Shown here: positions 1 through 56,856 of the stretch, in pieces
Layout: every line of letters begins with the position of its first letter
Numbering within the stretch: the stretch's first letter is position 1
Source of the DNA: Flavobacteriaceae bacterium
GTDB taxonomy: Bacteria > Bacteroidota > Bacteroidia > Flavobacteriales > Flavobacteriaceae
Reading direction: 5' to 3'
Length of the DNA stretch: 56,856 nucleotides
Assembly: GCA_013001365.1 (NCBI GenBank)
Contig: JABDMQ010000344.1
Coordinates: 1 to 56,856, forward strand
Position numbers and translations under genes: made by a program
The notes under the pieces: model-generated
Told to the model about the DNA's origin: nothing
The model's input: only the letters and a program-made list of their open reading frames with translations
Databases searched by the model: none

Positions 1-2
1 CA

Positions 3-2939
3 ATAACTGTGCAACCTGCCACAGAAGGACAGCATTGTTATACTTATAGAGTAGTTGATGATTTTGGCTGTGAATATGCCGAGCAAGTTTGCGTTGATGT
101 ACTTCCTGAAATAGTAACGGATATTCCTAATGATCTATTTACTTGTGATACTGGCATGCCGCCTTATTTTTTCGACCTTTCGCAAAATACAGCAATAGTC
201 CTTGCAAGTGCAACGAATGCTTCAGATTTATTGGTGACTTATCATAATTCTTTAGCTGATGCAATGAATGACGCGGCTCCGATTACGACGAGTACAAATT
301 ATTCTGGTACAGATGGTGAAGAAATATTCATAAGGATAGAATATTTAAGTTCTGGGTGTCATGTGACCGATTCATTTTTCTTGAATGTACAGGGCCAGCC
401 AACAATCAATCCAGTTGCAGATCTGGAGGTCTGCGACGATAGCAGCAACGATGGTATGTCGCAATTCGATCTTGAAAGTCAATCCCTGACTATACTTGGG
501 GCACAGCCGGCGACAGACTTTGAAGTTACCTATCATTTGTCCTTCGCAGATGCAGACAGCGACACAGGAGCTCTTACAAGTCCTTATACCAACGTTAATA
601 ATCCTGAGCTGATCTTTGTACGTGTTGAGAACATTGCTGATTCTAATTGTTACAATGTTTCAGCGCTGCCATTATTTAATTTGATCGTTAATAATACAGG
701 AATTGCCAATGGAGTTGGGGATTTTGAGGTTTGTGACTTGAATGGAGATGGCTTGGAAATCTTCGATTTGACCAGTCAAACAGCTACGATTCTAGGAGCG
801 CAAATGCCAGCGGATGTCACAATAAGTTTTCATGAATCTCAAGCCGATGCAGATAATAATGTCGCTCCTATAGCAACACCTAATGCGCATACCAATGTAG
901 GCAATCCACAAACCATTTATGTAAGGGTAGAAGACAACATAAATACGATCTGCTATACAACGACAGCTTTTGATCTTATTGTCAACTCGATTCCACCTGT
1001 GGTCGTTCCAGCACCGTTGCAACTCTGTGATGACTCTGTTGCAGATGGAATAACAGTATTTGACCTAACAGTTAAGGACGGCGCTCTTACAGGCGGAAAT
1101 GCTGATTACATAGTGACCTATTACGAAACGATGTTGGATGCTGTAAATGATACCTCACCAATACCTGATCCATCTAATTATAATAGTAATGCAAACCCTC
1201 AAACATTATATGTGCGAGTAACGGACACAGTAACAAGTTGCTTTAGTACAACAACTTTAGAAATAGAGGTATTAGCGAATCCATTGCCAGAGACAGACCC
1301 AGATGATATTGTATTATGTGATGATGTCAATACAGGTGATAATGTCGAGGTCTTCGACCTTACGGTCAATGAAGTCCAGATTCTGAATGGCCAGGCAGGA
1401 AATATCTTGACCTATCATAATAGTTTCAATGATGCTGAACAAAATATTGGAGCAATCGCAACACCAACCAATTATACGAATGCATCGAATCCAGAAACCA
1501 TATTTGTCAGGGTCGTAAACCCTCAAGGTTGTTTTACCGTTGTCGATTTTGATTTATTGGTGAATCCGTTACCAGAAGTCATTGCAGTTCCAGATCTTAT
1601 TGAATGTGAACTGAATACGGATGGTCTATTTGATTTCGACTTAGAAAGCAAGACCAATGAGCTCTTGAACGGTCAATCTCCGGCAATTTTTGCCGTGACT
1701 TATCATGTAAGCCAGATAGATGCCGATAACAACGCTAATCCGTTAGTTAGTCCTTATACTAATGTGCTTGGAAATCCTCAAACAATTTATGTGAGTATTA
1801 CAAATACCACAACTGGCTGTTCGATCAGTACCGTTGAATTCAATATTGAAGTTAGGGATCAACCGACCGCAACTGCACCGGCTAACGATTATGTAATCTG
1901 CGATTATTTTGGGGATAATGATGGAGTTGCAGAATTCGACCTATCCACTCAAGATGCAGAAATACTTAATGGGCAATTGCCAGCAGATTTCACTGTAACC
2001 TATTTTGCAGGTCAGATGGATGCTATCGATGGAGTTAATGCACTTATGAACATTTATGAAAATACAAGCAATCCACAAGTGATCTATGCAAGGGTAGATA
2101 ACAATAGTGGTATTTGCTATGAATTGGTCGAAGTAACTCTAAGGGTTCAACCGATTCCGGTCTTTAGCTTGAATGAGAATTATGTGATTTGTTTAGACGG
2201 GGACGGCAATGTAATAGTTAATGGAAACTCGCCGCCTGTTATAGATACGGGACTATCAGATGCCGATTTCACTTTTGAATGGAGTTATGAAGGTACAGTA
2301 TTGCCAGGTGAGAGCTTGTCAACATTAACGGCAAACCAAGCTGGGAATTATAGCGTAGCAGTTGCAGATATAAGTGGTCTTGGCTGCATTGGTGATGCCT
2401 CGACAGTAGTTTTACCAAGTACAGCACCAATAGTTGAAGCCGAAGTAACAACAGATGCTTTCGCAGATAATCATATTGTTGAGGTCACAGCTACAGGAAA
2501 TGGTGAGTATGAGTTCAGTATCGACGGAGGACCATGGGAATTAGGCACTGACAATGGTAATGGTACTTATTCGTATACATTCACGAATGTCAACCCACCA
2601 GGGGAACACTTAGTAACTGCAAGGGATCGTCAAGGATGTGGTGAGGATAGTGAAACGGTATTTGTTTTTGATTATCCATTGTTCTTTACACCTAATTCTG
2701 ATGGTTATAATGATACTTGGAATATAATTGATTTCTCAGGTCAGCCTTCAGCAAAGATTTTCATTTACGATCGTTATGGCAAGTTGCTGAAACAAATTAG
2801 CCCTTCAGGCAATGGCTGGAATGGTACTTTTAATGGTACTCCATTACCTTCCACAGATTATTGGTTCACTGTTACTTACATAGAGCCTAGAGATGGCACG
2901 CAAAAGAATTTCAGGTCGCATTTCACACTTAAAAGATAA
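3..2939 (+). CDS. Large secreted repeat adhesin-like protein, 5'-truncated by the window edge, with a T9SS type-B (CHU_C / gliding-motility-associated) C-terminal sorting domain
   Basis: The frame is open back to nt 3, and the track start at 9 is an internal GTG. There are seven tandem ~95-100 aa modules, with the conserved Cys at aa 46/142/242/340/437/532/631 of the track ORF. The recurring pattern is CD..DG..FDL ... TYH.S..DA..N ... NPQTIYVRV ... C. The C-terminus FFTPNSDGYNDTWNI ... IYDRYGKLL ... WNGT ... DYWF is the hallmark of the type-B T9SS CTD. Confidence 0.85.
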   Translation: MTVQPATEGQHCYTYRVVDDFGCEYAEQVCVDVLPEIVTDIPNDLFTCDTGMPPYFFDLSQNTAIVLASATNASDLLVTYHNSLADAMNDAAPITTSTNYSGTDGEEIFIRIEYLSSGCHVTDSFFLNVQGQPTINPVADLEVCDDSSNDGMSQFDLESQSLTILGAQPATDFEVTYHLSFADADSDTGALTSPYTNVNNPELIFVRVENIADSNCYNVSALPLFNLIVNNTGIANGVGDFEVCDLNGDGLEIFDLTSQTATILGAQMPADVTISFHESQADADNNVAPIATPNAHTNVGNPQTIYVRVEDNINTICYTTTAFDLIVNSIPPVVVPAPLQLCDDSVADGITVFDLTVKDGALTGGNADYIVTYYETMLDAVNDTSPIPDPSNYNSNANPQTLYVRVTDTVTSCFSTTTLEIEVLANPLPETDPDDIVLCDDVNTGDNVEVFDLTVNEVQILNGQAGNILTYHNSFNDAEQNIGAIATPTNYTNASNPETIFVRVVNPQGCFTVVDFDLLVNPLPEVIAVPDLIECELNTDGLFDFDLESKTNELLNGQSPAIFAVTYHVSQIDADNNANPLVSPYTNVLGNPQTIYVSITNTTTGCSISTVEFNIEVRDQPTATAPANDYVICDYFGDNDGVAEFDLSTQDAEILNGQLPADFTVTYFAGQMDAIDGVNALMNIYENTSNPQVIYARVDNNSGICYELVEVTLRVQPIPVFSLNENYVICLDGDGNVIVNGNSPPVIDTGLSDADFTFEWSYEGTVLPGESLSTLTANQAGNYSVAVADISGLGCIGDASTVVLPSTAPIVEAEVTTDAFADNHIVEVTATGNGEYEFSIDGGPWELGTDNGNGTYSYTFTNVNPPGEHLVTARDRQGCGEDSETVFVFDYPLFFTPNSDGYNDTWNIIDFSGQPSAKIFIYDRYGKLLKQISPSGNGWNGTFNGTPLPSTDYWFTVTYIEPRDGTQKNFRSHFTLKR

Positions 2940-2948
2940 ACTTTGAAT

Positions 2949-2984
2949 AAAAAATGCCCGAATTAATATCGGGCATTATTTATT
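2949..2984. terminator. Bidirectional Rho-independent terminator between convergent genes
   Basis: The stem is aatgcccga / tcgggcatt (2953-2961 / 2969-2977) with a 7-nt loop. An A-run lies upstream and a T-rich tract downstream. Confidence 0.7.
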
Positions 2985-3003
2985 CTAGTAACCGTTTTGA
3001 TTC

Positions 3004-4521
3004 CTAGAGAGTGAATCCTAGGGATAACATGATATTGGTATTTTTTGTATCCAAAGAAGCTGCATCAGTAAATCCAACATCAAAGAATTGGTACTCACTT
3101 TCTCTTTGACTTTGATCGAAAGAAAGGTCTAATTTTGTATTTCCAAAGCTGTAACCTAAACCAAGAGAATAGCCAGTCAGGTCACCAACTATATCGGTAT
3201 TTTCATAAGGGCTTTCTTCAAATCGATAACCTCCTCTGAAACTGAAATTACCATGTCTGTATTCGCCACCCATTTTATATGAATTGGCGGCTTTGAGGCT
3301 ATTGCTCAAAATGTTGTTCTGTGCTACAAAATAAGCATCAGATTCAGGTTTGAATTTAGTATTGGAATAATCCTTGCGTGAGTAATCAAAACTAAGAATC
3401 CCTTTTTGGTCAAAGACCAAGGCTGCACTTCCTGTGATCTTTCCGGGTGTTTGAATTTTATAATCTGGATATATGTTAACGACCTGTGGGTCTACGGTAG
3501 CAGAAGTTGGAATGCCACCGTCATCTCTTAAAGTAGAGATGAATTGTGTTGTTTCTTCTTGAAATCTCAACCAAGTTGGAGAATTATAGGTCAATCCAAC
3601 TCGTAATCGATCACTGACCTTTGCAATACCGCCAAGCTGAAATGAAAAACCAGTTCCGGTAGTTGAAAGAACGTTCTCAAATCCTATTTCATTAACAATG
3701 GATCCTACGTTGTTATTTCCTTCGTAGAAATAAGAAAGACGATCATAATTGACGAAATGAGAATTAAGATTCAATCCTAGATAAATATTATCTTGATATT
3801 GAGTTGCAAGATTGAAACTGAACTTGCCATTATATCCTGATGAGGCCAAGGTGTAATCTTGCTCGAAACTACCAGGAGCAACATTGGAGGTATAGACCGT
3901 GTTATCGTCTGTATCACTCTGAGGCTCTAGAATGTAAGATTCGTATCCTAGGAATGCTTGTTGATGGGTATATCCAAAAATTTCTCCGATATCTAGATAG
4001 GCATCGCTGATGGACTCTCCAGGAAAGGCAGAGATTTCGTCTAAACGCAAGCCTTGAGCATTGGCCAAGAAGTATTCATCGATAGATTGGTTATTAGTGC
4101 CAAATGCGAACCAATCGTCATCGTAGTTCTGAATTTTATCATAAGCGAATCCGAAAACGAATTTCCTCCAATCGGAGTTCGTATTGGTGTTATTAAAAAC
4201 AAACACCACGCCTGTTTGATTAAGGTCAAAATCGGAATTAGATGAAGAATTGAAGCCATTGAAAAAGGATATGTCATTATCCTTGCTTTCGTTCGATAAA
4301 GTTAGCGATGCATGACTTCTGCTAAAGATTGCAGATCCAGCAGGATTGATGCTAACAGCAGACATATCGCCTCCAAGTGCTCCAAATGCTCCGCTCATTG
4401 CCCTATATCTAGCAGTTCCTCTTATTTCATCTTCTGAGTAACGCAGGGCATCTTGAATACCTTGAGCGTTCGAAATAGACATAGATAGTATACCTATGAA
4501 TAGTAAAATTAACTTTTTCAT
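3004..4521 (-). CDS. Outer-membrane beta-barrel protein, FadL/TodX-like (505 aa)
   Basis: It has a signal peptide (MKKLILLFIGILSMSISNAQ). The N-terminal segment RYRAMSGAFGALGGDMSAVSINPAGSA resembles the FadL/OMPP1 family. Alternating aromatic/Gly strands run throughout. It lies 29 nt downstream of the preceding lipoprotein gene on the same strand. Confidence 0.55.
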   Translation of the reverse strand: MKKLILLFIGILSMSISNAQGIQDALRYSEDEIRGTARYRAMSGAFGALGGDMSAVSINPAGSAIFSRSHASLTLSNESKDNDISFFNGFNSSSNSDFDLNQTGVVFVFNNTNTNSDWRKFVFGFAYDKIQNYDDDWFAFGTNNQSIDEYFLANAQGLRLDEISAFPGESISDAYLDIGEIFGYTHQQAFLGYESYILEPQSDTDDNTVYTSNVAPGSFEQDYTLASSGYNGKFSFNLATQYQDNIYLGLNLNSHFVNYDRLSYFYEGNNNVGSIVNEIGFENVLSTTGTGFSFQLGGIAKVSDRLRVGLTYNSPTWLRFQEETTQFISTLRDDGGIPTSATVDPQVVNIYPDYKIQTPGKITGSAALVFDQKGILSFDYSRKDYSNTKFKPESDAYFVAQNNILSNSLKAANSYKMGGEYRHGNFSFRGGYRFEESPYENTDIVGDLTGYSLGLGYSFGNTKLDLSFDQSQRESEYQFFDVGFTDAASLDTKNTNIMLSLGFTL

Positions 4522-4550
4522 ATTACAGTTTTTAATGCTAAGACTTGTGA

Positions 4551-5573
4551 TTAATTATTACGCCTTCCACTTGATCGTCCAGCAGAAGAAGATGATCGAC
4601 TACTGCTTGAAGAACGAGAAAAACCTGAACTTCTTGATGATGAAGGTCGACTAAAATTTGATGACCTTCTTGTCGAATTATTGTTTCGTCTAACAGAATT
4701 ATTGTTCGATCTTCGTGGCGTATTCACGCGAGTTCTTGTATTTGAATTATTGTTCCTACGAGGTGAATTCACTCTGGTGCCAATATTACTGTTATTTCTT
4801 CGAGGCCTCACACTTGAATTGTTTGAGTTACTCCTCCTGCTTCTATTATATGTTGAATTACGATTTACTGAGTTTCTTCGAGAAATAGAATAGTTATTCC
4901 TATTTGTAGTCAAGTTACGGTTAATCATACTTCCCCTGCGTCCAGAATTGAAGGCCAAACTTCTTCCATAATACCTATTACCGTAAAAGCCACCATAAAA
5001 ACCAGGACCCCAGAACGGATCGTAGAAGCCTCCCCAGCCCCAACCGGTGTTCCAGCCCCAGCCAGCATTCCAGCCCCAGCCGTTATTCCATCCCCAATTG
5101 TTCCATCCCCAGCCGTAATTCCATCTATTCCATCTGTTCCATCCAAATCCGTAGCCATACCAAGGTCTTCCCCACCACCAATTGTTGTAGCCAAAGCCAT
5201 TATTTATGTTAATGGTGACTTGGGTATTGTCTTGTCCCCAACCAGCGTAACCAGTTGGATCGAATTCCAAGGAATCATTTTCAGAATAGCTGCCTTCATA
5301 GGAGTCTATATCCGTAAAAATCTCATTCTCTTGTGCAATAGCATCAAGTTCCTGAGATTTTTCTGCGAAGTAATTTTTATAGTAAGTATTGTTGTTTTGT
5401 TCAACATCTCTTTCAGTGCGTTGTTCTTGATATTCAACACGGCGTTCAGAAACTCCATAGATATCATCTTCATATCCCGCATATTGATAGGACCCACAGG
5501 ATGAAAGTCCGAGTAAAACGCCTAAAGCTGCAACCATTGGCATTTTATCTTTTAAGTAAATCTTAAGTTGCAT
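4551..5573 (-). CDS. Low-complexity lipoprotein with a W/G/N-repeat core and an Arg/Ser/Asn-rich tail (340 aa)
   Basis: A lipobox-like LGLSSCGS follows the signal sequence. An acidic N-terminal part precedes the repeat GWGWNNWGWNNGWGWNAGWGWNTGWGWGG. A ~140-aa tail is made almost only of R, S, N, T and P. The long ORF is kept open despite the extreme composition, and it sits in an apparent operon with the barrel gene. Confidence 0.6.
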   Translation of the reverse strand: MQLKIYLKDKMPMVAALGVLLGLSSCGSYQYAGYEDDIYGVSERRVEYQEQRTERDVEQNNNTYYKNYFAEKSQELDAIAQENEIFTDIDSYEGSYSENDSLEFDPTGYAGWGQDNTQVTININNGFGYNNWWWGRPWYGYGFGWNRWNRWNYGWGWNNWGWNNGWGWNAGWGWNTGWGWGGFYDPFWGPGFYGGFYGNRYYGRSLAFNSGRRGSMINRNLTTNRNNYSISRRNSVNRNSTYNRSRRSNSNNSSVRPRRNNSNIGTRVNSPRRNNNSNTRTRVNTPRRSNNNSVRRNNNSTRRSSNFSRPSSSRSSGFSRSSSSSRSSSSAGRSSGRRNN

Positions 5574-5611
5574 ATCTCTTCAATTTAATTGTTGAACATA
5601 ACAAAAATAGT

Positions 5612-5619
5612 TAGTTTTG
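5612..5619 (+). promoter_or_regulatory. Candidate Bacteroidota -7 box (TAnnTTTG) for proS
   Basis: TAGTTTTG lies 55 nt upstream of the proS ATG. A second near-match, AATATTTG, lies closer to the gene. Confidence 0.35.
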
Positions 5620-5673
5620 CTGAACTATTTTCTTATTTAACATAGACACAATATTTGTGCCAAAAAAAGGTAT

Positions 5674-7152
5674 ATGGGCAAAAATCTTACCAGTAGGGCT
5701 GAGGATTATTCAAAATGGTATAACGAACTGGTGGTTAAAGCCGACCTAGCTGAGAATTCTGCTGTACGAGGCTGCATGGTGATCAAACCTTATGGTTATG
5801 CTATATGGGAGAAGATGCAAGCAGAATTAGACCGTATGTTCAAGGAAACAGGCCATCAGAACGCTTATTTTCCTTTATTCGTGCCCAAGAGCCTTTTTGA
5901 GGCGGAGGAGAAAAACGCTGAAGGATTTGCTAAGGAATGCGCAATAGTAACACATTACAGACTTGAGAACGATCCTGAGAAAGAAGGAAAACTTAGGGTG
6001 GATCCTGATGCGAAACTTGAAGAGGAATTAATTGTACGACCTACTAGTGAGGCGATCATCTGGAATACTTATAAGGGGTGGATTCAATCATATAGAGACC
6101 TTCCCTTGCTAATAAATCAATGGGCCAATGTCGTTAGGTGGGAAATGCGAACTCGCTTGTTCTTAAGAACCGCGGAGTTTCTTTGGCAAGAAGGTCATAC
6201 GGCTCATGCTACTAGAGAAGAAGCATTTCAGGAAGCGGAGTTAATGAATAATGTCTATGCTGAATTCGCTGAGAATTTCATGGCCATTCCTGTAATTAAG
6301 GGTGTTAAGACAGAGAGTGAGAGATTTGCAGGGGCAGAGGAAACCTTCTGTATTGAGGCCTTGATGCAAGATGGTAAGGCATTGCAAGCTGGAACCTCTC
6401 ATTTCCTAGGACAGAATTTCGCGAAGGCCTTTGACGTTAAGTTCACTTCAAAAGAAGGCAAACAAGACTATGTTTGGGCAACATCATGGGGAGTTTCTAC
6501 GAGGTTAATGGGTGCACTGATCATGACGCATAGTGACGATAGTGGATTAGTGTTACCACCAAATCTGGCGCCATATCAAGTCGTAATTGTGCCGATTCAT
6601 AAAACTGAAGAACAACTTGAGAATATTATAGCCTTGTCTAATGAGCTAATCAAGGATTTCAGGAGTAAAGGAATATCGGTTAAATTGGATGATAGGGACA
6701 CACATAGGCCTGGAGCGAAATTCGCTGAACACGAACTAAAAGGAGTTCCGTTAAGAATAGCCATAGGCCCTAAGGACCTTGAAAATGGAACAGTAGAGCT
6801 CGCTAGACGTGATACCTTTGAAAAACAATCTGTTTCATCAGGTGAAATCGCTGAAAAAGTAGAAAGTACTTTAAAGGAAATGCAAGAAACCTTGTATACC
6901 AAAGCCTTGGAATTTCGGGAATCACATACGACCGAGGTGAATGATTTTGAGGAATTCAAAGAAGTTCTTGAAACGAAAACGGGCTTCTTATCTGCTCATT
7001 GGGACGGTACGGCGGAGACTGAGAACAAGATCAAGGAATTAACTAAGGCAACAATAAGATGTATTCCAATGGATTCAAAGAATGAACCTGGTAAATGTGT
7101 TTATTCTGGAAAACCATCAAATAGAAGGGTGTTATTTGCCAAAGCCTATTAA
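5674..7152 (+). CDS. proS: Proline--tRNA ligase (archaeal/eukaryote-like class II type, 492 aa)
   Basis: The N-terminus [25 protein letters not shown], the motif [16 protein letters not shown] and the C-terminal ...RVLFAKAY are typical of the short ProRS form found in Bacteroidota. Confidence 0.93.
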
Positions 7153-7191
7153 TTTATTTTAAATAGGAGTTGTATCATTTAAAAATAGTTG

Positions 7192-7199
7192 TATTTTTG
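7192..7199 (+). promoter_or_regulatory. Candidate -7 box (TATTTTTG) for the tRNA-Glu/rpsT transcript
   Basis: TATTTTTG is followed by CATCCGC and lies ~40 nt upstream of the tRNA. The same TTTGCATCC(C)GC context occurs upstream of tRNA-Arg at 24867. Confidence 0.5.
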
Positions 7200-7239
7200 C
7201 ATCCGCTAAAGAACCATAACGGTTTTTTGTTGAAATAAT

Positions 7240-7311
7240 GGCCCGTTCGTCTATCGGCTAGGACGCCAGGTTTTCATCCTGGTAAGAGGGGTTCGATTCC
7301 CCTACGGGCTA
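7240..7311 (+). tRNA. tRNA-Glu (anticodon UUC)
   Basis: I folded the cloverleaf by hand. The acceptor stem is GGCCCGT / ACGGGCT. The anticodon stem is CCAGG / CCTGG with loop TT-TTC-AT. The T-arm is AGGGG-TTCGATT-CCCCT. CCA is not encoded. Confidence 0.9.
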
Positions 7312-7331
7312 CAAGTAATAAAACAGATAAT

Positions 7332-7583
7332 ATGGCAAACCATAAGTCAGCATTAAAAAGAATAAGAAGCAACGAGACCAAGCGCCTTAGAAACAGGTAT
7401 CAGCATAGGACAACTCGTAATGCAATTAAGAAATTTCGTGAATTGACCAAGAAAAAGGATGCTGAGAAAATGTTTCCTGAAGTAGTTTCGATGATCGACA
7501 GATTAGCAAAGCGAAATATTATTCATGATAATAAAGCAGCTAACCTAAAATCGAAATTGGCCAAGCACGTTGCTAGCTTATAA
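7332..7583 (+). CDS. rpsT: 30S ribosomal protein S20
   Basis: MANHKSALKRIRSNETKRLRNRYQHRTTRNAIKK is a canonical bS20 N-terminus. The product is 83 aa and basic. Confidence 0.93.
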   Translation: MANHKSALKRIRSNETKRLRNRYQHRTTRNAIKKFRELTKKKDAEKMFPEVVSMIDRLAKRNIIHDNKAANLKSKLAKHVASL

Positions 7584-7604
7584 GGTTTACTATAATTAAA
7601 GCAT

Positions 7605-7639
7605 AAAAAAAAAGCTTCTCGATCGAGAAGCTTTTTTTG
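7605..7639. terminator. Bidirectional Rho-independent terminator (rpsT / rho convergent)
   Basis: The sequence is a perfect palindrome, aaagcttctcgatcgagaagcttt, flanked by A9 upstream and T7 downstream. Confidence 0.85.
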
Positions 7640-7658
7640 TTTGACGTTATTCGTTTGA

Positions 7659-9248
7659 TTAACTATTCATTGAAATCAAGAATTCTTCGTTGTTCTTCGT
7701 TTGCCTGAAGCGATCGTTAATGAATTCCATTGCCTCAACAGGATTCATATCCGCAAGGTATTTACGCATTACCCACATTCTTTGAATCGTATTCTCATCC
7801 AATAGAATGTCGTCTCGTCGTGTACTAGATGAAGTAAGGTCGATTGCCGGGAATATTCTACGATTGGAAATCTTCCTATCCAATTGCAACTCCATGTTAC
7901 CAGTACCCTTGAACTCTTCAAAGATAACTTCGTCCATTTTGGATCCAGTTTCGGTCAAGGCCGTCGCAATTATGGTTAGTGAACCTCCGTTTTCGATTTT
8001 CCTTGCTGCACCGAAGAAACGTTTTGGTTTATGCAATGCATTAGCATCAACACCACCACTTAATATTTTTCCAGATGCTGGCTGTACCGTGTTATATGCT
8101 CTTGCCAGCCTAGTGATAGAATCAAGTAAGATTACAACATCATGTCCACATTCCACCAATCTTTTCGCTTTTTCAAGTACAATGTTAGCAATCTTAACAT
8201 GTTCATGCGCCTCTTTATCGAAAGTTGAAGCGATTACTTCGCCTCTCACATTTCGCTGCATGTCTGTTACCTCTTCAGGACGTTCATCTATAAGAAGGAT
8301 CATTTGATAAACTTCAGGATGATTGGCCGCTATGGCGTTTGCTACATCCTTAAGTAGCATTGTCTTACCTGTTTTAGGTTGCGATACGATCATGCCACGC
8401 TGTCCCTTACCAATAGGAGAGAACAAGTCCATGATTCTTGTAGAGATAGTAGCCTGTTTTTCTGCAATATTGAATTTTTCCTGTGGGAAAAGTGGTGTCA
8501 AATGTTCGAATGAGACCCTATCTCTTACAATTTCAGGATTTAGGCCATTTATTTTACTCACTTTAATAAGCGGAAAATATTTTTCGCCTTCCTTTGGCGG
8601 GCGAACATGACCAAGAACTGTATCTCCGGTCTTTAACCCAAATAACCTGATTTGAGATTGTGATACATAAATATCGTCTGGGGAAGAGAGATAATTATAA
8701 TCGGAAGATCTCAAGAATCCATAGCCATCTTGCATAATATCAAGAACGCCTTCACTTTCAATTATCGCGTCGAATTCAAAATCCGGTTCTCTATATCTAT
8801 TCCTACTATCCTTATTACCGTTTGGTCCTTGGTTTTGGTTTCGGTTTTTATTGTCCTTACGCTGCTGATTGTCTTTACGTTGATTATCGTGACGTTGACG
8901 ATTTTGGTTTTTAGGATTTTGAGTATGCTCCTTTTTCTGCTGTTGGCTAGCCTCCCGTTTATCTTGAGGCTGATTCTGCTTCTGGGCTTCTTTTTGCTGC
9001 TGAGCTTGAGGAGCCGCTTCAGGTTTCTTGTTTTCTGTAGGTTTTTCAGCAGGCTTGCGCTCTTGCCTTTGAGGTTTAGGTTTATTGTCCTGCTTTTGAG
9101 CTGGTGCAGGATTTGCTGCCTGATAATCCAGGATCTTGTAAACAAGGTCCAATTTCTTTTGGGTACGATACTTTGGGATATTGAGCTCTTTGGCAATATC
9201 TTGTAATTCAGGAAGCTTTTTTTCCTTTAATTGTGCAATTTCAAACAT
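7659..9248 (-). CDS. rho: Transcription termination factor Rho with a long low-complexity N-terminal insertion (529 aa)
   Basis: It has a Walker A ([15 protein letters not shown]), an RNA-binding CSD-like part ([14 protein letters not shown]) and a conserved C-terminus. A Q/K/N/P/R-rich tract of about 115 aa is inserted after aa ~44. Confidence 0.95.
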
Positions 9249-9417
9249 TGAATGTTTTTGTTATGTTAAGAATTTGAAATAAATGAGTTATTCCGAAGAA
9301 AAATTGATTTGAAATCTTAGAAGATTATGCAATTCAAACGGGTAAGAGTGTGAATTGTTATTGCAATTATACAACTTTATTTTAAATATTGACCTATGTT
9401 TTTTTAAAAGAAACAAC

Positions 9418-9425
9418 TATTTTTG
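9418..9425 (+). promoter_or_regulatory. Candidate -7 box (TATTTTTG) for the DUF4293 gene
   Basis: It lies 18 nt upstream of the ATG at 9443. It sits inside the TTG-started extension of the track ORF, which argues for the shorter start. Confidence 0.45.
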
Positions 9426-9442
9426 TAGCCGATTTTAATGAT

Positions 9443-9853
9443 ATGATACAAAGAATCCAAACCGTTTATCTTCTATTGGCTGCTGCTGTTTCAGGCGGAT
9501 TGATCTTTGTATTCAATTTATGGACAACCGTCGAAGAGGTTAAATTCTTTGCAATCGATAATAACATATATTTTGGAATGTTCATTGGTTCGGCCGTGTT
9601 GTCATTCATTACCATTTTTATGTACTCGAACAGAAAGTCCCAATTTGTAATGGGACGTCTTAATATCTTATTAAACTTAATTTTACTAGGATTTTTCGTC
9701 TATCAATCTCTAAACTTATCTGGAGAGGCCCTGGTCTCAGAGAAAGGTATTGGGATGCTTCTTCCTATTTTATCTATCGTATTATTGGTCTTGGCCAATA
9801 AGGCCATAAAAAAGGATGAAGATCTCGTAAAATCTGTAGATAGATTACGATAA
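9443..9853 (+). CDS. DUF4293-family membrane protein
   Basis: MIQRIQTVYLLLAA is the typical DUF4293 N-terminus, and the protein has 4 predicted TM helices. The track ORF starts at a TTG (9389), so I prefer the ATG at 9443. Confidence 0.7.
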   Translation: MIQRIQTVYLLLAAAVSGGLIFVFNLWTTVEEVKFFAIDNNIYFGMFIGSAVLSFITIFMYSNRKSQFVMGRLNILLNLILLGFFVYQSLNLSGEALVSEKGIGMLLPILSIVLLVLANKAIKKDEDLVKSVDRLR

Positions 9854-9881
9854 ACCTAACATCTTAGTAGTATTAGTGCGT

Positions 9882-9910
9882 AAACCCAGGGAGAAGTCCC
9901 TGGGTTTTTT
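9882..9910 (+). terminator. Rho-independent terminator after the DUF4293 gene
   Basis: The stem is aaacccaggga / tccctgggttt with loop gaag, followed by a T-run. Confidence 0.75.
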
Positions 9911-9911
9911 A

Positions 9912-10403
9912 TTATCTACTGAATTCGATTACCTCTAGGTCCTTGATATCTTTTCCGTCAATCTTGAATCGTAACATGGTCCTGACTTTATGAAAACCAT
10001 GTTTACCAATTGCTCCTGGATTCATGTGAAGAAGATTCAATTTTTTGTCTGGCATTACTTTGAGAATGTGAGAATGACCTGAGATAAAGAGTTTAGGAGG
10101 AGTTTCCTTTATTTCATCTTTGATCCTGCGATCATATCTCCCTGGGTAGCCTCCTATATGAGTGATCCAGACATCAACACCTTCGCACATAAATCGATTG
10201 TTCAATGGAAATTCTCTTCGAATGACATCATCATCTATGTTTCCGTAGACCGCCTTTAAAGGTTTATGCTTAACAATGGCATCAGTAACGTCAAGACTTC
10301 CTATATCTCCAGCATGCCATACTTCATCGGCTTGATTCACGTATTTAAGGATGTCTTTATCCATATGACCATGAGTGTCTGAGAGTAGAAGAATGTGGGT
10401 CAT
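9912..10403 (-). CDS. Metallophosphoesterase, YfcE/MJ0936 family
   Basis: It carries the phosphoesterase motifs LSDTHGH, HAGDIG, GNID, GHSH and a C-terminal GS..pG, in 163 aa. Confidence 0.85.
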   Translation of the reverse strand: MTHILLLSDTHGHMDKDILKYVNQADEVWHAGDIGSLDVTDAIVKHKPLKAVYGNIDDDVIRREFPLNNRFMCEGVDVWITHIGGYPGRYDRRIKDEIKETPPKLFISGHSHILKVMPDKKLNLLHMNPGAIGKHGFHKVRTMLRFKIDGKDIKDLEVIEFSR

Positions 10404-10467
10404 TTTAGAAAGTTTAAAATATAAATCTGATTATCTTTACGAACGCTAACAAAAATAGGGTTTTGAC

Positions 10468-11223
10468 TTGAGATACTTCATTGAATTCGCTTACAACGGA
10501 AAGGCCTATCATGGCTGGCAGAAGCAACCTAATGTGATCTCGGTGCAAGAAGTCTTGGAGAAAGCACTTACTACATTGCTCAATGAATCTATTGAAGTTG
10601 TTGGTGCAGGTAGGACAGATACAGGTGTTCATGCAAAACAGATGTATGCTCATCTTGATCTTGAGTTCCCAATTAGCGACCCGCAATTCGTTTACAAGAT
10701 GAATCAATTCCTTCCGAAGGATATTGTTATCAAGGCCTTTCATCATGTAAAAGACGATGCTCATGCGCGTTTTGATGCGACAAGCAGAACCTATAACTAT
10801 ATCATTTCTGAAGGTAAAAACCCATTTACGATTGAAAGCAGCCTATTGTTGAAGAACAAACTCGATATCGATAAGATGAATCAAGCTGCTGCAGAACTGC
10901 TTAATTATAAAAACTTTAAGTGTTTCAGTAAGGTGCATACAAATGTAAAAACGTATAATTGTAATGTGATGCATGCTGAGTGGAAAAGAACAGACAATGA
11001 GTTGATATTTACAATAACTGCCGACCGTTTTTTGCGTAACATGGTGAGGGCCATCGTAGGTACAATGCTTGATATTGGAAACAATAAAATAGAAGTCGAG
11101 GATCTTAAAGGCATCATAGAATCACAAGACAGGTCCAATGCTGGAACCTCAGTTCTAGCGCAAGGACTATATTTATCAAAGATCACTTATCCGGAAGACA
11201 CGTTTTTAAATGGCAACAGATAA
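10468..11223 (+). CDS. truA: tRNA pseudouridine(38-40) synthase
   Basis: (M)RYFIEFAYNGKAYHGWQKQPN and GAGRTDTGVHA (catalytic Asp) are present. The start codon is TTG, and no in-frame ATG gives the canonical N-terminus. Confidence 0.9.
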   Translation: MRYFIEFAYNGKAYHGWQKQPNVISVQEVLEKALTTLLNESIEVVGAGRTDTGVHAKQMYAHLDLEFPISDPQFVYKMNQFLPKDIVIKAFHHVKDDAHARFDATSRTYNYIISEGKNPFTIESSLLLKNKLDIDKMNQAAAELLNYKNFKCFSKVHTNVKTYNCNVMHAEWKRTDNELIFTITADRFLRNMVRAIVGTMLDIGNNKIEVEDLKGIIESQDRSNAGTSVLAQGLYLSKITYPEDTFLNGNR

Positions 11224-12985
11224 TCAAGAAAAAGAGAAGTTATTCAATGTGTCGCTTTTCAAGCGGCTGTTAGTGTTCTTGAAGCCCTATAGAGGCATCT
11301 TTTTCGGAGTATTGACCTCCGTACTTCTGATAGCAATTGCAACAGCTGTGAGGCCTTATATCTTACAGCAAGCCATTGACAATAACATTGTAACTAAAGA
11401 ATTTGAAGGATTTCTACCATACATTTTGTTAATGGGTGGTTTGTTAGTGATAGCAACTATTTGTCAATTGATCTTCATTTTCTATGCAGGTTGGTTGGGG
11501 CAGTCCATGGTCAAGGATATTCGGGTAAAACTATTCGATCATATGCTCAATTTCAAGATGAAGTACTTCGATAGTTCTTCGGTAGGTGTCTTGATTACGC
11601 GTTCCGTAACGGACATGGAACGTATTGCAGATATCTTTGGACAAGGCTTGTTCATGATCTCACGAGACCTGCTCACTATGCTAGTAGTGTCTGGTGTAAT
11701 GGTTTATATGAATTGGAAATTAAGTTTGATCGTATTCTTGATGATGCCGGTCATCCTGTATGCCACCAAACTTTTCCAGAAGTATATGAAAAAGGCATTT
11801 GAGGAGGTTAGAACGGAGATTTCCAACCTAAACTCATTCGTACAGGAACGTGTTACGGGAATGAAGATCCTGCAACTATTTACGAGAGAAGAAACAGAAT
11901 ACAAGAATTTCAAGGAAATCAATGAGCGTCATAAACAAGGATGGCTCAAGACCGTTTGGTACAACTCCATTTTCTTTCCAATTGCAGAATTGTCTTCGTC
12001 CATTACTGTTGGATTGATTGCTTGGTATGGTGGGTTGGATACCGTTTTAAGTGAAACATCGTCGTTGGGAGATCTTACAGCGTTCATTATGATGATCCCT
12101 ATGCTGTTTAGGCCATTACGGCAAATAGCGGACCAATTCAATACCTTACAAATGGGTATGGTGGCCGCTAAACGTGTTTTCAAGATCTTGGATACCGAAT
12201 CAAGGATCGACAATTCTGGAGATATAGAGATTCCACAATTAAAGGGAGAGATCGTCTTTAAGAACGTGCATTTTTCATATGTAGAGGATGAAGAAGTACT
12301 AAAGGGCATATCATTTAATGTAAAGGCAGGCGACACTGTAGCGATCGTAGGGGCTACTGGTGCAGGTAAATCAACGATCATTAATCTACTCAGTAGATTC
12401 TATGATATTTCTGAAGGAACTATTTGTGTCGATGGCATAGATATCAAGGATGCCACATTGAACTCATTAAGAGAGCAGATTGCAGTGGTTCTTCAAGATG
12501 TATTCTTGTTTGCGGACACAATCCTCTCTAACATTACATTGAACCATCCGGAAATTACCGAAGAAGAAGTCATTGTAGCTGCAAAGAAGATAGGGATTCA
12601 TGAATTCATAATGAGTCTGCCAAATGGCTATCATTACAATGTGAAAGAACGAGGTGTCATGCTTTCTTCAGGGCAACGCCAATTGATCTCGTTCTTGAGA
12701 GCTTATGTGACCAATCCGAGTATATTGGTTTTGGATGAAGCCACCTCTTCTGTGGATTCTTACTCTGAGCAACTCATACAAGATGCCACAGACAAGATCA
12801 CTCGTGGACGCACCTCTATCGTTATTGCACATAGATTAGCAACTGTTCAAAAAGCAGATCAAATAATTGTTTTGGATGCTGGAGAGATCGTTGAACAAGG
12901 CACACATGAAGAACTTCTCAAGACGAAAGACGGTTATTACAAGAATTTATATGAGGTGCAATTCCTAAAAAAAGAGGTTGCTTAA
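11210..12985 (+). CDS. ABC exporter, fused permease/ATPase (MsbA/MdlB-like, 591 aa)
   Basis: It has six N-terminal TM helices, Walker A GATGAGKST, signature LSSGQRQ and Walker B ILVLDEATS. It overlaps the truA end by 14 nt. Confidence 0.9.
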   Translation: MATDNQEKEKLFNVSLFKRLLVFLKPYRGIFFGVLTSVLLIAIATAVRPYILQQAIDNNIVTKEFEGFLPYILLMGGLLVIATICQLIFIFYAGWLGQSMVKDIRVKLFDHMLNFKMKYFDSSSVGVLITRSVTDMERIADIFGQGLFMISRDLLTMLVVSGVMVYMNWKLSLIVFLMMPVILYATKLFQKYMKKAFEEVRTEISNLNSFVQERVTGMKILQLFTREETEYKNFKEINERHKQGWLKTVWYNSIFFPIAELSSSITVGLIAWYGGLDTVLSETSSLGDLTAFIMMIPMLFRPLRQIADQFNTLQMGMVAAKRVFKILDTESRIDNSGDIEIPQLKGEIVFKNVHFSYVEDEEVLKGISFNVKAGDTVAIVGATGAGKSTIINLLSRFYDISEGTICVDGIDIKDATLNSLREQIAVVLQDVFLFADTILSNITLNHPEITEEEVIVAAKKIGIHEFIMSLPNGYHYNVKERGVMLSSGQRQLISFLRAYVTNPSILVLDEATSSVDSYSEQLIQDATDKITRGRTSIVIAHRLATVQKADQIIVLDAGEIVEQGTHEELLKTKDGYYKNLYEVQFLKKEVA

Positions 12986-12990
12986 TTTCA

Positions 12991-13773
12991 TCATTTCTTA
13001 GGTGCAAAATCTTGTAATGAATAATCTCCTGTGATTAATACGATAATTAGTATCACAATTGAAATACCAATGTAGGATATGAAAAAAAGCGGAAGAAATA
13101 TTAATGTCTTGATAATAAGCCCTCGTGCATTCAAGCTAAATATCCGCTTTAGGATGTATCCGTGATAAACGAACATAAGAAAGAAAACCACAAGGCTTAC
13201 CCAGATAAAAGCTTCAGGATAAATTAATAATACTATTGCATTAAATAAACTTGAAAACAAAGACCAAAAGGATAAACTATATAGATATATAACAGTATGT
13301 TCTGTTAAATTATATTTTTTATCATAAAATACAATTCTCGACATCAATGCAATAATTGGAATCAAGATGAAATATAACAATGAGTTATATTCAAAAGAAA
13401 ATTGGCTAATCTCTTTAGTTATCTTTTGTTGGGCTTCATCTTCGTAGATCGAAGAAGCATCCATGAAATCAGGGAAATACTTTTGAACAAAAAACAAGTA
13501 TAGACCTGAAATTGTCAAGGTTATTGCAAAAAAGCTAACAGCATTAACGTATTTTTTCCGAGTCCCATCAATATAACTACCAATGACATCTTCAGGCCTT
13601 GTGAAAAGATTAATAAAGGTCTGAAGAAATTTATTATCATAATCAAGGAATTGCTCACTAAAACTTGCAAACAGATTCTTTAACGTTAACCTGTTTCTAA
13701 TGACCTTAGCACCGCAGCTGGCACAATAATCACTATCTTTCTGGATTTGGGATTTACAATTCTTACAATTCAT
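12991..13773 (-). CDS. DUF3667-like protein: N-terminal zinc ribbon plus polytopic membrane domain (paralog 2)
   Basis: MNCKNCKS...YCASCG is a CxxC..CxxC motif, followed by ~5 TM helices. It is clearly paralogous to the adjacent upstream gene, with shared RLT.KN, F....DNK...TF..L...PE.VIG..IDG.R..Y.N. Confidence 0.7.
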   Translation of the reverse strand: MNCKNCKSQIQKDSDYCASCGAKVIRNRLTLKNLFASFSEQFLDYDNKFLQTFINLFTRPEDVIGSYIDGTRKKYVNAVSFFAITLTISGLYLFFVQKYFPDFMDASSIYEDEAQQKITKEISQFSFEYNSLLYFILIPIIALMSRIVFYDKKYNLTEHTVIYLYSLSFWSLFSSLFNAIVLLIYPEAFIWVSLVVFFLMFVYHGYILKRIFSLNARGLIIKTLIFLPLFFISYIGISIVILIIVLITGDYSLQDFAPKK

Positions 13774-13779
13774 GATCGA

Positions 13780-14544
13780 TCAATTAGTTAACAACAGATA
13801 CAATTGAAATAATACGAAAATCAATGCTACAATTATCGCACTAAATAAGCTGTACAGAACTTGAGAGGCCAAGGTTTTCCATACGGCTTCAAAAATCGAA
13901 AGTCTGAAAATCCTGAAATAACAATAGCCTAAGTATAGAAAACTTACCAAGCCAATTGCGGATAGCATCAATACATTTTCAATTCCTAATAGTAGGATAA
14001 CAGAGGTCAATAAGAACATAAGTATACTATATTGAGCAACGGCGTACATATTCAAAACGATATGCTCCGCATAATTGAGTTTCTTGTCTTGAAAAATAAG
14101 GTAGGTTGCGATTGCGGTTATCGGGATGAAAGCAACGGCAATCAAACCGGAATAATCCATAACGATTTCTGATACTCTTGTTATCTGTTCTTCTAGTTCC
14201 GGTGATAAAAAAGAATTAGCTGGACTTGCTTCATTGCCTTTAGGCAAGAACTTTTTCAGGATGAAAATATGAAAACCAATTAAGGTCACTGCCAAGCCTA
14301 AATAACTGATTACATTCATATAGGTCCTGCGTGCACCATCGATGAACATACCTATGACCATCTCTGGTTTTTTCAATAAATGAATGAAGGTCTTAACTAA
14401 TTTATTGTCAAGATTGAAGAATTGATTGCCAAATTCATTCAATACATTCTTGACCGTGAGCCTTTCGGCAATGACCTTATTACCACAATTGGCGCAGTAA
14501 ACCATACCTTGCATAAGCTCAGATTTGCAGTTCTTGCAGGTCAT
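13780..14544 (-). CDS. DUF3667-like protein: N-terminal zinc ribbon plus polytopic membrane domain (paralog 1)
   Basis: MTCKNCKS...YCANCG is followed by TM helices. The start codon (14542-14544) directly abuts the cdaA stop codon (14545-14547). Confidence 0.7.
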   Translation of the reverse strand: MTCKNCKSELMQGMVYCANCGNKVIAERLTVKNVLNEFGNQFFNLDNKLVKTFIHLLKKPEMVIGMFIDGARRTYMNVISYLGLAVTLIGFHIFILKKFLPKGNEASPANSFLSPELEEQITRVSEIVMDYSGLIAVAFIPITAIATYLIFQDKKLNYAEHIVLNMYAVAQYSILMFLLTSVILLLGIENVLMLSAIGLVSFLYLGYCYFRIFRLSIFEAVWKTLASQVLYSLFSAIIVALIFVLFQLYLLLTN

Positions 14545-15330
14545 TTAGCTCAGGTCTTTATGTAGGAGGTCTATGAGTTCTGTGGTATCTTCGAACCTAA
14601 CGAATTTACCATTCTTGATATAAGAAACTTGTCCGGTTTCCTCGGAAACAACAAGAGCCAAAGCATCTGTTTTTTCAGTAATCCCGGCAGCAGCTCTATG
14701 TCGAAGTCCAAAACGTAATGGAATACTCGTTTCGTTACTAACAGGTAGAATCACTCGCGTGGCCTTTACTATGTTGTTTTCGATGATTGCCGCACCATCA
14801 TGTAGCGGACTGTTCTTGAAGAAAATACTCTCTATGATAGGTTGCGTGACTTTAATGTTCATTTCATCACCAGTATTGGTCAAGAAATCAAGACTGTTCT
14901 GCCGTTCGATCACAATAAGCGCACCAGTTTTGGTCGTTGCCATCTTGTTGCATGCCGCGATAATGCTTTCAACATCAGTTTCAGACAAGATATCGGATTT
15001 AATGAATTTCAAACTCTTGAAGATCTTACCTCTTCCACTCAAATTCGTTGATCCGATCATAAGGAGGAACTTGCGTATTTCTTGCTGGAAAACAACGATC
15101 AAGGCAAACATTCCGACACTAATGAAACCACCAAGAATATTACTTAATAATTGCATTTGAAGTGCTTGTGTAAGCTTCCAAATTATGTAAACGATCACGA
15201 TTCCAATGAAGATATTTATGGCAACAGTTCCTTTTACAAGCTTATATACATAGTAGAGGAGAAATGCAACTAGCACTACGTCGATAACATCTACAATACT
15301 GAATTTTAAAAGGTCATCGAAAATTTCCAA
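14545..15330 (-). CDS. cdaA: Diadenylate cyclase (c-di-AMP synthase), membrane-anchored CdaA type
   Basis: It has three N-terminal TM helices and a DAC domain with the LHDGAAII (DGA) and GLRHRAAAGITE (RHR) motifs. Confidence 0.9.
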   Translation of the reverse strand: MEIFDDLLKFSIVDVIDVVLVAFLLYYVYKLVKGTVAINIFIGIVIVYIIWKLTQALQMQLLSNILGGFISVGMFALIVVFQQEIRKFLLMIGSTNLSGRGKIFKSLKFIKSDILSETDVESIIAACNKMATTKTGALIVIERQNSLDFLTNTGDEMNIKVTQPIIESIFFKNSPLHDGAAIIENNIVKATRVILPVSNETSIPLRFGLRHRAAAGITEKTDALALVVSEETGQVSYIKNGKFVRFEDTTELIDLLHKDLS

Positions 15331-15365
15331 AGGAAAGTGGTTTTGGTAAATTTAGTAAAATAGAA

Positions 15366-16022
15366 TCAATAAATGAATTCGTTATTAGAAACCCAAATGG
15401 AGTCAATTTTAATAGTATCGAGCAGTGATATGTATTTTATGTATTCCTGGAACGTTAAGTTCTTATTGAAATTAGCAATTACTTTTAAATTTATAGAATC
15501 ATTGTTCTGTAATAATTCACTAAGATAATTTTCTAATGATTTTGGCGACAATTCGGAATCCTTTGTTATTATTCTGTTCTCGGTTTCAAAATATAAAAGA
15601 ATCTCGTTTGACTTCTCTTCAGTCTCAGATTTGCCTTGAAAATAGAAAACATCCGTGAAATCCAAGAACCCAAGGTTCTTTATTGCAGTGTCATTGCACG
15701 TGAAGTAATTTTTTGCATTTTCGTTCTTATGCATTTTGGCATTTCGCTTTTTGTCCTGAAGTTTCAAGATAGAAGGTAGCGCTTGCTTTAATGTCAATCT
15801 CTTGTCAACATTAACCAGCCAATTCGTAGTAATAATTAAATTCTTCCTGTTCAGTTCAACACTGTCTTCCTTGGATTCGTCGTAAAAAAGATAAGCCGGC
15901 GAAACATCCTTTACATTAGTGATTTTGGCATTTTCGATCTCAGGTAGTAGTATGACCCTATCCCTGCCACATGACAAGCACAATATAATAAGGCAAACCA
16001 TTCCAATTCTCATTCTAGGCAT
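15366..16022 (-). CDS. Hypothetical lipoprotein (218 aa) between folP and cdaA
   Basis: It has a signal/lipobox-like MVCLIILCLSCGRD and no motif I recognise. It overlaps the folP stop by 8 nt, so it is probably co-transcribed. Confidence 0.55.
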   Translation of the reverse strand: MPRMRIGMVCLIILCLSCGRDRVILLPEIENAKITNVKDVSPAYLFYDESKEDSVELNRKNLIITTNWLVNVDKRLTLKQALPSILKLQDKKRNAKMHKNENAKNYFTCNDTAIKNLGFLDFTDVFYFQGKSETEEKSNEILLYFETENRIITKDSELSPKSLENYLSELLQNNDSINLKVIANFNKNLTFQEYIKYISLLDTIKIDSIWVSNNEFIY

Positions 16023-16842
16023 TTAATTGATTATAAAGCATAACGCACTCCATGGCTTCCTTTACATCATGGACCCTGAGGATCGAGGCTCCTTTCATCA
16101 AGGCAACCGTATTCAAGCTCGTTGTGCCGTTCAAGGCCTCATTCTGGCTTTGGTCCAGTAGTTTGAATATCATTGATTTTCTTGAAACACCTACTAGTAA
16201 TGGTAATCCTGCCATTGTCAACAACTCTAATTTATTCAAGAGTTCAAAATTCTGCCCAAGGTTCTTGGAGAAGCCAAACCCTGGGTCCAAAATAATATCC
16301 TTGACGCCATAATAACGTGCATTATTGATCCTTTCGGAAAAATACATATTGACATCATGAACAAGGTCTTTGTAATTGGTATGCTCCTTCATGGTTTGGG
16401 GAGTTCCTCTCATGTGCATCATGATATAAGGAACATTCAATTTTCCTACTGTTGGTAACATGTCCTCATCGAGTTGACCAGCGGAGATATCATTTACAAT
16501 GGCCGCTCCAGCTTGAATTCCCGCCTTTGCAACGTTGCTCCTGAAAGTATCAATAGACATTATTGAATCAGGAAAATGCTTTTGAATCATTTCGATTACA
16601 GGAACAACCCGCTCAAGCTCTTCTTCTTCAGAGATATGTTTAGCGCCAGGGCGAGAGCTATAGCCTCCCACATCAATGAAGGTTGCTCCTTCAGTGATCA
16701 TTTTATCGACATGTTCCAAGATATCTTGCTCCTTCTCATATTTACCACCATCATAAAAAGAGTCGGGAGTAATGTTAAGGATTCCCATAACCTTAGGAGT
16801 TGAAAGATCAATGAGTTTGCCTTTACAGTTAATAGTTCTCAT
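16015..16842 (-). CDS. folP: Dihydropteroate synthase
   Basis: GILNITPDSFYDGG, IDVGGYSSRPG, DPGFGF and RVHDV are classic pterin-binding DHPS motifs. Confidence 0.93.
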   Translation of the reverse strand: MRTINCKGKLIDLSTPKVMGILNITPDSFYDGGKYEKEQDILEHVDKMITEGATFIDVGGYSSRPGAKHISEEEELERVVPVIEMIQKHFPDSIMSIDTFRSNVAKAGIQAGAAIVNDISAGQLDEDMLPTVGKLNVPYIMMHMRGTPQTMKEHTNYKDLVHDVNMYFSERINNARYYGVKDIILDPGFGFSKNLGQNFELLNKLELLTMAGLPLLVGVSRKSMIFKLLDQSQNEALNGTTSLNTVALMKGASILRVHDVKEAMECVMLYNQLNA

Positions 16843-16919
16843 TCAAGAAGTATCTGTAGAATTAAAGTTTTTTAGTTCGGTTAATTTATGCGAAATTTAC
16901 GCAAAATTCGAGTGATTCT

Positions 16920-17456
16920 ATGCAAGATACTTCAAAACAATACGACGAGATCATAACGACTTGTCGCGATTTGTTCATCAAGAAAATGAAGGATTATGGA
17001 AGCGCATGGCGCATACTCAGATTACCCTCCTTGACAGACCAGATTTTCATTAAAGCACAGCGCATAAGAAGTCTTCAGCAGAAAAGCGAACGAAAGGTAG
17101 ATGAGGGTGAGGTAAGCGAATTCATTGGAATCATTAATTACTGCATCATGGCACTTATCCAGTTGGATAAAGGCGTTGTTGAGCAGCCAGATATGTCACT
17201 TGAGGAAGCAACTGACCTCTATGATGAAAAAGTGGCCGTTACCAAGAAATTGATGCTTGATAAGAATCATGATTACGGAGAGGCTTGGAGGGACATGCGC
17301 GTTAGCTCTCTAACAGATTTGATTCTACAGAAATTATTACGAGTAAAACAAATTGAGGACAATCTAGGTAAGACACTGGTGAGCGAAGGGATAAATGCTA
17401 ATTATGAAGACATGGTGAATTATGCGGTCTTTGCCTTGATCCATTTAAAAGAATAA
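16920..17456 (+). CDS. DUF1599 domain protein (internally duplicated)
   Basis: It has two homologous halves (YGSAWRILRLPSLTDQIFIKAQRIRSL and YGEAWRDMRVSSLTDLILQKLLRVKQI). It is divergent from folP, as is common in Bacteroidota. Confidence 0.7.
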   Translation: MQDTSKQYDEIITTCRDLFIKKMKDYGSAWRILRLPSLTDQIFIKAQRIRSLQQKSERKVDEGEVSEFIGIINYCIMALIQLDKGVVEQPDMSLEEATDLYDEKVAVTKKLMLDKNHDYGEAWRDMRVSSLTDLILQKLLRVKQIEDNLGKTLVSEGINANYEDMVNYAVFALIHLKE

Positions 17457-17458
17457 GA

Positions 17459-18556
17459 ATGAAGATACTTGTTACCATTGCGAGAATAATCGTTGGTGTG
17501 CTTTTTATTTTTTCGGGTTTGATAAAACTTAACGACCCAGTCGGTTTCTCGTTCAAACTTGACGAATACTTTAGCACTGCCGTTTTGGACCTTCCATTTT
17601 TAGCGCCATATGCTTTGATGATAGCTGTGGTATTGGTGGTTTTTGAGGTGCTGCTTGGTGTTTTCCTTTTGATCGGTTACAGACCTAAATTCACTATTTG
17701 GAGCTTATTTGCAATGATAGTGTTCTTTACGTTCTTGACTTGGTATTCGGCGTATTACAATAAGGTTACGGATTGCGGTTGTTTCGGTGATGCCATCAAG
17801 TTAACGCCATGGGAATCGTTTACCAAGGATGTCATTCTTTTGATATTGATAATTATTATAATGCTCAACATCAAAATCATTAATCCCATTCTAGGCAGAT
17901 TAGGGTTGACCGTGGTTGCCCTACTAAGTTTCATTGCATGTCTAAGTTTTGGCTTTCATGTCTTGATGCATTTACCTGTAAAAGATTTCAGGCCCTATAA
18001 AATAGGGAACAATATTACTGAGCAAATGACCATTCCTGAAGATGCTCCAAAGGCCATTATGGATTATCATTGGAAATTCAATGTCAATGGAAACGAAGAA
18101 ATCATAACCACAAGAGGAAGTTATCCAACCGTAGAAGGTGAATTCGTAAGCGTTGAGACCGAAGAGATCCAAGCGGGATATGAAGCACCTATTCATGATT
18201 TCTCAATAGAGCGTGAAGGAGAGGATTTTACCGAAGATATTCTTGCTGAAGACAAAGTGATCATGATCGTCATGTATAATCTGACAAGTTCAGAAAGTGA
18301 AGGATTGGAAGCCTTACGATCGGCATCCGAAGAAGCGGTTAGACAGGGCTATAAAGTAATTGGAATCACTGCATCTAATACAGATATGCAACAGGAAATT
18401 GCTGAGGCATACGGCCTTGATTTTGATTTCTATTTCTGCGATGAAACCGCACTCAAGACCATAGTAAGGTCCAACCCAGGAATCCTGAGACTCAATAAAG
18501 GGACTATCATCCAGAAATTGCATTGGAATGATATTGATGACCTAGAATTTGATTAG
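17459..18556 (+). CDS. DoxX/BT_3928-like membrane protein with a C-terminal thioredoxin-fold-like domain
   Basis: The N-terminus MKILVTIARIIVGVLFIFSGLIKLNDP is DoxX-like, with 4-5 TM helices, a TDCGCFGD motif and a soluble C-terminal domain of ~170 aa. Confidence 0.65.
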   Translation: MKILVTIARIIVGVLFIFSGLIKLNDPVGFSFKLDEYFSTAVLDLPFLAPYALMIAVVLVVFEVLLGVFLLIGYRPKFTIWSLFAMIVFFTFLTWYSAYYNKVTDCGCFGDAIKLTPWESFTKDVILLILIIIIMLNIKIINPILGRLGLTVVALLSFIACLSFGFHVLMHLPVKDFRPYKIGNNITEQMTIPEDAPKAIMDYHWKFNVNGNEEIITTRGSYPTVEGEFVSVETEEIQAGYEAPIHDFSIEREGEDFTEDILAEDKVIMIVMYNLTSSESEGLEALRSASEEAVRQGYKVIGITASNTDMQQEIAEAYGLDFDFYFCDETALKTIVRSNPGILRLNKGTIIQKLHWNDIDDLEFD

Positions 18557-19625
18557 TTATATATTAAATAAAGCATTTTATGCCTTGTTGACGCTATTTG
18601 GCGTAGTTACTGTAATATTCTTCCTGTTTAATGTTTTGCCTGGCGACCCCGCAAAAATGATGTTGGGGCAGAACCAAACACAAGAGCAACTTGACGTTGT
18701 ATCCAAGAAATTTGGTTTTGACCAACCTATAGGAAAACAATATCTATATTATCTCAATGACCTTTCACCATTGTCATTTCAGAGTAAGGATCCAATTGAC
18801 TATACATATTTGGAAGAAGGAAAATATCAAGCTTCAAAGTTGTTCTCATTGGGTAATAATTATGTGGTATTGAAACTGCCATATTTACGGGAATCGTTTG
18901 CAAGACCAGGCAAACGAGTTTCTGATGTCATTGGAGAGACACTGCCTAATACATTTGTGCTTGCCATTACAGCAATAATTATTGCTATGATTCTTGGTGT
19001 ATTTCTAGGGATTGTTTCTGCGTTGTTCAAGGATCGTTGGTTGGACAAGGCGATTCAAGTATTCAGTACATTAGGAATGAGTGTTCCGTCTTTTTTCAGT
19101 GCCATCTTGTTTGCATGGTTCTTTGGTTATGTATTGCATAAGTACACCAATCTTGAAATGACAGGAAGTCTTTATGAACTCGACGATTTTGGTGAAGCCA
19201 TGAGCATTAAATGGAAAAACCTGATCTTACCAGCCATTGTCTTAGGAATCCGACCTTTGGCAGTTGTCATTCAATTGATGCGTAATTCTCTTCTAGAGAT
19301 TTTTAATCAAGACTATATTCGAACGGCACGAGCAAAAGGCCTTAGTGAGTTCAAGGTGATAAGGAATCATTCAGTCAAGAATGCCTTGAATCCTGTTATT
19401 ACGGCAATTTCTGGATGGTTTGCATCGATGTTGGCGGGAGCGGTTTTCGTAGAGTATATCTTTGGGTGGAATGGACTTGGAAAAGAGATCGTTAACGCTT
19501 TGAATTCATTAGACCTTCCGGTAATAATGGGTTCCGTATTGATCATTGCACTACTCTTTATAATAATCAATATTTTTGTAGATGTCATCTATGGATGGCT
19601 GGACCCTAAAGTTAAATTGCAATGA
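18549..19625 (+). CDS. ABC transporter permease, DppB/OppB-like (binding-protein-dependent family)
   Basis: It has the N-terminal motif VIFFLFNVLPGDPAKMMLG and an EAA-like loop YIRTARAKGLSEFKVIRNHSVKNAL. No partner permease, ATPase or binding-protein gene is in the window. Confidence 0.8.
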   Translation: MISYILNKAFYALLTLFGVVTVIFFLFNVLPGDPAKMMLGQNQTQEQLDVVSKKFGFDQPIGKQYLYYLNDLSPLSFQSKDPIDYTYLEEGKYQASKLFSLGNNYVVLKLPYLRESFARPGKRVSDVIGETLPNTFVLAITAIIIAMILGVFLGIVSALFKDRWLDKAIQVFSTLGMSVPSFFSAILFAWFFGYVLHKYTNLEMTGSLYELDDFGEAMSIKWKNLILPAIVLGIRPLAVVIQLMRNSLLEIFNQDYIRTARAKGLSEFKVIRNHSVKNALNPVITAISGWFASMLAGAVFVEYIFGWNGLGKEIVNALNSLDLPVIMGSVLIIALLFIIINIFVDVIYGWLDPKVKLQ

Positions 19626-20119
19626 ATCTGAAAAAGGCTGGTATCTTGCTATTCCTGTTTTCATTCCTTTATGGATGCTCTTTTGAGACACCCACTAGTT
19701 TCCCAGAGGAAGTATTGAATGATACAATGCTTCAATTGGATGGTAGTGAAATTCAGTTCAGGGATATACTAAGAAAGCATGAGGGGAAGAAGATCGTTAT
19801 AGATGTTTGGGCTTCATGGTGCAAGGACTGTATTGTAGGTTTTCCTAAATTGAAGGCACTGCAGGAGGAATTCCCGAATACGGATTTCGTTTTCTTGTCG
19901 GTAGATAGAAATCCAGCTGCTTGGCAAAGAAGTTTAACCCGATATGACCTGAAAGGTGACCATTATTTCATTCCTGATGGACAGAAAGGGGTTTTCGGGG
20001 ATTTCATGAATTCTAATTGGATTCCCAGATATTTGGTAATAGATGCTCAGGGTAACATAGAACTTTTCAAGGCCAAGAAAGCAGACGATAAAAATCTTAA
20101 AGAAGTATTGATCAATTAA
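19622..20119 (+). CDS. TlpA/thioredoxin-like thiol:disulfide oxidoreductase lipoprotein
   Basis: It has the lipobox LYGCS and the CxxC active site WASWCKDC. It overlaps the upstream gene by 4 nt (ATGA). Confidence 0.8.
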   Translation: MNLKKAGILLFLFSFLYGCSFETPTSFPEEVLNDTMLQLDGSEIQFRDILRKHEGKKIVIDVWASWCKDCIVGFPKLKALQEEFPNTDFVFLSVDRNPAAWQRSLTRYDLKGDHYFIPDGQKGVFGDFMNSNWIPRYLVIDAQGNIELFKAKKADDKNLKEVLIN

Positions 20120-20154
20120 ACAAAAGACCTCTGGTAAATAGAGGCAACAACAAC

Positions 20155-20904
20155 ATGAGAAAACAAATTGTAGCAGGTAACTGGAAGATGAACAATGATC
20201 TCCCTCAAACCCAATTATTGATAGATGATCTAAAAAAGCAAAAACTGACCTCTGATGCTGAGGTAATGATAGCGCCAACTTTCACCAACCTTTGGCATGC
20301 TTTTGAAGCCTTTAGGCAAGAACATATCGAGGTAATTGCCCAGAATATGCATTTTTCAGAAAGTGGTGCCTATACAGGTGAAGTAAGTGCATCAATGCTA
20401 AAAAGTGTTGGAATTGAAACAGTTATTTTAGGGCACAGCGAGCGAAGAGCCTACTTTAATGAGACCGATGAAATGTTGGCTAAAAAAGTAGATGCTGCAC
20501 TAAAAAATGGTATGCGTGTCATCTTTTGTTTTGGTGAGGAACTTGCTGATAGAAAAGCTGGCAATGAAGAAAATGTGGTTGAGAGCCAGATCAAGAATGC
20601 CTTGTTTCATTTAGACGGTGATGACTTCAAGAACATAGTCTTGGCATACGAACCAGTTTGGGCAATTGGTACAGGAGAAACTGCAAGTCCAGAACAGGCA
20701 CAGGACATGCATGCTTTCATAAGAAACACGCTTGACAATAAATTCGGAAAAGATATTGCTGATGCTGTTTCAATTCTTTATGGAGGTAGTGTGAAACCAA
20801 ATAATGCGGTAGAAATATTCTCCAAACCTGATGTTGACGGAGGACTGATTGGCGGAGCATCACTTAAAGCCGAAGATTTCTTTGCTATTGTCAACGCATT
20901 TTAA
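20155..20904 (+). CDS. tpiA: Triose-phosphate isomerase
   Basis: AGNWKMN, GHSERR, AYEPVWAIGTG and YGGSVKP are all present. Confidence 0.95.
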   Translation: MRKQIVAGNWKMNNDLPQTQLLIDDLKKQKLTSDAEVMIAPTFTNLWHAFEAFRQEHIEVIAQNMHFSESGAYTGEVSASMLKSVGIETVILGHSERRAYFNETDEMLAKKVDAALKNGMRVIFCFGEELADRKAGNEENVVESQIKNALFHLDGDDFKNIVLAYEPVWAIGTGETASPEQAQDMHAFIRNTLDNKFGKDIADAVSILYGGSVKPNNAVEIFSKPDVDGGLIGGASLKAEDFFAIVNAF

Positions 20905-21734
20905 TGTCAGACTATATTGCTTATCATTTCAAGGTCAATCCATTGGTACCTGGTGTTGAAATATTGATTGCAGAATTGGGTCTTGCTGGATTTGAGAGTT
21001 TTATTGAAACGGAAGATGGTCTTTCTGCATTTATCCAGAAAGAGCAGTGGCAAGATGCAATTTTGAAAGATATTCAGATACTTGATTCAAAGGAGTTCCA
21101 GATAACCTATGAGATTGAAAATATTGCTCAAACTAATTGGAATGAGCAATGGGAGAGTGGTTTCAATACTATTGTTGTAGATGACGTTTGTACAGTAAGA
21201 GCTCCTTTTCATGATGAGCCCAAGACTGAATACGATATCATCATTGAGCCAAAAATGAGTTTTGGTACAGGGCATCATGAAACGACCCACATGATGATTA
21301 AGCAAGTCCTTGACATTGATTTGAAGGGAAAAGATGTCCTGGATATGGGTTGCGGAACTGGAATCCTGGCCATACTGGCTGAAATGAGCGGAGCTAGAAG
21401 TATCGATGCCATCGACATTGATAATTGGAGCTACCTTAATTGTATTGAGAATGCTAAGCGAAATAATTGCAAGAACATAACAGTAAAAGAAGGAGATGCA
21501 TCGCTATTGGAGGATCAAACCTATGATGTCATTTTGGCAAATATCAATCGTAATGTTTTAATGAATGATATTCCAAAGTATTCAGGACATTTAGGAAAAA
21601 ACGGAATCCTAGTTCTGAGTGGGTTTTACGATAACGATATAAAAATGATTGAAAATGCCTGCTCTAAACATATGTTAAAAATGGTAAAAAAACTGGAACG
21701 AAATAATTGGGTGTCTCTAAAATTTATAAATTAG
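20904..21734 (+). CDS. prmA: Ribosomal protein L11 methyltransferase
   Basis: It has FGTGHHETT and the SAM-binding motif DMGCGTGILAI. Its start overlaps the tpiA stop (TAATG). Confidence 0.9.
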   Translation: MSDYIAYHFKVNPLVPGVEILIAELGLAGFESFIETEDGLSAFIQKEQWQDAILKDIQILDSKEFQITYEIENIAQTNWNEQWESGFNTIVVDDVCTVRAPFHDEPKTEYDIIIEPKMSFGTGHHETTHMMIKQVLDIDLKGKDVLDMGCGTGILAILAEMSGARSIDAIDIDNWSYLNCIENAKRNNCKNITVKEGDASLLEDQTYDVILANINRNVLMNDIPKYSGHLGKNGILVLSGFYDNDIKMIENACSKHMLKMVKKLERNNWVSLKFIN

Positions 21735-21752
21735 TGGTATAAAGCATTCTAA

Positions 21753-22028
21753 ATGAGCTCTAAGACTAAAATTCAAGAAGAAGTCCTGTTGGATGAAGAG
21801 GTCCTAAAACAGAATGAAATCGTACTCTATAATGATGACGTCAATACGTTCGATCACGTAATTGACACTTTGATAAATGCCTGTGATCATGTTCCAGAGC
21901 AGGCTGAACAGTGTGCAATCATAGTACATTATAAAGGGAAATGTACCGTAAAATCAGGTGATTATGATGATCTTAAACCACGTTGCAGTATGCTGCTTGA
22001 AGCAGGTTTAAGTGCCGAGATTATTTAG
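21753..22028 (+). CDS. clpS: ATP-dependent Clp protease adaptor ClpS
   Basis: It is 91 aa and has LYNDDVNTFDHVI and AEQCA..VH.KG. Confidence 0.9.
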   Translation: MSSKTKIQEEVLLDEEVLKQNEIVLYNDDVNTFDHVIDTLINACDHVPEQAEQCAIIVHYKGKCTVKSGDYDDLKPRCSMLLEAGLSAEII

Positions 22029-22230
22029 ATCCTACCTTACAAGTACTAATGCCGAACAATCTATATAGCGGACAAAAATTCACTAGGCTAGTTAAAAGAA
22101 GTATGATGGCTACTCCCATCAATACATAGGCCAATGTTCCACCGATATAATCCAAGAAATAAAGAACGCCGAGAATAGCTGCTATGACTACGCGGATTAG
22201 TTTGTCGGTATTACTCATGTTTTTTTTCAT
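22021..22230 (-). CDS. DUF2892 (YgaP C-terminal-like) small membrane protein
   Basis: It is 69 aa with DKLIRVVIAAILG...FCPLYRLFGISTC, and it is the last gene of the sulfur cluster. It overlaps the convergent clpS end by 8 nt. Confidence 0.7.
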   Translation of the reverse strand: MKKNMSNTDKLIRVVIAAILGVLYFLDYIGGTLAYVLMGVAIILLLTSLVNFCPLYRLFGISTCKVGSK

Positions 22231-22249
22231 GATCCTGAGTTGTTAGTTG

Positions 22250-23656
22250 TTATAATGTTGAAGGGCAAACAAAATCAGTTGTTGCCAGATCTGTCTTTTT
22301 AATGGCTCCGAAACCACCGGCTACATCCACAAGGCCAATGAACCCTCTAGCCTTCATGATAGAGGCCGCAATGACCGAACGATAACCACCAGCACAATGA
22401 ATATGATATGGTTTGTCCTTTTCGATCTGGGACATGTTATCATTTATGAAATCCAAAGCAAAATGTTGTGCTCCTTCCAAATGCATAGATTGAAATTCCC
22501 CTTCTCGTCTCACGTCCAGTACATTTAACTCATTTTCCTGCATTCTGGTTGCAAATTCTTCTGCAGAGATTGATTCTATGGTTTCGATTTCTTTACCTGC
22601 TTTTTTCCATCCTTCAATTCCTCCTTCAAGATATCCAAGTGTATTGTCATAACCAACTCTCGAAAGCCTTGTAATTGCCTCTTTAGATCTTCCCTTTGGT
22701 ACCACCAATAATATTGGCTGTTTAAGATCAGTGACCAGAGCTCCGACCCAAGGTGCAAAAGTGCCATTCAGACCAATGAAAATAGAATTAGGAATATGTC
22801 CAGCAACAAAATCCTTTTCATTTCGCACATCCAAAACGAGTCCACCTTCATGATTCGCAAGAGCTTCAAATTCCTCAGGGTCCAATGCAACATTGCCGGT
22901 CTTTAGGACGGTTTCGAAATTTTCGTAGCCAAATTTATTTAGCATGGCATTTTTTGCAAAGTATTGAGGCGGTGGAGGCATTCCTGATAATACTTCTTCA
23001 ACGAATTCATCTTTGGTCATATCTGCCCTAAGCGCATAATTGGTTCTCTTTTGATTACCTATGGTGCCAACAGTTTCCTTACTTAAGTTCTTGCCACATG
23101 CCGATCCTGCGCCATGTGCTGGATATACAATAACGTAGTCTGCCAAGGTCATGACCTTAGATCGTAATGAGTCATAAAGCATACCTGCAAGGTCTTCTTT
23201 GGTAACATCAGATTTTATGGCCAGGTCTGGACGTCCGACGTCTCCAAGAAAGAGAGTATCTCCAGAAAACAGTGCGTGATGGTTTCCATTCTCATCTATA
23301 AGCAAGTAACAACTTGACTCAGGTGTATGGCCTGGTGTATGCAAGACCTTAATGGTTGTTTTCCCAATTTGGAATTCTTCGTTGTCTTTGGCACTATGGA
23401 TATCGTAATTGGTTTCTGCCATTGGACCAAAAACTATCGTTGCCCCAGTTTTCTTCGCAAGATCGATGTGACCAGAGACAAAATCAGCATGAAAGTGTGT
23501 TTCAAAGACATACTTTATCTTGACATTGTTTGTTTTTGCCTTGTCGATATAGGGTTGGATTTCCCTTAATGGGTCTATGATGGCTGCTTCTCCCTCAGAC
23601 TCAATATAATAGGCTCCTTGGGCAAGACATCCTGTATAGATTTGTTCAATTTTCAT
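22250..23656 (-). CDS. MBL-fold persulfide dioxygenase-like protein fused to two rhodanese domains
   Basis: It has the metal motif ETHFHADFVSGH with HTPGHTPES, and two rhodanese modules, the last with the active-site loop IHCAGGYRS. I prefer the start MKIEQIYTG (ATG at 23656) over the 21-codon upstream extension in the track. Confidence 0.85.
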   Translation of the reverse strand: MKIEQIYTGCLAQGAYYIESEGEAAIIDPLREIQPYIDKAKTNNVKIKYVFETHFHADFVSGHIDLAKKTGATIVFGPMAETNYDIHSAKDNEEFQIGKTTIKVLHTPGHTPESSCYLLIDENGNHHALFSGDTLFLGDVGRPDLAIKSDVTKEDLAGMLYDSLRSKVMTLADYVIVYPAHGAGSACGKNLSKETVGTIGNQKRTNYALRADMTKDEFVEEVLSGMPPPPQYFAKNAMLNKFGYENFETVLKTGNVALDPEEFEALANHEGGLVLDVRNEKDFVAGHIPNSIFIGLNGTFAPWVGALVTDLKQPILLVVPKGRSKEAITRLSRVGYDNTLGYLEGGIEGWKKAGKEIETIESISAEEFATRMQENELNVLDVRREGEFQSMHLEGAQHFALDFINDNMSQIEKDKPYHIHCAGGYRSVIAASIMKARGFIGLVDVAGGFGAIKKTDLATTDFVCPSTL

Positions 23657-23753
23657 TGTAAAAGCCATTCTTAATTCATTGTGCAAAGATACAAAATGAA
23701 AGGATTGGGTTAATATCAATAACCTATTGGATAAATGTCAATTGAATAAGATA

Positions 23754-24167
23754 TTAATGTGGTAGTTTATTTCTTAATAATCCATAAACGAAGGTGCCTA
23801 AAACAGCAGATATTAAAACGATGATCATAGAGGTAGCGCCAGCGCCGATCAAAATGAAAATAGGACCTGGACAAGCGCCTGCTAAAGCCCACCCCAGTCC
23901 AAAAATCGTACCTCCAGCGATATAATTTATATAGCCTTTACGCTTCTTGATCACATTGATCTTAAATCCTTCAATATTCTTGACTCCCATTTTCCTTGAT
24001 ATTTCAAGAAGAAGAATACCAGTTATTATTGCTGAACCAATTATGCCGTACATATGGAATGATTCGAAACGAAACATCTCATAGATTCGATACCATGAAA
24101 CCGCTTCAGATTTCATTAATATGATTCCGAATACAATACCTACAAATAAGAATTTCAAATATTTCAT
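23754..24167 (-). CDS. YeeE/YedE-family sulfur-compound transporter, C-terminal half-type subunit
   Basis: It has the conserved Cys motif GWALAGACPGP and 4 TM helices. The start MKYLKFLFVG at 24167 avoids overlap with the upstream gene. Confidence 0.8.
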   Translation of the reverse strand: MKYLKFLFVGIVFGIILMKSEAVSWYRIYEMFRFESFHMYGIIGSAIITGILLLEISRKMGVKNIEGFKINVIKKRKGYINYIAGGTIFGLGWALAGACPGPIFILIGAGATSMIIVLISAVLGTFVYGLLRNKLPH

Positions 24168-24178
24168 GGAGGTCTGTT

Positions 24179-24736
24179 TTAGAAAATCAATGGAAATATT
24201 AAGTGAATCATTATCAGTCCGCCAATAAAGAATCCAATAACCGCGAATAGTGATGGCTTCTGTAATGAACTTAGGCCGGTGATTGCATGACCAGAAGTGC
24301 ATCCGCCAGCATATCTGGTGCCAAAACCAACTAGAAAGCCTGCTATTACCAGAATCGATATTCCTTTAATAGATAGTAAATTGGCCCAGGAATAAAGTTC
24401 TCCAGGAAGTATACTCTGACCAGCATCATTGAATCCCAAACTCTTCAATTTTAGGACTGTTTGAGGATTGAGATCAATATTAGTTGGTTCAGAAAGATAG
24501 AACTGCGATATGAATCCACCAATTAATGCTCCAACAGCCATAACGAGATTCCATGTTCTTTCCCGCCATTTGGTACGGAAGAAATCTGATTTCTTGCCAG
24601 CACCTGCAATTGTGCAAATTGTTGCTAGATTGGAAGACATGCCAAATGTCTTACCAAGGTAAATCATAATGAACATTACAATGGCTATTAGGGGGCCTGT
24701 AATATACCATGGCCAAGGCTGAAGGATAAATTCCAT
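24179..24736 (-). CDS. YeeE/YedE-family sulfur-compound transporter, N-terminal half-type subunit
   Basis: It has the motif RYAGGCTSGHAITG and is a polytopic membrane protein. Confidence 0.8.
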   Translation of the reverse strand: MEFILQPWPWYITGPLIAIVMFIMIYLGKTFGMSSNLATICTIAGAGKKSDFFRTKWRERTWNLVMAVGALIGGFISQFYLSEPTNIDLNPQTVLKLKSLGFNDAGQSILPGELYSWANLLSIKGISILVIAGFLVGFGTRYAGGCTSGHAITGLSSLQKPSLFAVIGFFIGGLIMIHLIFPLIF

Positions 24737-24866
24737 AAAAAAGAATTAAGTGCGAATATATAATTGTTTCTGAGTTAAATCCAAGAATCCAAATACTTTT
24801 TGTTGAATAACAAAACGAAGCTGTAAATTCTTAATTAAAGCTACCGCCTGTTTTTTGGAAAAGTCA

Positions 24867-24874
24867 TATATTTG
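24867..24874 (+). promoter_or_regulatory. Candidate -7 box (TATATTTG) for tRNA-Arg
   Basis: TATATTTG is followed by CATCCCGC and lies 13 nt upstream of the tRNA 5' end. The context matches the tRNA-Glu promoter. Confidence 0.5.
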
Positions 24875-24886
24875 CATCCCGCAAAA

Positions 24887-24960
24887 GGCCTCGTAGCATA
24901 ACTGAATAGTGCACTTGATTACGGCTCAAGAGGTTGCAGGTTTGAATCCTGCCGAGGTCA
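24887..24960 (+). tRNA. tRNA-Arg (anticodon ACG)
   Basis: I folded it by hand. The acceptor stem is GGCCTCG / CGAGGTC (one G-U pair). The anticodon stem is CTTGA / TCAAG with loop TT-ACG-GC. The T-arm is GCAGG-TTTGAAT-CCTGC. CCA is not encoded. Confidence 0.88.
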
Positions 24961-24965
24961 CGAAT

Positions 24966-25027
24966 AAACCAAAAATCCGCTAGGTAAATCAAGCTCGCTT
25001 GAATTTATTAAGGCGGATTTTTGGTTT
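24966..25027. terminator. Long extended hairpin immediately after tRNA-Arg (terminator-like, symmetric)
   Basis: A 15-bp outer stem, aaaccaaaaatccgc / gcggatttttggttt, encloses a 32-nt segment that can form its own small hairpin. The arms themselves supply the A- and T-runs. Confidence 0.5.
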
Positions 25028-25029
25028 TC

Positions 25030-25247
25030 AAAGCGGAGCTTTGTCAGGAAGGGCGTTAGCCAATCCTGTTTATTTTCAGCGCGGAGCGCTAAAGGATATG
25101 CAATCCTGCTTGAGCGTTTTTCTGTTTGGGCTATTTCCAAAGCGGAGCTTTGTCAGGAAGGGCGTGAGCCAATCCTGTTTATTTTCAGCGCGGAGCGCTA
25201 AAGGAGATGCAATCCTGCTTGAGCGTTTTTTTGTTTGGGTTATTTTC
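25030..25247 (+). repeat. Two tandem copies of a 109-bp GC-enriched structured repeat
   Basis: Unit 1 (25030-25138) and unit 2 (25139-25247) differ at 5 positions by hand alignment. Each has the hairpins caaagc-GGA-gctttg and agcgc-GGA-gcgct, then an aggat-atgca-atcct hairpin nested in a longer imperfect stem, then a T-run. Confidence 0.9.
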
Positions 25248-25289
25248 ATCCCGAGGTTTCGGGAGGAGCCCTGCCTGCCTGCAGACAGG

Positions 25290-25329
25290 TTTGTCAGGAA
25301 GGGCGTTAGCCAATCCTGTTTATTTTCAA
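25290..25329 (+). repeat. Partial third copy of the 109-bp repeat
   Basis: tttgtcaggaagggcgttagccaatcctgtttattttca is identical to 25040-25078 of unit 1. It is preceded by a different GC-rich segment containing the hairpin cccga-ggtt-tcggg. Confidence 0.85.
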
Positions 25330-25432
25330 GTTGAAGATCTGTCAAAAAGAGTTTACAATTCTACTGAGGTACGCGGTCTAGTCATAAAAATATTAGTAAC
25401 TTAGGTTAGCACTAATAATAATCCATATAGCT

Positions 25433-26389
25433 ATGCTAAATTTCATGAATACAGTAAAAGGGTCTTTACTTGAAGGCTTTTACCCAACGGGCTGGGACTT
25501 TGAAAAGATTGATGCTTGTTGTGACCTTGGAATAGAAAAGCTAACTGCTAGGGCTTCTTTCTGGCACCCTGATTTTTCCCCGGAGCCCGTCAATGATCTC
25601 GAATCCATGGAACGACGCATGGGTGAAGAAATTGCTAAAGTAATCATTGAGGCGAAGCAAGAATCAAGGCCATTGGCCATTATTCTGCCAGTTGGGCCAA
25701 TGGGTATGTACAAATACGTGGTCAACATTCTTAAAGATGCAAATATATCTGCGGACCACGTTACTACTTTTAACATGGACGAATGGTCTGATAAGGATGG
25801 AAATACAATGCCTGGTGATCAGGATGGAGGATTTGAAAAAGCCATGAACCAAGCGTTATTTGAACCACTTGGAATTCTTACGGTTCCAAAGGCCAAGCGT
25901 AATTTTGCAACAAAGGACAATCTACCTACGTACGCTGAAAAGATCAAAAATATAAAAGAGTCAGGAGGTTCATTGGTAACGGTCTATGGCATAGGTAGAG
26001 CATGTCACATAGCATTTTGGGAACCGCAAATCGGAGATGAATTCAGTAATGACTCCGATTGGAAATCCGAATCATATCGCATCGGACAAGCATTGCATCC
26101 GCTTACCATTGAGCAGAACTCGCTTCATAGTTTTGCTAGTAGATTTACACTTATCCCTTGTTGGGCAAATACTGTAGGACCAGGTCTTTTTCTTAATAGC
26201 GATTACTGCATAGGAGGTGCTGATGGAATATACCCTAACAGAGGTGCATGCTGGCAAGGCATGAGTCTTTGTGTGACTTTGCAATATGGTCCATCTCGTT
26301 GGATTCCATCAAGTTGGATGCCTACACTTCCTGGAAGGTTAATATTTATTAATGAATTAGCAGGACCTTTGATTCCTGAAGCTCATTAA
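25433..26389 (+). CDS. Glucosamine-6-phosphate deaminase / 6-phosphogluconolactonase-superfamily protein (NagB-like, 318 aa)
   Basis: It has a family-like core (LAIILPVGPMGMYKYVV ... TFNMDEWSD ... YGIGRACHIAFWEP). The assignment is by resemblance only and the substrate is unknown. Confidence 0.5.
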   Translation: MLNFMNTVKGSLLEGFYPTGWDFEKIDACCDLGIEKLTARASFWHPDFSPEPVNDLESMERRMGEEIAKVIIEAKQESRPLAIILPVGPMGMYKYVVNILKDANISADHVTTFNMDEWSDKDGNTMPGDQDGGFEKAMNQALFEPLGILTVPKAKRNFATKDNLPTYAEKIKNIKESGGSLVTVYGIGRACHIAFWEPQIGDEFSNDSDWKSESYRIGQALHPLTIEQNSLHSFASRFTLIPCWANTVGPGLFLNSDYCIGGADGIYPNRGACWQGMSLCVTLQYGPSRWIPSSWMPTLPGRLIFINELAGPLIPEAH

Positions 26390-26446
26390 TAGAATCTTAA
26401 GTGCAACGCATTAAATTTTAAAAGTCATTTTTATTATCTTCCACTT

Positions 26447-26962
26447 GTGAAAGAATTCGAGAGTTTTATAAGGGACATCCATGATTTTCCGAAGCCAGGT
26501 GTGCTCTTCAAGGACATTTCTCCATTATTAGCGAATCCTAAGGCTATGCACGATTGTACCAATGCATTGTATGATCTTATTGGGGACGAAAGAATTGATA
26601 AGGTCATAGGCATCGAATCACGAGGGTTTTTCTTTGCGACCCTACTTGCCAATAAATTCGATGCCGGTTTTATCCCAGTAAGGAAATCCGGTAAGTTACC
26701 ATATAAAACAGTTGCTGAATCCTATGAACTGGAATATGGTAATGGTATCCTGGAGATTCATGAAGATGCCATCCAGAAAGGGGATAGAGTTGTTATTCAT
26801 GATGATGTTCTTGCTACAGGAGGAACTGCAAGGGCAGTCTGTAATCTTGTCGAGAAACTTGGGGGTGAAATCGTTCAATGTAATTTCTTGATCGAACTTG
26901 TTTTCTTGAATGGAAAGGAGAAGATCCAAGAATTTCCTTATGCTGCGTTATTCAAGTATTAA
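26447..26962 (+). CDS. apt: Adenine phosphoribosyltransferase
   Basis: (M)KEFESFIRDIHDFPKPGVLFKDISPLL and the PRPP motif VVIHDDVLATGGTA are present. The start codon is GTG. Confidence 0.92.
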   Translation: MKEFESFIRDIHDFPKPGVLFKDISPLLANPKAMHDCTNALYDLIGDERIDKVIGIESRGFFFATLLANKFDAGFIPVRKSGKLPYKTVAESYELEYGNGILEIHEDAIQKGDRVVIHDDVLATGGTARAVCNLVEKLGGEIVQCNFLIELVFLNGKEKIQEFPYAALFKY

Positions 26963-27111
26963 TCTAACGCTCGCTTAGTAACATAAATGCGCCATCCGAA
27001 TATGGCCAGCTGTAATTTTGATGCCTTGGTAAGGTCCAATTGTTTCTTGGTGTAACTTGGAAGAATAAGTTTGTTCAGTTTAGCTAAGAATTTGAATATC
27101 GATTTTTGCAT
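26959..27111 (-). CDS. Unlisted 50-aa ORF (MQKSIFKFLAKLNKLILPSYTKKQLDLTKASKLQLAIFGWRIYVTKRALD)
   Basis: I translated it by hand, and it is below the track's size cut-off. A perfect minus-strand -7 box (plus-strand caaatata, 27180-27187) lies ~70 nt upstream. Its stop overlaps the apt stop. I recognise no family. Confidence 0.3.
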   Translation of the reverse strand: MQKSIFKFLAKLNKLILPSYTKKQLDLTKASKLQLAIFGWRIYVTKRALD

Positions 27112-27558
27112 AGAGTGATAAAAAAATAAAACTTACTCTAGAAATAAGTTTTATCCCGATGATTAATTGGCTGATTATGCAAATATAATATCGATAAGTA
27201 GTTTTGCTAAAGTTATCATAGTTTTTTTAGTGATTTACGATTAATTGATCTTGAATATTTAATAGCCATTTGCGCAATTGTTCAGCCAATATAGATTTTT
27301 GGAAATCTTTCCACCAAATATTTTTATTAAAATCTATGAATTTGCCTTTACATATATAACTATAAATATGTAAATGGTTACTAAGTTATAAATTAAGTCT
27401 AGGATGATATTAATAATTGTAATCATAATACATATAATGTCTTTATAATTATAACAATCATAGGGCTATTTTAGTTTCATTTTGAAAAACCAAGGTCATT
27501 TTCATCATTTTTTGACTGTTTTTGGCTGTTTTTATCTTTTTAGAGGAAAATAATCCTG

Positions 27559-27589
27559 AAAAAAAGACATTCCATTTGGAATGTCTTTT
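27559..27589 (-). terminator. Rho-independent terminator of the blaI/blaR1-like operon
   Basis: The stem is aaagacattcc / ggaatgtcttt. A plus-strand A7 upstream of the stem gives a U-run on the minus-strand transcript. It lies 24 nt downstream of the stop at 27613. Confidence 0.75.
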
Positions 27590-27612
27590 CTATAGTTTTT
27601 GTGGTATCTCAT

Positions 27613-28593
27613 TTATTGTTTCTGAAGCGTAATTGCAATTATGGCACCATCTTTTGCTTTCTCGCCATAAATACTGACCGCTGTTTTACCTTTAAGTACA
27701 TCTACAGTATCCAATTTGTCATCTTTAGCTAGGGCATCAAGTTTTTTGAATGTTGATTCCTTGCCATCAATAATGATAAGTTTTTCTGTATTAGGGTCAT
27801 CATAGAATTTGAATTTCTGTGTTTTATGACCACTGTCATCCGAGTGCCATGACATAGAATCATCATCGTTAAAGAAGAAATTCATTCCTTTGCCTTTTCC
27901 CTTTTTAATGATTATGCGCTTGTCACCATTTTCATCTTCTTCGATCTTTAGCATGTCCTGCATATCTTCCATCATGTTGTCCATATTGAACGATCTACCA
28001 TTGAACAATAATATATTTCCATCCTCATTATCAAAATTAAACGAGAACTTATTACCATGAAGACTATCCAGCATGTGGAAACGATGTCCGAAAATAGAGT
28101 CCATGTTAAACGAATGCTTTGGCATATGATTGCCAAAGAAGGCAAAACTACCCATATGACTTTCACCTTGGGTTATATAAAGTGACCCATCTCTTCTGCC
28201 GAACGATATCTCATCTATAGGGAGATTACTCTGGCTACTGCTTAGTGTCTTTGACCCTGTATTAAGGTCTTCAAGCTCAATTTTTATTGATATGATCTCT
28301 CCGTCATCATTCCGTTTTATGTTCGTGAATGAGGCCTTTATGTCATGCTCCTTCAGCATGTCCATGATATCCTCGAATTCATCCTGCGTTGTCTTGCTAT
28401 CGACGGTGATATTGACATCGATTTCATTATTTACAATAGTGCTGGACATTGGATTGTAATTGTCTTTTGCAGAGAAGCTACTAAATGTAAGACCCAAGAC
28501 AGCGATCACTGCGATGATTGATACAAATTGTAATTTACCTGAAGTTTTCATTGTGTTTGATTTAAATATTAATATTTGATTTTTGATATTCAA
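27613..28593 (-). CDS. Exported/anchored protein paralogous to the BlaR1-like sensor ectodomain, with a His/Met-rich central region (326 aa)
   Basis: It has an N-terminal signal anchor. One module (DIKASFTNIKRNDDGEIISIKIELED) and one C-terminal module (LIIIDGKE...VDVLKGKTAVSIYGEKAKDGAIIAITLQ) are both shared with the upstream M56 protein. The centre is rich in H, M, D, N and F (HMPKHSFNMDSIFGHRFHMLDSLHG...MDNMMEDMQDM). Confidence 0.7.
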   Translation of the reverse strand: MNIKNQILIFKSNTMKTSGKLQFVSIIAVIAVLGLTFSSFSAKDNYNPMSSTIVNNEIDVNITVDSKTTQDEFEDIMDMLKEHDIKASFTNIKRNDDGEIISIKIELEDLNTGSKTLSSSQSNLPIDEISFGRRDGSLYITQGESHMGSFAFFGNHMPKHSFNMDSIFGHRFHMLDSLHGNKFSFNFDNEDGNILLFNGRSFNMDNMMEDMQDMLKIEEDENGDKRIIIKKGKGKGMNFFFNDDDSMSWHSDDSGHKTQKFKFYDDPNTEKLIIIDGKESTFKKLDALAKDDKLDTVDVLKGKTAVSIYGEKAKDGAIIAITLQKQ

Positions 28594-28606
28594 AAAGCAT
28601 TCCAGA

Positions 28607-30763
28607 TCAATATCCCCTAGTAATGGTCAATTTAGAATTTTTCTTACCTATTATTATCTCTGGAATAGCTTCTGGAGCAGTATTATAAGTAGAACTCGTT
28701 TTATTTCCTTTGTTGTCATCGAGATCTATCTTTATACGAGTTATATTGCCGTTTTTATCTCGTCTTATTTTTGAGAATTTAAGATCGATGTTGTCCTTGG
28801 CCAGTACTTTGACGTATTTATTGAATATTTCCTTGGTCGATGCTTTATTTATTTTAACTGTTAAAGCAGTTAGGTTATGCTCAGTAAAATGATTTTCGCC
28901 AGAGCCTTTTGTAACTATCTTGATAACGCCATCCTTACCTTCATCACCATAAACTTCGATTGCTGAATCGCCTTTTAAGACATTCATGGATTCTATTTTA
29001 TCCTTGTCTAATGTTACTATTATTTCTTCTTTAACTATATCGCCGTCGACTACGTACAAAGGTTTGCCATTACTTTTACCTGTGTTCCTAACTACATAGA
29101 CAAAACGATTGGAGTCCTTGTCTTTTCGTTTCATTCTTCGCTCTTCACGTTCTTCCATCATTTTTGCTCTATGCTCTTCCCTTAATTGCTTATGTTCATT
29201 AATACGCTCTTCATGCTCTCCTTTCATTTTTTCATGACGCTCTTTTAGCTCGATAATTCGAACTTCATGTTCTTCCTTCATCCTTGCCTTGCGATCTTCC
29301 ATTTGTGCTTTATGCTCTTCCATTCTCTCCTTATGTTCTTCTAGACGAACCTCATGCTCATGCTTAATTCTTTCATTACGCTCCTTCATCTTATGCTCTC
29401 TTTCGTGCATGCGCTCTTCATGTTCTTTCATTCGAATAACATGAATCTTATCCCTATTTGCGTTTCCGATACTAAAGCCACCGTTTTCCTTTGTCTGGAT
29501 CAAAATGGTTTCGATAGGGTCATCATCGTCTCCTTTTACATGATAGACTCCTGAATTTTCAGAATCCTTATCATTGTATTTTATCCTAATGCTCGTAATT
29601 TCTCCATCAGAGTTGTAATCAATGTCACTAAACTTGATTTCTACCCCTTTCTCTTTCATATCTAGACGAATCTTATCTAACTCTTCTTTTGTGGTATCCT
29701 TAGTGATTTTGACAATTATTTCAACGAATGATGCGGGTCCAAAATTTCTTTGGACTATTCCTTCAGTGTTTCCAAGTGTTGGCATGCTATTCTCAAAAAT
29801 TGGAAGTGCAGAATTACTTGATTGAGCTGAATAAAAGAATTCATATGAGGCTGGAATAACAGGCTCCGATTCCTTCACTATTTCAACTGTCTCTGTATTG
29901 AAACTCATAAGAAACAAGGCAAGAGCCGGAAGGATCAAAGTGTATTTCCATAAGTTTCTGGTTTTACTTGTCGATTGATTTAACATAACTATTCGTTTTT
30001 TGATTAATGAATTATAAAAATTGTTTGTGATTGATGTACAATATGGGGCAACACTCACTTTTAAGAGCGTATGCTGATAATTCTTTTTTGATGGCAATTT
30101 TGACACAGCGGACTTGTCAGCCAAGAATTCAAGGTTCTGTTGAATATCCTTTTTATATAACCATACGATAGGATTGACCCAAAGCAATGTTGCAAATAAT
30201 TGGGTGATCAAGATATCCAATGAATGGAGTTGTCTGCCATGGGCTTTTTCATGATTTAGAATGATCTTAAGGTCTTTAACCGAATAACTATTTGAGTTAT
30301 AAATTATATAGTTGAAGAAAGAAAATGGCGAGATATTTTCGGAGACTTCGATCATATTGAAGCCTTTGCTTTTTGTTAATTTCCCAGACCTTATCAATCG
30401 ATATAAGGACAATAGTTGTATGATAAAATGCAGCATGAATGCCACAACGCCGATTAAGTAGATCTTTATTAATAGTGTCAACCAATCAAAAGGGGCGGAT
30501 TGTTCAACCGACTCTTTTTCCACTAATTCAAGAGGAACATTCATTAATAAGCTATTATCAAATGATACAGTGGGCTCTACATATATGTAAGAGGTAAACA
30601 CTACCAAAGGCAATACTAACGATGCTAGGATTCCACCAAGTAGAAAATGACGATTTAAATTAAAAAACGTCTCCTTTTGTAAAAATAACTTGTAAGCGAG
30701 AAAAAATATGATCAAGATTCCCGCAGATTTCATTAAGTAAATAAAGAATGCTTCCATGATCAC
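28607..30763 (-). CDS. BlaR1/MecR1-like M56 peptidase-family signal transducer with a large non-PBP ectodomain (718 aa)
   Basis: It has N-terminal TM helices and the zinc-protease motif HEKAH (aa 171-175, nt 30239-30253). The extracytoplasmic part has two copies of a ~35-aa module, a 108-aa H/E/R/K/M segment (aa 441-548) and a plug-like motif, IESMNVLKGDSAIEVYGDEGKDGVIKIVTKG. It overlaps the upstream repressor gene by 4 nt. Confidence 0.85.
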   Translation of the reverse strand: MIMEAFFIYLMKSAGILIIFFLAYKLFLQKETFFNLNRHFLLGGILASLVLPLVVFTSYIYVEPTVSFDNSLLMNVPLELVEKESVEQSAPFDWLTLLIKIYLIGVVAFMLHFIIQLLSLYRLIRSGKLTKSKGFNMIEVSENISPFSFFNYIIYNSNSYSVKDLKIILNHEKAHGRQLHSLDILITQLFATLLWVNPIVWLYKKDIQQNLEFLADKSAVSKLPSKKNYQHTLLKVSVAPYCTSITNNFYNSLIKKRIVMLNQSTSKTRNLWKYTLILPALALFLMSFNTETVEIVKESEPVIPASYEFFYSAQSSNSALPIFENSMPTLGNTEGIVQRNFGPASFVEIIVKITKDTTKEELDKIRLDMKEKGVEIKFSDIDYNSDGEITSIRIKYNDKDSENSGVYHVKGDDDDPIETILIQTKENGGFSIGNANRDKIHVIRMKEHEERMHEREHKMKERNERIKHEHEVRLEEHKERMEEHKAQMEDRKARMKEEHEVRIIELKERHEKMKGEHEERINEHKQLREEHRAKMMEEREERRMKRKDKDSNRFVYVVRNTGKSNGKPLYVVDGDIVKEEIIVTLDKDKIESMNVLKGDSAIEVYGDEGKDGVIKIVTKGSGENHFTEHNLTALTVKINKASTKEIFNKYVKVLAKDNIDLKFSKIRRDKNGNITRIKIDLDDNKGNKTSSTYNTAPEAIPEIIIGKKNSKLTITRGY

Positions 30764-31119
30764 GATTTATTTTCGATTAGTTTTATAATTTCCTTGAGAT
30801 CCGCAACACTGATTTTTTCTTCCTTCGCAAAAAATGAAACTACATTCTTATAGCTACTATTGAAGTAATTATCAATTGCTGTATTGAAAAATCGTTTTCT
30901 ATAAGCTTCCTTGGTGATAATAGGGAAATATTGATGGGTTTTCCCAAAAGCAGTGTAGTCAACATAACCCTTGTCTTCTAAATTCCTTATAATTGTAGAT
31001 AAGGTATTGTAATGTGGTTGGTCATTCTTGATTTCGCCAAGAACATCCTTTACAAATGCCTTTTCAAGTTTCCAAAGAATCTGCATGACCTCTTCCTCCT
31101 TATTGGTTAGTTTTTCCAT
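30760..31119 (-). CDS. BlaI/MecI/CopY-family winged-helix transcriptional repressor
   Basis: MEKLTNKEEEVMQILWKLEKAFVKDVL...HYNTLSTIIRNLEDKGYVDY is typical of the Penicillinase_R family. I prefer the ATG at 31119 over the 18-codon extension in the track. Confidence 0.85.
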   Translation of the reverse strand: MEKLTNKEEEVMQILWKLEKAFVKDVLGEIKNDQPHYNTLSTIIRNLEDKGYVDYTAFGKTHQYFPIITKEAYRKRFFNTAIDNYFNSSYKNVVSFFAKEEKISVADLKEIIKLIENKS

Positions 31120-31148
31120 ATGATGCGATTTGATATGTTGCTCAAACT

Positions 31149-31190
31149 TATAACTAAAATTATAGTTATACAACTACATATATAGTTATT
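31149..31190. promoter_or_regulatory. Two adjacent palindromic operator candidates upstream of the blaI-like gene
   Basis: tataactaaaattatagttata (31149-31170) is a 22-bp palindrome with 1 mismatch. aactacatatatagtt (31172-31187) is a 16-bp palindrome with 1 mismatch. Both share the TATAGTTAT half-site and lie 30-70 nt upstream of the repressor start. Confidence 0.55.
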
Positions 31191-31322
31191 TAACGAAATT
31201 TTGTGTTTTTAGTATGAGTTGAATCCAATTAATAGTTAAACCATCGAAATATTATTGTTCAGGTAACAATCGTCATGTTTCAATCTTAATTCTTATGTTA
31301 TCTTCGCAAGAAATTAGTCTGC

Positions 31323-32267
31323 ATGAGTGTTGTATACTTGATTCTCGGATTTGTACTGTTAGTAGTAGGGGGTGAGTACCTTGTGCGCTCTTCGGTGGCA
31401 CTTTCCTTCAAGCTGAATATTTCAAAGTTCGTGATAGGCATGACAGTCGTGTCTTTTGCCACATCAGCACCTGAGTTATTGGTCAGCTTACAAGCCGCCT
31501 TCAATGGGTCTCCAGCCATAGCAATTAATAACGTGGTGGGATCAAATATTGCGAATATTGGTCTTGTTTTAGGAATAACTGCTATGGTGGGCTCCATTTC
31601 GGTCGATAGGTCTTTTTATAAAATGAATTGGCCGGTCATGATGGTTTTTTCCATGGTCCTGTTTTATTTTCTTTATAATGATAATAAGTTGGTGTATTGG
31701 GAAGGAATCATTCTTTTTTCAGGTTTGTTGATATTTCTATTTGCTTTAATAAGAGGACAGAAATCATCGGCAGACTCTGAAGATGTTGATATAAATTTAG
31801 CACAAGTGTCCAATTTCAAAATGGCTTTATGGTTATCGATTGGAGCGGCAGCTTTGTATTTTGGATCTGAATGGTTGGTGCGAGGGGCAACTGAAATAGC
31901 TACACAACTCGGTGTTAGTGAGGCAGTAATTGGAGTTACCATGATTGCCATTGGAACGAGTGTACCAGAGTTAGCAGCTTCAGTAATTGCAGCAGCAAAG
32001 CAAGAGAAAGCTATTTCCTTGGGAAATTTAATAGGATCGAACATTTTTAATATCGGATCGGTCCTTGGTTTAACCTCCATAATAAAAACCATTCCTATTA
32101 ACGAACCAATGATATTGTCACGTGATATTTTTTGGATGTTGATATTTGCAGGAATAATATTGCCATTGGCATTGATTCCTAAGCGACATGAGATCAATAA
32201 GATTAAAGGCTTCCTATTGGTTCTTGGTTATGGAACTTTCGTCTTCTTGGCCTTTTTCACAGGATAA
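31323..32267 (+). CDS. Ca2+/Na+ antiporter, CaCA (YrbG-like) family
   Basis: It has two alpha-repeats (GMTVVSFATSAPELLVSL and GVTMIAIGTSVPELAASV) and ~10 TM helices. Confidence 0.88.
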   Translation: MSVVYLILGFVLLVVGGEYLVRSSVALSFKLNISKFVIGMTVVSFATSAPELLVSLQAAFNGSPAIAINNVVGSNIANIGLVLGITAMVGSISVDRSFYKMNWPVMMVFSMVLFYFLYNDNKLVYWEGIILFSGLLIFLFALIRGQKSSADSEDVDINLAQVSNFKMALWLSIGAAALYFGSEWLVRGATEIATQLGVSEAVIGVTMIAIGTSVPELAASVIAAAKQEKAISLGNLIGSNIFNIGSVLGLTSIIKTIPINEPMILSRDIFWMLIFAGIILPLALIPKRHEINKIKGFLLVLGYGTFVFLAFFTG

Positions 32268-32303
32268 AAAAATGCCTTCATTAATAAATGAAGGCATTAA
32301 TTC
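32265..32303. terminator. Terminator hairpin between the convergent antiporter and GSII genes
   Basis: An 11-bp stem, aatgccttcat / atgaaggcatt, is preceded by A6 on the plus strand, so it is strongest for the minus-strand GSII transcript. Confidence 0.7.
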
Positions 32304-32321
32304 TCTTTGCTTGTTGACTAA

Positions 32322-33350
32322 TTAAGCTGGTACAGCAATATCTGCACTTTTCACAGTCTTAATGATTCTACCTGCAATCTTATATGGGTCAGCGTTAGAT
32401 GCCGGACGACGATCTTCCAACCAACCTTTCCAACCATTTTCTACGGTAATAATTGGAATCCTTATTGAAGCTCCTCTATCAGATACGCCATAGCTAAAGT
32501 CCGTAATGGCGGCTGTTTCATGTAATCCAGTTAATCGCTGGTCATTAAATTCGCCGTAAACAGCTATATGCTCATCAACTACCGGTCTGAATGCTTCACA
32601 TATTTTTTCATAAATCTCCTGACTTCCACAAGTTCTTAAAGTCGTATTCGAGAAGTTAGCGTGCATTCCTGAACCATTCCAGTCCATGTCTTTCCCTAAT
32701 GGTTTTGGATGGTACTCTATATAGTAACCATATTGCTCTGTCAATCTATCAAGAAGATACCTTGCGATCCAGATTTCGTCTCCAGCTTTCTTCGCTCCTT
32801 TAGCGAATAATTGGAATTCCCACTGACCAGAAGCGACTTCTTGGTTAATACCTTCAAAATTCAGTCCTGCAGCAATACAAAGGTCCGCATGCTCTTCGAC
32901 CAAATCCCTTCCATGAGTGTTCTTGCCACCAACTGAGCAATAGTACATGCCTTGAGGAGCCGGGTAACCACCAACAGGGAACCCAAGTGGAAGTCCAGTT
33001 GTAGTATCCATAATAAAATATTCTTGCTCGAAACCGAACCAGAAATCATTATCATCATCATCAATTGTAGCTCTGCCATTAGACACATGAGGAGAGCCAT
33101 CAGCATTTAAGACCTCTGTCATTACCAGGTATCCATTCTTTCTTGCTGGATCTGGATAAATTGCAACAGGCTTCAATAAACAATCTGAAGAATCTCCAGT
33201 CGCTTGCTTAGTTGAACTTCCATCAAATGACCATATTGGACAATCCTCTAATTTTCCACTAAAGTCTTCTTCAACTTTAGTCTTACTTCTCATGTTTTGA
33301 GTTGGTTTATAACCATCTAACCATATGTACTCAAGTTTCGATTTGCTCAT
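32322..33350 (-). CDS. glnA: Glutamine synthetase type II (eukaryote-like, 342 aa)
   Basis: LEYIWLDGYKPTQNMRSKTK, the core FGFEQEYF and MHANFS are typical of GSII, as is the size. Confidence 0.9.
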   Translation of the reverse strand: MSKSKLEYIWLDGYKPTQNMRSKTKVEEDFSGKLEDCPIWSFDGSSTKQATGDSSDCLLKPVAIYPDPARKNGYLVMTEVLNADGSPHVSNGRATIDDDDNDFWFGFEQEYFIMDTTTGLPLGFPVGGYPAPQGMYYCSVGGKNTHGRDLVEEHADLCIAAGLNFEGINQEVASGQWEFQLFAKGAKKAGDEIWIARYLLDRLTEQYGYYIEYHPKPLGKDMDWNGSGMHANFSNTTLRTCGSQEIYEKICEAFRPVVDEHIAVYGEFNDQRLTGLHETAAITDFSYGVSDRGASIRIPIITVENGWKGWLEDRRPASNADPYKIAGRIIKTVKSADIAVPA

Positions 33351-33499
33351 GCTTCAATAGTTTAATAATTAAAGATGCAAATATTGGCAATAAAAATAAT
33401 TGGAGCAAAAAAAATGGGGTCTTTTAGATAAAATGTTATTAATAATTGTTAATAACCCTATTTTTCATAGGGGAGCACCCCTAAAATTTAATTATATTG

Positions 33500-33507
33500 T
33501 ATTTTTG
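33500..33507 (+). promoter_or_regulatory. Candidate -7 box (TATTTTTG) for the GSIII gene
   Basis: It lies 18 nt upstream of the ATG at 33526 and inside the track's N-terminal extension. Confidence 0.5.
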
Positions 33508-33525
33508 ACCCAAAATTTTTCGAAT

Positions 33526-35712
33526 ATGTCAACATTACGATTTCATGCATTAAAAGCAAGTTTGGATAGAAAGCCTATAAAAGTGGTTGAGACCGAGAAA
33601 CGTTCATCATTATTTGGGCTAAATGTGTTTAACGATTCAGCAATGAGGCAATCCCTGACCAAGGATGCCTATGAAAGCGTAAATGATGCCATTGAAAAAG
33701 GCACCAAGATAAAAAGAAGTATTGCCGATCAAATAGCATCGGCGATGAAGGATTGGGCAATTAATAAAGGAGTGACTCACTATACCCATTGGTTTCAACC
33801 TTTGACAGGAGCCACTGCTGAAAAGCATGATGCTTTCTTCGAAACAATTGGTAATGGATCAGCAATCGAAAAATTCGGAGGTGGACAATTGGTTCAGCAG
33901 GAACCAGACGCATCGAGTTTTCCGCATGGCGGAATAAGGAATACGTTCGAAGCGCGTGGCTATACAGCCTGGGATCCAACCTCGCCTGCATTCATTTATG
34001 GCACGACGCTTTGTATACCAACCATATTTGTTTCTTATACAGGAGAGGCATTGGATTATAAAACTCCATTGCTTAAAGCATTGCAAGCAGTTGATAGTGC
34101 AGCTGTTGCTGTTGCTCGGTATTTTGACAAGAATGTAAAGAAGGTAAATGCCTCTTTAGGTTGGGAGCAAGAGTATTTCTTGATTGATAGTGCTTTAGCA
34201 TCTTCAAGACCAGATATAATAATGACCGGAAGAACTCTTTTAGGTCATTCGCCAGCTAAAGGACAACAATTGGACGATCATTATTTTGGAACGATTCCTA
34301 ATCGGGCAATGGCATTCATGCGGGATCTAGAAACGGAATGTATGCTTCTTGGTATTCCTGTTAAAACAAGGCATAACGAGGTGGCACCAAATCAGTTTGA
34401 ACTGGCTCCAATATATGAGGAGGCTAACCTCGCTGTGGATCATAATTCGTTGTTAATGGACATCATGGAGAAAATAGCGCAGCGACATAATTTCAAGGTT
34501 TTGTTTCATGAGAAACCTTTCGAAGGGATCAATGGATCTGGAAAACACAATAACTGGAGCTTAAGTACAGATACTGGAGTTAATCTTCTTAGCCCAGGTA
34601 AGACACCTATGAGCAATCTTCAATTCTTAGCGTTTTTCATAAACACCATTAAAGCTGTTAACGAATATGAGGATCTACTAAGGGCCTCAATAGCAACAGC
34701 AGGCAATGATCATAGATTGGGTGCCAATGAAGCACCACCGGCAATTTTATCTGTTTTTATTGGAGAGCAATTGACCAGCGTTTTGAATGAATTGGAAAAT
34801 GTAACGCAAGGCAAGCTATCACCAAAGGAAAAAACAGACCTAAAACTTAATGTTGTGGGGAAAATTCCTGAAATATTATTGGATAACACGGATAGAAACC
34901 GCACATCTCCATTTGCTTTTACGGGCAATAAGTTTGAATTTAGGGCAGTAGGCTCAAATGCAAATTGTGCTAAGGCCATGACGGTACTTAATTCCATTGT
35001 AGCAAATCAATTGATTGAATTCAAGAAGGAAGTAGATCTCCTCATTGATAAAAAGGACATGAAAAAAGATGATGCGGTCTTTAATATCTTAAGAGAATAC
35101 ATCAAGAAATCGAAGAATATCTTGTTTGAAGGTAACGGTTATTCCCAAGCTTGGGAAAAAGAGGCTAAAAAACGTGGGTTAAGCAATAACAAGACAACAC
35201 CTGAAGCTCTAAAAGCAAAGACTACAAAGAAAGCTATTGCATTGTTCGAGGAACTCAATGTCATGAACAGAGTGGAACAGGAAGCCCGTTATGAAATTGA
35301 AATTGAAGAATATATCTTACGAATCCAGATTGAAAGTCGTGTCTTAGGAGACATTGCTCGAAACCATATAGTTCCTACTGCAGTAAAATACCAAAATGTC
35401 CTTATCAAGAATGTGACTGGTTTAAAGGAGATCTATGAAGATAAATACAAGAATGTGGCCAAGGAGCAAATCGAACTCATTCAAGAAATTTCAAGTCAGA
35501 TCGAATCTATAAACTCCAAGGTCACGAAAATGATTGAGGAAAGAAAAAAAGCAAATGTCATCGGCGATTCGGAGAAGAAGGCGCAAGCCTACTGTTCAAA
35601 AGTTAGATCGTACTTTGATGAAATTCGATATCACTGCGATAAACTTGAACTATTAGTTGATGATGAAATCTGGCCTCTTACAAAATACCGAGAATTATTG
35701 TTCACGAAATAG
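33526..35712 (+). CDS. glnN: Glutamine synthetase type III (728 aa)
   Basis: It has the MSTLRFHALK start, WEQEYFLID, NEVAPNQFELAP and FHEKPFEGINGSGKHNNWS. The size is typical of Bacteroidota GSIII. I rejected the upstream 42-codon extension. Confidence 0.9.
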   Translation: MSTLRFHALKASLDRKPIKVVETEKRSSLFGLNVFNDSAMRQSLTKDAYESVNDAIEKGTKIKRSIADQIASAMKDWAINKGVTHYTHWFQPLTGATAEKHDAFFETIGNGSAIEKFGGGQLVQQEPDASSFPHGGIRNTFEARGYTAWDPTSPAFIYGTTLCIPTIFVSYTGEALDYKTPLLKALQAVDSAAVAVARYFDKNVKKVNASLGWEQEYFLIDSALASSRPDIIMTGRTLLGHSPAKGQQLDDHYFGTIPNRAMAFMRDLETECMLLGIPVKTRHNEVAPNQFELAPIYEEANLAVDHNSLLMDIMEKIAQRHNFKVLFHEKPFEGINGSGKHNNWSLSTDTGVNLLSPGKTPMSNLQFLAFFINTIKAVNEYEDLLRASIATAGNDHRLGANEAPPAILSVFIGEQLTSVLNELENVTQGKLSPKEKTDLKLNVVGKIPEILLDNTDRNRTSPFAFTGNKFEFRAVGSNANCAKAMTVLNSIVANQLIEFKKEVDLLIDKKDMKKDDAVFNILREYIKKSKNILFEGNGYSQAWEKEAKKRGLSNNKTTPEALKAKTTKKAIALFEELNVMNRVEQEARYEIEIEEYILRIQIESRVLGDIARNHIVPTAVKYQNVLIKNVTGLKEIYEDKYKNVAKEQIELIQEISSQIESINSKVTKMIEERKKANVIGDSEKKAQAYCSKVRSYFDEIRYHCDKLELLVDDEIWPLTKYRELLFTK

Positions 35713-35909
35713 GGAAACTATTTAAACATCTGATAGTAAGGAGTTTATAATTTTTACGGTTTCAGCTGAAATCATACATTTCAGAAATTCATGTGTACGA
35801 ATTCTCAAAGAAACGGGTATTTTATCTTACAATTATGCATCTTATCGAAAAAGAAGTGACCTCCTTGATTTTTTGGTAAAAACTTGAAATTCTTCGCAGT
35901 AATATTTCA

Positions 35910-35917
35910 TATATTTG
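35910..35917 (+). promoter_or_regulatory. Candidate -7 box (TATATTTG) for the 19-aa sORF transcript
   Basis: It is a perfect TAnnTTTG 27 nt upstream of the sORF ATG. A TTG lies at 35884-35886, in roughly the -33 position. Confidence 0.45.
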
Positions 35918-35944
35918 TAAAGCTATTAATCAATACATTTAATT

Positions 35945-36004
35945 ATGAAAAAGCTCGCACTGAGTTTTGTACTGTTAGTTTGTGCAACCATATTTTTCGC
36001 ATAA
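35945..36004 (+). CDS. Unlisted 19-aa hydrophobic sORF (MKKLALSFVLLVCATIFFA)
   Basis: I translated it by hand. It sits between its own -7 box and a strong terminator. It looks like a signal or lipoprotein leader with almost no mature part. Confidence 0.35.
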   Translation: MKKLALSFVLLVCATIFFA

Positions 36005-36080
36005 TTTTTTAACGAAACTCTAAAGGACCATTTAGTTGCCTTAAAAGCAATTAGAAAAATGTTCTTAGAAATTAGTATAG

Positions 36081-36122
36081 ATCATTCTCGATACATCATT
36101 TGTGTCGAGAATGATTTTTTTT
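36081..36122 (+). terminator. Strong Rho-independent terminator
   Basis: A 15-bp stem, atcattctcgataca / tgtgtcgagaatgat (one G-U pair), has a 5-nt loop and is followed by a T-run of at least 7. Confidence 0.85.
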
Positions 36123-36161
36123 GTACCAACTGCCTAATTAACAGTTTTTTATAGTATTCAC

Positions 36162-36169
36162 TATATTTG
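36162..36169 (+). promoter_or_regulatory. Candidate -7 box (TATATTTG) for the OMP gene
   Basis: It is a perfect TAnnTTTG 57 nt upstream of the ATG at 36226. Confidence 0.4.
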
Positions 36170-36225
36170 TGACCGAATAAATTTTTGCTATCGGACGATA
36201 TGTCCCATGAACTAAAGATTAAGAC

Positions 36226-36882
36226 ATGAAAAAAACGCTATTGATATTGTTAGGTTGCATTGGTTCATTCATGGTCAATGCCCAAGAAATGGAAACCACA
36301 AATCCTGAACAGGATACTGCAGTTGAAAGAAAGAAAGATGTATTAAGACCAGCCAATGCTATTATTGCTGCAGTTGGCTCTGCAGTCGCAAATGGAGATT
36401 TACCAGATGCTAAATTCGATTTAAACTTTCAAATAGGTTATAAAAGGTCGATTGGAAATGGATTCAATTTAAATTTGACATACAATAAATTCAATATAGT
36501 ATTCGACAATATCTATAATGAAGGATTCATGTCATGGGATCTCGATCTTGAATATATGTTATTTCCTGATAAAGAGTTCACGCCATATATTTATGCAGGC
36601 CCTGGATTGAATGCCGCTAACGGAATTGAAAATACAGAATTGAAGTTTCAGCTTGGATTGGGGGTCGAGATCATGGTTTCGGATAATGTTGGGCTTAAAT
36701 TCTATGCAGACCATAACTTCTTGTCAAGTGATGACGTACTTGATGCAAGAGAATTCGGAGACTCCAAAGACACTTTCTATAAAATAGGCTTAGGTGCAAA
36801 TTTCTATATTCCTGATGGGAAGAGAAAAATCAAGGATGATGAACCATCTTTTATTAAATCGAATAAGCTTGATGACAATTAA
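36226..36882 (+). CDS. Small outer-membrane beta-barrel (porin/OmpW-like family, 218 aa)
   Basis: It has a signal peptide ending VNAQ, an alternating strand pattern and aromatic strand ends (GLGANFYI). Confidence 0.65.
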   Translation: MKKTLLILLGCIGSFMVNAQEMETTNPEQDTAVERKKDVLRPANAIIAAVGSAVANGDLPDAKFDLNFQIGYKRSIGNGFNLNLTYNKFNIVFDNIYNEGFMSWDLDLEYMLFPDKEFTPYIYAGPGLNAANGIENTELKFQLGLGVEIMVSDNVGLKFYADHNFLSSDDVLDAREFGDSKDTFYKIGLGANFYIPDGKRKIKDDEPSFIKSNKLDDN

Positions 36883-36906
36883 CCAAAAGCAAGAAACCAT
36901 TAATGG

Positions 36907-36937
36907 AAAGCATTCAATATTTATTGAATGCTTTTTT
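36907..36937 (+). terminator. Rho-independent terminator after the OMP gene
   Basis: The stem is aaagcattcaat / attgaatgcttt with a 4-nt loop, followed by a T-run. Confidence 0.8.
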
Positions 36938-36959
36938 AGTTATCACAAATTAGTATTGT

Positions 36960-36967
36960 TATTTTTG
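36960..36967 (+). promoter_or_regulatory. Candidate -7 box (TATTTTTG) for the purM-like gene
   Basis: It lies 18 nt upstream of the ATG at 36985. Confidence 0.45.
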
Positions 36968-36984
36968 CAAGGCAAACAAAAATA

Positions 36985-38163
36985 ATGGCCGAGGAAATCA
37001 GTAAAAGATATAGTTTGAGAGGTGTGTCAGCCTCTAAAAAGGACGTCCACAAGGCTATTAAGAATGTGGACAAAGGATTATTTCCTAAAGCATTTTGCAA
37101 GATAGTTCCAGATCACTTAACAAGGGATGAAAAATATTGCCTTATCATGCATGCCGATGGTGCGGGAACAAAAAGTTCGTTGGCTTATATGTACTGGAAG
37201 GAAACTGGCGATATTTCTGTTTGGAAAGGCATTGCTCAAGATGCTTTGATAATGAATATAGACGATTTGCTTTGCGTTGGTGCAACAGACAATATATTGC
37301 TCTCTTCTACTATAGGAAGGAACAAGAATCTTATTCCTGGTGAGGTTATTTCTGCAATTATCAATGGTACAGAGGAATTGATCAAGGAATTGTCAGAATT
37401 CGGCATTACAATTCATTCCACTGGAGGAGAGACAGCAGATGTCGGTGACCTTGTTAGGACGATAATCGTCGATTCTACAGTAACAGCAAGGATGAATCGG
37501 AAAGATGTCATTGACAATGCAAATATAGAAGAAGGTGATGTTATTGTTGGACTTTCTTCCTTTGGCCAGGCCACCTATGAGAAAAACTATAATGGTGGAA
37601 TGGGCAGCAATGGCTTGACATCGGCAAGGCATGATGTATTTCATAAATATCTTGCTGATAAATACCCTGAGAGTTTCGATGCTGCTGTTCCAAATGAATT
37701 GGTTTATTCTGGAAATACCAAATTAACAGATCATATTGATGGTTCTCCGATAGATGCTGGGAAACTTGTACTGTCTCCTACACGCACCTATTCACCGATC
37801 ATCAAGCAAATTCTTTCAAAATTCAACTCTGAACTCATACATGGGATGATTCATTGCTCGGGAGGCGCACAAACAAAGATTCTTCATTTTGTTGATAACC
37901 TACATATCATTAAAGACAATATGTTCGAAATCCCACCTTTGTTCAAATTGATACAGGAGCAATCCAAGACCGATTGGAAAGAGATGTATCAGGTTTTTAA
38001 TTGTGGCCATCGTATGGAATTATATGTGGATCCTTCAATCGCTCAAGAAATCATCGATATTTCCAAATCCTTTAATGTTGACGCACAGATTGTAGGGAAA
38101 GTGGAAGCTGCAGTGGCCAAGAGGTTAACCATAAAGAGTGAATTCGGGGTTTTCGAATATTAA
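36985..38163 (+). CDS. purM: AIR synthase-related protein (long-form PurM-like phosphoribosylformylglycinamidine cyclo-ligase, 392 aa)
   Basis: It has RGVSASKKDVH, MHADGAGTKS and DDLLCVGA, a PurM N/C-domain organisation, and the size typical of the Bacteroidota form. Confidence 0.65.
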   Translation: MAEEISKRYSLRGVSASKKDVHKAIKNVDKGLFPKAFCKIVPDHLTRDEKYCLIMHADGAGTKSSLAYMYWKETGDISVWKGIAQDALIMNIDDLLCVGATDNILLSSTIGRNKNLIPGEVISAIINGTEELIKELSEFGITIHSTGGETADVGDLVRTIIVDSTVTARMNRKDVIDNANIEEGDVIVGLSSFGQATYEKNYNGGMGSNGLTSARHDVFHKYLADKYPESFDAAVPNELVYSGNTKLTDHIDGSPIDAGKLVLSPTRTYSPIIKQILSKFNSELIHGMIHCSGGAQTKILHFVDNLHIIKDNMFEIPPLFKLIQEQSKTDWKEMYQVFNCGHRMELYVDPSIAQEIIDISKSFNVDAQIVGKVEAAVAKRLTIKSEFGVFEY

Positions 38164-38444
38164 ACGAACTCTTTCATTACAAGAACAAATGCTGATGTTA
38201 AAATGGCATCAATGACAAAGAGCATTGAAAACAAGGTCAATGAAGAAATTCCAGCATTCCTAAAAACAACTATCCGCCTCCTTTTACTGTTTGCGATAAT
38301 GAACCATACCATTAGCGTCAATAATAATTTCGTTATGATTGCTGATACTAAATTCGGATTATAAAGCACGATAAAGACATTCACTAGGAAGGACCATAAA
38401 AAGAGCGATTTGTAATAATCAAGGATTGATGAAAGCTTTCGCAT
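38160..38444 (-). CDS. Hypothetical small membrane protein (94 aa, ~3 TM)
   Basis: This is the only long ORF in the gap. It is strongly hydrophobic and overlaps the convergent purM-like stop by 4 nt. Confidence 0.45.
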   Translation of the reverse strand: MRKLSSILDYYKSLFLWSFLVNVFIVLYNPNLVSAIITKLLLTLMVWFIIANSKRRRIVVFRNAGISSLTLFSMLFVIDAILTSAFVLVMKEFV

Positions 38445-38532
38445 GATATTTAAAACGATTTGGAGCTAGTTTTTATTTTGCGGACACTAATAATGATGTG
38501 CCGAGCCCTAAGGCAAGAATGATAATTTGTCG

Positions 38533-38540
38533 TATTTTTG
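38533..38540 (+). promoter_or_regulatory. Candidate -7 box (TATTTTTG) for prfA
   Basis: It lies 20 nt upstream of the ATG at 38560 and inside the TTG-started extension of the track ORF. Confidence 0.45.
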
Positions 38541-38559
38541 CCACCAATCCAAGAGATTC

Positions 38560-39636
38560 ATGTTAGAGAAACTGCAGATAATAAAACAACGCTTTGATGA
38601 GGTCAGCGACCTTATCATACAGCCTGATATAATCTCTGATCAAAAAAGATACGTCCAACTTAATAGGGAGTATAAGGATTTACGTTTATTAATGGATAAG
38701 CGTAAAGAATATCTTGAATTAACAGATAACCTCAAGGAAGCAGAAGAGATCATTTCTGATGGAAGTGACCCGGAAATGGTCGAAATGGCAAAACTTCAAT
38801 ATGATGAAGCTAAAGAACGAATTCCTGAATTAGAAGAAGAAATCAAGGTGATGCTTATCCCTAAAGACCCAGAAGATTCCAAGAATGCAGTTGTGGAACT
38901 TCGTGCAGGAACAGGAGGAGATGAGGCTAGTATTTTCGCAGGAGACCTTTTCAGGATGTACACCAAGTATTGCGAAAGCAAAGGTTGGAAAGTCAGTACA
39001 GTAGATTTTAGTGAAGGTACGAATGGTGGATTCAAGGAAATACAGTTCGAAGTTACTGGAGAAGACGTCTATGGTACCTTGAAATTCGAAGCAGGTGTTC
39101 ATCGGGTGCAAAGAGTGCCTCAAACCGAAACTCAAGGGCGAGTGCATACAAGTGCAGCTACAGTAATGGTTTTTCCAGAAGCTGAAGAGTTCGATATTGA
39201 AATCGACCCAAAGGACGTGCGCATTGATTATTTCTGTTCTTCTGGACCAGGTGGGCAATCCGTTAATACGACTTACTCAGCGGTACGATTAACTCACGAA
39301 CCGACAGGACTTGTAGCACAGTGTCAAGACCAAAAGTCGCAGCACAAGAACAAAGAAAAAGCGTTTAAGGTACTGCGTTCACGACTATATGATCTTGAAT
39401 TAGCAAAGAAGCAGGAAGAAGATGCAGCAAAACGGGGGTCCATGGTGAGCAGTGGCGATAGAAGTGCCAAAATTAGAACCTATAACTACCCACAAGGACG
39501 TGTTACGGATCATAGAATAGGCTTAACATTATATGATCTTCAAAATATCATTAATGGTGATGTCCAAAAGATCATCGATGAATTGATGCTTGCCGAGAAT
39601 ACAGAAAAGTTGAAGGCGAATAGCGATGTAATCTAA
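38560..39636 (+). CDS. prfA: Peptide chain release factor 1
   Basis: It has the [15 protein letters not shown] start, RAGTGGDEA, the P.T tripeptide region ([13 protein letters not shown]) and the GGQ motif [10 protein letters not shown]. No frameshift site is present, so it is not prfB. Confidence 0.93.
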
Positions 39637-39642
39637 TTTTGA

Positions 39643-40464
39643 GTGACAACAGAGCAACTCACACGTGAAATAAGAAAAAAGAAGTCCTTTCTTTGTATTG
39701 GATTGGATGTCGACCTTGATAAGATTCCCAAGCATCTACTAAAGGAAAAAGATCCGATTTTTGCATTCAATAAAGCGATCATAGATGCAACCCATCATTT
39801 ATGTGTGGCATATAAACCTAATATCGCTTTTTATGAGGCTTATGGTATAAAAGGATGGCAATCCTTGAAAAAGACCATCGAATATCTTAATGAACATCAT
39901 CCAGGGATTTTTACCATAGCAGATGCAAAAAGGGGAGATATCGGAAATACAAGTTCAATGTATGCAAAAGCATTCTTTGAAGACCTTAACTTCGATTCAA
40001 TCACGATTGCACCTTATATGGGCAAGGATTCTGTTGAACCTTTTCTAGCATATAAGGATAAATACAGCATCCTTCTTGCTTTGACCTCAAATAAAGGGGC
40101 TCTTGATTTTCAAACAAAGGATTCAGAAGGCGAAGAACTTTACAAAAGGGTTATCGAAACGTCACGAAGTTATGCGAATTCAGAGAACCTGATGTATGTT
40201 GTAGGCGCAACCAAAGCAGAATATTTGACTGAAATCCGCAAGATCATCCCAAATAGTTTCTTATTAGTGCCAGGAGTTGGTGCTCAAGGAGGAAGCCTTC
40301 AAGATGTTTGTAATCACGGGATGACCAAGGATATAGGACTTCTTGTTAATTCCTCGCGAGGTATAATTTACGCCTCGAACAAGGATGATTTTGCCCATGT
40401 GGCAGCTCAAAAGGCGAAAGAATTACAAGAGCAAATGGAGGTCATACTTAATACCTCAAATTGA
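39643..40464 (+). CDS. pyrF: Orotidine 5'-phosphate decarboxylase (type 2, 273 aa)
   Basis: [18 protein letters not shown] and VPGVGAQGG are present. The start codon is GTG. Confidence 0.9.
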
Positions 40465-40472
40465 ATTAGGTT

Positions 40473-40673
40473 CTAAATTGCTTTTACTTTCTTTAGACGG
40501 TCAAAAATCTTGTTTGCTTCATGATAAAAGAAATCACTTAGTCCAGCATCAGATTGCATTAAATTATATGCATTCTCAATAAACGTAGTATAGCGTTTCT
40601 CTAAATTAGAGGTATTGTAGATTATATTGTCTTTGGACCTAATGGTCCCTATTTTACAGTGTCGTTGATTCAT
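40473..40673 (-). CDS. Hypothetical 66-aa protein
   Basis: It is the only ORF in this gap, convergent with pyrF. I recognise no motif. Confidence 0.3.
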   Translation of the reverse strand: MNQRHCKIGTIRSKDNIIYNTSNLEKRYTTFIENAYNLMQSDAGLSDFFYHEANKIFDRLKKVKAI

Positions 40674-40901
40674 AGCACAATCCGTTTATATATAATATAC
40701 GAACGAACTGATAATAAAGTTGTTAACAAAAACAAAAACCGATTTACATTATGTAAATCGGTTCCCTCTAACTAACTTTCCAATTCAGATGATTAACAAT
40801 GAGTTATGACATGAATGGTTGAAATAAAGTTCATGAATTTCAAGCTTAATAATGTTATGTTAATATTAGGATTAGGTTAAGTGTATTTATTATTTTTAGA
40901 T

Positions 40902-41414
40902 ATGCGAACACCTAAGAATTACCTTGCTTGCCTCTTGCTCTTCATGTTTGTTTCATCAATTATAGCGCAGGATAAATGCAATTGCTGTACCGAAAAACAT
41001 TCCGAATTCGACTTCTGGATTGGGTCTTGGGTCGTTACTAATCCTGATGGATCAGCAGCAGGTAATAATGTTATTGATAAAATTCAGGATAATTGCATTT
41101 TAAGAGAGAATTGGACCAGTGCCAAAGGAAACTACACAGGCACTAGCAGTAATTTCTACAATTTGCAAAACAAGCAATGGGAGCAGATATGGATCGATAA
41201 TCAAGGACAGCAGCTTCACCTAAAAGGAAATCGGGTTGGTAATAAGATGATCCTGACATCGGACGAACTCAAGAACCAGGATGGAGAATCATTTCGAAAT
41301 CGAATTACTTGGACGCATAATGAAGACGGCACTGTCCGTCAATTATGGGAGATTCTTCAAGAAGGTAAAGAACCTACCATTGCTTTTGATGGACTATATA
41401 AAAGATCGAACTGA
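40902..41414 (+). CDS. Secreted hypothetical protein (DUF1579-like resemblance)
   Basis: The signal peptide MRTPKNYLACLLLFMFVSSIIAQ precedes a CNCC motif and FDFWIGSWVV...WEQIWIDNQG. I prefer the start at the second Met of the track ORF. Confidence 0.55.
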   Translation: MRTPKNYLACLLLFMFVSSIIAQDKCNCCTEKHSEFDFWIGSWVVTNPDGSAAGNNVIDKIQDNCILRENWTSAKGNYTGTSSNFYNLQNKQWEQIWIDNQGQQLHLKGNRVGNKMILTSDELKNQDGESFRNRITWTHNEDGTVRQLWEILQEGKEPTIAFDGLYKRSN

Positions 41415-41456
41415 GTCTCTCGGAGTTTCTTATCTTTCGTTTAGAATCCTATTTTT

Positions 41457-42407
41457 ATGCAGCTAAAATCATTCAATTTAATTTTCTTATTGGCAATTTT
41501 ACTTCTTCTGGATTGCGAACAAAGAATCGAAAAACCCGAAATTCCATCAGGACAATTCATAACCATTCTTGGCATTGCTCAAGATGCGGGATATCCTCAA
41601 GTGGATTGTAAAAAAGAATGTTGTGTGCCCTTTTATAACGGTATCGAAAAAAAGAAACGAGTAACCTCTCTCGGATTGGTTGATAAAACTTCTAACGAAA
41701 AATGGTTGTTCGATGCAACACCGGACATTACTTCGCAATTAGATGACCTTAATCGTAATCATCTGGATAATAAGCCTATTATAAACGGAATATTCTTGAC
41801 ACATGCGCATATCGGGCATTATACTGGTCTCATGTATCTGGGCAGGGAGGTGCTTGGCGCAAAGGAAATCTCGGTTTATGCTATGCCAAGAATGAAAGAT
41901 TTCCTTGAAACCAACGGTCCATGGAGCCAGTTGGTGTCTTTAAGGAATATAGCGCTAAAGGAATTACAGGCTGAGACAACTGTAAAATTGAATGCGAGAT
42001 TGAAAGTGACTCCTTTCCTTGTACCACATCGCGATGAGTATTCCGAAACGGTAGGCTATAAAATAGATGGGCCAACTAAATCTGCGTTATTCATTCCAGA
42101 CATCAATAAATGGAGTCTTTGGGGGAGGGATATCGTAGATGAAGTCAAGAAAGTCGATTATGCTTTTTTGGATGCCACATTCTTTAAAAATGGAGAAATT
42201 GCTAGACCTATGGATGAAGTACCACATCCATTCATTACTGAAACTACCAAGCTTTTTGAGAAGGAGAATCTAGAAACAAAGGCGAAGGTTGTATTCATTC
42301 ATTTCAATCATTCCAACCCTGCAAATCTAAATTCACATAAATTGAAGGATAGTATTATAGATCTAGGCTTTCGTTTTTCTGCAGAAGGTTTGAATTTCGC
42401 CTTATGA
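41457..42407 (+). CDS. PqqB-like MBL-fold protein with a signal/lipoprotein leader
   Basis: GIAQDAGYPQVDCKKECC and FLTHAHIGHYTGLMYLGRE resemble the PqqB family. The N-terminus is hydrophobic with LLLDC. Confidence 0.65.
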   Translation: MQLKSFNLIFLLAILLLLDCEQRIEKPEIPSGQFITILGIAQDAGYPQVDCKKECCVPFYNGIEKKKRVTSLGLVDKTSNEKWLFDATPDITSQLDDLNRNHLDNKPIINGIFLTHAHIGHYTGLMYLGREVLGAKEISVYAMPRMKDFLETNGPWSQLVSLRNIALKELQAETTVKLNARLKVTPFLVPHRDEYSETVGYKIDGPTKSALFIPDINKWSLWGRDIVDEVKKVDYAFLDATFFKNGEIARPMDEVPHPFITETTKLFEKENLETKAKVVFIHFNHSNPANLNSHKLKDSIIDLGFRFSAEGLNFAL

Positions 42408-43256
42408 GAAAATAACGGTTTTATTATTGTAGACCATTACTTTTCGATCAAGGTGCAGTTTAATAGCATTCGACAAAACGATTTTTTCGAGGTCACGACC
42501 CTTCGAAATCAAGTCTGAAATCGAATGCGAATGAGTTACACGGGCTACATCCTGTTCAATAATTGGCCCTGCATCCAATTCTTCTGTAATATAATGGCTG
42601 GTCGCACCAATGATCTTCACACCTCGCTTAAATGCCGAATGATATGGTTTTGCACCGACAAATGCAGGTAAAAAAGAATGATGGATATTAATGATCTGAT
42701 TTGGGAATTTATTGATGACCTTTTTCGATATGATCTGCATGTAACGTGCAAGTACAATAAAATCCACTTGATGTTCCTGCAAAAGATCTAATTGCTTGTT
42801 TTCGGCCTCTTCTTTGGTGTCTTTCGTAACTGGGATATGATAAAAAGGAATTTTAAAACTATCCGCAATTTGCTTCAAGTCTTTATGGTTGCTAATTATA
42901 AACGGGATCTCAACATTCAGTTCCCCTGAATTGTACCGACCTAGAATATCATAAAGACAGTGGTCATATTTCGAAACGAATAAGCCCATCCTAATAGTAT
43001 CTTGAGATGGATACATGCGCCAATTCAATTTGAAGCGTTCAACCAAGTTTTCTTCAAATGAGGCCTTAAAAACATTCAAGTCAAAATCATGGTCGTCGAA
43101 TTCCGTTTCCAAACGCATGAAAAATATGTTTTGATCCCTGTCAACATGCTGATCGATGTATACGATATTACCCTGCTCTGCAGCTATGAAATTCGTAACT
43201 GAAGCAATGATTCCGGATTGGTCCTTGCAATGAATCAATAATGTAATACCCTTCAT
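42402..43256 (-). CDS. purU: Formyltetrahydrofolate deformylase
   Basis: An N-terminal ACT domain precedes a formyltransferase core (INIHHSFLPAF, GATSHY). The product is 284 aa. Confidence 0.92.
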   Translation of the reverse strand: MKGITLLIHCKDQSGIIASVTNFIAAEQGNIVYIDQHVDRDQNIFFMRLETEFDDHDFDLNVFKASFEENLVERFKLNWRMYPSQDTIRMGLFVSKYDHCLYDILGRYNSGELNVEIPFIISNHKDLKQIADSFKIPFYHIPVTKDTKEEAENKQLDLLQEHQVDFIVLARYMQIISKKVINKFPNQIINIHHSFLPAFVGAKPYHSAFKRGVKIIGATSHYITEELDAGPIIEQDVARVTHSHSISDLISKGRDLEKIVLSNAIKLHLDRKVMVYNNKTVIFS

Positions 43257-43404
43257 GAAAAATCGAAATATATTTCCGCTTCAAAAATACTTTAAAACCA
43301 CATGTCGACAATAAAGGCAAATGGAATTATATAATTATGAAGAAGTAGGCGGTTTCATTGAATAATCCGTAAATTTACACTTCTCTAAACAAGTTTAATT
43401 ACGA

Positions 43405-46400
43405 ATGAAACAGATCGCTCCTTATAAGCCAAAACACAAGGTTAGGATTGTAACTGCAGCCTCATTGTTCGATGGCCATGACGCCGCTATCAATATAATG
43501 CGTCGAATCATTCAGTCAACAGGTGTTGAAGTCATTCATCTTGGGCATGACAGAAGTGTGGAGGAAGTTGTCAACACGGCGATTCAAGAAGATGCAAATG
43601 CTATTGCCATGACCTCTTATCAAGGCGGCCATAATGAGTATTTCAAGTATATGTATGACCTTCTTCAAGAAAAAGGAGCTGGGCATATCAAGATTTTTGG
43701 TGGTGGTGGCGGTGTTATTTTACCAGAAGAGATCAAGGACCTAATGGATTATGGAATTACACGAATCTACTCTCCCGACGATGGTCGTGAAATGGGCCTT
43801 CAAGGCATGATCAATGATCTAGTGAAATTAGCCGATTTCGCCATAGGTGATAAGTTGAATGGCGAGGATAAAATTCTCAATAAGAAAGACCCTAAGGCTA
43901 TTGCAAGAATCATATCTTCTGCTGAGAATTTTCCCGATGTAGCGAATAGTGTCATGAAATCAATTCATGTCAAGAACAAGACATCCAAAACACCTGTTTT
44001 GGGTATAACTGGAACTGGAGGAGCAGGAAAGTCATCCTTGGTTGATGAATTGGTCCGTCGGTTCTTAATGGATTTTCCAGAGAAATCTGTTGGGTTGATA
44101 TCTGTGGATCCATCAAAAAGAAAAACTGGTGGAGCACTTCTTGGTGATAGGATAAGGATGAATGCGATTAATTCACCAAGGGTATACATGCGAAGTCTTG
44201 CAACGAGGCAATCAAACCTGGCACTATCTAAATACGTGAGCGAGGCCATTGAGGTATTGAAAGCTGCAGAATACGATTTGATCATCTTGGAAACTTCTGG
44301 CATTGGCCAGTCGGACACAGAGATCATTGAGCATTCAGATGTTTCTCTTTATGTCATGACTCCAGAATTTGGCGCAGCCACGCAATTGGAGAAAATTGAT
44401 ATGCTCGATTTTGCGGATCTCGTTGCCATTAATAAGTTCGATAAACGCGGCGCGCTCGATGCATTGCGAGATGTAAAGAAACAGTATATGCGCAATAACA
44501 ATCTTTGGGATACGCCACAAGAGGAGTTGCCAGTTTATGGAACCATAGCTTCTCAGTTCAATGATCCTGGTATGAACTCACTTTACAAGGCAGTTATGGA
44601 CAGTCTTGTTGAAAAAGCCGGAGCCGACTTGAAATCCAGCTTTGAGATCTCGGATGAAATGAGTGAGAAGATATTCATCATCCCACCTGCACGTGCGCGT
44701 TATTTGTCTGAAATAGCTGAGAATAATCGTGCCTACGATAAAATTGTCAGAGAACAAGTTGAGGTAGCTCAAAAACTTTACGGCATTTATAAGACATTGG
44801 AGTCGGTTCTTGGAGAAGAAACCCCAGTTATTGACAAATCTGGAATAAGTGAGGAGTCTGTTAGTTCAATTATAGAGGAGAATAAAGACTTCATCAAGTT
44901 ACTAGTTTCTGAATTCGACCGAATCAAAATGAACCTGGACCCACACAATTGGGAGGTCATTATTGGCTGGGACAAAAAGGTAAATCGATATAAGGATCCC
45001 ATCTACTCATTTAAGGTAAGGGATAAGGAAATCAAGATAGAAACACACACAGAGTCCTTATCACATAATCAGATTCCAAAGGTGGCATTGCCCAAATACA
45101 AAGCTTGGGGAGATATTCTTTATTGGGTTCTTCAGGAAAATGTTCCAGGAGAGTTTCCATTTGCCGCTGGATTGTATCCTTTCAAAAGAACAGGTGAAGA
45201 TCCTGCACGAATGTTTGCAGGTGAAGGTGGTCCAGAACGAACGAACAGACGTTTTCATTATGTGAGTATGGGTTTACCTGCCAAGCGATTGTCTACTGCT
45301 TTTGATAGTGTGACTCTTTATGGTAATGATCCAGGTCATCGTCCTGATATCTATGGAAAAATCGGAAATGCTGGCGTTTCTATATGCTGCTTGGATGATG
45401 CCAAGAAACTGTATTCAGGATTTGATCTTGCCGACAAGATGACTTCTGTAAGCATGACCATAAATGGTCCGGCTCCTATGCTACTTGGATTTTTCATGAA
45501 TGCCGCTATAGATCAGCAATGTGAGAAATACATAAAGGAAAACAGACTTGAAAAAGAGGTAGAATCTAAAATAACTAAGATCTATAAAGACAAGGAGCGT
45601 CCTCATTACAATGGAGACCTTCCAGAAGGAAACAATGGCCTAGGATTAATGCTCCTAGGGGTGACAGGAGACCAGGTATTACCAAGAAAAGTTTATGATG
45701 AAATAAAGGCAAAGACCATTGCTCAGGTGCGAGGAACAGTTCAAGCAGATATACTTAAGGAAGACCAAGCTCAGAATACCTGTATTTTTTCTACCGAATT
45801 TGCCTTGCGGTTGATGGGTGACGTACAAGAGTATTTCATAGATAATAAGGTCAGGAATTTCTATTCGGTATCTATTTCAGGATATCATATAGCTGAAGCA
45901 GGTGCAAATCCAATATCGCAATTGGCTTTTACCTTGTCCAATGGATTCACCTATGTTGAATATTACTTGTCTCGAGGAATGGACATCAATAAGTTCGGAC
46001 CAAACCTTTCCTTTTTCTTCTCAAACGGAATTGATCCTGAATATGCGGTTATTGGACGCGTCGCTAGGAAGATTTGGGCAAAGGCACTGAAACATAAATA
46101 TGGAGCGAATCCAAGAGCACAAATGTTGAAGTACCATATACAGACTTCAGGGAGAAGCTTACATGCCCAGGAAATCGATTTCAACGACATTCGTACAACA
46201 TTGCAGGCGTTATATGCTATTTATGACAATTGTAATTCTTTGCATACAAATGCATATGATGAGGCTATTACTACCCCAACTGAAGAATCTGTTAGGAGAG
46301 CGATGGCCATTCAGTTGATCATTAATAAGGAATTAGGATTGGCAAAGAATGAGAATCCACTGCAAGGCTCATTCATCATAGAAGAATTAACTGACCTTGT

Positions 46401-46824
46401 TGAGGAAGCTGTCTTGATGGAATTCGATAGAATTACTGAACGTGGAGGTGTACTTGGCGCCATGGAAACCATGTACCAGCGTAGCAAGATCCAGGAAGAA
46501 AGTCTTTATTATGAAACGTTAAAGCACAATGGCGAATATCCCATTATCGGAGTAAATACCTTCTTGAGTTCTAAAGGATCGCCAACAATCCTGCCAGCAG
46601 AAGTCATTCGAGCGACTGAAGAAGAGAAACAATTCCAGATTGCCACCTTGGAAAATTTGCATAAGGCACATGACACAAAGGACTTATTAAAGGACCTTCA
46701 ACAAAAGGCGATAAATAATGAGAATATCTTTGAGGCCTTGATGGAAGTCTGCAAAAAATGTTCATTAGGTCAAATTACAAACGCATTGTTTGAAGTAGGA
46801 GGACAGTACAGGAGGAATATGTAA
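43405..46824 (+). CDS. icmF: Fused isobutyryl-CoA mutase-type enzyme (IcmF-like: B12-binding domain + MeaB-like G-protein + mutase barrel, 1139 aa)
   Basis: It has an N-terminal B12-binding motif ([12 protein letters not shown]), a P-loop [12 protein letters not shown] with NKFD, and a C-terminal methylmalonyl-CoA mutase-family substrate domain. Confidence 0.88.
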
Positions 46825-46874
46825 GCAGCCTCCTCAATTCTTTTTTTGTATTTTTAAATATCAACTGTAATTCA

Positions 46875-48617
46875 ATGAATTTCAATGACTATTTTAATGA
46901 ATTAAAACGGCGTAATGTCATTAGGTCTGCCATTGCTTATCTAGTAGTGGCTTGGTTGATTACTCAAGTACTTTCCATCGTCTTGCCCGCTTTTGGGGCT
47001 CCTGAGTACGTTCTTAAATGGTCATTAGTAGTATTGGCCCTTGGCTTTCCAGTTTGGCTCATTTTTGCATGGGTCTATGAATTCACTCCTGAAGGTCTAA
47101 AGAAAACCTTGGATGTAGAACCTGAACATTCCATTTCTACACAAACCGGATCTCGACTCAATAAATTAATAATTACGACACTTACCTTGGCCATTGTTAT
47201 TTTGCTTGTTGACCGATTCACTAGAGATTCGGCACAGGTTGTGGAATATGGTGATAATTCAATTGCAGTTATGCCTTTTGCAGATATGAGCCCAAAAAAG
47301 GATCATGAGTATTTTTCAGATGGCATAAGCGAAGAGCTCTTGAACTTATTGGGAAAGATTCCTGAGCTTAAGGTCATTAGTCGAACGTCTTCGTTTTCAT
47401 ATAAAGGCAAGAATGTAACAGCCACAGAGATTGGCAAAGAGTTGAAAGTATCTCACATCCTTGATGGCAGCATTCGTAAGGCTGGTAATACCATTCGTAT
47501 TACTGCTCAATTGATTAATGCCAATGATGGTACAAGTGAATGGTCGAGAACCTATGATCGAAACTTGGACAGTATTTTCAAGATCCAGGATGAAATAGCA
47601 TCGGAAGTCAGTAAGGAACTCAAGATTTCTTTGTTAGGTTTACCAGTTGAATCAAAAGTCATTGATACCGAAGCCTATAATCTTTATCTTCAAGCAAGAC
47701 ATCTTCATAATCAAACGACCAAGGATGCCTATATCAAGGCTGAAGCTATGTTAAAAGAATCTATTTCATTGGATTCAACATATGCAGCTGCTTGGCGATT
47801 ATTGGCACAGATTTATAATTCTGGTTCTTATAACTTCAGTATAAGGGAGCCCAAAGAAGGGATTCCCTTAGGATTACAAGCCATTAAAAAATCTCTTGAA
47901 CTGGACCCATATTCTGGGCACTCATATGTGACTTTAGCCAGTCTTCAGGATCTCAATTGGGAATTCGATAAATCTGCTGAAAACCTTAAGAAGGCCCTTG
48001 ATCTGGAACCTAACAATGGCGTTATTATCGGGACTGCAGCAAATATGACGTTTGGTGATCTCAACAAAATGGTAGATTTACTTAACAAGGGTATTGAAGT
48101 AGATCCATTGGTCTATGCCAATTATTTCAATCTTGGTCATGCATTATATAGACTGGGCAGATTGGATGAAGCAGAGAAGGCCTTCAAGACCTTTGAAATG
48201 TATTATCCTAATTGGCAGATTTACCATTATATGATGGCAAAAATCAGACTAGCACAGGGTAATATGGAGGAAGCCCTTAATGAGATAGAACAAGAGAAGC
48301 ATGAATTCTTCAGTCTTTATGGTCGCAATTTCATTCAATTTGCAATGGGTAACAAGAAAGAAGCAGATGCCTTATTTGCTGAATTCCTTGAAAAATATAG
48401 TGATACTGACTTTGCCAATGTTGCAGATTTATATGCATTCCGAGGGGATTATAATGCTTCTTTCGATTGGTTGAATAAGGCATTTGAAGAAAAAGACGCT
48501 GTTCTAACAGAGGCACTTACCTATCCATCATTCAAGCCCATGTATAGCGACCCTAGATGGAAGACATTAATTGAAAAAATAGGATTGCCTGAAGACCATG
48601 GTTATCCTTTACAGTGA
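46875..48617 (+). CDS. TPR-repeat protein with an N-terminal membrane anchor and a TolB-N-like domain (580 aa)
   Basis: LKRRNVIRSAIAYLVVAWLITQ is the anchor, followed by IAVMPFADMSP...ISRTSSF and several TPR-like repeats. Confidence 0.7.
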   Translation: MNFNDYFNELKRRNVIRSAIAYLVVAWLITQVLSIVLPAFGAPEYVLKWSLVVLALGFPVWLIFAWVYEFTPEGLKKTLDVEPEHSISTQTGSRLNKLIITTLTLAIVILLVDRFTRDSAQVVEYGDNSIAVMPFADMSPKKDHEYFSDGISEELLNLLGKIPELKVISRTSSFSYKGKNVTATEIGKELKVSHILDGSIRKAGNTIRITAQLINANDGTSEWSRTYDRNLDSIFKIQDEIASEVSKELKISLLGLPVESKVIDTEAYNLYLQARHLHNQTTKDAYIKAEAMLKESISLDSTYAAAWRLLAQIYNSGSYNFSIREPKEGIPLGLQAIKKSLELDPYSGHSYVTLASLQDLNWEFDKSAENLKKALDLEPNNGVIIGTAANMTFGDLNKMVDLLNKGIEVDPLVYANYFNLGHALYRLGRLDEAEKAFKTFEMYYPNWQIYHYMMAKIRLAQGNMEEALNEIEQEKHEFFSLYGRNFIQFAMGNKKEADALFAEFLEKYSDTDFANVADLYAFRGDYNASFDWLNKAFEEKDAVLTEALTYPSFKPMYSDPRWKTLIEKIGLPEDHGYPLQ

Positions 48618-48631
48618 CCAATACTTATAGA

Positions 48632-50188
48632 TCAATCTTTTATACCTGGTTGCTTTAACTCCCAGCCAGTCTTCGCCTTTTCGGCATCGACCATATCTTT
48701 CACATCTTTCAATAAACGCTTTGCGTCATAGATGATTCCATCTTTTATTGTGTATTTGATACCTTCTGTTCTCACTACTTCATTGTCTTTTGTCAATTTA
48801 ATGGCACCAGTACCATACAAGACCTTAAGGTTAACCAATGGGTTCTCCTTTACAATTACAAAATCAGCTAATTTACCAATCTGTACCGAACCGATTTTAT
48901 CATCCCAACCCAAAGCTTCAGCACCATTCAAGGTTGCTGCTCTTATGACTTCCAATGGGTGAAATCCTGCCTCTCGCAACAATTCCATTTCCCTAGGATA
49001 GGCAAACCCATAAAGTTGATAAATGAATCCTGAATCTGTACCCACGGTCACACGACCGCCTCGATTCTTGTATTCGTTGATAAATGTCATCCATAATTTG
49101 AAGTTCTTCTTCCATTCCACTTCTTGTTCAGTGCCCCAATAATGCCAATAACTTCCATGGCTGATCTTGCTAGGTTCATAGAATTTCCAAAGTGATGGCA
49201 AGGTATAGTCCTCATGCCATTCAGCACGGCGTGCGCGCTGCAAGTCGCGACTCGCTTCATAAATGTTGAATGTAGGATCCAGTGTAAAATCCAACTCAAG
49301 TAATTCGTTCATGACCTTATTCCAGTGATCGGAAAATGGCGCCGCCGCTTGTTTCCATAGCTTGCCAGCTTCCTCAAAGCGGTGTTGTTCGTTCTGGTAA
49401 TTATAATCCAACGGATAGTTCTGAACTGAACGATCATTGAATAAAGCTTCTGGCAATCCATACCAATGCTCCATGGATGTCATTCCTGCTCTAGCGGAGT
49501 GTAGTACATTCCATCGAGCCACACTTAATTGCGCATGATGAGCCGTTGATCGTAAACCTAATTTTTTATTTTCATCCAATGCAGCCTCCATGATCTCTGG
49601 TTCAGCACCAAAGAATTTAATGCCATCGGCCCCATTTTTTGCATTCTGCCGCACCCAAGCTCGAGCCATTTCTGGAGTACTTATAGGCTTGCTACTTCCT
49701 GAGCCAAATCCTGTATATTCAAATATTCTTGGTGCAACAATTTCATTAGCTGCGCTCTGACGTTTCAGCTCAATTGCATTTCGTCCACTTGGTTGTTTAA
49801 CACTAGTAATGCCATGAGCCATCCATAATTTGAAAACATATTCTGGATCTGCTCCTTGGGCATTGCCACCTATATGACCATGCATATCAACAAAGCCTGG
49901 TAAGAGGTACATTCCACTGGCATCTAGCTCTCTGCCACCTGATCTAAGCTTAGGTCTACTTGATTCTTTTATTTCAACACCAGGATAACCGACCACTTTT
50001 ATTTGTGTGATCTTATTATTCTCAACAACAATGTCTATCGGACCACGAGGTGGGGCGCCATCGCCATTTATTAGCGTAACACCTCTTATGATCAATTGAT
50101 TGAATGGCCCTTCACCCAAATAAGTTTCCTGAGAGAACGTTTGTAATACGAAAACAAGGCTGAATAATATTGATAGCTTTTTAGTCAT
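48632..50188 (-). CDS. Secreted amidohydrolase-family metallohydrolase (518 aa)
   Basis: It has a signal peptide, the HxH metal motif FVDMHGHIGG and a C-terminal GSVQIGKLADFVIV motif. Confidence 0.8.
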   Translation of the reverse strand: MTKKLSILFSLVFVLQTFSQETYLGEGPFNQLIIRGVTLINGDGAPPRGPIDIVVENNKITQIKVVGYPGVEIKESSRPKLRSGGRELDASGMYLLPGFVDMHGHIGGNAQGADPEYVFKLWMAHGITSVKQPSGRNAIELKRQSAANEIVAPRIFEYTGFGSGSSKPISTPEMARAWVRQNAKNGADGIKFFGAEPEIMEAALDENKKLGLRSTAHHAQLSVARWNVLHSARAGMTSMEHWYGLPEALFNDRSVQNYPLDYNYQNEQHRFEEAGKLWKQAAAPFSDHWNKVMNELLELDFTLDPTFNIYEASRDLQRARRAEWHEDYTLPSLWKFYEPSKISHGSYWHYWGTEQEVEWKKNFKLWMTFINEYKNRGGRVTVGTDSGFIYQLYGFAYPREMELLREAGFHPLEVIRAATLNGAEALGWDDKIGSVQIGKLADFVIVKENPLVNLKVLYGTGAIKLTKDNEVVRTEGIKYTIKDGIIYDAKRLLKDVKDMVDAEKAKTGWELKQPGIKD

Positions 50189-50202
50189 GACGATTAGTTT
50201 GA

Positions 50203-52758
50203 TTAGTCTCTTCCTTTCGGAATTCGAATTTTATTGCCCAAGAACAAGGCATTCAAGAACAAGCGATTGGTTCCGTACCATGATCCACGGAAATTCGGGT
50301 TATCTGCAAACATGACGGCGCGTCCACTTCCCATTGGACTTACGATTAACGATGCGGAAGGTTTGAGATAAGTCTCTAGGTTTTTCTTTGAAATGTATCC
50401 ATCTACATGTGGGTCTTTAGTGTATTTCGCTACAGTGGAGTATGCATTCTTGCTTGGTTGTACGAACACTTCATTGTTCTTGTAAACCGGGATTGTCTTG
50501 TTTCGGTATCCAAACGCCAAAGGATGCGTTAAATCGAGATCTACATAAAAAATGGCACCGCCTAGTTCTTCTCTTCCAAGGTTTTCCCTAGCATCTACAT
50601 ATTGTAATCGCTTCACATCTTTAGTCTTTGAAGTGTCCTTAGGTTTCTTGGTCAATTTTTCCTTAACTAGTTTTTTGTCCACTAACCATTTTGTGGCATT
50701 AGCTATGGTTACGAGCGTATTTCCTTTTGAGGCCCACGTCTTCAATTTTCCTCTTTGGATGGAATCCAATTGATTATAACTTCCAGACACCATCACTAAC
50801 GTATTGTATTTATCCAGATTCAAGTTTCTCCAACGATTTACCTGCAATTTGGTAATTGGCATATGTACTCTTGTATCTAACAAATGCCAGACTTCACCTG
50901 CTTCGTAGGAACTAACGCCATCACCAATCAGTAATGCGGCCTTTGGTTTCTTAAGTGCTTGAAAATTCCTGCTTCCAAGGTCGATTCCTTCTTTGCTGAA
51001 TCCTGAATTGGCACCATATACAGGGACTTGATACTTCTCTTGAGCTGCTTTAACAATAGCAAAGACCTCTTGTGGTGATTTCTTCTGAAGACTAATAGGA
51101 ATCAAGATACTTCCATAGTTGAAACTTTGAGTTCCGCTTGATGTATTTATCGTGAAAGGCTTGAAGGCCGAAGACGCTTTTAATCCCTTACTTTGCATAT
51201 GGTACAAGGCTGCAGGCGCATTGTAATCATCCCAATCCATGATGTAAGCGTATTCCGCTTTTTGAATTGCCGAGACATTTACCAAGCCATCAGTACTTGT
51301 TATTTCCAGTCCGAGATTTGTGCTTCTGACCCCGCGATGCTGCATATTATAAAAGTTCGAAACACTCCAAGCTGATGCATCGTAAAACACGCTATCCCGA
51401 TACTTATCGTAAGATTCAAAGAGGTTTTGAACCATCCTGCGCTGAGGTTGTTTTAATGGGACAACGAATTTGTTTCCGTTTTTATAGACTTTTATTTTAT
51501 GAACTAAAAGCTTGTCAATAAAAGCCTTGTTTCGGTTCATATCATACTGGTCACCAAATTCGTATGCCGAGAAACCTGTTGCTACCTTTTCATTTATAGC
51601 GGTCTTGAAGAATTTCTGTTGGTATTTCCTTAGAGTCGACCTGTTCTCAACAGCTGCCTTTACTGTAGCGATGCTTGACACATATTGGTTTCTTATAGTG
51701 AAAGGGAAGGAGATCTTACCATAATCGGTATCCTGCAAATGACCTCGAGAACTCGCCTGTTCAAACAATAATGCTAAAGCACCTTGCAAGTCTGGATATG
51801 ACGACCCATAGCCAGGGTAAGTACCATCGAAAGCCTCTTTTGTGAAATAAAAAGACCCAATATCATCCAATGCTTCCTTAAAATAACCAGCAAATAGGTC
51901 GTTGAGGTCTTCATAATTCTCCTTGGGCATGATTGGGTCCCACGAAGCGTTTGGTTTCATGGGTTCAAAGAAATAGGAACTATTAGTGCCCATTTCATGA
52001 AAATCGGTTACTACATTCGGATACCATTCATGAATCCATTTTAGTTTTCCACGACTCTCAGGATTAATCGCCAGCAACCAATCACGATTCAAGTCAAACC
52101 AATAATGGTTCGTTCGGCCTCGTGGCCACCCTTCATTATGCTCAGCATCCTGACCATCGGACACCAATGGATTGGCCTGATATTGGTTGGCCCATTGTGT
52201 ATGACGATCCCGACCATCTGGATTGATGGTTGGGTCGATGAATATCACGGCATTATCTAGATAATTAGTGACTTCAGGACTGTTTGAAGCGACCATGGTA
52301 TAAGCTGTAAGTAATGCAGCCTCAGAACTGGACGGTTCGTTACCATGCACATTATATGCTAAGTTTATAAAAACAGGTAGGTCGTAATTAGATGCATTCT
52401 TCGAGGCATCCACGAAATCTAAATGTTGTTTTTTTAAATTATCAAGGTTGCCTTGATTTTGAGAGGTGGTGACCGTCAGGATAACTAAAGGACGATGTTC
52501 ATGAGTTTTCCCGTACTGGTAAATGGTTGCCCGATCAGACACTTCAGCAAGTTTGGTCAAGTAAGCGACAATGCGATCATGACGTGTATGCTGCTGACCA
52601 ATAGGATAACCAAGAAATGCCTCTGGAGATGGTATATCAGGATTGAAAGGTGCTTTATTTTTAAAGAAATAATCTTGAGATTGAAGGTTAAAGGTCAATA
52701 AAAGAAGTACGAGGGTGACTAGTGATTGTTTGATTGGCATTGTAATGGATTTTGACAA
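50203..52758 (-). CDS. Secreted M14-family zinc carboxypeptidase, long form (851 aa)
   Basis: It has a signal peptide, the zinc motif NVHGNEPSS (HxxE), a downstream FHEMG, and a long C-terminal extension. Confidence 0.8.
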   Translation of the reverse strand: MSKSITMPIKQSLVTLVLLLLTFNLQSQDYFFKNKAPFNPDIPSPEAFLGYPIGQQHTRHDRIVAYLTKLAEVSDRATIYQYGKTHEHRPLVILTVTTSQNQGNLDNLKKQHLDFVDASKNASNYDLPVFINLAYNVHGNEPSSSEAALLTAYTMVASNSPEVTNYLDNAVIFIDPTINPDGRDRHTQWANQYQANPLVSDGQDAEHNEGWPRGRTNHYWFDLNRDWLLAINPESRGKLKWIHEWYPNVVTDFHEMGTNSSYFFEPMKPNASWDPIMPKENYEDLNDLFAGYFKEALDDIGSFYFTKEAFDGTYPGYGSSYPDLQGALALLFEQASSRGHLQDTDYGKISFPFTIRNQYVSSIATVKAAVENRSTLRKYQQKFFKTAINEKVATGFSAYEFGDQYDMNRNKAFIDKLLVHKIKVYKNGNKFVVPLKQPQRRMVQNLFESYDKYRDSVFYDASAWSVSNFYNMQHRGVRSTNLGLEITSTDGLVNVSAIQKAEYAYIMDWDDYNAPAALYHMQSKGLKASSAFKPFTINTSSGTQSFNYGSILIPISLQKKSPQEVFAIVKAAQEKYQVPVYGANSGFSKEGIDLGSRNFQALKKPKAALLIGDGVSSYEAGEVWHLLDTRVHMPITKLQVNRWRNLNLDKYNTLVMVSGSYNQLDSIQRGKLKTWASKGNTLVTIANATKWLVDKKLVKEKLTKKPKDTSKTKDVKRLQYVDARENLGREELGGAIFYVDLDLTHPLAFGYRNKTIPVYKNNEVFVQPSKNAYSTVAKYTKDPHVDGYISKKNLETYLKPSASLIVSPMGSGRAVMFADNPNFRGSWYGTNRLFLNALFLGNKIRIPKGRD

Positions 52759-52868
52759 TGAAGATAAAAAATACTACAGACTTTGGTTAGTTAAACCTGC
52801 TTAAATTCGTGATTTAATCCCAAAAGTTTCGTATCTTAAAAAGTTAGGAATCAATAAATCCATGTATC

Positions 52869-52970
52869 ATGAAAACCAAGGAGTGTACTTGTACTTGCGA
52901 AGGATGTTCTAATGGTCACTGTGAAAACTGCAAATGTGAAAATTGTAATTGCGAAGGTTGCAATTGCTAA
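52869..52970 (+). CDS. Unlisted 33-aa Cys-rich ORF, metallothionein-like (MKTKECTCTCEGCSNGHCENCKCENCNCEGCNC)
   Basis: I translated it by hand. It has 11 Cys in 33 residues, arranged as CxC and CxxC motifs with four CE[GN]C[SKN] pentads. It lies in the 230-nt gap between the M14 and DJ-1 genes. I found no clear promoter box or terminator. Confidence 0.45.
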   Translation: MKTKECTCTCEGCSNGHCENCKCENCNCEGCNC

Positions 52971-52989
52971 GCATTAAATACACCTGATT

Positions 52990-53736
52990 CTATTCTACTA
53001 CTAAATGTGGTACGGACTCCAATTGCCAATCAATAACCAATCCTCCAGCCAAAGATTGAGCGATTTCCTTACCATAAAGATATTCGCTTAAGTAAAGCGC
53101 TGCTTCAAACGATTTGGCGCCACCTGCTGAGGTAATGTATTTGCCATCATGCACAAATAGCATGTCTTTCCTGATATCAAGATCCGGAAACATATCGCGC
53201 ATCTTGTCTATATCGCTAGGGAAAGTGGTAGATACGTAGTTGTCCAACAAACCAGCTTTAGCAAGAACAAAAGCACCGTCGCAATGTGAAGTCATGAATT
53301 GTGCTTCTTTATCTATTCGTTTTACGAAATCGATCATGACTTTATCTTCAAGGTCAGTATCCAAGTGATGCTCGGCACTTGGCACAACTAGAATATCTAT
53401 TTTTGGTAAAGAATCCCTTACATAATTATAATCCGGAAGGATTCGCATACCTTCAAATGTTGTGATTGGGTCATCTGTATTCGCCACAGTAAACACATTC
53501 ATGGCCTTGATGTTCTTACGATATTGGGTATGTTGAAAAATATCATAAGGTGCCGTAAGTTCCGTATTGTAAACGCCTTCCATGATAAGGAATGCGACGT
53601 TATAACGATTTGGTTCCAGTTTTGGAACCGTTTTTTCGACCCATTCATTTTCAGTATCATCCAACGAATTATTTTTCTCAGTATTGTTGCAGGCAAGAAG
53701 AGATATTGTAATTAGAAATAATACAACTTTATTCAT
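52990..53736 (-). CDS. DJ-1/PfpI-family protein with a lipoprotein leader
   Basis: It has the lipobox LLACNN and a nucleophile-elbow Cys in MTSHCDGAFVLAKAG. Confidence 0.8.
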   Translation of the reverse strand: MNKVVLFLITISLLACNNTEKNNSLDDTENEWVEKTVPKLEPNRYNVAFLIMEGVYNTELTAPYDIFQHTQYRKNIKAMNVFTVANTDDPITTFEGMRILPDYNYVRDSLPKIDILVVPSAEHHLDTDLEDKVMIDFVKRIDKEAQFMTSHCDGAFVLAKAGLLDNYVSTTFPSDIDKMRDMFPDLDIRKDMLFVHDGKYITSAGGAKSFEAALYLSEYLYGKEIAQSLAGGLVIDWQLESVPHLVVE

Positions 53737-54940
53737 GATTTATTTTTTTGATCATTCGATTTCGAAGAATATACAATAACAAGATACAAAGGATCATCAT
53801 TATGGTTGCAACATGCCATGTGAAATCGAATCCATACCTATCAATGAGTTGCATTCCTGAATTATGTCCGAAAATATGAGCGACAGAAAAAGCAATGCTG
53901 TACATGGCCATATATTCGCCTTGATTACCCCTTTTTGCTCTCTGCAAGGCATAGGAATTACTGAAAGGGAAAAAAATCATCTCGCCAATGGTCATCAACA
54001 GCATTCCTATGATCAATATACCTACCCAGCTTGTTAAATTAAGGACTACAAAACTCAATGCTACCAGGATGACTCCTATTGCCATTAAGCCTGATTTGGT
54101 ATTCCTCCGGCCTTCAAGCCATTTAATCAAGGGCATTTCAAATAATGCAATCACTAAACCGTTCATGGCCATTAACAGTCCAATCTGCTGTTCAGAAAGT
54201 GAATGGGCGTCTTTATAATAAATTGGGATGGTCGAGAAATACTGTAGAAAGACAATGCCGAACAATAACATTGCTGCCAAGAATATCCAATAGGACTTGT
54301 CACGATATGCCGATATCGGATTGTTGTTGACCACTTCATCCTGAACCTTTGTTGATCTTGGATGCAACACATACAAGAGCAAGATTCCTGCGATAATACA
54401 TGTAATGCCATCTACCCAAAACAAACCTTCATATCCCATGGTAGCTATGATAAGACCACCAACTGCTGGACCTGCTGAGAAACCAAGGTTTATGGCTAGA
54501 CGAATAAGGGTTACAGAACGTGTCTTGTTTTCTGGTTTGCTATAAGCACTAAGGGCTACATACATGGCTGGACGAAATGAATCAGCTACAAGCATAACCA
54601 AGAAGATACCAATGCAGATACTTTCGAAGGTAGATAGGAATTGAAGTCCAATGAAAAGGACTCCTGTAGAGAACAAACTAAAAAGCATCACGTGATAATA
54701 ACCGATTCTATCGGTTAGTTTACCACCTAACCAAGAGCCAGCAACAGAACCAAGTCCAAAACAAGACATGATCCATCCCACATCACTCAAAGTGAATCCC
54801 ATGTTCTTGGTTAAATACAATGATAAAAACGGAATTACCATGGTCCCAGCGCGATTGATCAGCGTAATAAGTGAGAGCCACCATACTTCTCGAGAAAGTC
54901 CGTCGAAGGTCTTGAGGTAATCTTTGTATAGTTTGACCAT
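53729..54940 (-). CDS. MFS transporter (403 aa, 12 TM)
   Basis: It has a typical MFS topology and a loop 2-3 motif (GKLTDRIGY). It overlaps the downstream DJ-1 gene by 8 nt. Confidence 0.85.
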   Translation of the reverse strand: MVKLYKDYLKTFDGLSREVWWLSLITLINRAGTMVIPFLSLYLTKNMGFTLSDVGWIMSCFGLGSVAGSWLGGKLTDRIGYYHVMLFSLFSTGVLFIGLQFLSTFESICIGIFLVMLVADSFRPAMYVALSAYSKPENKTRSVTLIRLAINLGFSAGPAVGGLIIATMGYEGLFWVDGITCIIAGILLLYVLHPRSTKVQDEVVNNNPISAYRDKSYWIFLAAMLLFGIVFLQYFSTIPIYYKDAHSLSEQQIGLLMAMNGLVIALFEMPLIKWLEGRRNTKSGLMAIGVILVALSFVVLNLTSWVGILIIGMLLMTIGEMIFFPFSNSYALQRAKRGNQGEYMAMYSIAFSVAHIFGHNSGMQLIDRYGFDFTWHVATIMMILCILLLYILRNRMIKKINHE

Positions 54941-55142
54941 TGATTGATTATTGGTATAAATTTAAAAAGTCCGACATTGATGTCAGACTTTTTACAATTG
55001 TTTAATGCTATTTCTATATCATCACAATATATAAGATGTCCGACTTCTAATTGAAGTGGTAAATTGAATCTTATATGTTGTGACTAATTTCATTTATACT
55101 TTCTTAATTACCTTCAAAACTAAACAAAATAATGATATGTTG

Positions 55143-55150
55143 TATTTTTG
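55143..55150 (+). promoter_or_regulatory. Candidate -7 box (TATTTTTG) for the DUF4252 gene
   Basis: It lies 20 nt upstream of the ATG at 55170. Confidence 0.45.
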
Positions 55151-55169
55151 AATTTATAATTAAAACGCA

Positions 55170-55697
55170 ATGAAAAAAACATTTGCATTGATCATCATTA
55201 GTTGTTTCTTTTTAGGCTGCGGGAGTAGTTTCCAGAGTTTCTATAACAAACATAAAAACGATATTGGCGCCACTTCTTTTCAAGTGCCAAATTTCATGAA
55301 GGCCATGCTTGGGGTCATGAACCCTGAGGCCAAGAGCATTGTTGGCAATCTTTCGGACCTTAAATACATCAAGCTCACGAATGTCCAGGAATTGAGAAGA
55401 GGAAGCATCATTGAAGAGATGAATGCTGTCACGAATTCCGGATTTATCGATATGTTCAGGAAGAATGAAATAGCACAAACAAGGATTATTTCCGTCAAGG
55501 AACTCGGTGTTGTTCTTACTGATGTCATTCTATTTAATAGCAGGGGTAGTGAAATTTCAGCCTTTTATTTAAAAGGACGTTTTGACCCTGAAAAAATCAA
55601 GGCATTATCTGATGAGGATACATTCGATAGCTTTACGACATCATTGGTTCAGTCTTATCAAACTAGCTTAAATCCATCTTTCAATCCTAACCAATAG
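55170..55697 (+). CDS. DUF4252-like lipoprotein
   Basis: The lipobox FLGCGS and a YIKLTN...KELGVVLTDVILF pattern resemble DUF4252. Confidence 0.55.
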   Translation: MKKTFALIIISCFFLGCGSSFQSFYNKHKNDIGATSFQVPNFMKAMLGVMNPEAKSIVGNLSDLKYIKLTNVQELRRGSIIEEMNAVTNSGFIDMFRKNEIAQTRIISVKELGVVLTDVILFNSRGSEISAFYLKGRFDPEKIKALSDEDTFDSFTTSLVQSYQTSLNPSFNPNQ

Positions 55698-55698
55698 C

Positions 55699-56301
55699 AT
55701 GAGGTTCATTATTTGTACTTTGATCGTATTGATCTTTTCGAGTTGTGGTCAAGATAAACGTCCCATTTTAGGTAGCACTGATTTCCAAAGAAAAATCAAT
55801 GCAGAATTCAAGGATGCCACAACATCCCCATTAAAGGATAAGGACAGGAAGAATTTTTCAAGCCTTGAATTCTTTGAAGTGGATAGTAGCTATACCGTAA
55901 AGGCAAAATTGGAACGTACACAAGATTCCGAATGGTTCAAGATGAAGACTACAACCAGTCGCTTGACTGAAGAACGCATCTATGGTATTTTAGCTTTCGA
56001 ATTAAAGGGCAAATTATTTCAACTTAACGTCTACCAAGGAAAAGACCTCATGGCGGAGGAAGAATTCAAGGATTATTTGTTCTTGCCATTCCTTGACGAT
56101 TCTAATGGTGAGGAAACTTATGGTGGTGGTCGTTATATGGACCTAAGGATTCCAGAAGGCGATTCGATAAATCTAGATTTCAACATGGCCTATAATCCTT
56201 ATTGTGTTTATAACGAAAAATTCTCGTGTCCGCTAGTTCCTAGAGAGAACTATCTTGCTACCAAGATATATGCTGGTGTTAAAATGTTCAAGAAGAAATG
56301 A
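55699..56301 (+). CDS. DUF1684 domain protein
   Basis: ETYGGGRYMDL and AYNPYCVYNEKFSCPLVPRENYL are characteristic of DUF1684. Confidence 0.75.
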   Translation: MRFIICTLIVLIFSSCGQDKRPILGSTDFQRKINAEFKDATTSPLKDKDRKNFSSLEFFEVDSSYTVKAKLERTQDSEWFKMKTTTSRLTEERIYGILAFELKGKLFQLNVYQGKDLMAEEEFKDYLFLPFLDDSNGEETYGGGRYMDLRIPEGDSINLDFNMAYNPYCVYNEKFSCPLVPRENYLATKIYAGVKMFKKK

Positions 56302-56667
56302 TCATTTTACCAAGTAAAGGCCTAGGAACACTGCCAAAAAGCCAATCACAAAACTGCCAATTGTATAAATAGCAAAACTTGTGAAATCACCTGCTTTTAA
56401 AAACACATGATTTTCATAGGCAAAAGATGAGAATGTGGTAAAACCACCGCAAAATCCTGTCGCCAATAACAAAGTATGACTTTCAGATAACGAATTATTC
56501 TTCATTGCCATTCCTAATATGATCCCAATCAACAGGCTACCAAGGATATTGGCCAAGAATGTACCATATGGTAAAGCATATTCTGTAGAATTAAGAAATT
56601 TAGCAAGTCCAAAACGGAGCACACTTCCAAAACCACCACCAATAAAAACGAGTAGGACTGCTTTCAT
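56302..56667 (-). CDS. crcB: Fluoride efflux channel CrcB/FluC
   Basis: It is 121 aa with 4 TM helices, GGGFGSVLR and GFCGGFTTFSSF. Confidence 0.9.
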   Translation of the reverse strand: MKAVLLVFIGGGFGSVLRFGLAKFLNSTEYALPYGTFLANILGSLLIGIILGMAMKNNSLSESHTLLLATGFCGGFTTFSSFAYENHVFLKAGDFTSFAIYTIGSFVIGFLAVFLGLYLVK

Positions 56668-56856
56668 TTATTCTATAGCAATGAAAATTTCCGTTACCCA
56701 ATCAGCTGGATTAGGCGTTGTTCTTGGTTCCGTAAGGTAAGATTCCATCATTGGTCCAGACTCTATGAATTTAATACCATTGTCCTCAATATGTTTCATG
56801 GTTGTCTGCCATGCTTCGGAAAGGTTAGAATAATCACCTTTTAAAGTAGATTTCAA
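56668..56856 (-). CDS. C-terminal part of a GyrI-like / effector-binding-domain protein (5' end lies beyond the window)
   Basis: The frame is open to the window edge. The C-terminal sequence ESYLTEPRTTPNPADWVTEIFIAIE is typical of GyrI-like small-molecule-binding domains. Its stop directly abuts the crcB start. Confidence 0.55.
   Translation of the reverse strand: MKSTLKGDYSNLSEAWQTTMKHIEDNGIKFIESGPMMESYLTEPRTTPNPADWVTEIFIAIE

Follow-up and report, generated by a model that had tools for sequence, protein, structure and literature searches.

The BlaI/BlaR1 and MecI/MecR1 systems of Staphylococcus aureus, for which the roles of the BlaR1 catalytic and autocleavage residues have been described (PMC9834060), combine a Penicillinase_R repressor, encoded directly 5' of its sensor and acting at palindromic operators over its own promoter, with a four-helix M56 gluzincin sensor that carries HExxH, ExxxD, a catalytic Tyr, and an autocleavage-loop Phe. 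All of these features are shared by the cassette described here. BlaR homologs without a transpeptidase domain are in fact the majority, M56+Plug and M56+TonB_C are among the common architectures listed, and CenIR of C. difficile and mycobacterial BlaIR likewise pair an M56 sensor with a BlaI-like repressor for a non-beta-lactam signal (PMC13492132). An earlier note on this DNA knew of no characterized arrangement of the present kind; that part stands insofar as no M56+Plug member has been characterized experimentally, but the M56+Plug class itself is already catalogued (PMC13492132).

As judged from its sequence, the cassette is a BlaI/BlaR1-type repressor and membrane-protease signaling unit of a marine flavobacterium. 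In the window (the whole stretch of DNA that was analyzed, 56.9 kb), three open reading frames were found as the earlier note described, forming one unit on the minus strand with upstream palindromes and a terminator; the coordinates below refer to the minus strand, except for the operators, which are given without a strand. The repressor likely starts at ATG 31119 (119 aa), the transducer at ATG 30757 (716 aa) or GTG 30763 (718 aa), and the third gene at ATG 28551, and the homologs of each begin at the corresponding residues. The third gene does encode an exported modular protein, but its likely start gives 312 aa and not the 326 aa first assigned. The TGA stop of the repressor overlaps the transducer GTG, 2 nt ahead of the transducer ATG, while a gap of 55 nt, in which no -7 box and no hairpin was found, separates the transducer from the third gene. 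An intrinsic terminator (27562..27589), with a 12-bp stem followed by a T-run, lies 24 nt past the third-gene stop and ends the operon.

The repressor (30760..31119) is a winged-helix protein whose membership in the BlaI/MecI family is borne out by an above-cutoff Pfam Penicillinase_R match (E = 3e-29) and a full-length alignment to MecI structures. The MecI/BlaI cleavage position maps onto a conserved F|F, keeping Phe at P1', and the surrounding motif VSFFAKEEKI is at least 90% conserved among 57 repressor orthologs; F95|F96 within VVSF-FAKEE is a candidate cleavage site. The best NCBIfam match by E-value is CopY_TcrY, with 47.7 bits against a cutoff of 121.95. A CopY-type copper repressor was rejected because the family has no Cys in any of the 57 orthologs, so the CopY CxCx4CxC metal site is missing.

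The membrane and M56 gluzincin domain of the transducer (aa 1-300; 29864..30763) matches Pfam Peptidase_M56 above its cutoff (E = 7e-15) and, in a Foldseek search, the BlaR1 cryo-EM structures (probability 1.0). All BlaR1 catalytic and autocleavage residues align in it, namely HExxH as HEKAH (aa 171-175; 30239-30253), ExxxD as EFLAD (30116-30130), the catalytic Tyr, and the loop Phe in the dipeptide N248|F249 (30017-30022), and the M56 motifs are invariant among 36 homologs. By these alignments the product of gene 2 is a genuine M56 protease of the BlaR1 type, in agreement with its initial designation as an M56 HExxH transducer.

Domain scans found no transpeptidase or PBP domain in the transducer or in five scanned homologs, and the Pfam annotations precomputed for the listed homologs show none, which upholds the view that the sensor is not penicillin-binding. 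The ectodomain spans about 420 aa and runs A, long helix, P, A: the A and P modules, three in all, are folded, and the helix would serve as a stalk. Copy 1 of module A (aa 348-436; 29456..29722; AlphaFold pLDDT 78-85; local HMM E = 1e-27) is modeled as beta-alpha-beta-beta followed by three more strands, and copy 2 (aa 634-718; 28610..28864) has a pLDDT of 85-92 and a local HMM E-value of 5e-28. The repeat had thus been recognized correctly in its two copies but not in its length, which is about 85 aa and not ~35 aa. Profile-HMM and structure searches of the ectodomain returned no relative of module A in Pfam or PDB, and we consider it an undescribed ~85-aa alpha/beta domain. For module P (aa 565-620; 28904..29071), in which a plug-like motif had been noticed, NCBIfam gave TIGR04056 (E = 4.6e-10) as well as TIGR04057 (E = 3.9e-6), each under its cutoff, and phmmer gave RagA structures (E = 3.5e-5); its homologs align with positions 38-107 of the 107-position Pfam Plug profile. 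On these matches, module P is a ~60-aa mini-domain that goes back to a SusC/RagA-type TonB-dependent transporter plug.

The long H/E/R/K/M tract of the earlier note is present (aa 437-545; 29129..29455; pLDDT 62-78) as a putative periplasmic stalk, modeled by AlphaFold as one continuous 109-residue helix, but it is restricted to a single clade with at least 40% identity, and distant positional orthologs are without it. In the aligned tract (aa 432-563), E, R, and K together make up 53% and His 10% of residues, and opposite-charge pairs at i, i+4 number 27 in the helix compared with 19.5±3.3 in shuffles. At ~16 nm, the modeled helix, which lies between the membrane and the distal modules, would be long enough to carry the distal modules far across the periplasm.

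The third gene (27613..28551) belongs to a family of 193 homologs. Its product has a signal peptide predicted from sequence (28468-28551), a module A (28162-28428; pLDDT >90), a variable F/D/N-rich linker with a His/Met tract (27820-28161; pLDDT <50 over most), and a module P (27622-27813; pLDDT >90) that matches the SusC plug in a structure search (probability 0.93). BLASTP aligned it with the transducer in three separate stretches (E = 1e-9, 9e-8, and 7e-7), the top match being to module A copy 2 (E = 1e-9), and these stretches, together with the common A and P modules, confirm it as a paralog of ectodomain parts. Module identity to the sensor of the same locus and to sensors elsewhere is 40.6% and 40.1% for P and 30.3% and 30.5% for A; since within-locus similarity is no higher than that between loci, there is no sign of co-adaptation between the third protein and its sensor.

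Sensors with A and P modules fall into 1,564 clusters, and every source-named member is from Flavobacteriaceae. Module A itself is present in 1,564 cluster representatives, the majority of which are M56 proteins carrying A and P in mixed arrays, and sister sensors combine P and TonB_C within a single ectodomain. Stand-alone A-A and A-P-A proteins are likewise encoded at the chromosomal site of the cassette, in loci that lack a sensor. In a survey of the three-gene arrangement, 56 of 80 species-level loci had a third-gene homolog beside the repressor-M56 pair (rep-M56) and on its strand, with two gene orders represented; homologs of the third gene also occur alone at that site.

The promoter region contains the distal operator (31172..31187; AACTACATATATAGTT) and the proximal operator (31152..31167; AACTAAAATTATAGTT), both AACTA-N6-TAGTT and spaced 20 bp. 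These are the only two copies in the window, where 0.05 are expected by chance, and two or more copies occurred in 0 of 100 shuffles. Tandem copies are conserved in related loci: 54 of 57 loci have copies 5' of the repressor, mostly two or three at 20-bp spacing. The proximal operator abuts a predicted sigma-A -7 box, TAAGTTTG (31143..31150), that fits the flavobacterial consensus TAnnTTTG at position -12 to -5 (PMC9723704), and in 43 of 54 related loci such a box begins exactly 2 nt past the proximal operator. Transcription is predicted to start near 31138. The conserved layout speaks for the palindromes at 31149-31190 being operators, as had been claimed, and because this anatomy is conserved, a repressor dimer bound to the tandem operators would be expected to mask both the -33 and the -7 element of the promoter that drives its gene, keeping the repressor/transducer/third-gene operon off. 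The same tandem operator and -7 box also precede five TonB_C proteins, one OMP_b-brl_3 barrel and one truncated look-alike, two thioredoxin-like proteins (of which one is clearly a lipoprotein), and further exported proteins, although these non-repressor targets are on unassigned metagenome contigs and may belong to paralogous BlaI/M56 systems. In locus L205, the operator is followed by a secreted TonB_C protein, the repressor, and an M56 protein with a TonB_C ectodomain; L122 has the same order, with the M56 gene cut by the contig end.

Taken as a whole, the cassette is somewhat more plausibly than otherwise an autoregulated BlaI/BlaR1-type proteolytic switch with an A/P sensor, an exported A-linker-P copy, and an envelope-derived signal. 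By homology to BlaR1, a periplasmic event may pass through the four-helix membrane domain of the transducer and release its cytoplasm-facing zinc site (H171ExxH175, E212xxxD216, Y229) from the autocleavage loop (N248|F249), upon which the freed protease would cut the repressor at the conserved VVSF|FAKEE and the operon, probably along with distal genes, would be derepressed. The sensor, made up of two A modules and the plug-derived P, is not a penicillin-binding domain and not a metal-binding one. The third protein may bind the same partner as the sensor, or the sensor itself, and could serve as a competitor, co-sensor, or feedback element. Because the same operators precede TonB_C, barrel, and thioredoxin-like genes and sister sensors join P with TonB_C, the signal is most likely a protein-level envelope state tied to TonB-dependent transport or outer-membrane proteins, rather than a small-molecule metal or beta-lactam, and this is the most tentative step of the model. 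The signal, like repressor cleavage and the set of genes under the control of the cassette, is inferred.

It is possible, if doubtful, that the third gene is functionally independent, being an older resident of a conserved chromosomal site beside the Na/Ca-exchanger gene that, itself or through a relative, donated modules to the sensor; the reach of rep-M56 would then be limited to its own expression and distal envelope genes, with inherited synteny accounting for the adjacency. The backbone of GSIII, GSII, Na_Ca_ex, the A/P gene, and apt is kept in most loci with or without rep-M56, the third gene stands without rep-M56 in at least 13 loci with full flanks, and a close ortholog locus, L081, carries rep-M56 but lacks the third gene. 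In 30 of the 56 linked loci, about half, the operators come after the third gene, which sits upstream and hence is not under them, and the missing within-locus excess in similarity points the same way. However, in the gene order of the window the third gene begins 55 nt after the transducer, no promoter-like box and no terminator intervenes, one terminator closes all three genes, same-strand adjacency is kept in both gene orders, and an exported copy of sensor modules recurs with TonB_C, there directly under the operator. The long helical spacer and plug-derived distal module could also suit an M56 protein that is a structural or energy-coupling, TonB-like tether to the outer membrane and not a sensor, with a protease that processes substrates other than the repressor, and sister TonB_C proteins are counted among the B. 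thetaiotaomicron TonB homologs (PMC10350073). Such a tether is very improbable in view of the tightly coupled BlaI-family gene (stop overlapping start), the retained repressor cleavage-site motif, the conserved autoregulatory operators, and the location of ~96% of roughly 15,000 M56 proteins within five genes of a BlaI-like repressor (PMC13492132).

The earlier note proposed metal-responsive sensing, in which Cu, Zn, or Ni would be bound in the periplasm by the His-rich helix and by the third protein through its His/Met/Asp core, and metal occupancy would drive repressor cleavage. In the 11 closest orthologs, 7-11% of the residues in the helix tract are His, well over typical background, the third protein of the window has 8 His and 11 Met in 113 residues, a family member bears the automatic name "methionine-rich copper-binding protein CopC" in one JGI record, and CopY_TcrY leads the NCBIfam matches of the repressor, though far under its cutoff. 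Yet the His content of the tract ranges from 2 to 11% within the single clade carrying it (2-3% in P0018, P0020, P0023, and P0024), and distant positional orthologs have no helix at all. The third-protein core, modeled as disordered with AlphaFold confidence <50 over most of its length, has no His in 8 of 23 third-gene homologs, and its conserved composition among the 23 family members is Phe with Asp/Asn. In none of the ectodomain modules, nor in this core, is any His, Met, or Cys column invariant, and the repressors have no Cys. The His/Met-rich core is real in the window but is not a conserved family feature, and metal sensing is improbable. A beta-lactam sensor like BlaR1 and MecR1 is scarcely credible: homology of the M56 domain and repressor is all that favors it, whereas the transducer and its scanned or listed homologs lack a transpeptidase or PBP domain, NCBIfam blaR1_generic gives 24.9 bits against a cutoff of 400, and the operon has no beta-lactamase or PBP gene.

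The favored proteolytic switch thus differs from BlaI/BlaR1 and MecI/MecR1 in having neither a transpeptidase-like sensor nor a beta-lactamase or PBP target gene, in its Gram-negative periplasmic setting, in its half-sites AACTA/TAGTT, in the Phe (not Asn) aligned with P1 of the repressor, and in the added exported paralog of the sensor modules. The CopY/TcrY copper repressors share the winged-helix superfamily of BlaI, whereas the cassette repressor has no C-terminal Cys motif, scores far under the family cutoff, and is paired with an M56 protease, which CopY systems are not known to have. The CenR C-terminus is short and largely unstructured, unlike the ectodomain of the cassette. Module P aligns with RagA residues 60-116 of the SusC/RagA plug (PDB 6sm3, 8a9y) and can be superposed on a SusC plug (61 columns, 33% identity, rmsd 2.8 Å); unlike that plug, which sits in an outer-membrane barrel, it retains only ~60 plug residues, has no beta-barrel and no identified TonB box, and is either anchored to the inner membrane or set free close to it. 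The M56-TonB_C fusions, such as TonB1 and TonB10 of B. thetaiotaomicron (PMC10350073), belong to the same phylum and have the same M56 N-terminal half, the same operator/promoter type in metagenome loci, and an ectodomain made from parts of TonB-dependent transport, with P and TonB_C together in some sister sensors, whereas the transducer described here carries the plug-derived P and module A in place of TonB_C.

Three minus-strand ORFs spanning positions 27613–31173 encode, in order, the repressor, the transducer, and the third protein. Based on alignment with homologs, the repressor starts at an ATG at 31119 (119 aa), the transducer at an ATG at 30757 or a GTG at 30763 (716 or 718 aa), and the third protein at an ATG at 28551 (312 aa). 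The repressor stop codon (TGA) overlaps the transducer GTG and lies 2 nt ahead of the transducer ATG, while the 55 AT-rich nt separating the transducer from the third gene contain neither a hairpin nor a TAnnTTTG box. A terminator at 27562–27589, composed of a 12-bp hairpin and a T-run, closes the three-gene unit 24 nt past the last stop codon. Comparison of the third protein with the transducer by BLASTP identified three independent common stretches (E = 1e-9, 9e-8, and 7e-7). The ORFs, operators, hairpin, and BLASTP matches confirm the observation of the earlier note, which had described a three-gene minus-strand unit with palindromes, a terminator, and common modules. No further sequence of the repressor, M56, TonB_C, or either ectodomain module (A and P, see below) was found elsewhere in the window, and an Rfam scan of the window returned two tRNAs and nothing else. 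Just beyond the terminator, there is a 10-bp tandem repeat (TTTTTGACTG, 2.5 copies, 27509–27533), around which a stretch of ~450 bp has no convincing ORF. A 109-bp unit is also repeated (2.0 copies, 95% identity) in the intergenic region at 25025–25245, just downstream of the tRNA at 24887–24960; it has no Rfam match and is the source of several overlapping spurious ORFs.

The repressor matches Pfam PF03965 (Penicillinase_R) with 102.1 bits (cutoff 22.6) over profile positions 1–114 of 115, and MecI crystal structures align with it over the full length (E = 1e-7). The scissile bond of BlaI/MecI, N101–F102 (PMC9834060), aligns with VVSF–FAKEE in the repressor, where the P1 residue is Phe instead of Asn. 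The P1' Phe is at least 90% conserved among 57 orthologous repressors of the related loci, as is the segment YFNnSYKN.VSFFAKEEKI. The CopY C-terminal site (CxCx4CxC) is absent and there is not a single Cys in the 57 orthologs, and the CopY/TcrY equivalog TIGR02698 scores 47.7 bits, below its cutoff of 121.95; a copper-responsive CopY/TcrY identity was ruled out on these two grounds. Because of the family match, the site alignment, the lack of Cys, and the CopY/TcrY score, the repressor is assigned to the BlaI/MecI family, predicted to be released by proteolysis, rather than to the metal-binding CopY type.

The 56.9-kb window contains exactly two copies of the palindrome AACTA-N6-TAGTT, located at 31152–31167 and 31172–31187 with a spacing of 20 bp, compared with a chance expectation of 0.05; two matches were obtained in 0 of 100 shuffles. 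Using the third protein as a query, 80 species-level related loci were fetched, and predicted operators were located upstream of 54 of 57 repressor genes (from 56 of these loci and the window), mostly in two to three copies with a spacing of exactly 20 bp. In 43 of the 54 cases, including the window, TAnnTTTG begins exactly 2 nt after the core of the proximal operator, and six further cases have a TAGTTATATTTG variant. This motif and its position correspond to the −7 box consensus of flavobacterial sigma-A (PMC9723704). Moreover, the distal operator ends in TAGTTG, which would place it at about the expected position of the −33 element. The palindromic operators proposed in the earlier note were therefore borne out: they are tandem sites directly next to the −7 box, and related loci retain them. 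The anatomy of the predicted sites is that of repression by promoter occlusion, with autoregulation. Several related loci have a leader of 100–200 nt from the operator/promoter to the repressor ATG, and this leader carries the Flavo-1 RNA motif (RF01705; L010:7958–8032, L017:7912–7990, and L052:7971–8057; 46–58 bits, gathering score 42), for which no function is known and which behaves as dispersed repeats do (PMC9723704). The leader in the window is ~19 nt and does not contain Flavo-1.

The transducer matches Pfam Peptidase_M56 with 55.3 bits (cutoff 31). In Foldseek searches, its AlphaFold model matched BlaR1 cryo-EM structures with a probability of 1.0, including 8exr (TM 0.52, rmsd 2.9 Å over 170 columns). 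The phmmer alignment pairs H171-E-K-A-H175 of the transducer with H201ExxH205 of BlaR1, E212-F-L-A-D216 with E242xxxD246, Y229 with Y261, ITNN–F249 with the autocleavage site LSHS–F284, and K256-R257 with R293-R294. The catalytic and autocleavage roles of these BlaR1 residues have been described (PMC9834060). Across the predicted autocleavage loop, ITNN–FYN..SLIKKR of the transducer aligns with LSHS–FNgkkSLLKRR of BlaR1, and H171/E172/H175, E212/D216, Y229, N247, F249, K255, K256, and R257 do not vary among 36 aligned homologs. The system is mechanistically well anchored at its cytoplasmic end. As the last membrane helix aligns with that of BlaR1, the C-terminal 420 residues are predicted by homology to be extracytoplasmic and, the host being a member of Bacteroidota, therefore periplasmic. 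The Foldseek and phmmer matches to BlaR1 end at the membrane domain. No PF00905 or related transpeptidase-like (SxxK) domain was found in the transducer, and the model NF000326 covers only the M56 part (24.9 bits, cutoff 400); with no such domain and a score this far below the cutoff, the transducer is not a canonical BlaR1/MecR1 beta-lactam sensor.

In the AlphaFold model, the ectodomain of the transducer consists of four parts: two copies of module A (aa 348–436 and 634–718), a previously undescribed domain of ~85 aa that has three more strands after a beta-alpha-beta-beta core, module P (aa 565–620), and one uninterrupted helix of 109 residues (aa 437–545). Module A of the third-protein model had no Foldseek match in the PDB at E ≤ 0.001, its best neighbors being SnoaL/NTF2-like and MviM folds with probabilities of ≤ 0.35, and the copies in the transducer model likewise had no significant PDB neighbor. 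When the module A profile (A3) was compared with PDB sequences, no natural protein was matched with E < 0.1; the single match below this value was a de novo designed beta-sheet protein (E = 0.014). Pfam scans of 24 isolated modules gave no consistent family, and DUF7713, which matched two homologs weakly, was not reproduced on the isolated modules. Searching 1.84 billion proteins with a profile of 24 module A copies recovered 1,564 cluster representatives at E ≤ 1e-3 (835 at E ≤ 1e-10; clusters at 50% identity), and the members with a source name are all Flavobacteriaceae. The best 140 of the 1,564 representatives are mostly M56 proteins (M) with module arrays, including M-A-A (44), M-A-P-A (22, the type in the window), M-P-A-A (10), and M-A-P-P-A (9), together with stand-alone exported A-A and A-P-A proteins.

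The helix is rich in charged residues (31 E, 18 R, 15 K, 13 H, and 10 M of 109; 20% hydrophobic), and E, R, and K make up 53% of the aligned helix tract (aa 432–563). Opposite-charge i, i+4 pairs number 27 versus 19.5 ± 3.3 in shuffles, a moderate enrichment equaled or exceeded in 35 of 2000 shuffles. With a length of ~16 nm at 0.15 nm per residue, the modeled helix would serve as a stalk, either as a single alpha-helix of the ER/K type or, within a sensor dimer, as a coiled coil. The tract is confined to a clade with at least 40% identity, and distant positional orthologs (e.g., in Psychroserpens) have a second P module in its place. Module P aligns with RagA residues 60–116 (E = 3.5e-5), its homologs match Pfam Plug at profile positions 38–107 of 107, and its counterpart in the third protein can be superposed on a SusC plug with a probability of 0.93 (33% identity, rmsd 2.8 Å). 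The plug-matching stretch comprises only ~57–66 residues, and the SusC/RagA models TIGR04056 (38.5, cutoff 368) and TIGR04057 (26.6, cutoff 46.2) both score below cutoff. Neither a beta-barrel nor a TonB box was identified beside module P. A SusC/RagA-type TonB-dependent transporter was ruled out by the partial plug, the lack of a barrel, and the sub-cutoff scores; module P is a fragment of a SusC/RagA-type plug.

The third protein comprises a predicted signal peptide, module A (aa 42–130), a variable linker (aa 131–244), and module P (aa 247–310). Its 193 homologs, where the source is named, are from Flavobacteriaceae or unclassified Bacteroidia MAGs. Both modules are conserved and modeled by AlphaFold with pLDDT above 90, whereas the linker is mostly below 50. 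The linker contains 0 to 9% His, with no His in 8 of 23 members; common to most of the family are Phe (12–21% in 21 of 23) and Asp plus Asn (20–30% in 20 of 23). The ectodomain alignments of the transducer and the third protein have no invariant His, Met, or Cys column, and no match to a Met/His copper-binding family (CopC/PcoC/CusF-like) was obtained for the third protein. A Met/His-rich periplasmic copper-binding protein was ruled out by the unconserved His and Met, the absence of a family match, and the low pLDDT of the region. Judged from these alignments, the His/Met/Asp richness of the third protein is a local feature and not a family trait. As far as sequence evidence can tell, the interpretation of the earlier note holds for the architecture but not for metal sensing.

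The third gene is probably, though by no means certainly, coupled in function to the repressor–transducer pair. The third gene and the transducer have modules in common and, in the window, appear to be co-transcribed. Furthermore, in 56 of the 80 related loci, as well as in two truncated loci (L004 and L037), the pair adjoins the third gene on the same strand. The adjacency occurs in two orders, with the third gene after the pair in 26 loci and ahead of it in 30, and of the 26 closest homologs of the transducer, at least 16 are on a contig that also has a third-gene homolog. A parallel arrangement with another module occurs in the metagenome locus L205, where an operator and promoter of the same type precede a small secreted TonB_C protein, a repressor, and an M56 protein with a TonB_C ectodomain; another metagenome locus (L122) has the same order, with the M56 gene cut by the contig end ahead of any ectodomain. 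An independent role for the third gene is favored by the order in which it comes first, as the operators are then placed after it. In addition, the third gene occurs by itself in at least 13 loci whose flanks are complete, the close ortholog locus L081 is without it, and stand-alone A-A and A-P-A genes fill the same chromosomal site where no sensor gene is present. Module identity within a locus also does not exceed that between loci, and co-adaptation or gene conversion of the third-gene and sensor modules was rejected on this equality.

The chromosomal site of the A/P-module genes follows a divergent Na/Ca-exchanger gene inside a conserved block of genes for glutamine synthetases type III and type II, the exchanger, and apt, which is syntenic across many Flavobacteriaceae genera (31323–35712 in the window; L001–L086 among the related loci). 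The exchanger gene is present in 77 of 81 loci, and since the A/P-module gene or the repressor–transducer pair is always divergent from it, they have a common intergenic region. A calcium signal, which this neighbor and the D/N-rich loops had prompted, is not supported by the sequence. By eye, the NDDGEI-type turns misfit an EF-hand loop (K or I at position 1, K at position 12), EF-hand_5 matched only one of the 24 isolated modules (E = 0.08), and the exchanger sits in the wider conserved block that includes the two glutamine synthetases. Between the convergent exchanger and glutamine synthetase genes of the window, there is a perfect palindrome with a 12-bp stem (32271–32298) that has a terminator score on both strands. 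A conserved minus-strand ORF of 50 aa (MQKSIFKFLAKLNKLILPSYTKKQLDLTKASKLQLAIFGWRIYVTKRALD, 26959–27111), for which no family was assigned, overlaps the apt stop by 4 nt, and near-identical small ORFs are found at the same place in the related loci L083 and L084. In Aquimarina gracilis (L059:2806–6661), one repressor gene is followed by two tandem M56 transducer genes and then a third-gene homolog.

A metagenome scan for the tandem operator with the −7 box identified 120 loci, in 96 of which the downstream gene encodes a BlaI-like repressor. In 13 loci, the downstream gene is a non-repressor: five TonB_C-domain proteins (three small secreted and two full TonB), an OMP_b-brl_3 outer-membrane barrel (L093) and a truncated ORF with a similar N-terminus and no Pfam match (L200), two thioredoxin-like (AhpC/TSA) exported proteins, of which that in L094 has a lipoprotein-type signal, a TPR protein, two small exported proteins (L088 and L153), and an 83-aa ORF located 399 nt downstream (L097). 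The TonB_C, TonB, OMP_b-brl_3, and thioredoxin-like genes belong to L093, L094, L104, L122, L137, L160, L187, L200, and L205. These genes are candidates for the regulon of BlaI-like repressors in Bacteroidota, but the contigs, which are of unassigned origin, may belong to paralogous systems. In the sensors encoded after the metagenome repressors, TonB_C, P, and A are combined in many ways, with P and TonB_C together in some. The operator targets and sensor modules thus point toward the envelope, above all toward TonB-dependent transport. One hint from the literature is the up-regulation of a BlaI-family regulator in an LPS-defective Riemerella mutant (PMC5294843).

A bolder reading, which we regard as speculative and rather unlikely, is that Flavobacteriaceae, and Bacteroidota more widely, use BlaR-type M56 proteases for dedicated surveillance of the TonB/outer-membrane machinery. 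A periplasm-spanning stalk would display pieces of this machinery (the plug fragment, TonB_C, and module A), a free exported copy of the modules would act as a competitor or decoy that sets the threshold, and the regulon would comprise TonB paralogs, outer-membrane barrels, and periplasmic redox proteins. If true, this would be a new trans-envelope signaling logic, unlike the sigma/anti-sigma coupling to TonB-dependent transporters, and the interest of the locus would rise if both the TonB/outer-membrane link and the decoy logic held. One complete genome with the locus is that of Aquimarina sp. LLG6339-5 (NZ_CP159328.1). Orthologous loci are present in the cultured genera Aquimarina, Gelidibacter, Mariniflexile, Winogradskyella, and Yeosuana, which makes monitoring of the envelope or of TonB-dependent uptake by marine polysaccharide-degrading flavobacteria directly testable, and the operator motif provides a handle for regulon prediction in any complete genome.

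BlaR homologs without a transpeptidase domain are an already published concept: among ~15,000 M56 proteins with 254 architectures, only ~6% have a transpeptidase domain and sense beta-lactams, 96% are near a BlaI-like gene, TonB_C ranks second in frequency among the architectures, and Plug is one of those represented by 100 or more entries (PMC13492132). M56-TonB fusions in B. thetaiotaomicron have been described as uncharacterised (PMC10350073), and no functional study of an M56 and Plug system or of a flavobacterial BlaI was found in the literature. What is new is a defined module A, a stalk helix, an operator fused to the −7 box and conserved in that form, an exported copy of the sensor module that recurs, and a first glimpse of operator targets other than the repressor. 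The locus of the window represents a very numerous group (1,564 module A clusters) in clean, compact form and offers defined sensor parts, a conserved operator/promoter design, and a candidate partner protein. In mechanism, it resembles BlaI/BlaR1, to whose repressor and M56 families its proteins belong, whereas it is set apart by the sequence and structure comparisons from canonical beta-lactam sensors, CopY, TonB-dependent transporters, and Met/His copper proteins alike.

Follow-up and report, generated by a model that had tools for sequence, protein, structure and literature searches.

An 11-cysteine peptide gene in the window

The window, by which we mean the whole 56.8-kb stretch of DNA that was analysed, contains on its plus strand a short open reading frame (ORF) at positions 52869-52970, whose translation is the 33-aa peptide MKTKECTCTCEGCSNGHCENCKCENCNCEGCNC; 11 of the residues (33%) are cysteines. 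The ORF lies between a gene for a zinc carboxypeptidase and a pair of genes for a DJ-1/PfpI family protein and an MFS transporter. These neighbours had been named in an earlier reading made from the letters alone (hereafter the sequence-only reading), and they were confirmed by Pfam. The features at and around the ORF are as follows.

50203-52758, minus strand: M14 zinc carboxypeptidase gene (Pfam PF00246), divergent from the peptide gene
52759-52868, plus strand: upstream region, shared with the divergent M14 gene; 110 nt, family promoter absent
52869-52970, plus strand: 11-Cys peptide ORF, ATG to TAA, with the conserved family skeleton
52971-52989, no strand: spacer from the peptide stop to the DJ-1 stop; 19 nt, hairpin and sigma gene absent
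52990-53736, minus strand: DJ-1/PfpI family lipoprotein gene (Pfam PF01965, E 1e-16), convergent, a synteny marker
53729-54940, minus strand: MFS transporter gene (Pfam PF07690, E 3e-63), with an 8-nt overlap with the DJ-1 gene

The sequence-only reading had described the peptide as 33 residues with 11 cysteines and four CE[GN]C[SKN] pentads, devoid of an aromatic or hydrophobic core. We could reproduce both coordinates and translation, all four pentads are found in the peptide, and aromatic residues are absent from it, Met1 being its sole hydrophobic residue. The accompanying statement that the cysteines occur solely as CxC and CxxC is right for most of the gaps, but has to be amended for one of them, a Cx4C gap (CSNGHC).

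Taking the six-frame Cys fraction across the window (3.1%) as a chance model, a 28-aa stretch has a probability of 3e-10 per position of holding at least 11 Cys, which amounts to 3.5e-5 such stretches expected by chance in the entire window; in 20 shuffled windows the maximum reached was 5-7 Cys per 28 aa. A chance ORF at 52869-52970 was rejected on this basis, the Cys count lying far above both the expectation and the shuffles. An RNA gene at these positions was rejected also, as an Rfam search gave zero matches there, and no ORF of at least 25 aa overlaps it on the opposite strand. The repeated pentad shows up at 52943-52971 as a 15-nt period of 1.9 copies; because this period is that of the pentad itself, and because the peptide is conserved across genera, a tandem-repeat artefact was likewise rejected. 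An exact-sequence look-up of the window peptide returned zero records.

A peptide family of the Flavobacteriaceae

A search for pentad peptides in flavobacterial intergenic DNA had been proposed in the sequence-only reading. Our six-frame scan for Cys-rich ORFs covered 80 Flavobacteriaceae loci around DJ-1 homologues, and in 11 of them a peptide ORF of 33-35 aa with the same skeleton was found within 4 kb of the DJ-1 homologue; these loci come from Lacinutrix, Aquimarina, Olleya, Winogradskyella, Pontimicrobium, Kordia and uncultured relatives. With three loci reached via the sigma factor (described below) and locus L391 (peptide P0001), this gives a set of 15 relative loci, and homologous ORFs of 33-35 aa are present in at least 15 Flavobacteriaceae loci besides the window.

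The skeleton common to the family, CxCxCxxCxxxxCxxCxCxxCxCxxCxC, is kept in 31 aligned sequences. It is identical in 12 Flavobacteriaceae loci, from at least six genera, whose alignment includes the window copy and in which 10 Cys columns are invariant, the 11th is altered in one sequence, and G16 and N32 are near-invariant. Both TGT and TGC occur at every Cys column of these 12 sequences, and a Cys codon has been replaced just once among them, in locus L024. Elsewhere the peptides are far freer: the first Cys is preceded by just 5-7 residues, Ser and Thr positions show no conservation, and the one His of the window peptide (H17) is present in that peptide only. Outside the 12, P0001 has exchanged one Cys for Tyr, which is the sole aromatic exception in the Flavobacteriaceae peptide cores.

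The sequence-only reading had staked the ORF on conservation of its frame in related genomes and on signs of purifying selection, and both were found. Frame, length and all 11 Cys are kept across genera, and across the 12 sequences pN is 0.006 at Cys codons versus 0.47 elsewhere, with synonymous sites saturated; outside the cysteines, the pN of 0.47 compares with a pS of 0.63. This contrast in pN, together with the flips between TGT and TGC, argues that the frame is maintained by selection, and that the selection acts on the Cys skeleton. The peptide gene is without a gene call in the genomes that we examined, and the suspicion that annotation had overlooked a gene here was thus well founded. 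It is a conserved gene of marine Flavobacteriaceae, unnamed so far, and we are confident that the family is a real and expressed one.

Linkage of the peptide gene to a SigZ-type sigma factor gene

Downstream of the peptide gene, 13 of the 15 relative loci have a gene for a SigZ-type ECF sigma factor. Among the 11 DJ-1 loci, 10 have this gene (179-196 aa) on the same strand and 2-110 nt downstream of the peptide gene, the gap of 2 nt being that of locus L047. The exceptions among the 15 are L015, where the sigma gene has been lost to a remnant of around nine codons while the peptide is intact, and L391, where the contig stops 45 nt past the peptide gene, before any sigma gene could show. Conservation near the peptide-sigZ unit does not extend to a metal transporter or any other metal gene.

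The partner sigma factor contains sigma-70 regions 2 and 4 (PF04542 and PF08281), and its best NCBIfam matches are full-length ones to two SigZ models; the scores of 176 and 161 bits lie under both curated cut-offs (212 and 169 bits). Its conserved cysteines comprise a single Cys in the linker (HTExxCL) and four at the C-terminus (CC...CK[IV]C). Having one linker Cys and no CxC, it falls outside the strict definition of CorE-like factors (former ECF44); in CorE-type factors the CxC linker motif is essential (PMC4937300). SigZ has been classified in group ECF238 alongside the metal-sensing CorE2, and members of the group, which lack a known anti-sigma factor, are believed to sense metals through their short Cys-rich C-terminus (PMC7826278). 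Cd and Zn activate CorE2 via its Cys-rich C-terminus, and CorE reacts to the redox state of copper (PMC7826278; PMC8999054). That SigZ shares a group with CorE2 speaks indirectly for a metal link of the peptide-sigZ unit, and because the partner sigma factor is without the CxC motif, metal responsiveness of this factor would be an extrapolation.

An ECF-like promoter precedes the peptide gene in all 15 relative loci. It reads tGCATCTTTTT, with GTCT[A/T] 17 nt after GCATC, and is placed 24-33 nt ahead of the peptide ATG, in one copy per locus. Two loci have variants of it: in L015 the spacing is 18 nt and GTAT replaces GTCT, and in L391 GCGTC stands for GCATC. The motif is found nowhere else in the approximately 700 kb of loci L001-L080. 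In L396, a DUF3703 gene has a promoter copy to itself and is thereby a candidate member of the regulon. Known ECF promoters include those of the TGCAAC-N17-CGTC type, which the layout of the family promoter resembles. Promoter and downstream sigZ-like gene are present together in 13 of the 15 relatives, and in 10 of 13 loci the gap between peptide and sigma genes contains a strong inverted repeat, whose folding z-scores range from -3 to -7; the sequences of these hairpins vary while their structure is kept, and some are followed by a T run.

The linkage was also put to a blind test, in which the sigma factor alone served as query. Of the 1102 homologues found at E <= 1e-20, three were pulled with their contexts, from Polaribacter sp. 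ALD11, a Lutibacter MAG and Tenacibaculum litoreum. Each of them has a gap of about 310 nt upstream of the sigma gene, in which no gene had been called and which holds the promoter and an ORF of 33-34 aa with 11 Cys. The outcome of the blind test and the conserved linkage together define the unit as promoter, peptide gene, hairpin and sigZ-like gene. In our literature searches, no small Cys-rich partner had been described for SigZ-type or ECF238 sigma factors.

The window copy as an orphan

Where the relatives hold the hairpin and a SigZ-type gene of about 179 aa, the window has its 19-nt spacer, and no sigZ-like gene or remnant of one was found by tblastn in the 56.8-kb window. Strict and relaxed regex scans of the full window gave no family promoter either; the heptamer GTATCTT at 52831-52837 partly resembles its -35 element, with no GTCT after it. 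Having neither sigma gene nor family promoter in the window, the window copy is an orphan. The simplest reading of these sequences is that the window lineage has lost sigZ and that its promoter region was rearranged; the loss in L015 is a second one, independent of the window's.

The surroundings of the peptide gene nevertheless match those of the complete units. Orthologues of the MFS gene lie beside the DJ-1 gene in most loci and beside sigZ in L396. The order in L047 is MFS -> DJ-1 -> <- sigZ <- peptide, while that in L396 is peptide -> sigZ -> <- MFS -> DUF1684 <- CrcB, the products of the last three genes being 67% (MFS), 47% (DUF1684) and 74% (CrcB) identical to their window orthologues. 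Gene order and identities such as these indicate that the window shares the ancestral chromosomal neighbourhood of the peptide-sigZ loci.

The sequence-only reading had named the adjoining genes, which we find to be no clue to function. In loci L041, L063 and L076 the M14 gene abuts the DJ-1 gene directly, and neither a peptide gene nor a trace of one separates the two. As these close relatives have the same backbone with an empty slot, the M14 and DJ-1/MFS context is functionally uninformative: the DJ-1 gene is a synteny marker, not a functional partner, and the M14 gene is backbone, unlinked to the peptide family. The context that is conserved includes the promoter and sigZ, both lost from the window, and so was hidden from a reading of the window alone.

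The window copy may be served by another promoter, may depend on a copy of sigZ elsewhere in the genome, or may be newly silent. The last would make it a relic, stranded by the loss of sigZ and promoter and not yet mutated, a question that is separate from what the family does. The missing sigma gene, the failure of even relaxed promoter matching and the mere 19 nt left between the peptide and DJ-1 stops all fit a relic, as does the absence of a sigma-70-type promoter match facing the ORF (in a scan that excludes Bacteroidota promoters). Yet the window copy has kept its start, its stop, all 11 Cys, G16 and N32, whereas one Cys is missing from each of two peptides whose promoter persists, those of L024, which has kept sigZ, and of L391 (P0001); and the sigZ gene could sit elsewhere in the genome. 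We therefore consider a silent relic rather unlikely, without dismissing it.

The cysteine module beyond Flavobacteriaceae chromosomes

Two protein profile searches of 5.8 billion proteins, for which the query was padded with in-frame upstream residues, yielded 17 relatives, none of them with a functional name; five of these, P0003-P0007, are from virus-like metagenome contigs. Among the cluster representatives (1.8 billion proteins) there were 0 matches at E <= 0.001, a 33-aa query being too short for significance. No match was obtained by tblastn against annotated phages and plasmids, for which the low-complexity filter is probably responsible, and when viral contigs were searched with the peptide alignment, tblastn confirmed none of 541 pattern matches, the query being short and of low complexity. 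At the DNA level, a pattern scan of metagenome contigs found no true member, as it was saturated by (TGY)n repeats that read as poly-Cys; a first, unrefined pattern scan of viral contigs was saturated as well, yet contained four true family members.

With a refined DNA pattern (TGY NHN TGY NHN TGY N6 TGY N12 TGY N6 TGY NHN TGY N6 TGY NHN TGY N6 TGY NHN TGY), true 11-Cys modules were found in at least 20 IMG/VR contigs. Some of the modules form free proteins of 37-118 aa, many with an N-terminal SFxNWLExK-like helix, and some of the contigs that encode such free proteins span 312-483 kb. Others are fused, the module being placed after the protease domain and ahead of the C-terminal tail in prohead proteases of the ClpP/S14, S78 and S49 types, and it is found behind DUF3008 too. 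Both free and fused phage copies occur without a sigma gene nearby, which shows the module to be autonomous and to move between proteins; the peptide is also intact in the window and in L015, two lineages whose adjacent sigma gene is gone.

A metallothionein-like reading of the peptide

We infer from these sequences that the gene probably encodes a metallothionein-like, putatively metal-binding peptide. Its product is smaller than 10 kDa, has its 33% Cys in CxC and CxxC arrangements and lacks aromatic residues, as is looked for in metallothionein sequences. Having no hydrophobic core, and varying freely outside the cysteines, the peptide could fold only via a metal-thiolate cluster or via disulfides; it is the prospect of folding only around such a cluster that makes it metallothionein-like, and the fixed Cys spacing points to a cluster that is well defined. 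If the 11-Cys alpha-domain of mammalian metallothionein is a guide, one peptide may bind about four divalent ions, or more of Cu(I). An AlphaFold2 model of the metal-free peptide was uninformative (pLDDT 57, pTM 0.21). On balance we favour metal binding as the main function of the peptide.

Mammalian metallothioneins offer the nearest likeness. Their alpha-domain has 11 Cys, which form an M4Cys11 cluster, and their beta-domain has the pattern CxCxxCxCxxC. Like the peptide, these domains have about 30 residues, roughly one third of them Cys in CxC and CxxC, and neither aromatics nor a hydrophobic core; the peptide equals the alpha-domain in Cys count, and its C-terminal half (CxCxxCxCxxCxC) resembles the beta-domain pattern. 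The overall spacing is different, however, and no homology between the two was detectable with Pfam or PDB sequences. Moreover the peptide has a single domain, is encoded in bacteria and phages and would be under the control of an ECF sigma factor, where mammalian metallothionein is controlled by MTF-1.

Bacterial metallothioneins of the SmtA/BmtA type have about 56 aa, 9 Cys, His ligands, aromatics and a zinc-finger-like fold. The sequence-only reading had set the peptide apart from this type, and with no HMM match, no conserved His and no aromatics the distinction holds. SmtA/BmtA, the Pseudomonas metallothioneins and MymT share with the peptide that they are small Cys-rich bacterial proteins, and two further parallels can be drawn: the peptide gene adjoins a dedicated regulator, as smtA adjoins smtB, and like that of MymT its ORF is so short that annotation easily misses it. 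The regulator of SmtA/BmtA is an ArsR-type repressor, however, and that of the peptide a sigma factor. Database searches gave zero matches to the peptide family in Pfam at E <= 1 (including the SmtA/BmtA family PF02069 and the eukaryotic metallothionein families), in NCBIfam at E <= 10 (five family members queried), among PDB sequences at E <= 10, and in PHROGs. The family was also undescribed in the literature that we searched on Bacteroidetes metallothioneins, flavobacterial SigZ and Cys-rich small proteins linked to ECF factors.

The sigma factor itself can be compared with SigZ and ECF238. In the relatives it has, as they do, a Cys-containing C-terminus, along with a linker Cys and a full-length match to SigZ models; it departs from them in scoring below the SigZ cut-off and in being without a CxC linker, and its gene is absent from the window. 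Putting peptide and sigma factor together, we propose a self-limiting buffer loop. The signal would be thiol-reactive, most likely an excess of Zn, Cd or Cu, which the sigma factor would sense through its own cysteines; so activated, it would transcribe its own operon. The hairpin would stop or stabilise most transcripts after the peptide gene, so that far more peptide than sigma factor would be produced, and by sequestering metal the peptide would remove the signal. That the loop works as a whole in the way proposed is a tentative suggestion, somewhat short of probable in our estimation.

Other readings of the peptide

The same layout would be equally expected of a regulator, for which a small gene just 5′ of the sigma gene is as natural a position. 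The peptide could then be an anti-sigma-like or metallochaperone-like regulator of the SigZ-type factor, with metal sequestration secondary: it would bind the Cys-rich C-terminus of the sigma factor, perhaps via a shared metal or mixed disulfides, and the sigma factor would be released or activated when metal status or thiol redox changes. Peptide and sigma factor are both Cys-rich, their genes are tightly linked (the 2-nt gap in L047 suggests translational coupling), and the hairpin would give the excess of peptide over sigma factor that an inhibitor needs. ECF238 being a group without a known anti-sigma factor (PMC7826278), a partner as tiny as this one could have been missed. The comparison to be made is with ZAS factors of the RsrA type, which are similarly Cys-rich proteins co-transcribed with an ECF sigma factor, and similarly a possible thiol/metal switch. 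ZAS anti-sigma factors, however, are helical proteins of about 80-100 aa that contain the motif HxxxCxxC, and their gene usually lies downstream of that of the sigma factor, while our peptide has 33 aa, neither that motif nor a conserved His, and a gene upstream. Further, its non-Cys residues are near-free to vary (pN 0.47 vs pS 0.63), which is unusual for a specific protein-protein interface; it is intact in two lineages without an adjacent sigma gene (the window and L015); and the module occurs in phages without a sigma partner and inside prohead proteases. We consider a role primarily as regulator unlikely. A broader form of the idea, that the 28-residue module is a mobile metal-cluster mini-domain, of which the 33-aa peptide is the version that partners a SigZ-type sigma factor and tunes it via metal/thiol redox exchange, is speculative, and we place little weight on it.

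Cysteine-based redox control of a sigma factor is established in the ZAS system, in RsrA/SigR, and a chain of 33 residues bearing 11 thiols would be very reactive, so the peptide, under a sigma factor for oxidative stress, could instead use its thiols to buffer or sense redox state or electrophiles, with metals incidental; it would then act as a sacrificial sink for hypochlorite, peroxide or electrophiles. SigZ-type sigma factors have no assigned signal (PMC7826278), which leaves room for such a role. The strict Cys spacing, though, speaks for a defined cluster geometry, not for bulk thiol, and no thioredoxin or reductase gene is conserved near the peptide gene in the relative loci, so that we think this reading quite improbable. 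Least of all do we expect a precursor of a RiPP or of a secreted peptide, for instance one with Cys-Ser/Thr cross-links, despite the abundance of Cys, Thr and Ser in the peptide and although bacteriocin operons often place a hairpin after the structural gene. There is no leader in the few residues ahead of the first Cys, the Ser and Thr positions vary, the module is also an internal domain of phage proteases, and the sigma factor is the only conserved neighbour, with no maturase, transporter or immunity gene conserved beside the peptide gene; the sequence-only reading had already thought a RiPP precursor less likely for want of a maturase gene nearby, and we concur. The preferred reading is therefore still that of a metallothionein-like peptide in a sigZ operon, working in a buffer loop, of which the window has an orphan copy; taken with all its parts, we regard this explanation as evenly poised between right and wrong.

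Implications for marine Flavobacteriaceae and their phages

Few bacterial metallothioneins are known, and their shortness usually hides them. Here an unannotated family of metallothionein-like peptides comes with its regulatory coupling, both of them new, and the metallothionein-like reading is plausible, with some indirect backing. If the metallothionein-like reading is true, this would be a new and very compact metallothionein family in abundant marine Flavobacteriaceae, for example Polaribacter, Tenacibaculum, Winogradskyella and Aquimarina. The fixed pairing with sigZ, along with the promoter and the hairpin, provides a first concrete and testable handle on what SigZ-type (ECF238) factors respond to and regulate. 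Were the peptide a modulator of the sigma factor after all, it would represent a new class of extremely small sigma regulators, and would give a function to SigZ-type sigma factors.

For the phages, an independent recruitment of the module into three unrelated families of prohead proteases, and behind DUF3008, would imply a second role in phage capsids, and its presence in head-maturation proteases suggests that this small domain may have a wider role.

The cysteine module in viruses and phages

When the Cys skeleton was searched for in DNA as a bare pattern, that is, as TGY at 11 fixed codons, triplet repeats of the (TGY)n and related kinds, lying in contigs from giant viruses and metagenomes (L088-L326), overwhelmed the result; disallowing G as the second base at a few of the intervening codons removed nearly all of these triplet-repeat matches.

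The 28-aa, 11-Cys skeleton is found in phage prohead proteases, where it forms an insert that separates the protease domain from a C-terminal helical tail. The proteases that carry it belong to three unrelated families, ClpP/S14, S78 and S49, and this module has no covering model in Pfam or PHROG.

Prohead proteases with the 11-Cys module, by locus
L109, 6281-7096 (+): prohead protease with module
L136, 1259-2524 (+): prohead protease with module
L145, 8268-9566 (+): prohead protease with module
L333, L351, L347/L375/L389 and L364: further such loci

The module also occurs in free proteins of 37-118 aa encoded on phage contigs (L357, L368, L355/L356 = P0131, L329, L345, L385, L363/L365, L390, L328 and L338), some of which, at 312-483 kb, are of jumbo-phage size. 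Many of these proteins have an N-terminal SFxNWLExK-like helix; in several (L357, L368) DUF3008 (PF11450) is fused ahead of the module, and the L345 protein has two modules in tandem.

Relatives of 48-58 aa are encoded on metagenome contigs that resemble viruses and reach 115 kb in length (L081-L084, L392 and L393, encoding P0003/P0004; L085-L087, encoding P0005/P0007). Genes near them include those for a Toprim primase, a PD-(D/E)XK nuclease, ClpX, CsrA and a sigma-70 factor, together with an intein-containing Volactin-like gene. P0004 appears in 70 blocks of the collection, which makes the virus that bears it an abundant one in its samples.

Variation of the peptide and its locus in Flavobacteriaceae

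The seventh Cys is missing in two family members, being replaced by Ser in the flavobacterial locus L024 (7832-7936, -) and by Tyr in P0001 (L391, 5001-5102); this residue may be the most dispensable of the putative metal ligands.

Relatives differ in the slot that separates DJ-1 from M14 (window 52759-52989). When the region downstream of DJ-1 in the window was compared with those of L041, L063, L076, L039, L002 and L013, the slot was empty (40-60 nt) in three loci, non-coding (~270 nt) in one, and occupied by an unrelated ~190-aa gene in two.

At L015 (~6480-7114, -), from an uncultured Aquimarina, a variant promoter is retained and the peptide gene is intact; sigZ is deleted, with a remnant of about nine codons. 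The sigma gene has been lost independently twice, at L015 and in the window.

In the Lutibacter locus L396, the SigZ-type promoter motif occurs a second time, immediately 5′ of a DUF3703 gene, which itself stands just 5′ of the peptide gene.

DUF3703 genes and the second promoter motif
L396, 1792-1818 (+): second SigZ-type promoter motif
L396, 1836-2177: DUF3703 gene behind that motif
L397/L398, 1904-2239: DUF3703 gene, likewise 5′ of the peptide gene (Tenacibaculum)

Neither the window nor the DJ-1 homologue loci L001-L080 contain DUF3703. The DUF3703 gene may belong to the same regulon as the peptide gene.
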